From the NCBI GenBank assembly GCA_013239625.1, contig MU053810.1:5054071-5118070 (forward strand): a stretch of 64,000 nucleotides of DNA, given 5' to 3'. A program made the position numbers and the translations under genes. The notes beneath the pieces were generated by a model. That model searched no databases. It was not told where the DNA came from and was given only the letters and a program-made list of their open reading frames with translations. Positions within the stretch are counted from its first letter, which is position 1. Each line of letters starts with the position of its first letter. Below are positions 1-64,000 of the stretch, one piece after another. Source of the stretch: Lama guanicoe. Taxonomy: Eukaryota.

Positions 1-252
1 ACCCTCCTACACTGCTGGTGGGAATACAGTTTAATGCAGCCAGTATGGAAAACAGTATGGAGTCTCCTTAAAAATCTAAAAATTGACTTACCATATGATC
101 CAGCCATCCCCTCCTGGGCATGTATCTGGAGGAAACTCTAACTCAAAAAGACACATGCACCCCAATGTTCATAGCAGCACTATTTACAACAGCTAAGACA
201 TGGAAACAACCTGAATGTCCATTGACAGAGGACTGAATAAAGAAATGTGATA

Positions 253-291
<39 letters not shown>

Positions 292-800
292 GGAATACTA
301 CTCAGCCATAAAAAGAGTAAAATAATGCCATTTGCAGCAACATGGATGGACCTGGACATTGTCATACTAAGTGAAGTTAACCAGAAAGAGATAGAAAAAT
401 ACCATATATTACTTATATGTGGAATCTAAAACAATAAGACAAGTGAACAAAACAGAAACAAGCTCACATAGAAAGCAAGCTTGTGGTTACCAGGGGTAAA
501 GGATGGGATGGGGATGGATAAATTGGGAGTTCAAGATTTGCAGATACCACCATATAGAAAATAGATGAACAGCAAGGTCCTACTGTATAGCACAGGGGAC
601 TATATTCAATGACTCTGAGTAACTTGTAATGAAAAATAATATGAAAAGGAATATATATATAATATATATAAGTTATATATATATATGTATATATGTTATA
701 TATAAAATATATATATATGTAACTGAATCATTATGCTATACACCAGAAATGAACACAGTGTAGACGAACTACACTTAAATTTTAAAAATTAATAAAAATA
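1..800 (+). mobile_element. LINE-1 3' end (ORF2 C-terminus plus 3' UTR) with internal (CA)n and (TA)n
   Basis: ORF2-type peptide KIMPFAATWMDLDIVILSEV, L1 3' UTR motif ctgtatagcacaggg, and an A-rich tail. Confidence 0.92.
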
Positions 801-1429
801 GATAAATCAGAGCAGTTTTCATTGTAAAATCCTGTAGGTTAGTACTGAGTAATCTGTTGTTTAAAAAATGCATTAATTGATTTGGTGAGTACTATTTCTA
901 GTATAATATATATAAATATATATATTAGTATAGTGTTTTAAGCCCCATCCTGAATCAGTATCTTGGCCAAATTATTATATAATTTTTTCATATAAAATTG
1001 GAACTACTAAAATTTCAGTATGAATTTACATCTATAGTACACTTGGCAAGCAAAAACTATTTTACTATGTTTTTTGTATTTCAAACTTAAGCATCTTAAT
1101 AGAAATAAAACTGCTCTCTCAAAGTCTTCTTAATCTAAATACTATCAGTGGGAAGATGGGTCTTTCCATCTTTGTAGTCAAGGTGTGCTACTGTCTGCTG
1201 TTCTTCTCATCATCTCGTATTTCCCATGTGGCCAGATGGTTATTTTGTAACCTTTAAAAATCTATGCAAACAGGCATGTTTCAATTATGCATTATGGCCA
1301 CTGAATCATTAATTCCTTCACTCATCTTATTAGTAGGGAAATGTTCAGGCTACATAGGCTTTTAGTGGCAGGTTTCATTTTCAGGTTTCTGAAGATGGCC
1401 ATAGCGACATTTACCCCATCGCAGTTGAT

Positions 1430-2075
1430 CTTCTTACAGTAGGATGCTGCTATACTTCCACCGAGTGACGGCAGTCTCTGTTGCCATCCCTTGAACTCGG
1501 ACAAATCTCTGTATCTCTTTGACTAACAGAACACAGTGGGAGTGAGCCTGTCATGTAAGAAGCAATGTGGCTTTCACCCGCTTCTGTCTGTTTCTCTGTC
1601 TACACTTGCCTTGGGAGCCCCAGCGCCACGTTTTGAGGAAGCCCAAGCACACAGAAGAATCCCAGCCTCAGCTGAGGTTCCAACCAACAGCCAACACCAA
1701 CCACCAGACAGGCCTTCAGATCGGAGCGACGACACACAGAACTTTCTGTGAGCATGGAAATTTTCTGTTTTTGCTAAGATGAGGCTCTTGAGCAATGGTA
1801 ATATAGCTAGTGTGAATGAGGAAGTGAATTTTAAATTTGATTTGACTTTAATTTAAATATAAATAACATGTGTGCTACCACCTTGGATGGTTTAGTCCTC
1901 AACCTTTGAATCTTCCTGCTAAAGCAACAAACATCGTGGAGCAGAAACAAGCCAGCCCCACTGTGCTCTCCCTATATTCTTAAGTCTTGGGAGCATGAAT
2001 AATAATAAATAATAAGTTTTGGTTTAAGCTACTCAGTTTTCAGGTAGTCTGTTACACAGCCATCAATAATGAATA
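1430..2075 (+). mobile_element. MaLR (MLT1-type) solo LTR, split by a MER33-like hAT fragment at about 1790-1890
   Basis: MLT1 motifs (cccttgaactc, gaggaagcccaagc, agcagaaacaagcc, ttaagctactcagtttt...tgttacacagc). Confidence 0.65.
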
Positions 2076-3297
2076 CGCTCTATTTTGTTTGATGTTTTGT
2101 TCTCTGTGGCAAATAAAAATGCTCAGGTGTCTCTCATCTTTTAAAAGCCCTCGAGCTATATTCTTGTGTCTCTTCTCTTCATAGCCAGGTTTCTTGAACA
2201 AGTCGTCCACACTTACTGTCCTCACTCAGTCAACATCCTCTAGGATCTGGATACAGATGAGATCACAGATGAGTTCAGGCTTATTCCTCCCACTTGGAAA
2301 ATGCAGGACTTCAGCACCACACCCTGACTCCACGTTCTCCCCTACCTACTTCTGAGTGAAGCTCACCCTGGCAGAAAAAAGCCACCCCCCTACTGGATGA
2401 GAAATTGAAAAAAAAAAGAAAAAAACCCCCAAAACTCTTTCCTGATGGACTAGAAAAAGATAACTCTTTTAAGAAAAGGACACCCCTTTCTGGGTGCTGA
2501 TGGGGTCCATGGCTTGGTAAGTGGAGTGTAGGCTGGATTTCAGCCCCTCGCCTCCCCTCGGCCAGGCATCCTCGGCTCAGGGCACCTGCAGCTCCGGCAG
2601 TGGGACAACCCACACAGTACCTGTGTTTCCGGGATATGCAGAGTTTTCTCCCAAGGTCCATCTGCATTCCTCTCTTGGGCTGCTCTGGTCCTCTGTGGAT
2701 GCCTGTGGCCCAGAAAGCCTCAGAAGGCGGCATCTGGTGAAGCCCCCTGGATGTGGATACCCTTCCCAGCCCAGGAGCTCACCAAACTGCAGAACCCCTG
2801 GGATCATCAAACGGAGCTGCTTTTCCAGTACCTCTCCCTGCGCCAGGGCTGTGCCAGAATCCTCAGTGAAATGCGGAGATCGGCCTGGCTGCCCTACTTG
2901 GTGGCGTGAAAGTGACCAGGAAAACAGCTCTTTCTGCTGGCCTCTTAGTCTACTTCCCTCCAGTCATGGAGGGTGACTGGGGCCACGGAACCATGCAGCC
3001 CCCTCCGCGTATCTCCTCTCTCCTTACTCTGCACACCTCCCCCAGCATCAACTCCCACATCTCCCTTCCATGATCTTCTTTTCCCTTCATGAAATAAGCT
3101 GGCCCACTGGCCCTCAAATGTCATCAGGAGATCCAAATGAACTTGATGATGGCAAAGTAAGTAAAACCTCCAAATGCTATTTTTTGCCAAAATTAGCCAG
3201 ACATCTGGGTGGAGAGTGTGGTTTGGGGTTTCAATTTCCTAGAACATACTAACGTTATTACAAACATGGGTCAATAAAAAACAAAATAAAAAAATCA

Positions 3298-3502
3298 GGA
3301 TTTGCAGATATTAACTACTATATGTAAAATAAACAACAAGTCTCTTCTGTATAGCACAGGGAACTCTATCCAGTATCTTGTAGTAACTGATAATGAAAAA
3401 GAACATGAAAATGAATATATGTATGTACATGTATGACTGAAACAGTATGCTCTTCACCAGAAATTGACACACTGGAACTGACTATACTTCAATAAAACAA
3501 AA
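3298..3502 (+). mobile_element. 5'-truncated L1 3' UTR fragment
   Basis: Similar to the 3' UTR of the L1 at 1-800, ending actatacttcaataaaa. Confidence 0.85.
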
Positions 3503-4305
3503 GTGGGGAAACAGTTCCATGACAGCAGGTCTTTAGAAGTGGGGTAGGTTACCTTCTATCTCCTTGGGGAAAATCCAAGTTCACTGCACAGGAGGCTGAG
3601 GAAGTGGTGGCTCGTGCTCTGCAAGGCTGTTTTCAGTCTCCGGAGGACTGGGACATGGCAAGACAAGTGATATAGCCACAGACATCCAAAGGTTAAAGAA
3701 GACACATCACGATCTGACCTTCTCGCAGCTCACCTTGGGGGTATATCGTTCTATACGTGATACATTCCAGTCCAGTGAGAAAGAGCCAGTTTAGGATGAG
3801 GGCTTCTACTTTGTTTGAAGGATCCCCAAGTATTACTGATTATGTTGATTGTAACTGAATCCAAATGTTTCTAGGGAAACATGCCACACACTGTTCCCCC
3901 TTATTAATCAGCTTTGGAACACTAAATTAATAAATGCATTGGTGAACCATTCATCAGGTGATAAGCTTTTCCATTTTTGGTCCAGGCTAAATAAACTCAG
4001 TGGTATGACATAGGCTAGAGTTTTCAAGAGAAAAAGAAATACTGTTTTTCCCAAACAGTGATATTCTTGGATATCACTGTCAAAACATTACCTGATAGGA
4101 AAACATGGTAGGAAAATGATTAAACTTCTTGTGTGTTTAATGAGTTCTTCTTTTTAAGCATTAACTAGCACAAATCATTCTCAAAATCCTCTGACATAGA
4201 TCAATTTCCTTTCTAATTTGAAAAATCCTATGGTTCTCAAAAGTGATAGGGATGTTTTGTAAAACTCAATATTTTAAAGAAAATATTTTAATAATACATA
4301 CTTTG

Positions 4306-4553
4306 ATGGGGAAAAGGGACGGGAAGGGATAAAAATTTGGGAGTTTGAGATTTACAAATGTTAGCCACTATATATAAAAATAGATTTTAAAAGTTTCTTC
4401 TGTATAGCACAGGGAACTATGTTCAATATCTTGTAATAACCTTTGATGAAAAAGAATAGGAAAACAAATATATGTATGTATATGCATGACTGGGACATTG
4501 TGCTGTACACCAGAGATTGACACATTGTAACTGACTGTACTTCAATTAAAAAA
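4306..4553 (+). mobile_element. 5'-truncated L1 3' UTR with 13-bp TSD
   Basis: TSD aatacatactttg at 4293-4305 and 4554-4566, plus L1 3' UTR motifs. Confidence 0.9.
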
Positions 4554-5224
4554 AATACATACTTTGTGCCCAGTATTATATTTGAAAATCAAATGTACTT
4601 GGATTTTTCTAGGTCCTCTGATACAAATGTGCCATAGTGGAAAATTATATTTAAAATGTTAATTTTGAGAGTTCAAGAAACTGGCCAGTAAGACAGAATT
4701 ATCAACCTCTGCCTTGGATACTGATTCTTTGGAGGAACAAAGCTAGGAGGAATTCCCTTTGCTGGCTTGCCCCTTGGGATATCTGGGTGTGGTTTATTTT
4801 CTTCTCTGGCTGGAACAAAAATATGCAGGAAAATCTTCTTTTACAACTAAAATTCCTTGTTCTTACAAACAAGCTTAAGGAGGAGAAAAAAACAAAAGCA
4901 ACAGATCAAGCCTAGCTTAATCATTTGCTTTTACTGGTGCATATATTGGATTTTTTCCAGGTTAACAAAAATAAAGCCACAGGGAAGATGTCTGCAGTAG
5001 TATATTTAAGCTACTGGCTCACACAGATTTTAATGGCTGAAAGTATATAAAAAATGTAAAGGCAGAAGAAAAACAGTAAGCAGTTATGAAACATAACAAG
5101 TTTTCTTACTCTTTATTAGTTTAAAGGAAGCTGGGACCTGATAACAATACACCACGCACGGTTCAGAACCAAACAAAGGCTGCTTCGTTATTTACTTTGC
5201 ATTTGCTCCTTTTAGGAAGCGAGG

Positions 5225-5287
5225 GAAGAAACAAAACAAAACAAAACAAAACAAAAAACAACAGCTCTATTGGCACGCCAGTTTATT
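5225..5287 (-). terminator. Probable PRTFDC1 polyadenylation signal with GU-rich downstream element
   Basis: Minus-strand AATAAA at 5282-5287, followed about 18 nt later by TGTTGTTTTTTG(TTTTG)n, implying a 3' UTR of about 1.1 kb. Alternative AATAAA hexamers lie at 5871-5876 and 5112-5117. Confidence 0.6.
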
Positions 5288-6351
5288 TTCAATTAAAATC
5301 CCCATTAAATTAGAAAACATCTCATAAAACATTGGAAATGCAAAAAAATGGCATTCAGAAAAAAACTTTTAAGTCCCCTAGCTTCCTAGAATGCCTTGGA
5401 TTGTGTGATCGGTCTCCCAAGGCCACTTTAAAAAAATAATTCAACCTCTGTGTTCATGTTTAGGATAATCCATAATTGTGTCTTTCCCTCTGATGGAGAT
5501 AGAGGAAAAATTTATACTTGTTTAGTTTCGAGCATTGAAAACACTGCCCCGCTCCCCCCACAATTTTGCTATTTGCTCATGTCCCACGTGAATAAAAGGA
5601 TGGCGCTTAGAAACCAGGGCCTTGCTGCCATTGTGTTTTTTCTAATTAAAATTCAAAGTATTAAACACAGTTGAGTACATCCATGCATACATGACATACC
5701 GTTATCACAAACCCGGAAGCCCCAATCGAGAGCACTGGGCAAAGGTCCATTTCATAACATCATTAAGATTCACTGTACGCTGCTGTTCAGAGAGGCTTTG
5801 TCAAAGCAAATAATAATGGCCTGTCAGAAGTGCGCAAACAGAAATTTATATTAAATTGTCCTTTTCCTCCTTTATTAGTCTGGGAATTGAGTTGCATTTC
5901 CAGTATACGGGCTCAGAGTTTCACCTAAAAGGCTTCTAGGTTTTCAGATTGCAAAATGTTACCAAAGTAGAATATTAAAAAAAAAAAAAGCTCAGTGAAA
6001 AATATTTGAGTAACTAGGTGGGGTACAGACATCGAGCATAATGAGTTCATGAAAGCACAAGGTGTATCTCAGGGGTGTGAAGGTAGACTGAGCTCGTGAG
6101 TCACAAGGCGGAGTGTTTAATTTGGAGCAAGTCAGATGGAAGCATTGCTTTTTTTCCCTTAAGAACCTCTGGGACTCTTTATGTTATGTTGTAATCTCAG
6201 AAAAGAAAGCTCTCTCATTAAATTTTTTGCTTTTTCCCTTTTAAATCCTGCTGAGTGAAGAGGCCTGGGAGACAGGCTTTACGTGCTGGCTTTCTGAGCG
6301 TCATCGTAAGTAGGATGTTTTCCGGAGATTCGATGGTGAAAATTTACTTCT

Positions 6352-6399
6352 TTAGACTCGATACTTTTCTTTGCCGTGTTCATTGATCCCACATATGTG
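6352..6399 (-). CDS. PRTFDC1: PRTFDC1 terminal exon 9, coding part (HICGINEHGKEKYRV*)
   Basis: tttcag|CACATATGTGGG...CGAGTCTAA, 48 nt including the stop codon. Confidence 0.95.
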   Translation of the reverse strand, partial: HICGINEHGKEKYRV

Positions 6400-6509
6400 C
6401 TGAAACAATAAAGGATTTACATGCATCAGCTTCTTAACAAAACATGAGGTGCAGAAAATGGGATACAGTAAGAACAGAATGTTATCTCGTATTCGCTTAT
6501 TGTTCGTTT

Positions 6510-6615
6510 AAATACATATGCACGTACTTACATGTAATGTATACACCTATATGTATACATGCACGTATACACACATATATGTATACACGCACATTTATAT
6601 ATACGTATGTATGTA
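6510..6615. repeat. Degenerate (TA/CA)n alternating purine-pyrimidine repeat in intron 8
   Basis: Run of tatacac/tatgtata units. Confidence 0.75.
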
Positions 6616-7529
6616 AAATCTAAAGAGACCCACTCAAATGCTTGACAAAAGTTTCTTCATTGGTTTAGTTTTGAGCTCGTTCCCAGATCGGGTTCTGTGG
6701 GTCTGTAACACCCAGAGATGCTGAAGGTGGTGGAGTCCAGTAAGCACTGGTGGAGACAGAAGTCTCCTACTGCTACAAGCATGACTTCTAGGGTGAATGG
6801 AGAAATTGCCGCGGTAAGCACAATACTGCCTCTCCTTTGACCCTTTTTGGATAGCAAGAAATGTGTCAGAAACATTTGGATGGCAAGCAACAGGAATGGT
6901 GTCACGTTAATGTAAGCGAAAGAGGGAGTGTGATCGGCAGGCAGGATGCTGGGGTAGCTCACAGAGGCAGACGAAGAGCAGGGTAATGAGGCAAGTGGAA
7001 GGCAGGAACAGGGGTGGCTCCTGCCCCTAGCCCATGGCTTAAGCCCCAAGTCCCTTGGTCTCTGTGGCTTTTGACTTAAGTTTCTAATTCCCAGGCGAGA
7101 GATTGATTGTTTCCACTTTGGGTAAGATGTCTACCCCTGGATCATTCACCAGTGGGCAGGGCCATGCACCATGTCTACGTGTTAAAACCATTTCTCCCAA
7201 ACGAGAATAGTTATGAGCTACATGCTGCTATACTTGGTCCTGCTAGATTTGAAGCCCTGGCACAAAACAGTTTATAGAATATTGACTGTCAGTATGGTTA
7301 AATGGAGACACAGTTGATGATGATGGAGAAAAATCAGTAATAAGCTGGAGTGCAGCTTTTAACTTCCTTATTTTCTTAGCACAAAATAGAGATAATCATA
7401 ATTGTTTCCATCATCCTAATATCCACCTTGCAGGGTAGTGGTGGGAATACACTGGGATTATGAATGCCAAGTGCCCGAAATATTCCCAACACAGATGACA
7501 CTCCATAAATGGTAGCCATCATTATTTCA

Positions 7530-7766
<237 letters not shown>

Positions 7767-9261
7767 TTAACCAGTGGGGACCTTCCGTTAGGCAGAAGTA
7801 CGAGAGAAAAGTGATAAGCAATGCATGGGACGAGCCCAACAGGACCTGGACCAGAGTGACTACTCAGGGAGACAAGACAAACAGGCAGACAGACAGCGAA
7901 AAATGACTGCACGCCTCGTGCACAGAGCTGAGAGCGGGCTCGGGCAGCCCAGTGGATAACAAGAAGTATGCACGAATCAGACATGTGGCCCTGTTGTTCC
8001 AAAGCAAGCAGTATCCAACGACACCATGCCAAAGGAAACACTTTGCGAAGCTTGAAGGGCAGTTCAAACGGCGTATTCCAACCCTGTAATATGTGAACAG
8101 GGGCACAGGCTGTTACAATAGGAAGCCATCCTCCCACTGTACTCAGTGTCCTCAGCTGGATAAAAGGCTATAAAGAAAACCTGGGAGACAAGATGAAAGG
8201 AAATGGGATGGTTCAGCTCGAGGAAGACAATGCTAAGGGTTATCCTAACGCTAGTCTTTGAGTCCACGATGCACATGATATTAATTAGCGCTTTGTCTCC
8301 TGTGGAGGCAGAATGAGAGTAAGTGGCTTTAAATGCAGGACTAGGTACTTAGGTTAAGCAAAGGATGAATATATTGAAAGAAAGATGATTTTCACTGGAA
8401 AGGACACTTAAGGAACATACAATAGCTCTTCTCCTTCAGGTCATGAGATGGAATAAATGTGCTATTGCCCAATGAGTTTTCAAATTCTTTTCCAGTTTGG
8501 GGGAATCTCATGTTTGTTTGTTACAGTATTACAGATGAGAGATGTACTTGCTTATTTCTCTGAAACTGTACTTCGGCGTAGCCAGTGAACTTACAGCACA
8601 GAGAAAGTTCTCTCCATGGTGACTGCTCAGCACCACTTTGATCCTTCTGACCAAGGATGCTTTCACATGGAGAAGCCAACTGGTTCCTGCTCCCAGACAG
8701 TGCTAGAGACGAAGGACTTATTTTCTAAGGATTGCATTATGTGTCACTCTTAGGAAGCCCATTTGATCGCTCCAAACTGTAGGTTTCTGAGAAAAATAAT
8801 CAAAGCTAAGAAACCAGAGCAGAAGAAAAGGTGTCAGAGCATATACAAGGTGACCTTGAGCCTAAAGGAAAAAGTCAATTACGAGAAAGGACCAACAAGT
8901 ACAAAGCCTCAGAAGAAAGACAGAATAGAAATCCTGAGTTAGCTAAAGAATATTAGCAAATCCTAGGAAAACTGGGTGGCAAGGATAATAATGACTTTCC
9001 AGAGAGTAAGACAGTCCCTACAGCAGGCACTGGCAACTCAGACTGGGAAACTCAGTTCCAAAGGTTAAACCTTCAGAGCTGTCATGAAACAAAACAATGC
9101 CGGATCAGTGGGACAGGAGAACAGCCAGGAATCAGACTGATGGATCTCTAGCTGGTAAATGGGTGTAGTTCCTACATTTATATTTGCAATTGCAGATGCT
9201 ACTAGCAGGTAAAGTGCAAGAAGGAGAGTCATGATTGCAACCAGACTTCCTGGGCTCAACA

Positions 9262-9450
9262 CGGACTCTGCACTTACAGCTAGGGGATCTTGGCAAGCTC
9301 TTTAACCTGCTTGTGTTCAATTTCATCATCTGTAAAATGGGCACAACCATAGCACCTAGTTTAGGGGAAGGTTGTGAGGGTTAAACGTGTTTAGCTCTCT
9401 GTAGCTCTTAGAACGGAGTCAGGCACGTCATAACCTCCTGCTAGCGTTAG
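9262..9450 (+). mobile_element. MIR SINE
   Basis: MIR core ttcatcatctgtaaaatggg...gttgtgagggttaaa...cttagaac. Confidence 0.8.
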
Positions 9451-10618
9451 CGGCTGTTATTTTATTAATGTTGTTGCTGTAAGTGACACAAGAAATTTGA
9501 AACTAGCTGGATGTGTCTGAAGAGCATGTCTTTCTCCTTCAGTTGAAATCTTGTCTATACAGTGTCTTACATGATTTCCCTAGAAGGCTTCTGTGTATTA
9601 ACCTTGTCCAGTCTTAACTACATCCAGATTATCTTCCCCAAGCCAGTAACTGGACAGGAACATGCTATTGGGTCTCTCTGTTCAGAACTGACATTATCTA
9701 GATTTAATACATCCAGCCTAGGAATGAAACCTGCTTTTAGAATAAAGAACCACGAGTTCAATGTCACTGGCTCGTTACCCATCCATAGCGCGCTCCTTGT
9801 ACTAATGTTTGTTCAGCTTGCTGATGAGAACTGTAGCCAAATTATCCCAGAGGCTTTAGTGCAAATGTAAGTTATAAAAACCAAGCTGAAGTCTGCCTAT
9901 GCAAGTGAAAAAAAAATCGCTTCTGGTCTTAGAATAATAAATAATCAAGCAGCTTGTTTATCCCTTCTGGCATGAGAAATATTCGTATCATGGGGAGCAG
10001 GTAGGAAAGAGCCTCAGATGAGGGAAGTCCTTGAGAACACACGTCTGAACTCAAGGGTGAGATGGTATCTGGAGGTACTGCCTCTGCTAATTCTCTGTGT
10101 TCTTGAACTTCTGCTTGGAGGTGGGGGGTAGGGGTCTTGGATTACCCCGTCTGTGTGCTGAAATTCAGGCTTCCTGAAGTGTAGCATTACACATCATCTG
10201 CTCACAGTTCCTGCGATTGTAGGACCCCTCTCAACCCTCTCTGTGTCCAACTGATGGAGAAAGAGGCCAAGGGAGGAATCCTGAGCATCTGAGTCAGACT
10301 GGGGGAGGGGGTCAAGTCTCCTTCGACCCCCTGAAACCTATTTAGCTGAGTTCTTTGGAGTGAAGGCGCTATGGGAAACCTAAAAATAAAAACATCCAAT
10401 GTACGCAACAGAGTTCCTGGGAGAGACGCCAATTAGAAAATGAACCCTGATGGTAGAGGGTTCTATCGCCGGGGAGACGACGGCGTGTTTATGGGACCAT
10501 CAAATCTTTACAGCTTCCGTTTCACATGGAATGCCGACAAATAGGAAACCAAAGATTCCTAAACACAAAACAGCACCACCAGCCAATAACCAACGGACAA
10601 GAAGCCAAACACACTTAC

Positions 10619-10665
10619 AGTCAGGTCTAAAGCCATCACTTCTAGATGTTCTCTTCACCAACAAA
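10619..10665 (-). CDS. PRTFDC1: PRTFDC1 exon 7 (LLVKRTSRSDGFRPD)
   Basis: 47 nt. Acceptor gatag, donor gtaagt. The peptide is visible inside ORF 10500..10724. Confidence 0.96.
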
Positions 10666-11133
10666 CTATCATTAAAAAAAAAAAAAAGCTTTAGTAATCC
10701 AGATAAAATGTCTGTGAATGGCAAATAGAATTGAGCATCATTAAAATATGTATTTGAAACATGCTATTATTCTCCCCTGGAGCACTTGGGGCATCAGCAC
10801 CGCCCTCTAATTTCTGCTCCTGCGGCACCACATCAGGGAGATTCTGGATGAAAGGAAGGGAGAGGGGCACGGGCCCTGGGGCTCAGCCAGCTGCTCCTGG
10901 AAACAGCTAATGGAGGCAGAGGAAAGAGGGGCTCAGACACACAGCGAAGCACGTCCTCTTCCCTTTCCTCTCTCTCAGGCTAGCAGTCCAATGGGCTGTT
11001 TGTTCAGTGTGGCCAAACTGTAACACCCCAGGGCAAAGGGTCTGCATTCTTTGGAGACAGCATCCTGTGTCAGCATCCCTCTTGGGCTGGTTTGGAAAGA
11101 CAGAAACAAGGATGACGTGAATGCCTTACTCAC

Positions 11134-11200
11134 CTGGCTACCTTAATCATGTTGGGCTTGTGAGCAAAGCTTTCATGGTCCTCCCCGTTCCGACAACATC
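11134..11200 (-). CDS. PRTFDC1: PRTFDC1 exon 6 with 16-nt deletion (DVVGTGRTMKALL then frameshift TSPT*)
   Basis: gcaaag|GATGTTGTCGGAACGGGG...GTAGCCAG|gtgagt, 67 nt. KPNMIKVAS is present but out of frame, and there is an in-frame TGA at 11147-11149. Confidence 0.93.
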
Positions 11201-12044
11201 CTTTGCAAAGAGGACAGACAAATTCAGTCAAATGCATTCGGGCTGCATTAAAAGGCTTTTTCATCCAGACAGATGATTCTATTCCTTATTAATAATGCAT
11301 CGTAACTAGGATTGCTGTCAAATTGGAGTCAAAGCACGAGGCAGAGCTGGTTATATTTTTTAGACAGGTGCTTCTTTCTGGAAGCTGGGTTTGAGGGGAT
11401 ATATTGGTGCCTGTTTCCTCCTGGAATCTTTGAGCTGTGTTGAAAGGCTAAATTCAGCCTTTGGAGAGCATGTGGGGCTCTTCATTGAGTGCATTTGGAC
11501 TCGTGCACGCACATTCAAGGACTAAATTTGGCCCCGAGGTTATGTAACACAATACAGCGCGCATGAATTTTCATGGACATGGGATGTACATCTGAATACT
11601 CTGAATGGATAAACGCCTCCCCCTCACTCTCCGCACTTAATAGAGGATTCTGTGGCTGGGAAGTGAGATGTGTCTGGACAGCAGCTGGTGACAGCCTGTG
11701 GGTTCAGAGGGTGCGAGGCTGCCGCGAGCTGAGGCTCGTCCCCGCTGACGAGCTGCCGCACAATGAGAGCAGAATGGGCGGCAGACGTGTATTGTCCCTG
11801 GGACAGAAATCAGCTGTCAGGAGCTGATTATCAAAACAACAGGTCTGAATTTAGCCAGGGTTGGGCAATTCGTTTGGCTAGAGGGTCTCCTGCATGGGTT
11901 ACGTCTGCGCCAGAAGAGCTGCAGATCCATGCGGTACACAGGCGACCGTAACAAAAGCTTGAAAACAGCTTCCCTGCATTTTCGCCAGCTGACAACCCAG
12001 GCGTGCTGTGCGATACGGTCCGTTCTTTCTTTCTCTCTCTCTTT

Positions 12045-12202
12045 TTAAAACTTTTAATTAATTTCTTGCGACTTTTTCCGGGGGGGGGGGTGTCGGTAAT
12101 TAGGTTTATTAATTTATTTTTTAAATGGAGGTGCTGGGGATTGAACCCAGGACCGCGTGCATGCTAGGCATGCACTCTGCCACTGAGTTATACCCTCCCT
12201 CC
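12045..12202 (-). mobile_element. tRNA-derived SINE (camelid vic-1-like)
   Basis: Reverse complement carries the B-box GGGTTCAATCCCCAG, the tRNA-like head and a cctaattac-C-run tail. Confidence 0.85.
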
Positions 12203-12264
12203 TTTTTTTTTAAACAGAAAACAAATTAAATTAAATTCTAGCTTTCCTCTGGATAGCCATTTTA

Positions 12265-12405
12265 CTTACTTATTTATTTTTTTTTTGCGAGGGAGGGGCG
12301 ATAGGTTTACTTGTCTGTTTATTTTTGGAGGAAGGACTGGGGACTGAACCCAGGACCCGGTGTATATTAAGCACGCGCTCTACCACTTGAGCTATTCCCT
12401 CCCCC
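12265..12405 (-). mobile_element. tRNA-derived SINE (camelid vic-1-like)
   Basis: Same family motifs (gaacccaggacc, ctctaccac-gagcta), flanked by catttta on both sides. Confidence 0.8.
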
Positions 12406-12836
12406 AAGGCATTTTAAAATTGACTGTATTCTTGATTTGGATGTTGAAGGGAGAATTGCTCCAAGTCATTAGAGGTCATTAGCAAGGACCCTGAATTAAG
12501 GGTAAAGACAGTTCTAACCTTGGTTTTACTATGAAAAAAATTTTGGCTTCCTCTTCTGTAAAAACGTCTGATTCAGAAATAGGTGTAAGAATTAATCTAG
12601 ACATGTATGGCATTAGATATAAAACAGGATAGAGCACCATGCAACAATTTCTGCAAAGCTATTCTTCTAAGTTATTTCAAGCTAGTAATTCTAGTTGACT
12701 CCTTTTCTATAAATTTGGAGAGCCCTGTACACAGTGGGAATTCAGTAAGTCCTTGGCCAATTTGATAACAAATTCTGTATTTTGAAACTCACCATTAGAT
12801 TCTTTCAACTTCCAAATATGGATTAAGTCAGCTTAC

Positions 12837-12854
12837 CTCAACAATGAGGACATT
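12837..12854 (-). CDS. PRTFDC1: PRTFDC1 exon 5, 18-nt micro-exon (NVLIVE)
   Basis: tttcag|AATGTCCTCATTGTTGAG|gtaagc. Same size and peptide as HPRT-family exon 5. Confidence 0.95.
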
Positions 12855-13327
12855 CTGAAATTAAAAACAACAATTATTTGGAATCTGATGCAAATCCGGC
12901 TCATAAGATAAACACACATTTTACTTACAGTTAGAATTTCACAATTAGCTTAGCTGTTCCTCCGCCATCCATCTAACCCGAATGCTTGGAGGTAATCTAG
13001 GACTTCCAGATTCATTTTAACAGTCTTTCTGGAATTACTTAGAGCTGCTACATTGGTATCTACATTCAGGTTAGGGGGAAGCTTATTTTAGACTCTTTAT
13101 CTGTCTAAAGAGCTATCCATAAAGACGTCCCACCTCCATCATTCTGGCAAGTGTCCCCACCCAGCGTTCTTTGGGACACAAAGCTTACTAAGAGTTTACG
13201 AGGTAAACAGACCAACATAGACAGCATCACTAATGGAGACAGAGTTCTGTAGAAGGACCCTGTATTCGGCTGGGACAGCCCTCTGCCAGTGTAGCTACCA
13301 GTCCCCAGGGATTCTATATTTACTCTT

Positions 13328-13424
13328 ACTTTTTTTTTTTTTAACTGAAAGTACCAGGGATTGAACCCAGGACCTTATGCATGATAAGCATGAACTCTAC
13401 CACTGAGCCATGCCCACCCCACTC
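13328..13424 (-). mobile_element. Short tRNA-derived SINE with 11-bp TSD
   Basis: TSD tatttactctt at 13317-13327 and 13425-13435, poly(T) tail and B-box. Confidence 0.88.
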
Positions 13425-13566
13425 TATTTACTCTTGGACTTTCAACTCTGAGGAAGGGGAGGAGCCTGGTTTATATTTTTAGTGGCCTGGTTATGCTCCT
13501 TCCTCTGTGCTTTCCAGGCATCCCTCCACTTCTCCTCTAGAAACACTGATTATGCTTCATCTTAAC

Positions 13567-13686
13567 ATTTTATTTTATTTTATTATTTTTTTGAGGGGGC
13601 AGGTAATTAGGTTTATTTATTCATTTATTTATTTACTTAATGGAGGTACTGGGGATAGAACCCAGGAACTCTACCAACTGAGCTAT
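13567..13686 (-). mobile_element. tRNA-derived SINE, internally deleted
   Basis: ggtaattaggttt...aatggaggtactgggga..gaacccagg...ctctacc..tgagcta. Confidence 0.8.
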
Positions 13687-13699
13687 TAACTTCTTGAAT

Positions 13700-13835
13700 G
13701 ATACCTGTCTTCCCCACTAGACTGTAAACTCTATGAAGGTGGAATCATGCTTTTTTTGCTTATTATGTATTCCCAGTCCCTAGCATAAATACCTGCATAT
13801 AGATGCTCAGTGATCATTTCTTGAATGAAGGAATA
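13700..13835 (+). mobile_element. L2 3' end
   Basis: cccactagactgtaaactctatga...cctagcat...gctcagtga..atttcttgaatgaa. Confidence 0.75.
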
Positions 13836-14857
13836 ATAACTAATTACATGTATGAATGACTTAAAATCAACCAATTAAATGGATTAGTAGTCACATGTCA
13901 ATACTGCCAAATTAAAATATCACCGTGTTACTAAGCCGTTCCCATGGGAAAAAATGGTTTGGATCTTCTTCTTAATGTAATGGCGACTTTCTTTAGGTAA
14001 CTTTTCATTTATCTCTATGATTCATATCATGATTTAAAAAGTCTGTCAAGTCTTACACCTTGGGTATCTTTTTTATGTCTAATGCAAAAGAGATTTAAGT
14101 AATGAAAATGTTAACCAACCAACCAAAGACTCTGTTAAATTTGCACCATGCTTCTTTATGTGTCAAACGCATTCTTAGATGGAAATACCTTTCTGGAAGT
14201 ATTGTTCTGACAGGTATAGTATTTTTATTCATTAAGTCCATTAAAGAAACTTAATTTTATGATTAAAATATAATATTTTGTCCATTTTTAAAATAGGCCA
14301 TGCCCACAGTATCCCCCGTGGATCACACTGACAGAGAAGTCCCCTTGGTATTCTGAACACATTTACTATGTTCTTAACCATCAAGCCATCACAGCTAGTT
14401 AGGATGTGCATTTTTAGTCTGAATGAGGCTTCCCAACCATGCCTATTAACCAAGCGGAATAGTGGGAGAACACTTGGTTAATTTAATGTGCTAGTTCACG
14501 ATCTCTTTTTGTTTCAGCATTATAATGAAAAACCTTCTTATACTATTAGTCTGAATTCTTGCCTAATTAAATAAAGTGCACTGAACATAATTAAATCTGT
14601 TTTGAACAGAACCTTGCAAAACAAGAGTCATCCTTGAAAAGATTAGCTTCAACTAGAAGACATAGTGGTGGCTGGGGAGGCGGAATTGGATGTGGATGTG
14701 TACTAATCCAGAACTATAAGGTCAAAATTAACTAAACCTGTTTTTAAAATCAAGGTAATGCATACACATGTTTAAAACCAAATAGCAAAAATCTAAAGAT
14801 TTTCTAGATGTTGAGGTGTTTCTAACTGTTAAAAATATTTTTAAATGCATATATACC

Positions 14858-15848
14858 TTACAAGCAGCTCATACAACTTAATAAGAAAAAAACAAACAAC
14901 CCAATCCAAAAATGGGCAAAGACCTAAAGAAGCAATTCTCCAAGGAAGAAATACAAATGATCAATAGGCACATGAAAAAATGCTCAATATCACTAATTAT
15001 CAGAGAAATGCAAATCAAAACTACAGTGAGGTATCACCTCACACCAGTCAGAATGGCCATCATTCAAAAGTCCACAAATGACAAATGCTGGAGAGGCTGT
15101 GGAGAAAAAGGAACCCTCCTACACTGCTGGTGGGAGTGTACTTTGGTGCAGCCACTATGGAAAACAGTATGGAGATTAAAAGACTAGGAATAGACTTACC
15201 ATATGACCCAAAAATCTTGCTCCTGGGCATATATCCAGAAGGAACCCCAATTCAAAATGACACCTGCACCCAATGTTCATAGCAGCACTATTTACAATAG
15301 CCAAGACATGGAAACAGCCTAAATGTCCATCAACAGATGACTGGATAAAGAAGAGGTGGTATATTTATACAATGGAATACTATTCAGCCATAAAGACCAA
15401 CAACATAATGCCATTTGCAGCAACATGGATGCTCCTAGAGAATGTCATTCTAAGTGAAGTTAGCCAGAAAGAGAAAGAAAAATACCATATGAGACCGCTC
15501 ATATGTGGAATCTAAAAAAAATAAAACAAAACAAAACATAAGTACAAAACAGAAACAGACTCATAGACATAGAATACAAACTTGTGGATGCCAAGGGACA
15601 GACTGGGATTTCAAAATGTAGAATAGGTAAACAAGATTATACCGTATAGTACAGGGAAATATATACAAGATCTTGTGGTAGCTCACAGCGAAAAAAATGT
15701 GACAATGAATATATTGTATTCATTGTTTGCATATACCTGAAAAATTGTGCTCTACACTGGAATTTGACACAACATTGTAAAATGACTATAACTCAATAAA
15801 AAAAAGTTAAAAAAACTAAAAAAAAGACAAGAAACAACAAACAAAAAA
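14858..15848 (+). mobile_element. Relatively young L1 3' end, about 1 kb (ORF2 C-terminal region, 3' UTR, poly(A))
   Basis: ORFs 14912..15187 and 15273..15515 are L1 ORF2 C-terminal peptides ([39 protein letters not shown]), broken by a frameshift near 15175. Confidence 0.95.
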
Positions 15849-16109
15849 ATTATTATTTGGTGATTGTACTCCAGAGTATATTCCATACCAAAAGACATGT
15901 ATAATAATAGTGTCTACAGAAACTATTTGTAATAGCCCCAAGTTGAAAGCAATTCAAATGGTCATCAATGGTAAATGGATAAATAAATCATGGAATATTT
16001 ATACAAAAAAATAAAAAATAAAAATGCTTATATACTTTACATTAAAGTTATCATGACATTTTATATGCATAACCAAAATATTAGCACATCTAACAAAAGT
16101 GACAATAAT

Positions 16110-16725
16110 TTATTTCATTTTATTTTTTTCATTTTTTCCCAGTTTTATCAAGATATAACTGACATACACCACTAAGTCCATTTAAGGCATACAGCATGCT
16201 GGTTTGACTTAGATCCATGTTGTGAAATGATTACTGCAATGAGTTTAGTTAGCATTCATCATCTCATGTAGGAAAAAGAAAAAGGAAAAGAAAAAGAAAA
16301 AGAAGAAAAAACTTTTTTTCCTTGTGATGAGAACTCTTAGGATTTACTCTTTAAATAGTTTTCATATATATCACTCAGTAGTGTTAACTTTAGTTACCAT
16401 GTGGTACATTCTATCCCTGGAACATATTTGTCTGGTCACTGGAATTTTGTGCTTTTTGACCAGCTTCTTCCAGTTCCCTGGCCCGTCACTCCCGGCCTTT
16501 GGTAACCACCAATCTGAATTCTTTTTCTATGAGGCTGATTTTTGTTTTATTTTGTTTTAGATTTCACATATAGGTAAGATCACACAGTATCTGTTCTTCT
16601 CTGTCTGACTTATTTCACTTAACATAATGCCTTCAAGGTACATCCATGTTGTTGAAATGGCAGATTTCTTTTTTTTTATGGCTTAATCAAGTCCATTGTA
16701 TGTGTATACCACAGTTCTTTACTTG
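16110..16725 (-). mobile_element. L1 3' UTR (L1MA-like), minus strand
   Basis: gtgatgagaactcttaggatttactct, ggtaaccacc..tctga, tctgacttatttcactta. Confidence 0.85.
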
Positions 16726-19700
16726 ACAGTAATTTCTTGATATCATAGAAACCTAGTACATATTTAAATTTCCCCAGTTGTCCTCCAAATGGCCTTTGCT
16801 GTAGCTGGTTTGTCCAATCTAAGACCATGCGTTGGATCTTTAATTCTCTTTTCATTTAGAATAGTCTCTTTTTCTGTACTTCTGTTTCTCAAGTTAACAA
16901 TTTTATACACTGTCTGTTTACTATATTACATAATAGATGAGACTTTAATTCTTTCACACTACCTCCCTTCTTTTCCCCATCCCCCAGTGCTACCTTGTTA
17001 TGACCGTATCTTCTTGTACAGGTTACATTTTTTTTTCCCACTACAGAGTCAAGTAGTATACTATAATATATTTCCTTTTAGAGCCCGTTTACTTTCATGG
17101 AATTCCTAATTGTTTTTCCTACCATCTTCCAGTGTCTTATACAGCCATAACCCTTCTTTTTTCTGCTTTTTCTTTTTCTTTTTTTCCCCAGCAAGCTCTT
17201 CTTCCTTAAAAGCAGTATTATGAGAAAAATAATGCTTATTATTTTATTAATAATTTATTATTAATAGAATTATAAGTTTTTTATTGGTTAGTTATGGTTT
17301 AATTACATGTCTCAAAGGATTTTGGAGGATTAAGAAAGCTAAATGGGTTGCTAACATCTGTAAAAACACAGAACTTTCTGAGTTTCTTATAACACTAAAA
17401 AAGTAAAATTATTTAGCAGGCTTATAAATGACAGGCAAGGGAATCCTGATATAGAAAAACTGTCTGTACTGAAAGGGAATGATGCAGAAACCTGGAGTTC
17501 TTTAGTGCATTACATAGAACAGTCATTACATGAATATTTATTTTCCTTCATAGAACATCAACTATGTTTTCAAACTCTTTCACTAGTAATATATGGATTT
17601 ACTGTCTGGATTTTTAGTGGCCCATCTATTGTGTGAAAAGCTCACCTCCAACAAAAGCAATGTCTTCAGTACCTTCGGAAGACTGGCTCGGCCACGCAAA
17701 ACAAGAAGTAGCCTGAGACTAGAGAGAAATTGACTACCCCAACTTTGGAAGCATTTTCAGTACCTACCGTCTACGAGAACCATGCTCTTTATACTTGAAT
17801 GGGCCAAGATCGGCTCCACAAGCCAAGAGACAAAGACTGACTCATCTTTATATGATCAGTATATAGCATGGAGACTGGTATGCTGTAGGTGTTCAAAAAA
17901 ACAGTGCTTGTGGAACAAATCAATTCTGACCTCCTTTCTTTCTCTAGTTCATCATAGTTTGACACATGTGCTCCACTTTTCTCCTTAATGATGTACAATT
18001 CCTCCTTCACTGAGCTATAATTAATGTCTACTGCTTTTAATTTTGCATTAAGAAATCTTCTAAAATTCCCATCTTTTTGAGTGGGCAACCTTGGGGAATT
18101 TTTTCGGAACACACTGTGCCTCCTTAAACACTTCCCATCTGATCACTCCCATCACCGAATCGGAGATGTTCGCCAGTTACTGTCTTAGTCACCTCATCAC
18201 ACCCAGCTCACTTCCTCCCAGAGAGCCAGTAAAATCTGCAGCCTGGGGGCCGCAGGCAAAATTCCTGTGGGGAATCTCCAGAGTGTGTTCCTTCTTTTCT
18301 GTGGCCTGATGGACCCTCATCCCATCGAGTTTCCTTAAGAAAAAGAGAAGGAAGAAAGAGAAGAAAAGAAAGGAGGAAAGAGCGATGCAAATCTAAATGA
18401 TTTTCTTAAATAGGTTATTCCTCCTTTCAGTCTTTAAACATGCAAAACAGTGGCACACCACAGTCTAATCTTTGGTGATGTATTTTTGTGGCTGTGGTCA
18501 CTCTGAGCAGAGAGATGGCAGGGGTGATGATGAGCTGATCATGGATGCTGAGCATGAGTGGGAGTGAGGATGTAAACCCTACAGAGAAAGGCATGCGATC
18601 CAGCATTTCACTTTATGTGACAATTCACAGAACCGCCAGAATCATCAGTCGGTGGGCATTTCCATGATTGTTCTCAGCTAGTCAGATGCAATAAAAAGGA
18701 ATGATTTAAACAGTTCAGGCAGCCAAGGAGGAGATTTTGGCAGGTTCCGGTGCTCCACTCTGGCACGTGATTAGAAACTTATTTGGGGTGCGGGGTAGGG
18801 GGTGGGTGGCATGGCTCCTGAAATCTTGCTCTTAACCTGCACATCTGTGTTTTTCTGCTGCCGGATTTGGGCCTGTTTCCATGCATTTGGTTTTAGTCCT
18901 CCCTTTCAGAGATTTTCTCTTGAACATGAATAAAATCGTCTTGCTTTAATGGCTACACACATTTTATGAAGTGCCAGGATTAAATCAACTTTGAAAAAAA
19001 TCAGCCAGAGAGCGCGCTGTGCAGACAGCTTAAACACACCGACCGCGTTTTACACTGTGAGCTGAGGGGGCCATTGCACTGAAGCACTGAGCACTCCTTT
19101 TATTCAACAGTCGTGACCTATTTAGAACCATGACTCAGCCAGCCTTTCTTGTGAGCTTTCTTCTTTTTGCTTTAAAAAAAAAAGGGGGAGGGAGGGAGGA
19201 AGGAAAGAAGAGAAGAGAAAAGAAAAAAGGAAGAAAGGAAGAAAGAAAGAAAGGAAGAAAGAAATCTTGCACTTAGCTTGCACATCTGTGTTTTTCTGTT
19301 GCCGAATTTGGGACACTGGGCACTCCTGTCCCCTGCTCTGCTGTGTCCCCAATTCCACTGTTCTTGCTCCCTCTTCTGTGCTGTTCCCAGACCTACTGGT
19401 CCCAAGTAAAACCTCACCCTCTCTTCTCTAAGGCAATTACAGTCCCAAGGCAACCCTCCTTCTTTGGATTTCCTTAAGCTCAAGGAAAAAGTCTTAAGTG
19501 GAAAGATCCCTAAAGTTCTCAGGGTGCTGAGCAGGAGTATACAAGTTCACGGCCGAGTTAAGAATTTAATGATAAAGGCAACTTCAATGGACATTGGTTG
19601 ATTGAGAAATCGTGTGATTCCTCTATGAGAAGGGAGAAGTTCGATGACCCGTAACAACCCTTCCAATGTAGGTATTTACCCAGTGCATGCTCCATCCAAT

Positions 19701-20714
19701 GCAGGTATTTATGGAAGTTTCAGACTGCCTCCTACCACCACTAAAAAAAGGGCCCCCTAATTGTGGGGTGCCTTTTCCTTTTAAGTTTTTTCCCAGCTGG
19801 TGTACATTCTACATGATGGGAAGACCCCAGAGGGCCTCTGAAATTTGCTTTGAAAGATCTCTTGAATTCTTAATGGATAGATTTTCTTTCTGAAAGGCTG
19901 AAGAAGAGGTGAGCACCGCAGGGCATATGAATGCGTTTATTTGTTTAGGGGAAAGAAAATTCCAGAAGATAAGTGAAGTTTTTTCCGCTTCTCCACTCTC
20001 AGGTGTGTGGCATCCACCGAGTCAGTCTCTCCTTGAATCTCTTGTGACACCAAAGCCCTTCTGCTTCTACAAAGAGAACGTCCCCTACTCTACACCACTC
20101 ATCCGATCCCCACCCAAACCAGTGGGTTGACTGTCCTTCAACGTGACCTGGTGGGCTTCTGTTCATCCTTCTCTGACATGTCCTCCCATTCCCAAAATTA
20201 ATGAATATATCTTTCTGATCTCCATCTAAGAGAAAGAAGAGCCTGCACTCACTCAGCCACCAAATACCTATTCTGACCTGTCATAGATGAGGCACCGTGC
20301 ACACATCACATGGACATGCTTGTAGGGGAAACAGGCGAATAAAAAACAGTCCACAGAGTAAACCCAGGAAATTGTGGAAAGGGCTTCAGTGGAAACAGGA
20401 TGCTGGCAGATGAATGGAGAATGGGGTGGGGGTCGTGTGCAGGGGAGATGTGCTCCTTGCAGACAGAGTCAGGAAGGCCTCCCTGACATGCGAGACTAGG
20501 CTGAAATCTGAAGGATGGGAGGAAAGTGGATTCCAGGTAGAGGCCACGGCCTGCCCAAGGTCTTGGCAGGAAGGAGCTTAGCTGGGGTGGTGACAGCACT
20601 GGGAGGTGGGGGGAACGAATGGTGTGCAGTGAAGTTGGGAGGGAGGCAGGGCTGGGTCTCTCGCGTCTTTCGGGCTGTCCCGAGGAGGCTGGACTGGAGT
20701 CTCAGAGTGTTGGC

Positions 20715-20907
20715 TTGCCAGGTAAAATACAGACATCCAGATGCATTTGAATTTCAGATAAAGAACAACTTTACAGCTTAAGTGTGCTCCAAATATTGCA
20801 TGGGACTTGCTTATACTAAAAAAAATGTATTCATTGTTCCTTTGAAATTCAAATTTAACTTGGCCTCCTGTTTTCCGTTTTGTCTTTTTTACTAAGTCTG
20901 ACAACCT
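20715..20907. mobile_element. MER53-like hAT MITE
   Basis: Palindromic layout tttgaatttcagata...tttgaaattcaaatt, central caaatattgcatgggac, terminal tctgacaacct. Confidence 0.8.
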
Positions 20908-21104
20908 TAAGTGACAAGCCGCTGAAAGGTTTCAGCAGGCAAGTGACGTGATCCAGTTTGTATTTTAAGCAGATCCCTTTGACGGCTTCTTGGAGAGTGG
21001 TTTGGAGGGTGGCAGGAGTTGAGTGAAGGTGCGGAGTTCAGGCAAAGGAGTTAGGCTATCGCAGCACCCAGAAGACGGAGAGTGGTGGTCTCACCCTAGA
21101 AGAC

Positions 21105-21498
21105 CAGTCTTTTTAAACTTTAATGTGCGTGCGAATCATCCAGGGACCTTGTTAAAGTGAAGACTTAATTCAGCAGGTCTGGGGTGGGACCCGAGATACT
21201 GCATTTCTAATAAGCCTCCAGGTGGTGCTGACTTCGCTGATTCCCAGACCAAAAGGTCAGTGAACTGCAGCCCACTGGCCAAATTGGGCCCGCTGCCTGT
21301 TTTTGTAAATAAAGTTTTATTGAAACACAGTCATGTCCATGTGTTTCCATTTCATCTATGGCAGCTGGCTGCTTTCATCCTATGATGGCAGAGTTAAGTA
21401 TCTGTGTATGGGCCACAAAACCTAAAAATATTTCCTGTCTGGCCCTTCCCTGGAAGGTTTATCTGACACCTGCCCTAGACCACACTTTGAGTAGCAAG
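21105..21498. mobile_element. MER5A-like hAT element with a nested MER58-like element (about 21252-21472)
   Basis: MER5A body (cagcaggtctggggtggg...ctgcatttctaa) resumes as accacactttgagtagcaag after a MER58 block (ggcccgctgcctgtttttgtaaataaagttttattg). Confidence 0.8.
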
Positions 21499-23456
21499 CT
21501 CTGGACTTGGATGGTCACCATAGAGATGGAGAGATGGACTTGGATGGTCACCATAGAGACGGAGAGACGCGGGCAGATTCCAGACTGGGGCATTAAGCAC
21601 CCCCTTCTGATGGGAGCCCAGGCGCCCTGAGCTGCAGAATCTTAAGCTGTCGTGACAGTTGAGAACCTGGCTAATCCACACTGATTCATCTTAAGAAATA
21701 CTTACCCAAGAGGCCCAAGGGGTTCTACTTGGCACATGTTTGGATGTATATAGAAACGCACCTGTGCACCCATGGGGAGTGGAAAGGTACCACGTGATAG
21801 CACCTGCCAAGCTGGAAGAATCATTTTGTCGTGCTTGCAAGAAACTGAAGCTGACTCCGGCTGGGACTAACTGCTGGCTGGCTTTCCGTCTCTCCTGACT
21901 TCTACTTTCTCATGGTGGGGGTGGGGGGGATGTGGTCCTTGCAGCAGTTGTAGGAGGGGAGACTGAAGCACATCCTTGTCACCCCTTCTGCTCACCCATC
22001 CCCGTAAGAAACCACCCTTTGCTCAACCTCCCGTCTTTCTCAAGGGAATGGAGTTTCCAGTGCTTGCTTAAGAGGGAACACCACTTTAAAACAGAAGAGA
22101 AGACGATTTTAGAAGGCACGGGAGAAAGATCACACTTTTTCTGTGCAAATTTTTTTCTTGGCATTCCTTTGGGATTCCTTAAGAGGTGCCACTTTGACAG
22201 ATTCCGTGGTAAATGCACAAGGGATGATATTTCTCTTGTGGAATCAACTTACGAGGCAACGTTGTACAACAAAGTACTAAAATGACTCATCATTTAAAGA
22301 CCACTCCAGGGTTGTTAAAAAGTTAGGAATTTCTGGAAATTGCTCTGAACATTTTATCTTTCTAGGATGTTACTTTCTGCACGGATGTAATACATACATT
22401 AACATTGACAAGTTAATTCCAATTTCTGTGGGACGTAGTTTCTTACTAGATAGCAGTTTAACGCTTGGATGCTACTGTGCTATTTTCGGAGGAGAGGACA
22501 GGGAAGTGTGTGGTTTTGTAGTCAGTCCTTGTGGCTCTGCGGGGTTCCCGATGTTATTACACATATTTTTATTACACGTGGCTCCTCTTCGTTGTCCCGG
22601 TGGGGGAATTGCATAACAATAACAACAGCAAATATGAGAGATTAAGCTTGGGTAATAGATTGAGCCGTTTTACTTAGAAAGCTGGAGTTGTTCGTGGATA
22701 ATGAATACGTGATACGTCAGCAGGGTTGAACAAAAACAAATTCCGTGCTGCTTTCATTCACAGCAAAACTTGCATTTCAGGTCACATTTCCACAAAGACC
22801 ATCTGCTTGATGAAACAGCTCTTCCTTCCAAGGCATGGATTTATGTCGGGATCCAAACAGTTTTCCACTTCATTATTCAGCACTGGCAGGCTTGGAACTC
22901 CAAGTTAACCTGGGAGGTGTCGGCCTCATAATTTCATGGGCTCCATTCTTTTTAAAGAGGGGGAAAGAAGGCAGAGTGCTGAAAATGAAAAAAATCTCCA
23001 GCAATCCTTTTTTATTCCTGGCCTAAGTTGTAAACATTTCACCAAACCTGTTTAAATGACTGATTGATGTGCTTAGGTGCCGAGGCACTGATGAGAGGGA
23101 AAAGTAGGCAAATTAGGGATAAAGCTTCCCTTTCAGGAGGTACGTGAAAGGGTGAGTAGAAAAAAGAGAGAGAGGAGAGGAAAGCTAAGGGGTTTTGTAA
23201 TACCAGGTTGTCTGAAACAAGATTGGAAGAAAGCTTGGAGAGGAAAGATTTGGTTCACATCATGTCTTGGAAACATGACAGAAGGAGTGTTTTATAAAAA
23301 CAGAAATCATTAAAAGGATTCACACATCCATTTGCATGAATTAGCAAACCCGGGAGAGTGTCCGAGACGGACTGCAGTGCCGACCTGAAATGAAGGTCAC
23401 TGATTTCCCCGCAGGGTCGATGCCTGAGCCCGGATGGCGCAGTTACATTAACAAAC

Positions 23457-23522
23457 CTTTCCAGCCAGTGTTGAAAGAGCATCGCCTCCAATTATCCGCA
23501 TCTCACCCATGGACTGGTCGTT
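23457..23522 (-). CDS. PRTFDC1: PRTFDC1 exon 4 (NDQSMGEMRIIGGDALSTLAGK)
   Basis: 66 nt, phase 0/0. Acceptor ...ttttttag, donor GTTTGT. The translation matches the PRTFDC1/HPRT exon 4 peptide. Confidence 0.95.
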
Positions 23523-24225
23523 CTAAAAAATAAGAGACAATATTTTACTGTACAAGAAAAAGCATGTTTCCCCGTCTACCCAGCCAGCGGCTGGACTGTG
23601 CCTTACAAATACAGCGCAAATAGCTGGTACAGATTCATGGTTGCCTATGGTTACCAAGAACCACTCCCCTGCCCCTGTGCTTGAGACAAAGCATCCTCAC
23701 GGCTGGCAGGACAGCCTGCGTGGAGAGGGGGTGGGAGGAGTGGAGAGAGGGTGAGCAAAGCTAATATTGGAACAAAAAAACCATGGAAGGTGCCCAAACC
23801 TCTTTTGAGGCAGATGGAACTGGAGAAAACAGCCATGCTCCTGGACTTCCCTGGGGTGGAGGGGTCCACGGGTGCCCCACGGTGGACCGAGCATTGGTCA
23901 GTGGTGCCAACGAGCCCCAGTTCCAGCCCTGCAGTGGGGACCAATTAGACTGGTTTCCAGAGAGGTTAGAGTTCTCCTCAACTCCCTAGCAGTGCTGGTC
24001 CAATCTCTCATCCGGCGTCAAGGGCATTTCTAACCAGGCCACACACACATGGCTCAAGCACTATTACACTTAGCCCTTCAGACTTGGATGGAGTTTCAGT
24101 AGTTCCAGGACCATGAGACCTAGAACCACGATTCGAAGACTTTTCATTCAAATCCTACTAGAGGTCATGTGTGTTCCTTTTGACAATGTTTATGTAAGGG
24201 ACATCATCCTGTCCCAACTAAACCT

Positions 24226-24258
<33 letters not shown>

Positions 24259-27200
24259 CAAAATACGGATTGTTCCACATTATCACAATGAATAACATGG
24301 GGGCAGAACGGAAAAAAGAGCAGGCAACTTGTTTTCTGGCCTCACTGCAGAGATGCATTAAAGGAATGGAAGCAGGTATCCTACAAGCAGTTGGCTTCAT
24401 GACCAAGCAAGACTGCTGTGATGTTGCAGCCCCTTCCACCAAAGAGTAACCTAAGGGAGAAGACCCCAGCAGAGGGACCAGATGCACAATGTGCTAAACC
24501 AGGAAACATCTTCGCTTACCGCTGCGGACAGCTGCGGCTTTGGCCAGTCCAATGCTAATTCTGGCAGGAAGGCCCTGCCGCTTTCTGGGAGGAGTTCGTT
24601 CCGTATGGATCAGGTGGGGCCGGGCCTTCCCTGAATGAAGCTATATCCAGCCTCGAACTTTCCAGCTCCTTAAGCCAATTCATTCCCTTAAAGGAATTTT
24701 CTTGGGGCTGGTTTGTACAGGATTCTGTCACCACCGGGAGTCTTCATCCAGACCTAGAGTTACTTTGTCATAGCATCACTCATCTGGGAAGGGGAGAAAA
24801 AAACTGCCACACAACCAATATAACAGTTTGAACCAATGTTTCTTCCTTAATGCTCAAGAGGACAACAACAACAAAAAATGACCTTAAAATGTTTTTACTT
24901 CCACTCTGAAAGCATTCATTCCCTGTTGCAAAAGGAGTGGGGACAATGCTTGAAAGTGGCCCATAAGTTAAATAAGACCAATAATTTCCTACTTATGGGA
25001 ACTGATCTCAAAAGGAGAAAATCAAAGACTATCCGGAATTCACTGATCGTTTGCTGGTTTTGTACAGGCAGATATAATCATAGGTTCACAAGCAGGCATG
25101 TCAGTAGGTTCAGAACTTGTCAAAAATGCCCAAGGAGAAAATTTTCTCATCACTTCTAGAGGTGCTGAGATAGAGGAGTTAATACAGGGAGAATTTCTGC
25201 ATATTAGACTCAGATACGGTAACGGCAGCAGGAAAAATAAAATTTCAGTGCCTCCAGAGGACGGGGGAATGCAGGATTGGATGCAACTCCTAAACCACAA
25301 AGTTAAATGTAACAAATGAGATTTATACTCTGCCAGATTGGAGTAAATTTCACAGTAATTCTATGATTATCTTCTCCATTCTATTGATTAAAAACAAAAC
25401 ACAATATATCAGAGTGCTGAATTCTATTCTCTAAGTCACACATATAGTGTATTTTCAGGCAAGTCTAATTTCAGAAGATCTTACTTAGTCCAAGCTTATA
25501 ACATATTTTAAATATTAGATTTGTCCTTAATTCATCTGGATCTTGTATCTTCCAAGTGTGTATATAGTCAATTGTCTTAATACCATCAATAGAGTTGTTT
25601 ACTTTTTCCCTTACTGGTTTGAAATTTCATTTTTTTTTTATCATATCCTTCATTCTCATACATGAAGGTCAATTTCTACATACTTCTGTTTCACTAACCT
25701 AAAATGTCTATTTTAGCATCCAAGCCATACTGTTAAATTATTGTAGCTTTTTAGTATGTTTTAATATGTGGTAGAAAAAGTCTCGCTGTTTTGTTCTTCT
25801 AAAAAATTGTCTTGGCTACTTTTGGACTCTTATTCTCCTATCTGGTGGGTGGTTCTGAAGATCAAATGAACTGATACAAATAGAACATTTAGAACAGAGG
25901 CTGACACATGGTATGTACTCAGTAGATGCTGGCCATGATTAATTTCTCCCCTTTCTTCCCACTCTTCCTTCCATCCCTCCCTCCCTCTTTCCTTCCCTCC
26001 CTCCTGGGAAATGATCACGGCTCAGTCCTCCCTGGTACACTGGAGTCAGGCACTCGCCTGCTTTAATGACTCCAGAAAACACATCTTTTGTCTTTTGCTG
26101 GGATGAAGAAGGGAACCTAGAGGTCCAGCTTCTCCATTCATGTGCTTCCCATCACCGTGCTGCATCGAGCCTGTCCCTCCCTCACTCTACGTTCTGAGAA
26201 CCTGGTGACTAACTTGTGGGCCTTTTGGAAATCCCGTGGCAGACAATTCTTCTTCTCATTGAAATTTCCTTGCACAGACATTTAGATTTTCACTTGCTCT
26301 GCTTTCCTGAGTCAATGACCTTCCTTAATCAGTTTTACCTGCTGAAAAAACACTGACATCTCTTGCCGACTGAGGTTTTCTCCTTCTCCTCTTGTCCTTG
26401 TGGGTATATATACACACGCCTTGTTTGTTTCTTTACTGTCTTTCACTGGGGTTTCAGGAAAGAACGGAGTTAACTGAATGCATTCAATTCGCTGTGTTTA
26501 ACCATGACATTTTTCTAGTGGTTCAAAAACATCTTTACATTTCTAGGTTGTTGTGACTTTTTTTTTTAACGTCATTGGGTTTGATTTGATGACATTTTAT
26601 TTGGAATTGTTCATCTGATCTTCATAAGTAAGACTGACCTATAGTTTCCCATTCTTTGGCTACCTTTGGGAATTTTTAAAGCAAGTTATACAAGCCTCAC
26701 ATAATGAGTAGGGTGGTTCTTTGTCTTTTTTTCTATGTTGGAGGAGTCTGTATATGAATGAATTTATCTGTTTTGCTAAGGTTCAATAGAGCTCAAAATA
26801 GATATTATTTAATCCCCAATTTACAAATGAGGAACCAGAGGCAGTAAGAGTTTGAATAACTTACTTGCCCAAAGAGGCTCTAAGTAAGTGAAAGAATCCA
26901 GTTCAATTCTAGAATTGCTTGGCTTGACGTTATTCTTATGTTAACTGCCTCCCTCCCTCACCATATTCCTAGAAGGTAGAAGTAATAGTATGTCTTTGAG
27001 AGTAAGACATGGAGAAGAATTGGATCCTGGTTGTACTAACGAAATAAAATACATACGCTGAAATGGCTAGGAGATGTCCACATCTTGGTAGAAATGTTGG
27101 TAGCGGTTGTGTGGATTCACTTAAGTAGCAAAGGAAATCTCTGACATGTGGTCCAGGCATCCTGGGAAAGAAATATTTTGGAAATTACTAGTTTAGGTGA

Positions 27201-30200
27201 TCTGATCTCCAGGTACAAAAAAGATCACACCCAAACAGCCCAGGAGGTGTGGTGACTGCTCACACAAGAGTATTTGGACTGTTTAGATAATGTTTACAAA
27301 AAAAACAGAACTGAGGAAGAATACACAGCCTGAATTCCTGTCCTTTGGAGGAACTGAAAGGGGAAAAGTAAAGAAAGCAAATAAACAAGAGAACCACTCT
27401 CTAAGCCATTCATTTCCAAAGTCAGAGCCACTTGCTTCAAAATCTATCTATGCAAAAACTTCCTCCACATTCTCAGCCTCACACATGACTTTTCCCTCCC
27501 CTTTTCAGCCTAACTCTTCCTTTCAGCTATTCTTCTGTGCTCAGTGGGGTCACTGATACTATATCAAATGGAGAGAGAGGCAAACCTCAAACCAAAACAG
27601 TTCATTATCAGATGTTTGAATAATCAAACCAGAGAGCTGCTAATTAAAATGTTGTAAACTGTTGAAAAATTTTTTTAAAAACCTTCTGAAACATTTGATA
27701 CCAAGTCAGCTAACGAGGACAGGCGACTCAGTTCCAGCGTCCCCAGTTTTCTTTTCAACCAGCAGCTGATGCAGGACCTGACTCTTAACTGGGTCCCCGA
27801 GTCCTTGAGGCTGCCTGGGTAAAAGCAGAGGTCACGGGGCAGCGCAAGCTGGTGGCTTTTGTGCCCACCCCTGGGTTCAACCAGAGCAGCTCCACTAATT
27901 TCTGTTACAGTCACTGGGTTCAAAGTAAGGTGGTAGGTAGCAAAAAAGTTTGAAAACTATCAGGTCAATATTTTCTTCCTTTGAAATGGACTTGCCTTCT
28001 TTTTGGTTTCTGTTCATTTAAATATCCATTTGTTCCTGAGATCATTTTTGTTTAGAAACTTATTCTTACAACCCATGTGGGTGAGTTGTGAGCAAAGAGA
28101 CTACAGAGAATGGTGAGCAGGGAGTGGTGTCCCCGGGCCCCCTCTGGGACCAGCCTGCCTGGCTTCCAGTCCCAGCTCCGCCTTCTATTAATTGTATGAC
28201 CTTGAGGTACCTACTTAACCTCTCAGTGCTCCAGTTTCCCCGCCTATAAAAAGACTATGTGAATAGTTCCTACCTCCTGGGATCATTGGGAGGACTCAAT
28301 GAATTCATATAAATTTGGTACTTAGAAACATGCCCGGCATCTAATCAGAAGCAGTTCATAAAGTAAGCCTTGTCTTCTTATTGTCTACTTTTAGTCAAAG
28401 AGACTTGCACGTCTACCTGAATTTCCTAACACTGACTTCGTGATGATTCTTCATTCAGTTCACTGAGGACATGACTGATTGGTGAGTGCCCCCCCCACCC
28501 CGTTCTCTGAGGTTAGGGTTTTTGAGGCTGACAGCTACCCATGAACACGTGGTTAAGGAAGACTCATATCCTTCCATGGCTACGTGAAAGTTAAAAACAA
28601 GCTCAGTTGTATGCTCCTTTGGGGTCTCCCACACTGTGGGGTCTGAGTCTTTAAAGCAGACAATTTCACGGGTGTAATTAGCAGCATTCCACTTTGCTGT
28701 TTTCATCTTTCTCCTCAATAGACAGAAGCCACCTGGAGATCGTGTTTGGACCCACTTTTGTCCTTACCAGCTTTTGTCGGTCCTTTGTTGGAGCCGTTTA
28801 TAGTCAGTAGAACAAAGAGTTAACCTTGCAATTGGGTTACAAGATGGCGGCAGAAGATCTGTAGTACAACATGAGAATGGACGTGTGGGTTTCCGGTAAT
28901 TTATCCAGGACTGGCTGCGTTTTTGCTTTGGGGATAATAAGATACCCCAATCCCTCCCTTTAATGCACCATCTTAGCTTAAGGTAATTTAAAATAGATTT
29001 ATACACCTTGTCAACAAAAGAACCTTGACTAAGAGTTCATGCTAATTTACAGGAAAAGTCAATATTTGCAAATTTTGACAAATATTATTAGTGACAAATG
29101 ACTTGTGACACATCTCATCACTGACAATTAACATCACTGTGCTGCATGAGAGCCTAGGATTTCCTGGCAGGCATCACACTGCTTCATCCTCCACGTCTTA
29201 GCGTGTTCCGGTCACACCTCTTCGCTGGAGTAATTCTTATTCTTTCTTCAAGATCCAGTTCAGGCATCATCTCATCTAGGAAGCTTTCCTGGAGTCCCCT
29301 GGAGTTCCCTGGACTTGATCTGTGTCTGACAACACTCTATGCATAGCTGCATGTCAGTAGACCACATTCAACTGGCATTTTCTGTGGAGGCAGCAATTGC
29401 CAATGGCATGAAAACTTCAGCATAAGCAGCCTTATTTTCATCCTAATGGCACCCCCAGTGGCTGATGCACTATGGATTCCAGTGTTGAGCCTGACTGAAG
29501 CATCTGACTACATGTGTTCACTGTATTTTTAATACCTTTCCCACTACCCACTTTAAACACCAAGTGTTCTCAGGCGGCACCTGGTTTCTCTTGCTTTAAG
29601 TTTCTTCTCCGGCTGTCCAGAAGCCGGAAGGAGCTTATTGTCCAATGGAGACAGTGGAAAATTAAAAACTACAAACAAACACATATGAGAAAATACCCAG
29701 ATAGCTCAGTTGAAAGGGGCACAAAGGAAGCTGACTTGAATAACTTGGAAGATGGGAAAACTGAAAAAAATACAGATCTTCCTCTGTGATGTCTAAGTGA
29801 TTTCTACCCAAACTATATTTTATTCTTTTTTACTATTATTTCATTATCTCAGTTCCCAAAGACCCTTCACAATACTTTTTAAAACCTAAATGCAAAAATT
29901 CACGTGAATTCTGAACATGAAAAATATGAAAATATGAATTATGAACATATCTTAATATCAGTCATTCATGCCATGATGAGTAAAGTATACATTTTAAAGC
30001 CAAACTATCATTTTAACCAGGAAAAAAAAATATGTATACGTTAGCATGTATGATTCAGCTCATTTGAAAGCACACATATGTTTTGCATTTCCTGAATCTG
30101 ATGTGTAACTTCACAAGCGTGATGGGATATTATTCAAAGACAGAATCTACCATGTTTGATATTCTACCCAACTCAGTCTCCAACAGGGTACTAGTTAGTT

Positions 30201-30418
30201 AAGAGTAATCCCCACCCAACAGAGAAAAGCTCTTTCCTTTATGAAAAATATGGCGATCTTGGGTCAGAAGAAGGGACCACAATGATGAGAAGAAGCTATA
30301 GGCTGGTAGGAATAATGGAGGGTCCTTAAGATCAAGGAAAAAGGGAAGAGAAAGAAGAAAATGGACCTTTACTTCAACTTAGTTATAAAAGAAAGACCCA
30401 GGAAAGAGGAAACTCAGT

Positions 30419-30713
30419 ATTTTTTTTTTGGTTTACTTATTTATTTATTAACTTTTTTTATTGAGTTATAATCATTTTACAATGTTGTGTCAAATTCCAG
30501 TGTAGAGCACAATTTCTCAGTAATACATGAACATACATATATTCATTGTCACATTTTTTTCTCTGTGAGCTACCATAAGATCTTGTATATATTTCCCTGT
30601 GCTGTACAGTAAAATCTTGTTTATCTATTCTACATTTTGAAATCCCAGTCTATCCCTTCCCACCCCCTGCCCCCTTGGCAACCACAAGTTTGTATTCTAT
30701 GTCTATAAGTCTG
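30419..30713 (-). mobile_element. Young 5'-truncated L1 3' UTR with 13-bp TSD
   Basis: TSD gaggaaactcagt at 30406-30418 and 30714-30726. Close to the reverse complement of 15555-15800. Confidence 0.92.
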
Positions 30714-31543
30714 GAGGAAACTCAGTTTAAAAACAGATTCTGTGACTTTGCTTTACATGGACTCTGAAACCACGAAGCAAGACATCCTTCTGTTTTGAAC
30801 CCAGGTATGGACTTGTTGTTTTGATTTAAATTATGTTTTTAAGTTATGGATCAGAAGGAAAAACAAGCTGAGCCCTTGACAATGACCCCAAAGGACTTCA
30901 GTAAAATCTATGTTTTACAATGTGGATGACCATAAACCAGTGGCGACTATTTCCTGAAAGACCATTCTCTCCACACATTTTTTCCCCCCTAAATAACCCA
31001 GGGAAGATTTATAATGATAACTTAAAAGAGAATAACCAAATGGAAATTGTGGTTCAACAGTAAGGAAATCTTGACCCAGCTCTCTGGAGCCCATTTTAAG
31101 ATTGCCAGAGGATGGGACAGTGAACAGAAGGGCCAAGAGAGAGAATTGCTGGCAGGTCCCGCACCAGGGAAACCTCTAAAACACACACATCGCTTTTTGG
31201 CATCAGACTGGATCTGCCTTTGTTCCCACCCAACTGTACTCTGGGTCCAAAAAGTTCTGCTTCCTTGTGTGACTTCCCAGCTCCAAATATTTCTGAAGCT
31301 GCCCATGCCTGCAAAATAAAGTCTGATTTTGTCATCGCCATGGGCAGGGCCATCCTTAGAGCCAGGCAAGAGAGGTCTTGCAAATCACAAATACCAAAAC
31401 ACACAGACATTTGCTTTTTCCTTTTTGGTCTTAAAAGGAAGTTTTTGGGGAAAATTCTGTAACAGTTTGAGCTAATGGGAATTATGCAACAGAGACACGT
31501 GTGCTGAACTGGGCTTGCCCCACTCCTCCCATCACCCAACTTG

Positions 31544-32080
31544 CAGGGCCAAGTTTGTGGTGCGGAAGGTGGTGGTGGCCTCCTTTGGGAAACTAGACCA
31601 AGAGAGGCTGGTATAAATAATTCAGGTAGACCCCCCCTAAATCACCCAAAGGAGGTGCTTCAGACACTGGACTCCCCAGATAACCAGGTTCTCTCCTGCC
31701 TCTCTGCTCAGGAGGTAAAGTCTAGGAGGCATCTGAGTTGGAGAAGACAGGCATGAAGAATCTGGCTATTCCAACTCCCTGGAGAGCTTAACCTGGCCAG
31801 CCCCACGTGGGGTTCGGGCAGGCTCAGTCATCACCCAGGAGCTGGTCCTGGGCCCAGCTGGTGCCCTGCCCTGCCCAGCAGGCACACAGCTCTGCTCAGG
31901 CTTGTAGGCTGCAAGGATGAGCATGGCTCCTGTAGCCTCCAGCTCAGGTATCTGGCTAGAAACATGAGGCTGGCCACAGACAAAGCTATAAAGTTTCAAA
32001 ACTTTAAATATTTAGGCGTGTGATACGTGACTCTCCATTTGTTCTCTTACCCTGGGCCCTATAAATATGAAAGGGAATCT
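31544..32080. mobile_element. MER45-like hAT-Tip100 element
   Basis: Start cagggcc..., end ctccatttgttctcttaccctgggccc..aaat. The interior is diverged. Confidence 0.45.
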
Positions 32081-32214
32081 GACCTTGAGCACCATTTATG
32101 GAGTGGTGCCAGGGACTCTGTGAAACCCATGACCTATGTGAATCCAACCGAAGTCCTAGGAGGTCCAGCAGTTGTGCTCTTGGTATTTATTTACTCATGT
32201 TGCTGAACACTAAT

Positions 32215-32856
32215 GTCCCCCAAAAACTTGCACCTGGATGTTTATAGCAGTTTTATTTGTAACTGACAAAACTTGGAAGCAACCGAGATACCCTTCAGTG
32301 AGTGAATAGATAAACAGACTGTGATACATACAACAATGGAATATTATTCAGCACTAAAAAGGAATGAGGTGTCAAGCCATGAAAAGAAGCTTAAATGCAT
32401 ATGACTAAGTGAAAGGAGCTAACCTGACAAGGGTCCATATTGTATGTTTCCAACTACATGACTTTCTAAAAAAGGCAAAACTATGGAGACAGTAAAAAGA
32501 TAATTAGTTGCCAGAACATCAGGGGAGGGAGAGATGAACAGGCAGAGAACCTTTTAAGATGACTTTTAGTGTCGTGAAAATTCTGTGATACCATAGTGAT
32601 GGGTACATACTATTACACATTTGTCCAAACCCATAGAATGCACAACACCAAGCATGAACCCTAGTAAGAACTATGGACATGGGGCGATTATGATGAATCA
32701 ATGTAGGTTCATCAGTTGTAACACATGTAGCACTCTGGTGGGGGAAGAAAAGGGGTAGGCTGTGGGGATGTGGGGGCAGTAGATACACAGGAAACTTTTC
32801 CTGGATTTTACTGTGAACCTGAAATTGCTCTAAAAAATAAAGTCCATTAAAAAAAA
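32215..32856 (+). mobile_element. Old L1 3' end (L1MC-like)
   Basis: atgtttatagcag...aaacttggaagcaacc, caaacccatagaatg-acaacaccaag, aactatggac. Confidence 0.85.
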
Positions 32857-32959
32857 TCTTATGAGGCAACAGTAACTTAAATAAAGTTTAGGTAACTTTG
32901 CCAAGTACCTTTGGCCAAGGTCCCACAGCTAGAAAGTAGTGGAGATGAAGGCAGGGCAA

Positions 32960-33093
32960 GGGGAGGGCATAACTCACTGGTAGAATGGATGTTTAGCATG
33001 CACGAGGTCTTGGGTTCAATCCCCAGGACCTCCATTAAAAAAATAAATACATAAATAAGCCTAATTACCCCCCCCCAAATAAATAAATAAAAA
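32960..33093 (+). mobile_element. Full-length tRNA-derived SINE (camelid vic-1-like)
   Basis: ggggagggcataactcactggtaga (A-box), gggttcaatcccc (B-box), cctaattaccccc, (AAAT)n tail. Confidence 0.88.
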
Positions 33094-36000
33094 GAAGCTG
33101 TCACTTTAAAAAATGTTTAAAAAAGAGCTTGGATTTGAAGGCAGGGCAGAGATTCACCCTCTGTCTTGCTCCAAGGCTTCCATCCACCCAACATGTCCTA
33201 TAGCTTCTCTCTGGGGTCTGCTCACAATCTGCCTTTCCTTGTGACTTGTCCCTGTACTTCTTCTGCCCCATGTGCACATGAATCACCTGTGCAGATTGTG
33301 ATCCTGCCTGTCTGGGGTGGGGCCTGACAGCCTGCATTTCTAAGGAGCTCCCTGGTGACGGGGATGGGGCAGGTCCACAGGCGACACGCTGAGTCTCCAC
33401 CATCTGTGTTCCACCCACGCCAGCCTGCTGGCTGAGTCCAAAGCACACTCTGCGTTTTATCATCACCGTGTGTCACGGATGTTCCCTCCGCCCAGAATGT
33501 CTTTCTGCCGTATCTCTGCTTGTCAAAATCCTAATCTCCCTTGGACATAGAAAGTAAAGTCTACTTCCATAATAAATCATCTCCCGATCCTCGGCCACTC
33601 CTGTAGTCAGCCGGAACTGATTTCTCCCTCCGAGGTGTTTCCCTCGCCTTCAGATCAATTCATGCAGCCCCGGAGCCTTCCCTGTTGTACTGGGTCCTCC
33701 CTGCTCGTGGGCTGTGCATCTGTTCACTTCTGCTCTTTTGAAAGCAACGTGATGAGAGGGACTCTCTATCTTTCATCTTTATCAGCTCCTTAACACCGAG
33801 CGGGGCTGTGCATGCAGAAGGGAACATGGCCTGCTTGCCCCTTCCTCGACCTCCCTGACACTGGTCCCCTCTTTTATAAAATGGGGACAATAACACCCAC
33901 GCGTCTGGATTGTTGCGAGGTTTAAATTAAATGTCACATGTAAAATGCCTCGCCCGTGGTACGCCCCTGACCAGTATTTATGGAATTGGATTTTCCTTTT
34001 TTATTTTCTGAATAAGGAAAAGAGGTGGGCGTGGAAGGATTGAATGACAGAGCTGGGCCTACTACCAGGTATCCTAACCTTTACTGAGGTCATTTATCCA
34101 CTCGATCAAGCTCTCCTTCACTTTATTTTGGTTGTGTAAGTAACTCCCAGTCATGCATGTGACTAAAATGTATCAGCATTTACAGAAGGAACCTAGAATA
34201 TTGTTTCCCAGTTCACATTCTCCATACAAATCACCGGCTAAAATTCAGATAGGGCTGGCCAAAGGCCTCGATGTAACCTTACACCTTGGTAAATGATAAA
34301 GTAACATAACAATATATTTAGTATGCATCTATAATGTATTTGTGTGCCTTATGTCACTCAAAACCACCAAATTTTAAAACAGGTATTGGTTTCCAGATTC
34401 AGTGTGATCGTAGGAGAGAAAAGAAATGATTATGATCAGACAGAATGATTGTCTTCACCAATTACTCACTGGGACACCTTGGCAAACTCACTTGATTTCT
34501 CATTTACTTCATCTGGAAAATGCAGATACTACTAACCGCCTTCCTTGCTTCTCAGAGTTCATGTAACAAGCAAACGAACCACCAATCTATGCAAACGCTA
34601 TGAAAAATATAGCAAACTTTTTATGTGCAAAAAAATCATTAGCAATATCTTTAAGGCATAATCCAGAGCTGGAGGGTGGGGTGGGGAAGGCAATTTATGT
34701 GAAATATACAGAAAGTGGAAGACTTCGGGGGAGCCACCTATCAAACACTTCATCTACGATTATTATTTTTTAGGTTTAAGGTCTTTGCTCTGACTGCGCC
34801 AGGTTTTTAAATGAGACCTGAGTCACATGTGAGAAGGTCAGAGAGCAGGATGCTTGGAGAGCCACCTTCTCTTTTTCAGAATAAGAAAAGATGGTTTATT
34901 TGATGTAGGCATGTTGATTGGCAGTGTGGGCTTGCAAATTCCTTCAGTATTAAGTCATGTCTTCAGAACTGGGTGGGGTGCTGAGTTATTAATTTTTTTT
35001 CTTTTCCTCTGGAAGCCAGGGCTTGGAAGTAGCTGAAGGCTACATGTGAACTGAATTGGGTGGTCTCGGGGAAATTCTGTGTAAACAGCACTGCTCCTTT
35101 AAAAGTAGCACAAGACGCTGCACATCTGCCTGTCCGTATAAAACAAAACAGGACCTGGACTCCATTAATGGGCCTGAGGAATTAATTATTCTCTAATAAA
35201 TGTTTTTATAATCACAGTGGAAAGGAAGGTCCTGGACACAGAGGAAATGAGATTCTGCTGTACCAGTTTGTTGGCAGAAGCCTGGAAGAGAAATGGGAGA
35301 CAGAAGAATACCACAGCTGTGCCCGACTTAAGAGATGTTGTGCCTTCTTCTAAATATGGGGAATGTAGGCTTCAGTGTAAGAAGTTAGTGGAAGGTACCT
35401 TATTCTAGACTGCCAACAAGAATGCCACGTTACTCTGGGAGGGTGGCTTTAGCGCTTGGCTTTTGCTGGATGATCCAAGAACAACTCCTCTGTGAGACAT
35501 TCAGCTGGAGCTCCAGACCCGACCGCTTCTGTGCCCTGAATGTCACTGTGTCCGCGTGACATGTGCTAATGAGCTCCAGCAACTGTGAAACAGGGCACTT
35601 GGGCTGTCTGGTCTTTGCCTCCAGATACTGCTAATGCATGAAATCCCCTCTTCTTTCCCTTTGCTCCGTTGAATATTTGCTGTCATTGGCTGATGAGCAC
35701 GAGGGCCTTTGTTTTGTAAGGGACGGCAGGGAAGACGACTGACTGAGTTAAAGATGGTAGGGAAGAGAGAAGAGGAAGCTGGAGGGTGATGTGGTCTCTG
35801 TTCCCCATCTGGATCCTGGGACCGCATTTGAGCCCTGATGTTGGAGGACTGGACAGGTTTCATTACAGACTAAGATTCTTGCAGGGGTGAGAGGTCTGAA
35901 ACACAGTGTGTCCAGAACAGTCTGGGGCCCCTGCCGCTGTGAGAAACCTGGCCCGATCCTGGTACCCGGAGGACTGGTACTCTCACAACATTAGCCAAGC

Positions 36001-36560
36001 CTTCACTAATGATGCGAGAAGAGGCTTCTCGGGTAGAGACTGGGCGGGGGCTGGCCGAGGAGGTGGAGATGCTCTGTGGTGACTGCAGCTGATAGACTGA
36101 TTTGTGGACACATGTGAGGACCCATTTGGGGACCCTCAGAAATAACTGAAGAGTACATTCTTGATTGGGCAACCCCAATTCACTGCACTTTGGGCATACT
36201 CATAAATGGAGCCACTTCTGTCTTTATTGACTGGTAATGCCAAAGGTCAAGGCTACACAGAAAATGACACTTGGGTTTTAGAAATTTGAGGTATTTATTT
36301 GGCATTTATATAATCTTCCTCTGGCTATGTTAAATTCATTTGCTGTAAAACTCATGATGTCTTTAACGTAATGGAGTTTGTGAAATTTTCCTAACATGGC
36401 ACCTTGCTTTTTAATGTAAAAAAAATTTTAAGGGGGTGATTTTTATTATTGGTGTAGTTTAAAAATTTCATTATACTTTGGAGCGGTCTCTGTGGCTTCT
36501 GGTTTTTTTTTTTTTCTTTTGCCAAGATGGAATAACAAAAACCAGATTTACCCTCTTTCA

Positions 36561-37325
36561 AGTCACACGAGTTTCTTGGTTTCCCAATGAATATCAAAGT
36601 TATGTTTACCCGACACTGTAGTCTATTAAGTGTGCAACAGCATCACGTCTAAAAAAACGATGTACGTGCCTTAATTTAAAATTAATTTATTGCTAAAACA
36701 TGTTAACCATCATCTGAGCCTTCACTGAGTTGTAACCTTCTAGCTGGTCTTGCTTCAGCGTTGATGGCAGCTGACTGATCAGGGTGGTGGCTGCTGAATG
36801 CCGGGGTGGCTGTGGCAACTTCTTAAAGTAAGACAACAGTGAAGTTTACCCCATCAACTGACTCTTCCTTTTGAAAACAATTTCTCTGGAGCATGTGGTG
36901 CTGTTTGATAGCACTTTACCCAGGGTAGAACTTCTTTCAAAATTGGAGACAATCCTCTCAAACTCTGCTGCTGCCTTATCCGCTAACTTTATGGAATATT
37001 CTAAATCCTCTGTTGTCATTTCAACTATTGATTAAGTTTGTCATCTTATATGGGCACAATTCATGGCGCCCCCAAACAATTACAATAGTAACATCGAAGG
37101 GCGCTCATCACAGATCACCTGTAATGGGCACAATAATGTGGAAAAAGTTTGAAATATTGTGAGAATTACCAGAATGTGACACAGAGACACAACGTGGGCA
37201 AATGCTAAAGGGAAAATGACATTGATAGACTTGCTTGACACAAAGTTGCCACAAATTTTGATTTGTAAAAAACACGGTATCTGCGGACTAAGTAAAGTGG
37301 AACACAACTAGATGACGTGTGCCTG
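36561..37325 (-). mobile_element. Internally deleted Tigger1 (TcMar) DNA transposon
   Basis: Both subterminal regions of Tigger1 are recognisable (ctgtagtctattaagtgtgcaa, acaattacaatagtaacatc...cacagatcacc) and joined at about 37025. The right terminus is ...gcctg. Confidence 0.85.
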
Positions 37326-37384
37326 TGTGTTGTTTGAAGCTGTTAAATTGGTAGGAGTTTGTCATGCAGCAACAGAGAAATCAT

Positions 37385-38030
37385 ACAATTGACCAGGATT
37401 AGTGGCAGATGGGACACTGCAGAAGAAATGATTAGTAAACTTGGTGACAGCAACAGAGATTATCCAAAATTGAACAAGCAGAGAAAAAAGAATTTTAAAA
37501 AATTAAAAAGATCATCCGTGAGTTGTGGGACAGTTTTAAGACATGGCTCAATAGACATGTAACGAGTCCCTGAAAATGAGGAGTGGGGAAGGACAAATGA
37601 GAATAATGGCTGAAAAACTTCCATGTTTGGTGAAAAGTGTAAATCCACAAATCTGAGAAGCTCAATGAAATCCAAGCACAAGCAACAGGAAGCATACCAT
37701 ACCAAAGCATAAAAATGATAATGATGAGATATTACTGTTTAGAAACAAATCAAGTGAGGAAAAAAATGGAACACCATTGTCAAAGTACTGAAGAAAGACT
37801 GTCAACTTACAATTCTACACCCCGCAATATTATCATTCAGAAACTGAGAGTGAAATAAAGATGGTTTCAGACAAAGAAAAGCTGAAATACTTCATCACCA
37901 GCAGAGCAGCATTGCAAAAGAAGTTAAAGGAAGAACTTCAGGCAGGAGGAAGATGATATGAGAAGGAAATGCAGATGTGCACAAAGAAATGAACAGCACT
38001 GGAAATGGTAACTACATGAGTAAATATAAA
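37385..38030 (+). mobile_element. Ancient L1M ORF1-region fragment
   Basis: Degenerate ORF1-like peptide (ISGRWDTAEEMISKL) and motifs gagaagctcaatgaa, attctacaccc..aa.attatcattc. Confidence 0.7.
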
Positions 38031-39695
38031 TTTTTTTTCTTTTACTATTCAAGTGTTTTTAAAAAAATACACTTTCAATTTTGGGATCATTTCAGACTCG
38101 CAGAAAAGTTGCAGAGTTAATACAAAGATAAGTGGATATATGCTGCCTACGCATACCAACTTTATGTATTAAGAAACAAATCGGTTAAAAATAAAAGGAA
38201 AGAGAAACATGAAACATTAGAATTCATTAAAGAAATAAAAATGAAAATACACGACCTCTATTCCTTTCAATGGCTAATATTAAAAACCATACTGACTGTT
38301 GGTGAGGATGGAGAGGAACTGGAACCCTCACACACTGCAGAAGGGGATATAAAATGTTACAGCCACTTGGGAAAACAGTTGAGCAGCTTTTCAGAAAGGT
38401 AAATATGCATCTACTCTAAAGTTCAGGCATTCATCCCTAGGTATTTACCCAAGAGAAAAGAAAGCTCCTGTCCATACGGAGACCTGCTAGGGATGTTCAC
38501 AGCAGCTGTATCTGTAAGAGCCCCCACACTGAAAACTGCCTCAGTGTCTGTCATCAGGTGCCAGGCAAGCGGGCTCAGAGGAGGTGCTGCAAAACGGAAG
38601 TGCCAAGCGGACGAATGGACGTGCACACAGCATCCTGCACTAAGTGTGCTGTGCCACGTGCGCCTGGAACAATGCTTGTCGGTTGGCCAGTTTCAAAGAG
38701 GACGTCACATCTGGTTGAAGTATTTGAAAATGTAAAAACAAACAAACAAAAATCCCCTGGAAACCCCCCAAATAACTCAGTTTTAAAAAATAACAAACGC
38801 ATTTGACTAATGTTACATAATTTACAGTCTACTGTAGCCGGAAGTTCTAGGAACTTGCTCCGAGTGCTCTATCCCCATTTCCATCATAGCGACCACAAGG
38901 CGAACTGCTTTGACATGTGCTTTTAAATCCCATTTGAAGTCTCCAGGGTTCTGACTAAGTCACACTTCTTACGTAAAACTACTGGCTTTTTTCTCTTCAC
39001 TCAGTGCCACCTATTTCCTCTCCATGTTCACCCCCGATTCTCATCTGCTCAGATTGGCGATGCAGTGTGATTTTCACCCCCACAATCAAAATAAATTCTC
39101 TTTCCCTTCCATTTATCTGATGATAAATGCCGTAGGGGCCAATCAGGTGATGCAGCTGTGGTTCTGTGCTCGCAAGCCCTGCCCTTCCGGCACAACTCAA
39201 ACTGAAATTTAATAACAAATTGTGGGTGCTATAAATACACTGGTCCACAGTGGAAAGGGACTGAGGTATTTCAGGGGGCAAATGGCAATGAAAGCAATAC
39301 TCTTCTTCACTAGAAAACTGACATTTCAGATTCTATCAAAATGTTATTTATTCTGGAGCATTAAAGACCTAAAAGCAGATTTTGTTACCACTGGCAGACA
39401 TGGCTACGTATTAAGATGCGTTGATGATTCTTAAACCTGCCACACACATGATGCTCCATTTTTTTTTTATAACTCTGGTTTTTACTTGGCAGAGAAAGTC
39501 AGGAAGAGGGTGTTCCCAGAGTCCCTTAAAACCCTGGAATTTAGCTTATCAACAGATAATAAAAATCCACTCAAACTCTGTTCATATGACATCTGTCTTT
39601 GTAATGGCACTTCTGACCAATAGGAAAATGGAAGTAGCACATCCTATATTACAAAATGTTATATCTTTGAGAAAGAAAACTCACTTAAAATTCAA

Positions 39696-39865
39696 ACACA
39701 ACTTCCAAATATGCAATACAGTAGTATTATTAACTATAGTCAACACGCTGTCCTTACACAATGCTAAGAGAGTAGATCTCTAAAGGTCTCATGACAAGAA
39801 GAAAACAGTGTGTAACTGTGTGTGGTGATGGATGTTAACTAGACTTACTGTGGTGATCATTTAAA
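39696..39865 (+). mobile_element. Very short 5'-inverted L1MA-like 3' UTR insertion
   Basis: About 39699-39750 is antisense and about 39762-39862 sense. Flanked by aaaattcaa at 39687-39695 and 39866-39874. Confidence 0.7.
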
Positions 39866-42800
39866 AAAATTCAATGTAATTCATAAGGAAAGTATCCCAA
39901 GTTGAAAAAAAAAGTTTCATGGGTTCATCTCTTAATAACTAGATAGCCATACATTTAATAAAGTTTTTGAAAACACTGATTCTCCTCATTTTCTTATGTT
40001 TAGAAGAATTTAAGTTTCATTAACTTACAATATTAATAACCAGCCTTTACTGTGATGGAGGCTGTGCTGGGTTTTACCTGCTTTATCTCATTTTCTAGAT
40101 GAGAAAATGGCATCTTAATTAAATAGCTGGTCCAAGCCCACTCACAGGGCCTGCCAGTAGCGGAGTTCTTAAAACTTGTCCGTCATGGTGAACTTCAGGA
40201 AAATGATACAGGTTAATGCTCACGGCAGCTAGTGGCAGCACGGCTCCAAAATGCATGCCTGAGGGCGCCTACCTTGTCATGCCTGTTGGAGATGTGATGG
40301 GGTCAAGGCGGAGGAAAGGCAGACACTGCCTGTCTCTTGATAACGTTTCTGCGCCCTCAGAGGAAGTATTAAAATAGGGCAGCCCTGCTGGCCCTTTGCT
40401 TTTGGAACTGCTGCTTAAGCTGTGTGAGTCATGCTCTTGGGCCCCTGCCTCTGTGGACACCGACTGCTTGGTCTTCACTCAGAGACTCTGGAGAGGAGGC
40501 AAGGTGAGTTTTGCTCCATTGTGGTCATGTGTAGTCACAGGAACCTAATGGTTTCTCTCCGTGCTTCCTGTAGCTCAGGGTTCTGTGAAAGCACCGTGGG
40601 GCCAACCTGGGCTTGCAGATGAGAAAAGTGGCCGAGACCCGGGTTCCCACTAACCCAGAGCAGCTCCACTTTTGAGGTTTTATGGAAGATATCATTTAAA
40701 ATGTTTCAGTGCTGAAAAAACTTTTGAAAACCACCAGGCTGCTGGGAGACGACATAGTTCAGTGGTTAAGATCATGGCTTTGGAGCTTGATAACATGGGT
40801 TCAAGTCCAGGCTTAACCACTCCTGGACTATGTGCATCACTGAGCAAGTTAACCGACCCTCTGGACCTCAAACCTATCCTGGCCCCAGAATAGGAATCCG
40901 TGCTTGTTATTAACACGACCGCCTGGCTCTCTGAGGAGATGAAGGAATCTGGTTAAAATTCAGGAGGAGAACGGGAAATAGTGGTTTGTGAGAGAAAAAC
41001 TTGGGGCCTGGCTCCGCAGACAGGTCTGAAGTAAAGAGAGGCATTTAGCTGTGTTATCTCTTCTAGTGATAAAATGCTCCTGTTATAAATGTGAAAGCTG
41101 AGGTCTATGGAAGTTGTGACTTATCCCAAGGGCAAATTAGAAGCATACGTTCTATAAATGATTCTGTTTCTACATCCATGTAGGGTTTTTCCTTTCTTCC
41201 GGAAAGTTCTTAACTTTCTTAACCAAATAAATTAAGTGGTTTTCTATACATGAGGGGGCCTGATGTGAACTTAGAGAAAATGTATGGTAGTGGAATACAA
41301 GTGAAAGAAAGCCTTAAAGCCTAAGAGGGGAAGAGTTGAGGCTGGCCAAAAAACATATGTGTGTATTTAAATATAGAAACATATGTTTAATACTTAATAT
41401 GTATGTATAGATATTATATATAATAGACTGATTAAAAATGAAAATCAACATGCCTTAATGCAATCTTTTTAACCCATTACATCAATAATAATGATATAAT
41501 AGTACAGACTTCATTACAATTTTTTCCTATAGTGGTTCTCAGACCAATGGAAGGTAGGTCAACACACAGTTAATCTAAAAATAAAATGAAAATTGTTCCT
41601 CCCTCTTCTTTCTTATTCTGCATTGTCACAGCGAAAAATCTCAAACATCAGCTGTCTCTTTAGCCACATCACACTCACACAGTGAAACGCACAGAAGGGG
41701 CATTTGGTTGGACAACCGGCTGCAGAAGTCAAGGGCATGTGCCTTAAAGGATGCCTCCCCGAAGCCTTTAATTATGAGACCTGGTGTTTCTTCACTTGCA
41801 GCCTCTTCCTGAGAATCCTCGAGTTCACTGAGTTCAACCTCAGACAATGTAATGCTAGTCTCTTCCTAACGGAAGGGGAGAAAAAGATGTAAGTAAACGC
41901 ATCCTATTGGAACCACAGCAGAGGAGAGACAGACCATGTGCCATTCAGTCTGCAGTGAGGAGCACCGTGCCTCTGTGAAGTCCAAGGTCACCCCAGCTCC
42001 ATACCAGAAGGACAAACCATTGTGAGCATGTCAAAAAAATTGATGGCCATCTGAGTCAAAGATGATGGCCATCTGAGTCAAAAGAAAATCTCCTTAGAGT
42101 CAGTTTCCCTGCCAGGGAAAGGGCTTTCCCATCCCCCCTTGAGCTGCTATGTCTCGACTTCACAAATCCAGGCAAATTACAGCAGAAATGCTCCTGCTAC
42201 CTGCTGTCACCTCTTAGGATGTTTACTGGATGCATTCTCTTCCCCTCCTCTCGGAATGAAGAAGGTTGTTGGTATTTTTGGATCAAAATTAGGGCAATGT
42301 GGTGCTTTGACAAATCCCTCTGATGGCAGGAAGCTCTGTTAGCATTTTGATAGAGTGAGTCAGGCAGCCAGGCCGCCCAACGGAGTGATAAGGGAGCCGC
42401 TGGCACGATGCTCTGAGGCTGGAGGGAAATCCAGGGCTTCCTTATAAGAATGACCTGTTTTTCCCAAGAAGCACAAATTGGAAAAAACAATGACTTGGCA
42501 CTTTTTGCCTGTGAAATTGAGAAGTGTATTAAAGAAATAGAATGACACTATCCCCTAGCTGGTGACAACGTGATAAAAAGAGACACTTTCACAAACCCGC
42601 TGTTGGACATACACATTAAATGCAACCGTTTGGCAGGGAAATCTGGCGATAATGTATCAAAGGCTTTCAAAGTGCACCCAGTTTTAGGAGCGGTTGTAAT
42701 AAGAGGATCAGAGATGTGCACAGCATCTTGTGACTAAGGATGTGTATCACAGCCTCATGTATGATGCTGGAACACTTTAAGTAAACTGAATATCCAATAA

Positions 42801-42904
42801 TATGGTTCATATATTTATGAAAAATCTGTAAATATATCCATATGATGGGATGCTTACCAGCCATTAAAAGTGGTATAAATAACTCTTTTAAAAAATATTT
42901 TACC

Positions 42905-43305
42905 ATTTTTATTTTTTCTTTCAGTTTTTTTTGAGATGTAATTGACACACAGCACTGTACGAGATTAAAGTGTACAGCATAATGATTTGACTTACATACA
43001 TCGTGAAGTGATTACCACAATAAGTGTAGTCAACCTCTCATGTCATCTCATATAGGGGCAAAATAAAAGAAGGAGGAAAAATTATTTTTTTCTTGTGATG
43101 AGAACTCTTAGGGTTTACGCTCTTAACAGCTTTCATATAGAATATACAGTGGTGTCAATTATATGCACCATGTTGTACATTACTAGGACTTATTTATCTT
43201 GTAACTGGAAGTTTGTGTCTTTTGACCACCTTCATCCAGTTCACTCTCCTCTCAACTCCTCTGCTTCTGGTAACCACAAATCTGATCTCTTTTTCCATGA
43301 GTTTG
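42905..43305 (-). mobile_element. L1 3' UTR (L1MA-like), minus strand
   Basis: Same family as 16110-16725 (gtgatgagaactcttaggg, ggtaaccacaaatctgatct). Confidence 0.85.
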
Positions 43306-46300
43306 AAATTCCTCATTTTGGTGTGTGTGCATCTCAGGATTTTCTCAGGTGCAAGTGACCGGAACCTCATTTGAACTAATTTAAACAGAAAGTGGTTGAT
43401 GAAAGAGGAAGAGTTGAACCCCTAAGCTTGGGAAGGCAGGATGGATGCCGGGCATCTTGCACCAGGGACTCAGACAGCCTCAGGACCCTCTCCTTCTCAT
43501 GTGTCTGCTTCCACTCCATGTCTGGGCTCACATCCTAGCAACCTCATCACCCAGGAGAAAACAATTTCCCCCTGTAAACTTCAGTATGAGAAAGTCCCAG
43601 GGACACTTGGTGGATCTGGCTGGGATCGCTGTCTACTGCAATCACTGTGTGCATGAGCTGGAAGGGTTAGCCTGCCTTGTGTCTGTGATCTACCCTTAGA
43701 GCAGCCACTGTGATCGAGGGGGCTATTTGGATCCCCCGTGAGAGGCTGGAGTGGATGGAACAGCACAGCCAGGGCCGCCTGGCAGCTGCTGGGACCTGGA
43801 GAGTTCCTCCAATGCGTGTCTCCCATGACTTCCGTTGATAATATAATTTGTCAATGATTTCTTTCCACGGTAGCCAGATCTAGTCTTTTTGTGAGGTTAA
43901 AGAGTAACTCTGTCTTACTTTATTTCTTGTAAAGGGAATTCCTTTGTGACCACGTGGTTGGGAAGGGCTCTGGGATAAAGGAAACTGCACAGGGGTTACG
44001 CTCTTGGAGGAGTTTCACTGTCCATGACTGTCTCCAGCCACTTTGAGTGGGACCGGACAGAGGGGCTGCCACCACTGATGAAAGGCTTCATATCCTCCCA
44101 AAACACAGTGGGTATGAGCTGGCTGTGGGAAACAGCCACTTATCTATTACACTGAAATCTAACATTTCTAAAACATACTGATTTCTAACTAATAAGAAAG
44201 TAGACTCCATCATGCTGTCATTAGAGATGTCATGTTTCAACCACGTAGTTTAGAGAGAAAAAGACAGAAATCCAACAGGGGTCTTTAAAAACCCAAGATT
44301 TCAAGACAATAGAGACAGATGACATGGCAAATGATGGCCAATTTTTACATGTTACCACAACAGTGGAACACTCTAAATTCCATTACAGAAAAACCAACCA
44401 TGTTGTGGGAAGTATTCCAAATTCAGCAGTATTGCTGCTTCTGTTATAAAGTTTCTTTATTATACAGACACGGATATCTGTGTGGATGTTCGTCTACTGA
44501 AATTGGGGGCTTTAAGAAGTAGGTGGGAGTATAATTAGAAATGAACCCATAGATTCTATTTATGAAGAGAATAGATCTGTAGGGATTGGGGTTGGTGAAG
44601 GTTTGAAAATCAATAAAAAAAAAAACCCCATAGTCATTGCTTATTGCCCATCAATAGGCAGAATTCCACAGCTCACCTAATTTACTGGGGCAATCTAATT
44701 CTCCCTTCTGAAAACCATGTCATTTATTTTATCCTTTCTTATACTGCTAAGTTGCGAGAACTTAAATATTTGCCTCTTCAGAGTTTCTTTCCAAAAACGA
44801 ATTCCGGTGAAAACCTAAACCAATATTGAGGAGAAACAGACCATGGCAGTGGGGTCTCATCAAGCCCTGGATGTGTAGGTTCCACACCATTTCATGCCCG
44901 GGATCAAACAGGACTGGAGACCAAAATCCCAGAAACCCTGAAGCCACACCTCTGCAGCTGACTTTTTACATAACCTTAGGTAACGTAGTCCTTTTGTAAC
45001 TGAACTTTCCCCGTCAGCCCCTGAGAACTTGCCCTCTTATTCTGGATAAATGATAGGCAGTAACTCAGACACTTCTAGAATCCTGAGTGGAGATAAAGAA
45101 CGAAGAATGTGCTGATCTGGGAACCCCAAAATGCTCTTTGGGTTACAAAGCTCTTTATTTTAAATATTCTCCTTAAATCCATTCATTGAACTGAAAAAAA
45201 TCAATCATTTCTCCTACAAACCAACTCAACAAATCTACATACCATCTTGCAAGCCCAGTGAGTCTGGATTTTGGTTGCTAAGTTTTGTACAGGTTTATTT
45301 TCAGAATTGAAAAAAAAAAAACTAGGCAGAGTGCTGTTTACAAGGACTTGAAATACACATTTTATATAAATAAAATCTATGCATAAAGGCTATATTTAAA
45401 AAGGAAGAACCTTGCTTCCTGCGCACGTCCTTAAGAAAGGAAATTATTTCATGGCCACCTGTCACTACCTGGCATTTAAAATTGGGATTTGAAATTTCTA
45501 GTCTGAAAGTTAAACCTCAAGCTATTACAGTACAAAGCAGTAACAACCAGGAACTCGTATTTTAGCATCGGAAATGTGTCTAGTCTTCTAAAATCCTTCA
45601 GGAGCATACGCTTCAGACATCATCACACATTTTCATAGGAAATCCTGTCTTGGTTCCTTTATGAATGTGTAGGGGGTCAGAGACCACCAATAAAATCTCT
45701 CGATTGTCAGGCTCTTGTTCCTTGAATGGCTGAGCAGGGTAACATGAAGTCAGTAAGAAAAAAGGAACTCAACTGTGTGACAAAGAAACCAAGTGGGTGT
45801 CTCTTTTCTGGCATAATGCCAGCAATTAGAGGCAGAAAGAAGCAGGCATGGGTGAGGGCATGGCAAAAACAGAAGTTACAGAAGGAAAGGTGCTTTTAAA
45901 GAGGGATGCTGATCATAGCCTAACCTCACTAACACAAACTACAGTGTGCTTTAAAAAAGGCTGAAATGGAACATTTCTAGTCTTTCCCACATCATGGTAT
46001 TAGTCCCACCTAGAACGTCTTACTGTTGCATTAAATCACTCTGCATTTGCAGTGAATTTCTCTTCCTGGACATCTATGAATACCCAACTCCCCCAGATAA
46101 GATGGTCTGAAAGGCAAGATGACTTGTCACAGGTATCCGTCCACAAGGCCCAAAGCCCCAGAATCTCCCCCATGAGTATCACCCCAAATCCTGCACCGTT
46201 AATTTGTGGTGAGCCTGCACCATTGGACTCGCTTTTGGCAGTGAAAATTCTGCTGCAGCCAATCAGGCTGAAAGAAGAAAGCTGGTGGCTGAGAGCCATC

Positions 46301-46905
46301 ACTGGATTACTCATCAAAGCTGTCCGTTTAGCTGGGTGGTAGAGGGTGGTGATTGACCAGGATTTTTTTTTCCCTCTTAATCTTTAAATTGCTCTTTTGC
46401 AAAGTGACAACTCACATTCTAGTTAGGCATTAATCTCTGCTGGGTTAGTGGACGTGTGCCAACGGCTCATGACTGTGGGGCCCCACGTCATTTTTATCTG
46501 CTCTGTGGCCACAGGCTGCACCCTGAACCATGCACGGCCAGTCATTGTGGAAAAGTGGGTGTTGTTGGAAGCTTAGAGCAGGAATAAATTCTAGCAACCA
46601 CCCATCCTGTTCTTTCACAGATAAGAGACCCACTCGACTTCCGTCCGAGGCCTTGTGATACAACAGGTCACATCAGGACCAAGTCTAGAATACGGTCCTC
46701 ATAAAATCGAATCTAGTGCAAACTGCCTGTTAGGAAAGGAGGCTCTTCTTAGCAGCCTCAGGGGAAGGTGACAGTTTACACTGTTCTTCATACTTGGGAC
46801 CAAAGAGAGTGACACTGAAGCTCAGAGAGCTTTCTTCTCTCATCACACAGTGACATGATCTTAGGAAATAGGCGCTATGAGCAAAAGTAATCAAAATGTA
46901 GTCCA

Positions 46906-47577
46906 TTACCATAAGATCCAGCAATCCCACTCCTGGGCATATATCCAGAGAAAACTCTAATTCAAAAGGATACAAAGACCCCAATGTTCATAGCAGCACT
47001 ATTTACAATAGCCAAGACATGAAAGCAACCTAAATGTCCATCAACAGATGACTGGATAAATAATCAGTGATATATTTATACAATGGAATACTACTCAGCC
47101 ATAAAAAAGAATAAAATAATGCCACTTGCAGTAACATGGATGGACCTGGACATTGTCATACTAAGTGATGTAAGCCAGAAAGAGAAAGAAAAATACCATA
47201 TGATATCACTTGTATGTAGAATGTCAAAAAATGACACAAATGAACTTATTTACAAAACAGAAACAGACTCACAGACACAGAAAAGAAACTTAAGGTTGCC
47301 AGGAAGGAAGAGGGGATGGAGCAATAAATTGGAAGTCTGAGATTTGTGGATACAAACTACTGCATAGAAAATAAACAACAAGGTCCTTGAATATAGCACA
47401 GGGAACTATATTCAACATCTTCTAATGCCTATAATGAAAAAGAATATGAAATGAAATGAAAATTTCATTTCACCTCTAATGAAAAAGAATATGCATATAT
47501 ATATGCATAAGTGAATCACTATGCTGTACACCAGAAATTAATGCAATATTGTAAGCCAACTATACTTCAATAAAATA
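46906..47577 (+). mobile_element. L1 3' end
   Basis: ORF 47083..47340 (MEYYSAIKKNKIMPLAVTWMDL) plus 3' UTR and AATAAA. Confidence 0.93.
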
Positions 47578-48149
47578 AACCATTGCAATGTAATCAATTG
47601 ACAAATGTTTATTAAATACCTACTATGTGCAATGTTCCGTTGTAATTGCTTTATTGAAATTGGCTTGTAGCTTCAGACACTTGCTCTATTTTCTGATTAA
47701 CAACATACATTGGAAATATTTTTTTAATGTAGTCCAGCAAGATTATAGTTAGATTCCCTTCTTCCTCACTGTCCTGATGCTCCACCATTTGTTGGCTTAG
47801 GTAGTCATTCGTTTATTCTTTCAAGGACTATCTATTGATTTTCCTAAGACCACAAAGACTGAGTAGATTGTTCGCACAAATTCCCCACTATGAATGGAAC
47901 AACACGGTATTAGAGACTCTTGTGAGAAAAGATGATTGGATCATCTTCATGGACTAAGTAAATTGTTACCTACTGAACAGCCCCTAAAAGTTGAAAACTA
48001 ATAAAGAAGCCATCAGTCATGTTCTGTTTGTAGTTAACTGGTAATGATGACACACGTGTATTCACACTCACTTGGTGAAAAATTCATTGAGCTGTGCACT
48101 TCCAAGTTGAGCACTTTTCTGTGTGTAGTCACACATCAATGAAACATTT

Positions 48150-48534
48150 TTATTTTACTTTTTCCAATTTTTAATTGAGGTACAGTTGATTTACAATATT
48201 ATATAAGTTTCAGATGTACAACATAGTGACTCAAAACTTTTATAGGTTATACTCTGTTTATAGTTATTGCAAAATCTTGGCTATATTCCCTGTGCTGTAC
48301 AATATATCCTTGTAGCTTATTTATTTTATACATAGTTGTTTGTACCTCTTAATCCCTTACCCCTATCTTGCCCCCCCCCTCCCTCTTCCTACTGGGAACC
48401 ACTAGTTTGTCTTCTATATCTGTGAGTCTGTTTCTTTTTTGTTATATTCACTAATTTGTTTTATTTTTTAGATTCCACATATAAGTGATATCACACAGTA
48501 TTTGTCTTTCTCTGTCTGACTTATTTCACTAAGC
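48150..48534 (-). mobile_element. L1 3' UTR, minus strand
   Basis: aattgaggtacagttgatttacaat, ccctgtgctgtaca, gattccacatataagtga. Confidence 0.9.
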
Positions 48535-50707
48535 TTAAGACTCATCCTCCAGGCCCAGAGGGTGAGGGCCAGACCCTCAGGGGCAGATGAGGCCCATCCT
48601 TGCAGACCTGCTTCCTATCACACCCTGTGGGTGTGGTCCTCCACACGCCCCTGAGCAGGCTTCCTCCTGCCCCTCTGAAGATGCAGATGCTGTGTTCTCA
48701 GCCCAACTCCTACTTCCTCTTGTTTCTAGGGAGAGCCCTACTCTGAGTTCATGACTCAGCTGAGGAAGCCTCCCCAACCTCCTCTCCGTTCCCCTGCTCT
48801 GTGTATACGCCTCACTGCACTTCTGATTACCCTGTGGCTGCCAGGTCCTCTCTGAATTCAAGAGTTGTGAGCCATCCATCACACAAGGATCCTGACATAC
48901 TGAATATGAGGAGACATTAAGATTACAAAAATGTGATGTAATTTGAATGCTTATGTAACAACGAGCGGGCGTGCGCACACACAGACACTCCTAGACACAG
49001 ATGGGCCACGCTGATACCTGGAACTAATGACTCGTATGAATGAATGAATGGATGTGTCTTACCATGTGGGACAAACAGAATCATATCTCCCTCTGTAAAT
49101 GGCTGGAATATAGACCACACAGAAGGAACACAAAAGGGCTGTCTTTAATTCTTTGATGTCCTTGGTGTTTCTGCTAAGCGGCCAGTGAACTGGAACATTT
49201 TTATTTATTGAGGATATAAAAGTGAGATTGCTACAAGACCTCATTTCATGGGAGCCATGCATGTAAAGGGTTTTCGTCCGCTGCTCCTGAGCGCTGTCTG
49301 GAGGGCTACTGGCTGCTTGCTCCCATTTGGGCATTGCAGGCCCTGGTTCCGAAAGGCGTGGGGTCAAAGGAACAGAGAGAAGGATAAGATGTTAGGTGAT
49401 CCTGGGACTCTTCCTGGTTTTGCTGCTGGTTTATCTTTTCCTTAAATGGATTTCTTTGGAATATAGGTATATAGTTATATCCATTCAGGATATAAAGGAG
49501 TTTACATCTTACTTTATTGGATATAAAAGTCACATGGACACATTACAGAAAAACTGGATAGCGTAGACAAGTATAAAAATGGAAAAAGATCCAGGAAATG
49601 GAGACAGAGAGATAGTGAATGTATGAGCTGAAATTCCCATGGGATAAAAGTATCTGACTTGAATCACTTCAAGGCAAATTCTTCAGAAAAAAAAAATCAT
49701 CTCTATGAAAATAGCACAGAATCACTTCTGAGTTGTTACATTTCAAAAATCTGTAAAAGCTTCCCCAACACCACTGTGAAGTTACACTGAAGAAGTTACA
49801 CTCTTTCAAATGTAATGTCTAACAATAGAAACAAAATATTTGGTGTTTGTTTTCTTTCTTTTTCTTTCTGTCCTTTTTTGTTTTAAAAACCACATCCAAA
49901 TGCATTTCAAAGTGAAGCATTCTAACCCAGGATAAATAGAGAACACAGAATAAAAGGCTATTTCATTCTGGAGCCAGGCAACAAAATGTCATGACCTTTG
50001 CCCTCAGAGTTTGATTTTCAGTGAAATTTCTTTATAGAGTTTTCTAGCAACCAAGTGTTTTGAACATTAAATGTGGGAAAATTTTACTTGAGGGCAACAT
50101 TGCTTTCTAGGATATGGTCCAGGACATTTCACATGAATGTTGAATAGGGCCTTTTAGAATAAAGTTTCACTGTTGCTCGATCTACAACAAAGTCCCCCGA
50201 GGCCCAGAGCTACATCACATGCTTGGATGCCCACCCCATGGTACAGAAGACCCCCAATACATTTGTGATGAATTGCATTTCATTGAACATGCCTCTAATC
50301 ATTTATTGACTAAAGGGCTAGAATTCTACTGCATTGTATTTCAAGGCAATGTTTTTAATGCCTGGACAGTGTTGCTTTACGTATTCTAGTAATTTTCACA
50401 ATCTCAGGCAGGAGGAAATATACCAAGTGACAAAGAGTCCAGTTTTTTTCCCCTAAAAACTGCTGGCAGAACCAGGGCTCGAAGAGGCTGGGAAGAGCTG
50501 AGTGCTAGAACTTTCCATGTGCTGTTGTGCCCTTCACTGGATCTGAGACCTATTTCCACTCTGGCCCTGGTGACCGAGGCGGGATGTGGAGGCAGGAGCT
50601 GAGCATCTGGAGTTAACCCCTCTTCCAGTAGCCCCTTCAATTCCAGCTACTTCGAGGAAAATAGATTTCCAGCTGGAGTGAGTATGCAGGAAAAAGGGCA
50701 GCGGTTT

Positions 50708-50850
50708 CATTTATTTATTTTATTTCATTTATTTTAAAAATAATTTTTTGGGGGGGAGATATTTAAGTTTATCTATTTAAGTTTTAATGGAGGTACTAGG
50801 GATTGAACCCAGGACCTTATGCGTGCTAAGCATGCACTCTACCCTCCCCC
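50708..50850 (-). mobile_element. tRNA-derived SINE (camelid vic-1-like)
   Basis: ttaatggaggtactagggattgaacccaggacc...gcatgcactctacc. Confidence 0.85.
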
Positions 50851-53764
50851 TAGAGCAGCTGTTTTAAACATCACCTCCCACCGTGGACGATCAACCCTAA
50901 ACAGGGCATCTTAACCTTCCTGAGTCTCGGTCGCCTCATATGTTAGGTGGAGATAAGAATATCTAGCTCAGAGATTAGAGAGAGAGATTGCAGGACTTTT
51001 AATAAACCACTGGGACACACGCGTTTTATTATGAAAATATCCTTTACCCGTGATCTCACTGCTCAGCAGGCATGTGTGGGCACTGTTTCCCTCACTAGGT
51101 GTGGGTCCCTTTGAGGACAGGGATCACGCAGGGCTTATGCTCTTGGAAATTCACAGGATCCAGCAGAATCACCAAGGCACAGATTTTCAGTAAATGTTAG
51201 TTGAATGGATGAATTTTAAAACATAACATATATTTCTTTGTAATTTTTATAGCTTAGTATCCGAGGGGAAATATCCCTTTCTTCTAATGGTGGAAGACTA
51301 ATCTGCTATTCCTGGCACTAAATTTAGATTTCAGAAAGTTTCCAGATTTTACCCTCTATATTGAAAAAAATGACACTTTGTTTCATCTTGCCTCCTGCTG
51401 AAAGTCCATGAAGCCCTTAGCACCTCAATGAAATTAAGTGGGGGGTCGGTGGGGGGGGAATTCAGTAGTGCAAGGAACTTTCTCAATGCCATGGCCAGAC
51501 ACTATTTACATTTATTTTACATTTATTTACATTTATTTACATATTATTTACATTTATTGACATTACTGGGTTCCCACACAGATTCAGTCCAGTAAAGTTA
51601 AAAAAAAATCTGTCCAATGAGATGAACAATAGTAGAAGCTGAGGATTCAGCAAGTTAAAGGAACATTATTACCTTGGCAACTTATATATATTTTAAGGAT
51701 TAGGAGAAGAATGCTGCTTTGTTTGAGGAAAGAGCAAAAAGCCAGAAAACCTAAGATTCAATTCGAGTTTTACCAGTTACAACATGGGTGACCACGAGCA
51801 AGGCATCTAACAACTCATAGATTTTTATCTCATTATGAATGCGATGGGGATAATGATACAAGTTTCAAAGGCAGTGGAAGATTAAGATAATGTGTGTGAA
51901 AACATGGTATATGCTCATAGTCACTACTGTAATCGATGTTAGCTGAGTGTGACTCAGCTAAGAACCCAGAATTTGGGGTTGTCTTTTTCTCCCCTCGGGA
52001 ATGTCTGATTATAGATCTATCCAACTTTACTAAAATCTAGTATTCAAAAATACAAGTCAGCAAAATAATTCAAGCCCACTTATTTCACTCCAAAAGGAGA
52101 CTTTACCAAATGAATCACTATTAGATTTCATTAAATAAAAACTGAACTTGAGGCAATTAAAATTCAACTATACAGGGGAGTGTCATGTCAGAGAATAAAG
52201 TTGAGCAATCTTACTGTTCCTTTTAGCTCGACCCATTAAGTAACTTCATGTGTATGTTAGGTTTATGAGATGCTTAATGGAATTTTTAATTGTAATAAAC
52301 TTCTGGGTCATTTCTGGCAGAAACTACTTTCAAGTTAGCCTCAATGATTTTCAGCGCCCCTATTAGAATGTAGTTTCATTCAGATTATAGTCAGATGCTA
52401 ATAAGGATTAAGGTCATTTGGGCAATGATTTTAAAGCAATTTTTAGAATCTATTTACCTCCAGTATAAAGACTAGAACTCATACAAGTGAAGGTCTGGAA
52501 ACATACAGAACAACTGTGCGTTTAAGATGCATCAGCAGATCTTTCTTTGAGTCACATGTGAAGAAATCAGATTTCCGTGGTTATTATTAAAAAGAGTTAG
52601 GAGATTTTAAACTTTGGGAACTAATGGCACTTTATTTTCCCTCTGGGGAAATTACTTGACTTCTGGGAATATCCATTCGTTTGAATTATTTTTTTTAATG
52701 TTGAGAAATTAAAGGACCATGAACTGTAATACAAAAACAAAATCCAAAACCAACACTGCCCTATGAATCTCTGGGCTCAAGGGCTTCAACGCCATAAAGT
52801 TTCAGAGTCAAGTCAGTTAGAAAAAACAAATCGTAGAGCCAAGACTCAAAATTACACATTTAAATAAGAAAATGAAGTCAATAATAGCTACAAGTAAACA
52901 TTGTTTTAGGACACAGAACCCATTTGCTCAATTTCTAAATATTTTATTCAAGTGTGAGGAATGTGACACTTTCTACTAGAAAGATTCCACTTGGATCTGC
53001 ATTACTGTGAAAATAAGAACAAAATCACAATGTACTTTCACAAAATTGTTTCTCAGGCATTTGCTATCTGCTTTCTATTTTGCGAACCACTGAGAATAAT
53101 ACCAACACCCATGTGTACACAGTGTTCTAAAGCGAAAAATACATTAAGGGTAAGAAAGACAAGACAGGGTAAAAGTGGGCTCATGGCCACGGAATGCCGC
53201 ACAAAGATACACTTCTTGGTCTGGCAACATCCTTCAGCAGCAAGGTGTCCTCTCTTGCTCAAGGATTCTGCCCTCAGCATCCCAGGGGTGTGATATTATC
53301 TTAACCTCAACACATGCTATGATTTGGTTTGAAGAGCGGAGTTTAAGAGAAGTCAGTGAAATTTGTTTTGGAATATATCGAGAAAATATGGCCTTGAGCC
53401 CTGCTTCTCACAAGGTCTGGGCCATTAGAAACGCCTTTCAAGGAATTTCATTAAAACTGCAGGCACAGCCAACTCCTTCTCCAACTAGCTTCATGTCAAC
53501 AAATGCTTTATCTTTTCCAGATCAAAGCAAGTGGCTTCTGCCTTAGACCTAACTAGAATATAATAATAATAATAACAAATCATAGTTGTTATTTATTGAC
53601 CACCAATTTGCATGAATCTGTACTAGGGGGTCTTCCATAGGCCATCCAATTTGTTGCTCATAAAATCCTCTCATGAGATAGGCTCGAACTGCCTTATTTC
53701 ATAGATGACAACATTAAGATTCAGAAAGGTTTAGTAACTTCGTATCAAAAATTAGTATGTGATA

Positions 53765-53868
53765 ATCTATAATGATAAAGAATATGGAAAAGAATATACA
53801 CATGTTAAACTGAATCAGTATGCTATACACCAATAACTAACATTGTAAATCAACTCTACTTCAATTTA
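53765..53868 (+). mobile_element. About 100-bp L1 3' tip with 18-bp TSD, inserted into a MIR
   Basis: TSD aaaaattagtatgtgata at 53747-53764 and 53869-53886. Confidence 0.88.
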
Positions 53869-54279
53869 AAAAATTAGTATGTGATATTGGAATTTGCAAC
53901 AGATGCATCTTTAATCTCAAGTTTGTTCTTATGGCTTCCATATTCTTTTTTATTAACCTTGCCTTTTTCAAAGACCTCTGACATCTGGCTGGGGAAATGG
54001 GTCTTCTAGCTTCCTTAATCAAGCTTCCAAATAAACAAGTGGTTCAAAGAGAATTACTACTCAACTTAAATGGCAAAGCCAGAATTTCTTAATTTCCTTT
54101 TAATGATGCTTTCCAACACTTGGCTTCTATTTCCCGGAAGGCAGCGTTAAAATCACACATGCCTCCTAGACAGGGAGTCATTTTCAATGTGGTACCCCAC
54201 TTCCTATGACTGGTTGTCGAGATCAGCTGTTACTGACATCATCATTTGCTGAGCCTGTCCTTCTCTCTTTGTTCCTGAA

Positions 54280-55530
54280 GACACTTGGGTCCTTGTCAAG
54301 GCCACTAGCAAGTTCCGTCTTGCTAAATCTGGTGGTCAACTTTCAATCTTCTTACTTGATTGATCAGCTGCATTTCTGATTGGCTCCACCTTCACGTAGC
54401 TTCCAGGACATGATCCCTTGGCTGCTTCTCCTCAGATTTCTATGCTAGTTTCTTCTTGTCCTCCTAGTTTCTAAATATTGGGATGCCCAGGGCTCAGTCC
54501 TTAAGTCTCTTCTCCGCCTAGTCCCTCGTTGACCTCATCCTTTATCATGGCTTTAAATTCCTTCTACACATTGACCTCTTTCAAACTACCATCTTCATCC
54601 CCAGCCTCTTCCTTTCTGAACTCCAGACTGGCCCATCCAACTGCTGCTTATCTTGGATGTTCAAGAGGAAAAACAGTTCAAAACAAAACTCCAGGTTTCC
54701 TTTCCAAACCTCCTCTTTTCACCCTCTTCCTCATTTTAGTAAATGGCAATTCAGTTCTTACTGTTGCTCAGGCCCCAAACCTTAGGAGTCACTCTTGAAA
54801 TGCAATTAAAAGCCATTAGCAAATTTGGCTGATGGTTTTGGCTTTACTTTAAAATATATACAGAATCCAAACACTTCTCACCATGTTTTCCATAACCGTC
54901 CCTGGCTTAAACTATTATTACTTCTCAAGTTACTGCAATGGCCTTCCAAAAGTCTCCCTGCAGCTAACTTTACCCCGTTCATTCTATCCTCAACACAACA
55001 GACAGACTTATTCTTTAAAATATAAGAAAGACTGTGTCACTCTGCTCGAAACCCAACAAAGTTCTCCCACTTGTTCAGACCAAAAGGCAAGTCCATACAA
55101 CGGCTACTTAACCTCCTAGTAACCTCCCCTCACTTACTCTTCTCCGGCCTCCTCTGCTTTTCTTCAAATACGCCAAGCACCCTCTCGCCTAAGAGCTATT
55201 ACACTTGCTGTTCTTCTGCCTGGAACCTACTTCCCCTACCCACCTGGTGTGTTCTCTTGTTTCCTTCCCATCTCTGCCTCAAATGACCCCCAATTAGAGA
55301 CCATCTTCCCCGGCCATCCTCCCACGACCCTCTGCAGCTCTCCCTGTCCCTCTGACCCACCTTGATTTTTCTCTGCAGTATTTTTCACTATTTGACTCAT
55401 TTCATACTTTCTTGCTTTTGTTTAATTTTCAATTTCCTGCCCGTTGTACCTAGAATGTAAGCTACAGAAATGGCAAGGGATTTGTTTTGTTCCCGCCTGT
55501 CGCCCTAGTACTAGGGCGGGGCTTGGCCCA
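54280..55530 (+). mobile_element. Long degenerate L2 fragment
   Basis: L2 motifs cccagggctcagtcct, ctgaactccagact, gttgctcaggcc..aaaccttaggagtca, ctagaatgtaagct. Confidence 0.75.
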
Positions 55531-57264
55531 GAGTATAACATAAAGACCAGCCTGTGGCGATTTGGTGCTCACAGAACCTCCGGTAGCATCATCGCCTACT
55601 TCCTGACCAGGCTGTCTCCTCCACCTAAACTTTACACTTTGTCTTATGGCCCAGCTGCCGTACCTTCCTGCCTTCCCATTGCCTTACAGATCAGCGCTAG
55701 CTCCTTGGCTCAGTGGTGCCATTGAGAACCCAGGCCCTATCTCTCTTTCCTCCCCACCATCCTTGGTAATTAGCTGAGTCCTTACACTTGTCTTCTTGGG
55801 GTCCTGAGAAGATGGCTATGGGCAGGAGTTGCTTTATGACAAAATTACATCTTGCTAAAATTTCCTCCCATGGTTTGTTAGGGAAACAAACTGTTCCCTG
55901 TGGGAAGACTCACAGTGGGCTTCCCTTTACTGTGTCAAATGGCCATTTCTGAAGTGCAAGGGAGGTTGCAAGAGCGAGTTGCTGGTACCAGCAGCATCTG
56001 TAACGGGAGGCAGAGCAGTTATGGTCTGAGTAGGACTGGCAAGCAAGAGTGTCTGCTACCATGCAAATAGTTTTGACTTCCAAGAACTTTTTCTTCCCTT
56101 CCTATCTGTTTTCTCTCTTTGTGCAACAGAGTCTTAATAAGATACAATATCTTATTTTGTCTCATGTTTAATATCATTAAACATGATATCTGCTTTGTAT
56201 CTATTTTCTTAGAGTTACCTTTATTATATATTTTGTTTTTATTTTGTTTTGTGTTGTATGGTCTTTCTTTTTCACGTTAGAGACTCTTCTGCTTGTCTTT
56301 TCCTATTTAAAAGCAAAGACACCAAAAAAAAAAAAAAGCTGATTGGAAAGAGTTATGTGTCCATCAGGGGCAGAGAGTGATGACACATGGATTTACTAGA
56401 GGGTGTCCCTGTCCTTTACAGTGGGGGACTCCCAAATGCCATAGGGGGAGGTCTCCTCTTTAGAATCGTTCAGTTTGTCCAAAGAGGAACATTCACTCTC
56501 AAACCTCAGTGTCTCGCTGACAGGGTAGGGAGGTGGGAATACGTCTGGCTGCCCAGGAAGAGGGTGATGGCCCCAGAAGCTCATATGGAAATTTTAGCTG
56601 AACTCCCCAGGACTCTGCTTAACTTGACATCCACACTTTGGGCACCTTTGGCTCATTTTTCCTGAAAAATTAATCTTCAATTTTCTGCAATCGTGGAAGA
56701 GGCAGATGAGGGTGGATTGGAAGGGAAGAGCAGTCACCTGACTTCAAAAAATGGAGGTGGAGGAGGGGAACCAGAAGTCCTAGGGCTCTGTACAGACATC
56801 AGCCCACTGCCCGCTCTATGGCATCCCTGGAGCCCTGAGTCTCTCAAGGCCCTGCTGATGCGTTCTCGGTGTCATTCTCTGTGGGCATTTGGGTCTCACT
56901 CTCCCCCGTGCTATCAGGCCCATCATCTCTGGCACTGTCATCTCCCATTCAGTGGGTCATGCGAGGTTTTATATGTAGTGTATATAAAATACATCAATAC
57001 CATTTTAGTGGAGAATGTAAGTCAACCATGTGTGGTCAATCTGTCATTTTTATGCAGACATCCCCACATTTTAAAGATTCTATAAATTTACATCTGTCAG
57101 GGACCCTACAGCTCTTGAAAGCTGACCGTGTCATTTTCCCAAAGAAGACAGGAAAGCTCAGGGAAATGAGGTCCTGGCTGAAGTGAACAGTAGTGATGGG
57201 GTCCTTCTGGGAGGCAGCATGGAGGCACAGTCAGGCTTTCACCCTGGGGAGGCATCTCAGCCCC

Positions 57265-57430
57265 GTTCTCAACTAGCTCTGTGATCTTGGGACAGTTTCT
57301 TAAACTCCCTGTGCCTCGTTTTCATCAAATGTAAAATGTGGATAGCAATAATTACCTAATTCATCAGGCTGTGGTTGGCATGAATGAATTAATATTTGTA
57401 AAGCACTTAAAATCGTACTTTCACACAGTA
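57265..57430 (+). mobile_element. MIR SINE
   Basis: ctagctctgtgatcttggg...ctgtgcctcgttttcatc..tgtaaaatg...gtaaagcactta. Confidence 0.75.
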
Positions 57431-58048
57431 GTCAATTATTCAATATTACTATTATTAGTTTGGATAAATCTAACTCAACTTACAAAAAACAAGCATAGTA
57501 ATATTATAGCAGAGAGAGATCTTAATTTAAGAATTTGTACAAATAATATTAGGGGATAATTTCTTCTAGTATATGTGTTTTGTACGGAGAGATTAGCCTA
57601 ACAATACTGCTAACAGGAAAGCCATTATCCCTGAAAATGTCTGCATTAATCCATCCTTTTGAAATGTCTAAATTTATCCTATGAAAGAAAAAAATTGAGT
57701 TATATCATGGTTTTCAAATTAAAATATACTCATTAATAATCTAAAGGTCCTAACAATTCTAATTCTTACAAGAACATTACCTTAAAAAAAACAGAAAAAA
57801 AAATTATCCTGTTTTGCTGATCCAAATTGATTTGCATTAAAAGTGAGTGGATTTCACTTTAAATAAAGAAATAAAGTCAGGCTATTTTTTTTGTAGTTAA
57901 GTATTTCCCTGCCTATGATTCAACAACAGTTAGAAGTGATTTAAAGAACTGAAGAATAGAGGCATAATTAATATCTTCCTGAGTGAGTGAGACTCAGAAA
58001 GCAGTAGAATAAGGGAAAATCCTATTTTCAGCTTTAAGAATTCATCTT

Positions 58049-58265
58049 CGGGGGGAAGGGGGCAACAGAGGTGTAGCGGATTAAGAGGTAGAAACTATTA
58101 GGTATAAAATAAACTATAAGGATACATTGTACAACATGGGGAATATAGCCAATATTTTATAGTAACTATAAATAGAGTATCACCTTTAAAAATTGTGAAT
58201 CACTATATTGTATACCTGTAACTTATATAATGTTGTACAGTAACTATACTTCAATTAAAAAAATT
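58049..58265 (+). mobile_element. L1 3' UTR fragment
   Basis: gtacaacatggggaatatagccaatatttt...aactatacttcaattaaaa, with near-TSD aagaatt(c/t)atctt. Confidence 0.85.
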
Positions 58266-60044
58266 TTTTAAAGAATTTATCTTTATAGGAAGAGGAGGGC
58301 TAACACTATCTTTTCACTTCTCAGATCTTTTAAACTTGATCCAAGATGGATTTCCGATGTGCACCCTTACCAGAACACTAGTTGCGGCAGCTTCTGGAAG
58401 CCGTGTCTTCCAGCTGCCTTTCCTAATTAGACGAGGCTCTACCACCAAAACAACACACAGAGGTGAGCAGGGCACTGAGCCCACGCCAGCACCCCTGCAG
58501 GGGCTCCTGAGAGAGGAAGGAGTAATTCCTGGCTTCTCCCTGTCACATGCCTACCAGGACGTCCCCCTCCTGTCCAGACCAGCATTTGCAGCAAGAGCAT
58601 TGCTGATTCATCACGACTGCTGGTCCAGAGTGACCGCTGAGTCTCTTCCTGAGGCGTGTCTGCCCAGTCATTTCTGTCTCTGGCGTGAGTTTCGGGGCCC
58701 CTGACGTATTGTTGTGCCCTCTCCCGCCCCGAGAGTCATCCTGTTTTCATGGAAGACTCTCATTTGTCAGTGTCTGTTTGGATTCCATTTCTGTTCTCGA
58801 AGAAAAAAATTATGCTAGGCAAACAAAAGGAGAAATATTTTCAAAACTACCCTCTAAATGAATGCCGAATTAATGTGAAGAAAATGAAGTAATTCATGTC
58901 CTTGAAAGCTATGAATTTCAAGCATTTTCATATATGTTGAAATTATGTTAATATATGTTGAAATTAACTAAGTGGTTAACGGTAATATTGAGCTTAACAA
59001 CGGCAAACTCATGCCATAAAGTAACCCGTATTACAATCTAAAGTGGGAATTAAAAACATTAAATTCAAACTATGTTGGAGCACAATGACCATCATAAAGG
59101 ATTTTTCAAGAGACTAATTTCCTAAAAAATATTTTCCCCAAGTCATTTTATTATATCCAACTATTTTTTTTCCCCATCCAAATCCAAATTATTTCTTGGT
59201 AACTCTCCTAGCATATAAACTCCATGTGTTTAATAAAATACGCATGGAATGTGCAATTTCATAAAGGCTTTACGATCTTGATGCTAGGTTTTATATTCTA
59301 CATCAGTTACAAAATGTTGATTAAAATAACAACTTAAAAATAAGGGCAAGGATTTTTGCTGCCAGCAATTATTTTTGTGCCAAAGATTAGAACTTGTCTG
59401 GATGTAATTAATAAAACATCACATTGTGTCCTTCTGTGATAAGGTCAGGTAGGAATGGATTAAAATGATTTTCAGCATACTTGCTGTCTATCTGCAGTAC
59501 TGCTCAAGTGTCAGGGTTCCAGCATGCATGTGAAAGACACGGGGACATGAAATATGGCTGGAACCCTGCGCATCTGCTGCCAAAGGTACTCCCAGTGCAC
59601 ACACTTTCTGGTGGGTAGGCTCCGCCTCGTTCCCAGGCACTGCAGCTTTCTCTTCTAATAGCTGAATCAATTGACCTCTGCCACCCCGCCAATCCCCGGC
59701 CCCCACCACACTTACTGGCTCAACCTCATCACATCTCTAGGAACAAACCCAACCTCACACGAGATCAGAACTCTTTGGAACTTTTGGGCAGGCAGCCAGG
59801 GCCTGACGCCCCATGACTCAGTGGTACATTTCTCCTGCTGGCTCTGGCATTCTGCCTGGTTCTCAAGATCCAGTGCCCACGGAACTCTGGAGCTGTGCCT
59901 TGTCCTGTTTCCTGTGCCCAAGTCGCCTCCTAGAAACTTGCCCAGCACTCTTAAAGAACTGGGGTGCTCCTTTCTTCTGCCTGTCTACCTCCCAAACGCT
60001 GGGGTCCTTTCCCTCCTCCACAGCTCCAAGACGCCGCCACGATG

Positions 60045-60260
60045 TTCTGGTTAAAAGCTCTAGTCTGGGAGCCCGACAGACCTCCACTTCCTAGCCATGT
60101 GTCCCTGGGGGTCCAACTCATCCCTCTGGCCTCAGTGGCCTTCCTTGATCAAACGGGGTATGAGTAGCACCCACTTTATAGGGGTCTTGTGAGGGTTTAG
60201 AGGTGCTACATATAAAGCACTTAGAACAATACTTGGTCATAACATATAAGGACTCAGGGA
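60045..60260 (+). mobile_element. MIR SINE
   Basis: ctccacttcctagccatgtg...cctcagt...ttgtgaggg...taaagcacttagaaca. Confidence 0.7.
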
Positions 60261-61669
60261 ATACCAGGCTTTATTAATAGTAGACCAACAAACATTAGGA
60301 CATGAGCTGGTGGTTACCAGTCTAGTGCCTGGAGCTCTAAGCTGTGGTCCTACATCTCATCTTTCAACCACCTATTACACCTTCTGCACTGGACTTCAAT
60401 TCACACTGGCAGCAGAGTCTGGTCCCCAGTTTGCCCCCTCCAGGCTGGGTCTTGTTCCTACCCTGGATCCAACCCCAGCCTCCGGCAGACACTGAGTTAA
60501 GCACAGCTCTGTCCCCAGAGTGCTCTCTGAAAACTTGGTTGCCTCTACAATTTAATCATTGCTTCTGCATTCTTCTCTTATTGCCCTCTCAGCATTTGCT
60601 TTTCATAAGGAAAAAGAAATCCTAGTAAGCATCTCTTTAGAAAATTAAATCTGAATACAAAGAATGTACACTAATAACATGCATAGATATTTACAAAATA
60701 AAGACTACGAATGATAACTGAAAAATGTTGCTAGAATCTCTACCATTAAACCTTATTACACAAATGGGCTTTGGTTTCACTTTTTTTAAAAAAATATCTT
60801 TCACTTGATAGAATTATAAATCTCAAAGTAAACTTCCCTGGAGCAATGGTAGATGATGTCTTTTAAGATCAAACTAGATATTTACTTCATGCCGAGTTTG
60901 TTCATCCATGCACCCTGAAAGCCAGTAGTAAATAAATCTTAAGAACCAAAGGTCAAAGACAAAAACAGGTAATGTCAACACTCTTCATTTCAGTAAACAC
61001 AGAATCATGGCAGATGTTTCAGCATCTTTATCCAGAGGTCACAGAGAAATTACATCCTGGTTTTCATAAGTGCTTTTGATTACATTTAAGGATTTAAGTG
61101 GATTGATTCAAACCACCCAGTCCTCTCCCTGATTTATTCTTTAGTAAATAACTCTCCCTTTGATGTCTACAAAAAATGTTTTGAGGATATAAAAAATATT
61201 TTAGATACTAAGGTGGAAAAAATCTGTAGCCTCAGAGGAATATCCTACCATTTGCAAAAAGAGTATTGAAATAATATTACCAGATCTGAGATTTAAGAAT
61301 AACCGAAGGGTAAAGACAATATTTTCTGTCACATTTCAGCTATTCAAATACTTGCAAACGGTATTTCCAAAAACAGGGCAACTACCAATTCATTAATTCT
61401 CAGGTTGTACTTTTTTCCCCCACATTTTAATATACCCCAAATCAGGATGCATCCAACAAACCACGTTATGTCATGACTTAATTTATAGCACTTTTTTCCT
61501 TTCTTAGTAGTACATGAAATAACAGTATTCTTCATAATGTGTGTTGTCTTAGATCTAATGAAATGTGGTAGATTTTGGAATTCCTTTTCTCCTATCTTCT
61601 CTCTTTTATTCCTTTATTTTCTTCTATTTTCCTGCTCCTTTAGTTTTCCTCTGTCACTTTAAAAGCTGT

Positions 61670-61753
61670 GTACATATATATACACACACACATATAATGT
61701 ACATACATATGTACATACATATATACAAATTACATATATATACACACACATAC
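61670..61753. repeat. (TA/CA)n low-complexity repeat
   Basis: tacatatatatacacaca units. Confidence 0.8.
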
Positions 61754-61913
61754 AGCTGTCTGACTTGGACCCATCCAGCACCCCCGAGAACTGAGGACCT
61801 CTCTTCTCCACCAGTCCATCTCTAAAGAATTGGACTGGGGTTCTTTTTCTCACTCCAAGCCAAAGATGGGATTCTGCTAAAGGTGAACTTCCTGTCTCAA
61901 AAAGAAAGGGGCA

Positions 61914-62559
61914 ATTCACCAGTGAAGCCACCTAGTGCTGGACTTTTGTTTGTTGGGAGAGTTTTGACTACTAATTCAATCTCCCTACTGATAATAATTG
62001 GTTAGTTCAGATTTTCTATTACAAATGCTGCTGAGGATGTAGAGAAAAGAGAACCCTTGTGCACTGTTGGTGGGAATGTAAATTGATGGAGCCACTATGG
62101 AAAACAGTATGGAGATTCCTTAAAAAATTAAAAATAGAGCTATCATATAACCCAGCAATACCACTTATGAGTATTTATCTGAAGAAAATGAGAACACTAA
62201 TTTGAAAAGATTTCTGCAGCATTATTTGGAAAGATAAGATTGGAAACAATCTAACTATCCCTTCATAAATAAATGGATAAAGAAGATATGGTGCACACAC
62301 ACGTGCGTGCGCGCGCACACACACACACACACACAGTGGAATGTTATTCAGCCATAAAAAAGAATGCAATCTTGTCATTTGCAACAATGTGGATGGATGT
62401 TGAGGGCATTATGCTAAGTGAAGTAAGTCAGACAAATACAAATACTATGTGATTGCTTATGTGTGGAATAAAAAAAATAAGCTCATAGATGGAGGTGGGC
62501 GGTGGAAGAAATGGGTGAATAGCTCTTGTTTTTGTTTAAACAAATTGACAAAAATTTAA
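61914..62559 (+). mobile_element. 5'-inverted L1 insertion (antisense ORF2 piece 61914-62020 plus sense 3' end)
   Basis: Flanked by aaaggggca at 61905-61913 and 62560-62568. Confidence 0.8.
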
Positions 62560-63391
62560 AAAGGGGCATTCAACTCAAGCCCCCCTTACTATGTGGAAAA
62601 CATTCAGTAAGAAGCAGTTGCAGGGTGAAGTGGGAACTACTCACTAACACTAAGGATGCTGGATTTGGTTTCCTTTTTCCTGTCCCCGTTCCTCACTAGC
62701 AAGGGTGATAAAAGATTGACTTAAACCCTTTGTTCTGAACTCGGGGAATGAGAGAGCAGAAAAGTATTTTAGCTTTTCTATTCCCTCATGGGAACAGGTT
62801 TGTGGCCAAACCTTTGCTCTAATAAAGATGCCAGCTTCCCCAGGGGCCCACATGCCTTGCATGGCAAATGTCTCAGTCTCACGGCAGACACACTCTGGAT
62901 TCCATTTTATCTCCAAAAAGCTTTTTTGTGTTGTCACCAACGCACAGGAATCATTAATTAATACAAGCAGCGCGCAGGGGGTAGGGGGAGGCCATCCAGG
63001 CCAACTACCACCCGCTTCAAATTAAGTTCTGGTTTTTAAAGCCTTGAAGTTTGGTGAAGGTTTTACTTTGCTCACAGGTTAGCTAACCAAATTGGTGGAA
63101 AACAAAGGAATCAGAGTATAGCTCCCTAAATTGCACTTTATCCTTACGTTGAATTTGACACAAGTTAACGAACCTTTAAATCAAGGCAACATTTAGGAAA
63201 TAAATACAGGAAATAGGAGGAATAAAGGGAAAGCGCTTGGCAAATAATACAACCACATACAAAAAAGTTGGCTGAGAAGTCACTTGTTGGCACCTACTAA
63301 TATTCCATTCAACCTCTCTCAAATCCTCCCTTTTCTCTACTCCCAAGCCCCTTAGAATATATATTTCAAAAGGCTTCTCACCCCTGAATGT

Positions 63392-64000
63392 GATTTGGTA
63401 CAGCCACTGTGAAAAACTAAAAAACTAAACTAAAAAGAGATTTTTAAAAAACTAAAAAGAGATTAACTATATGATCTAGCCATCCCACTCCTGGGCTCAT
63501 ATGCAGAGAAAAGATATATGCACCCCAATGTTCAAAGCAGCACTATTTACAATAGCCAAGACGTGCAAGAAACCTAAATGCCCATTGACGGATGATTGGA
63601 TAAAGATGTGGTATATATACACAATGGACTACTACTCAGCATAAAAAAGAATGAAATAATGCCATTTGCAGCAACATGGATGGACCGAGAGATTATCATA
63701 CTAAGTGAAATAGACAGAGAAAGACAAATATACATGGTATCACTTATATGTGGAATCTAAAAATTGACACAGATAAATTTATTTGCAAAACAGAAACAGA
63801 TTCACAGACAAAGAAAACAAACTTATGGTTACCAAAGGGGAAAGGGGGTGGCGGATGGATAAATTAGAAGTTAGGGATTAGCAGATAGTAACTACTATAT
63901 ATAAAATAAACAATAAGGTCCTACTGTATAGCTCAGGGAACTGTATTCAATAGCTTATGATAACCTATTATGAAAAAGAATATATATATGTATAACTGAA
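63392..64000 (+). mobile_element. L1 3' end running off the window
   Basis: gcagcactatttacaatagccaagac, gccatttgcagcaacatggatggac, plus 3' UTR motifs. Confidence 0.92.

Follow-up and report, generated by a model that had tools for sequence, protein, structure and literature searches.

Probable loss of PRTFDC1 in the South American camelid lineage by a 16-nt deletion in exon 6

The PRTFDC1 gene was found on the minus strand of the window (the whole 64,000-nt stretch of Lama guanicoe DNA that was analysed), with its first three exons lying outside the window on the same strand of the same contig, G000:C1724. These were exon 1 (5141888-5141841, 48 nt), exon 2 (5133639-5133533, 107 nt) and exon 3 (5128186-5128003, 184 nt). 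Within the window, exon 4 (23457-23522, 66 nt) was in frame and carried the private substitutions Q122R and D128A, and exon 5 (12837-12854, 18 nt) was intact and read NVLIVE. Exon 6 (11134-11200) was followed by exon 7 (10619-10665, 47 nt) and exon 8 (7602-7678, 77 nt), both intact and out of frame, and by the coding part of exon 9 (6352-6399), comprising 48 nt up to the normal TAA and containing the private V214G change. The sizes of 48, 107, 184, 66, 18, 67, 47, 77 and 48 nt followed, with the sixth as the exception, the nine-coding-exon layout of HPRT-type genes, as in human PRTFDC1 (2jbh) and its mammalian orthologues, and they summed to 662 nt versus 678 nt for 225 codons and a stop. The start codon was intact and all splice sites were canonical AG/GT. 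Two short interspersed repeats, which we take to resemble a camelid tRNA-derived SINE, were observed within intron 5 at 12050-12420.

The gene was assigned as the PRTFDC1 orthologue by a glycine at the position of the HPRT catalytic aspartate (G145), within a DVVGTG motif. When the exon 6 peptide was compared with PDB chains, the best match was human PRTFDC1 2jbh (E 6e-4), and HPRT chains were recovered at E of about 1. The translated gene was identical to the gorilla PRTFDC1 protein at 208 of 219 comparable residues, and HPRT1 itself was located on a different contig, C9319.

Exon 6 (read from 11200 to 11134) lay between an acceptor AG preceded by a pyrimidine tract and a donor GT, and measured 67 nt instead of 83. 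Its frame 1 translation was DVVGTGRTMKALL-TSPT-stop, where the premature TGA at 11147-11149 (minus strand) followed residue 158 and lay 13, 60 and 137 nt upstream of the three downstream junctions. The peptide KPNMIKVA was recovered in another frame starting at 11159, with two leftover bases at 11161-11160. The deletion junction was placed at 11160-11161 on the minus strand, with 16 nt gone where relatives encode S-S-I-E-K-Y; the identity of the deleted bases was deduced from the protein and may shift by one. Unlike in the human and other mammalian orthologues, the frame was thus lost at codon 155. The paralogous HPRT1 exon 6 of the same genome was 83 nt long. A pattern running from DVV to KVA matched 95 of 145 proteins and spanned 27 aa in 95 out of 95 (4 of the remaining proteins had variant ends and the others were unmatched). 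A tandem repeat was looked for in the exon 6 region and none was present. The preliminary description of this DNA had reported a 67-nt exon, the TSPT-stop reading, KPNMIKVAS out of frame beyond a junction at about 11160/11161, a loss of 16 nt relative to an 83-nt exon and a stop located 137 nt ahead of the final exon junction. All of these were reproduced by the AG/GT-flanked segment, its translations, the HPRT1 and protein comparisons and the computed distance to the exon 8/9 junction. Exon 6 was the sole frame break of the gene, as a read-through with X at the lesion gave no further stop or shift.

The exon 6 region was present once in the genome. No second PRTFDC1 copy was found, and all other family matches that were read were HPRT1 or HPRT1 retrocopies; two weak matches (E 0.3 and 0.7) lie outside this count, and some sequence may be missing from the assembly. 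With a single locus among the matches read, compensation by a second PRTFDC1 copy was rejected. One of the HPRT1 retrocopies (L009, G000:C8810, ~13,938,200-13,939,600) was a processed copy of very recent origin: it matched the coding exons of its parent at 98.5-100% identity, carried a poly-A tail and bore what looks like a 17-bp target-site duplication. Its open frame was lengthened to 258 aa by a frameshift in the last exon, and the remaining predicted enzyme was intact. The other (L011, G000:C3686, ~15,490,800-15,491,400) was an older, broken copy of ~86-93% identity with stops and shifts.

Further, the gene was compared with its closest relatives, the PRTFDC1 proteins of Camelus (XP_010980260.2, XP_010966262.1 and XP_032329465.1). 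Exon 6 was full length in all six Camelus protein models that reach it, from dromedary, Bactrian and wild camel, and the seventh model (wild camel, 148 aa) stopped after exon 3. These are protein models, in which RefSeq can silently correct frameshifts; the names shown carried no low-quality label and the three species agreed. A pan-camelid deletion was ruled out by these intact exons, so the deletion common to camelids that had been put forward as a check of a fixed ancestral loss did not hold. The assignment of the DNA to a camelid stood: the 5' leader, translated with one frame switch, matched that of Camelus at 104 of 115 positions, and an 18-nt exon described below was otherwise seen only in Camelus models. 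Because Camelus retains exon 6, the deletion would have arisen after the split from the Camelus side, most likely in the South American (llama/alpaca) lineage. This split has been dated to ~16.3 My, in a group of seven living species (PMC12127551). The genome differs from all three Camelus species at residue 146 and in exon 6 of this gene, which by elimination among the seven leaves a South American camelid as its probable source. No Lama or Vicugna protein record was present among the matches listed (229 + 31 proteins, large clusters being represented by the best 15 of 258 and the best 15 of 84), which is not evidence of absence.

Other differences were observed between the two camelid sides. 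Unlike this genome, all Camelus models carried T146M in the PRPP loop, at a position that does not vary among 56 other proteins, and the Bactrian and wild-camel X1 models were without I139. An alternative exon 5-like segment was located at 17646-17663 (minus strand, 18 nt, AG/GT-flanked), which reads TLLLLE, has the size and phase of exon 5 and replaces exon 5 in Camelus models; none of the non-Camelus models compared contained it. An earlier lesion of exon 5 common to camelids, considered since Camelus reads TLLLLE or NVLVE there, was rejected as exon 5 was intact in this genome. It was also noted that a 115-aa in-frame upstream extension of the Camelus models was frameshifted in this genome (L020, ~5,141,890-5,142,230 of G000:C1724), and due to this frameshift the extension is probably an untranslated leader rather than protein.

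The selection acting on the gene was estimated from amino-acid changes. Six substitutions were private to this genome in comparison with 18 proteins: Y41H, E54D, R55W, Q122R, D128A and V214G, one of them at an invariant position and one replacing Arg by Trp. Each of 7 non-camelid cetartiodactyls showed 0-1 private changes, and dog, rat and kangaroo rat showed 5-8, over longer branches. The translated 5' leader was used as a rough neutral yardstick, as an amino-acid proxy in place of dN/dS. Divergence from Bactrian camel was 10/218 in the core versus 11/115 in the leader (ratio 0.48, Fisher p 0.096). The pig versus deer control gave 6/225 in the core and 36/98 in the leader, a ratio of 0.07, where the contrast may be inflated because the control mixes two deer species and the leader is partly misframed. 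The six changes compared with 10.5 expected under neutrality, which suggests that PRTFDC1 was unconstrained for about half of the branch, or some 9 My; the range around this estimate, 2-16 My, rests on small counts and takes no account of yardstick error. Such values suggest that selection on the gene has been relaxed for several million years and, given relaxation over about half of the branch, the deletion allele probably predates the Lama/Vicugna split. Against an old loss stand the single frame break and the clean exons 7-9 and splice sites, which also fit a younger loss.

It was proposed that PRTFDC1 is here most likely a unitary pseudogene, inactivated in South American camelids once their lineage had separated from Old World camels. 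The locus showed both a frame-disrupting coding lesion and no intact second copy that could be found. According to this proposal, the 16-nt deletion would place a stop after residue 158 of the only PRTFDC1 gene of the genome, and the transcript carrying the premature stop would be removed by NMD. The loss would have been tolerated because HPRT1 performs the salvage work and PRTFDC1 would be a dispensable near-pseudoenzyme. PRTFDC1 cannot be taken as inert in every species, as its knockdown impairs myogenic differentiation in pig myoblasts (PMC12737788). Nothing that was tested supported an adaptive reading of the loss. The lineage-specific loss put forward in the preliminary description was supported and was narrowed to South American camelids, since Camelus keeps the frame.

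The PRTFDC1 proteins of other mammals were also compared. Of 181 long proteins, 94 were full length and colinear, and 21 of the 94 differed at one of 18 chosen active-site positions. Six of the 21 were Camelus, with T146M plus the I139 loss or the alternative exon, ten belonged to a horse/ass/zebra cluster with Y112C, E141K and D201G at HPRT active-site positions, one was a sloth with D201G (P0119), and four were pig or bear models reading through an intron, which look like annotation artefacts. Because isoforms were counted separately, these 17 models stand for only three lineages, Camelus, Equus and sloth. In Equus and in the sloth the function has likely decayed with the frame unbroken, and the comparison suggests that PRTFDC1 decays repeatedly. 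In addition, the listed Mesoplodon (beaked whale) models P0006 and P0229 diverged past exon 3 and a Kogia (pygmy sperm whale) model, P0007, skipped exon 4; either further decay or minor isoforms may explain these models. A tentative extension, to which we give rather less than even credence, is that the function was already lost in the common camelid ancestor, and independently in horses and mouse. The llama-lineage frameshift on one side and the Camelus T146M, I139 deletion and substitute exon 5 on the other would then be two later scars of one early relaxation.

The presence of the deletion in sequencing runs was assessed with 52 sampled words from 10900-11400 of the window, for which an intact 83-nt allele was expected to give a share of ~0.94. 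Fourteen of the 24 runs listed were DNA runs containing 0.98-1.00 of the words, and they came from 7 studies with 5 organism labels. All 52 words were contained in nine of them (4 organism labels, 5 studies), the 5 others had a share of 0.98, and the fifth organism label was seen only at this lower share. Under random word sampling, the chance that no word crosses the junction was 2.7% and that at most one does was 13%; as the same 52 words serve every run, this is a single test, not nine. All 14 DNA runs were flagged as a possible assembly source, though only one sample can be. The RNA runs contained 0.04-0.31 of the words, which is not evidence on expression. The run list was ranked by share, hence carriers of an intact allele drop out and heterozygotes are invisible; for this reason the run data document a wide presence of the deletion and do not establish fixation.

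It is conceivable, and in our estimate unlikely, that PRTFDC1 is a polymorphic pseudogene, in which the deletion is a null allele that is common without being fixed, or that fixation was reached only in some South American camelid species. The bias of the list toward deletion carriers fits such an allele, as do the single frame break of the gene and the share of 0.98 for the fifth label, which an intact allele would reach with a chance of ~13%. However, four organism labels contained every sampled word, and the six private missense changes, including those at the invariant position and from Arg to Trp, point to a relaxation that was long.

A stop is expected to trigger NMD when the last exon junction lies over 50-55 nt downstream of it. 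For the premature stop of PRTFDC1 this distance was 137 nt, and on these grounds the transcript is predicted to be removed. Any truncated product would retain the PRPP loop and be without residues 155-225, including K173, F194, V195, D201 and R207, whose HPRT counterparts, matched through alignments, presumably bind purine, Mg and pyrophosphate. That the locus still functions, either through a 158-aa protein escaping NMD or through a frame-restoring spliced form, was judged improbable. In its favour, the gene retains its start codon, exons 1-5 and every splice site, short isoforms occur among primate and other models, and PRTFDC1 may be a non-catalytic regulator (PMC3144895, PMC12737788). Yet 3 of the 6 private changes fell in exons 2-3, a part still present in a truncated protein. 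Of 7 exon-skip patterns, 5 ended in a premature stop, and the two in-frame skips deleted 69 or 75 residues. Within an interval reaching from 200 nt upstream of exon 6 to 100 nt downstream of it, fourteen AG/GT pairs opened the frame, and every one lost the DVVGTGRTM loop; the four sharing the real donor had tracts of 6-9 pyrimidines out of 17 versus 13/17 at the real acceptor. Enumeration of skips and AG/GT pairs thus yielded no splice form restoring both the frame and the PRPP loop, and on this basis frame rescue by splicing was set aside.

That the deletion is an error of assembly or consensus calling was considered very improbable: a 16-nt loss in non-repetitive sequence would be an unusual error, and runs from 7 studies and 5 labels, only one sample of which can be the assembly source, contained 98-100% of the words versus the ~0.94 of an intact allele.

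PRTFDC1 is described as a modifier of HPRT deficiency (a Lesch-Nyhan model) with uncertain enzymatic activity; a PRTFDC1 transgene had no detectable effect in wild-type mice and raised aggression in Hprt-null mice (PMC3144895). The gene was absent from the available text and supplements of PMC12127551, from the parts of the supplements of PMC5865188, PMC6386725 and PMC7498332 that could be searched, and, as far as its main text goes, from the TOGA2 preprint. Neither these sources nor the papers listed in literature searches described a PRTFDC1 loss in camelids; public TOGA tables or the RefSeq status may already record it. A metagenome pattern scan returned 0 matches. The lesion is real and probably unreported so far, and it is of an ordinary kind, the loss of a dispensable paralogue.

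The loss reveals no new mechanism and no trait was tied to it. If true, it would be a natural knockout in a large healthy mammal, indicating that PRTFDC1 is dispensable beyond rodents, and as a second knockout it would test the claim from pig cells that the gene is needed in muscle differentiation. Repeated decay makes the camelid case less surprising and the set of losses more valuable: together with the wear in camels and horses, the present loss would allow a comparison of gene loss versus trait. If the function did disappear early in camelids, the repeated losses would also form a comparative set for the function of the pseudoenzyme and for testing whether it modifies HPRT deficiency.

The closest known counterpart is the mouse Prtfdc1 pseudogene, where the same gene was inactivated in one mammalian lineage and kept by its relatives. 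Mouse Prtfdc1 is inactivated, whereas every other vertebrate sampled has the gene (PMC3144895, citing Keebaugh 2007), and the rat, Apodemus and Acomys models looked full length. Unlike the mouse loss, the present one occurred in a different order of mammals, and the two are therefore independent, as had been claimed in the preliminary description; it is likely the second, independent loss of PRTFDC1 after that of mouse. The lesion is also of the same kind as the camelid gene losses presented in PMC12127551, which are frameshift or nonsense inactivations limited to one camelid tribe; the part of that study bearing on gene loss covered only genes inactivated in Old World camels, and the PRTFDC1 deletion would be a similar event on the South American side.
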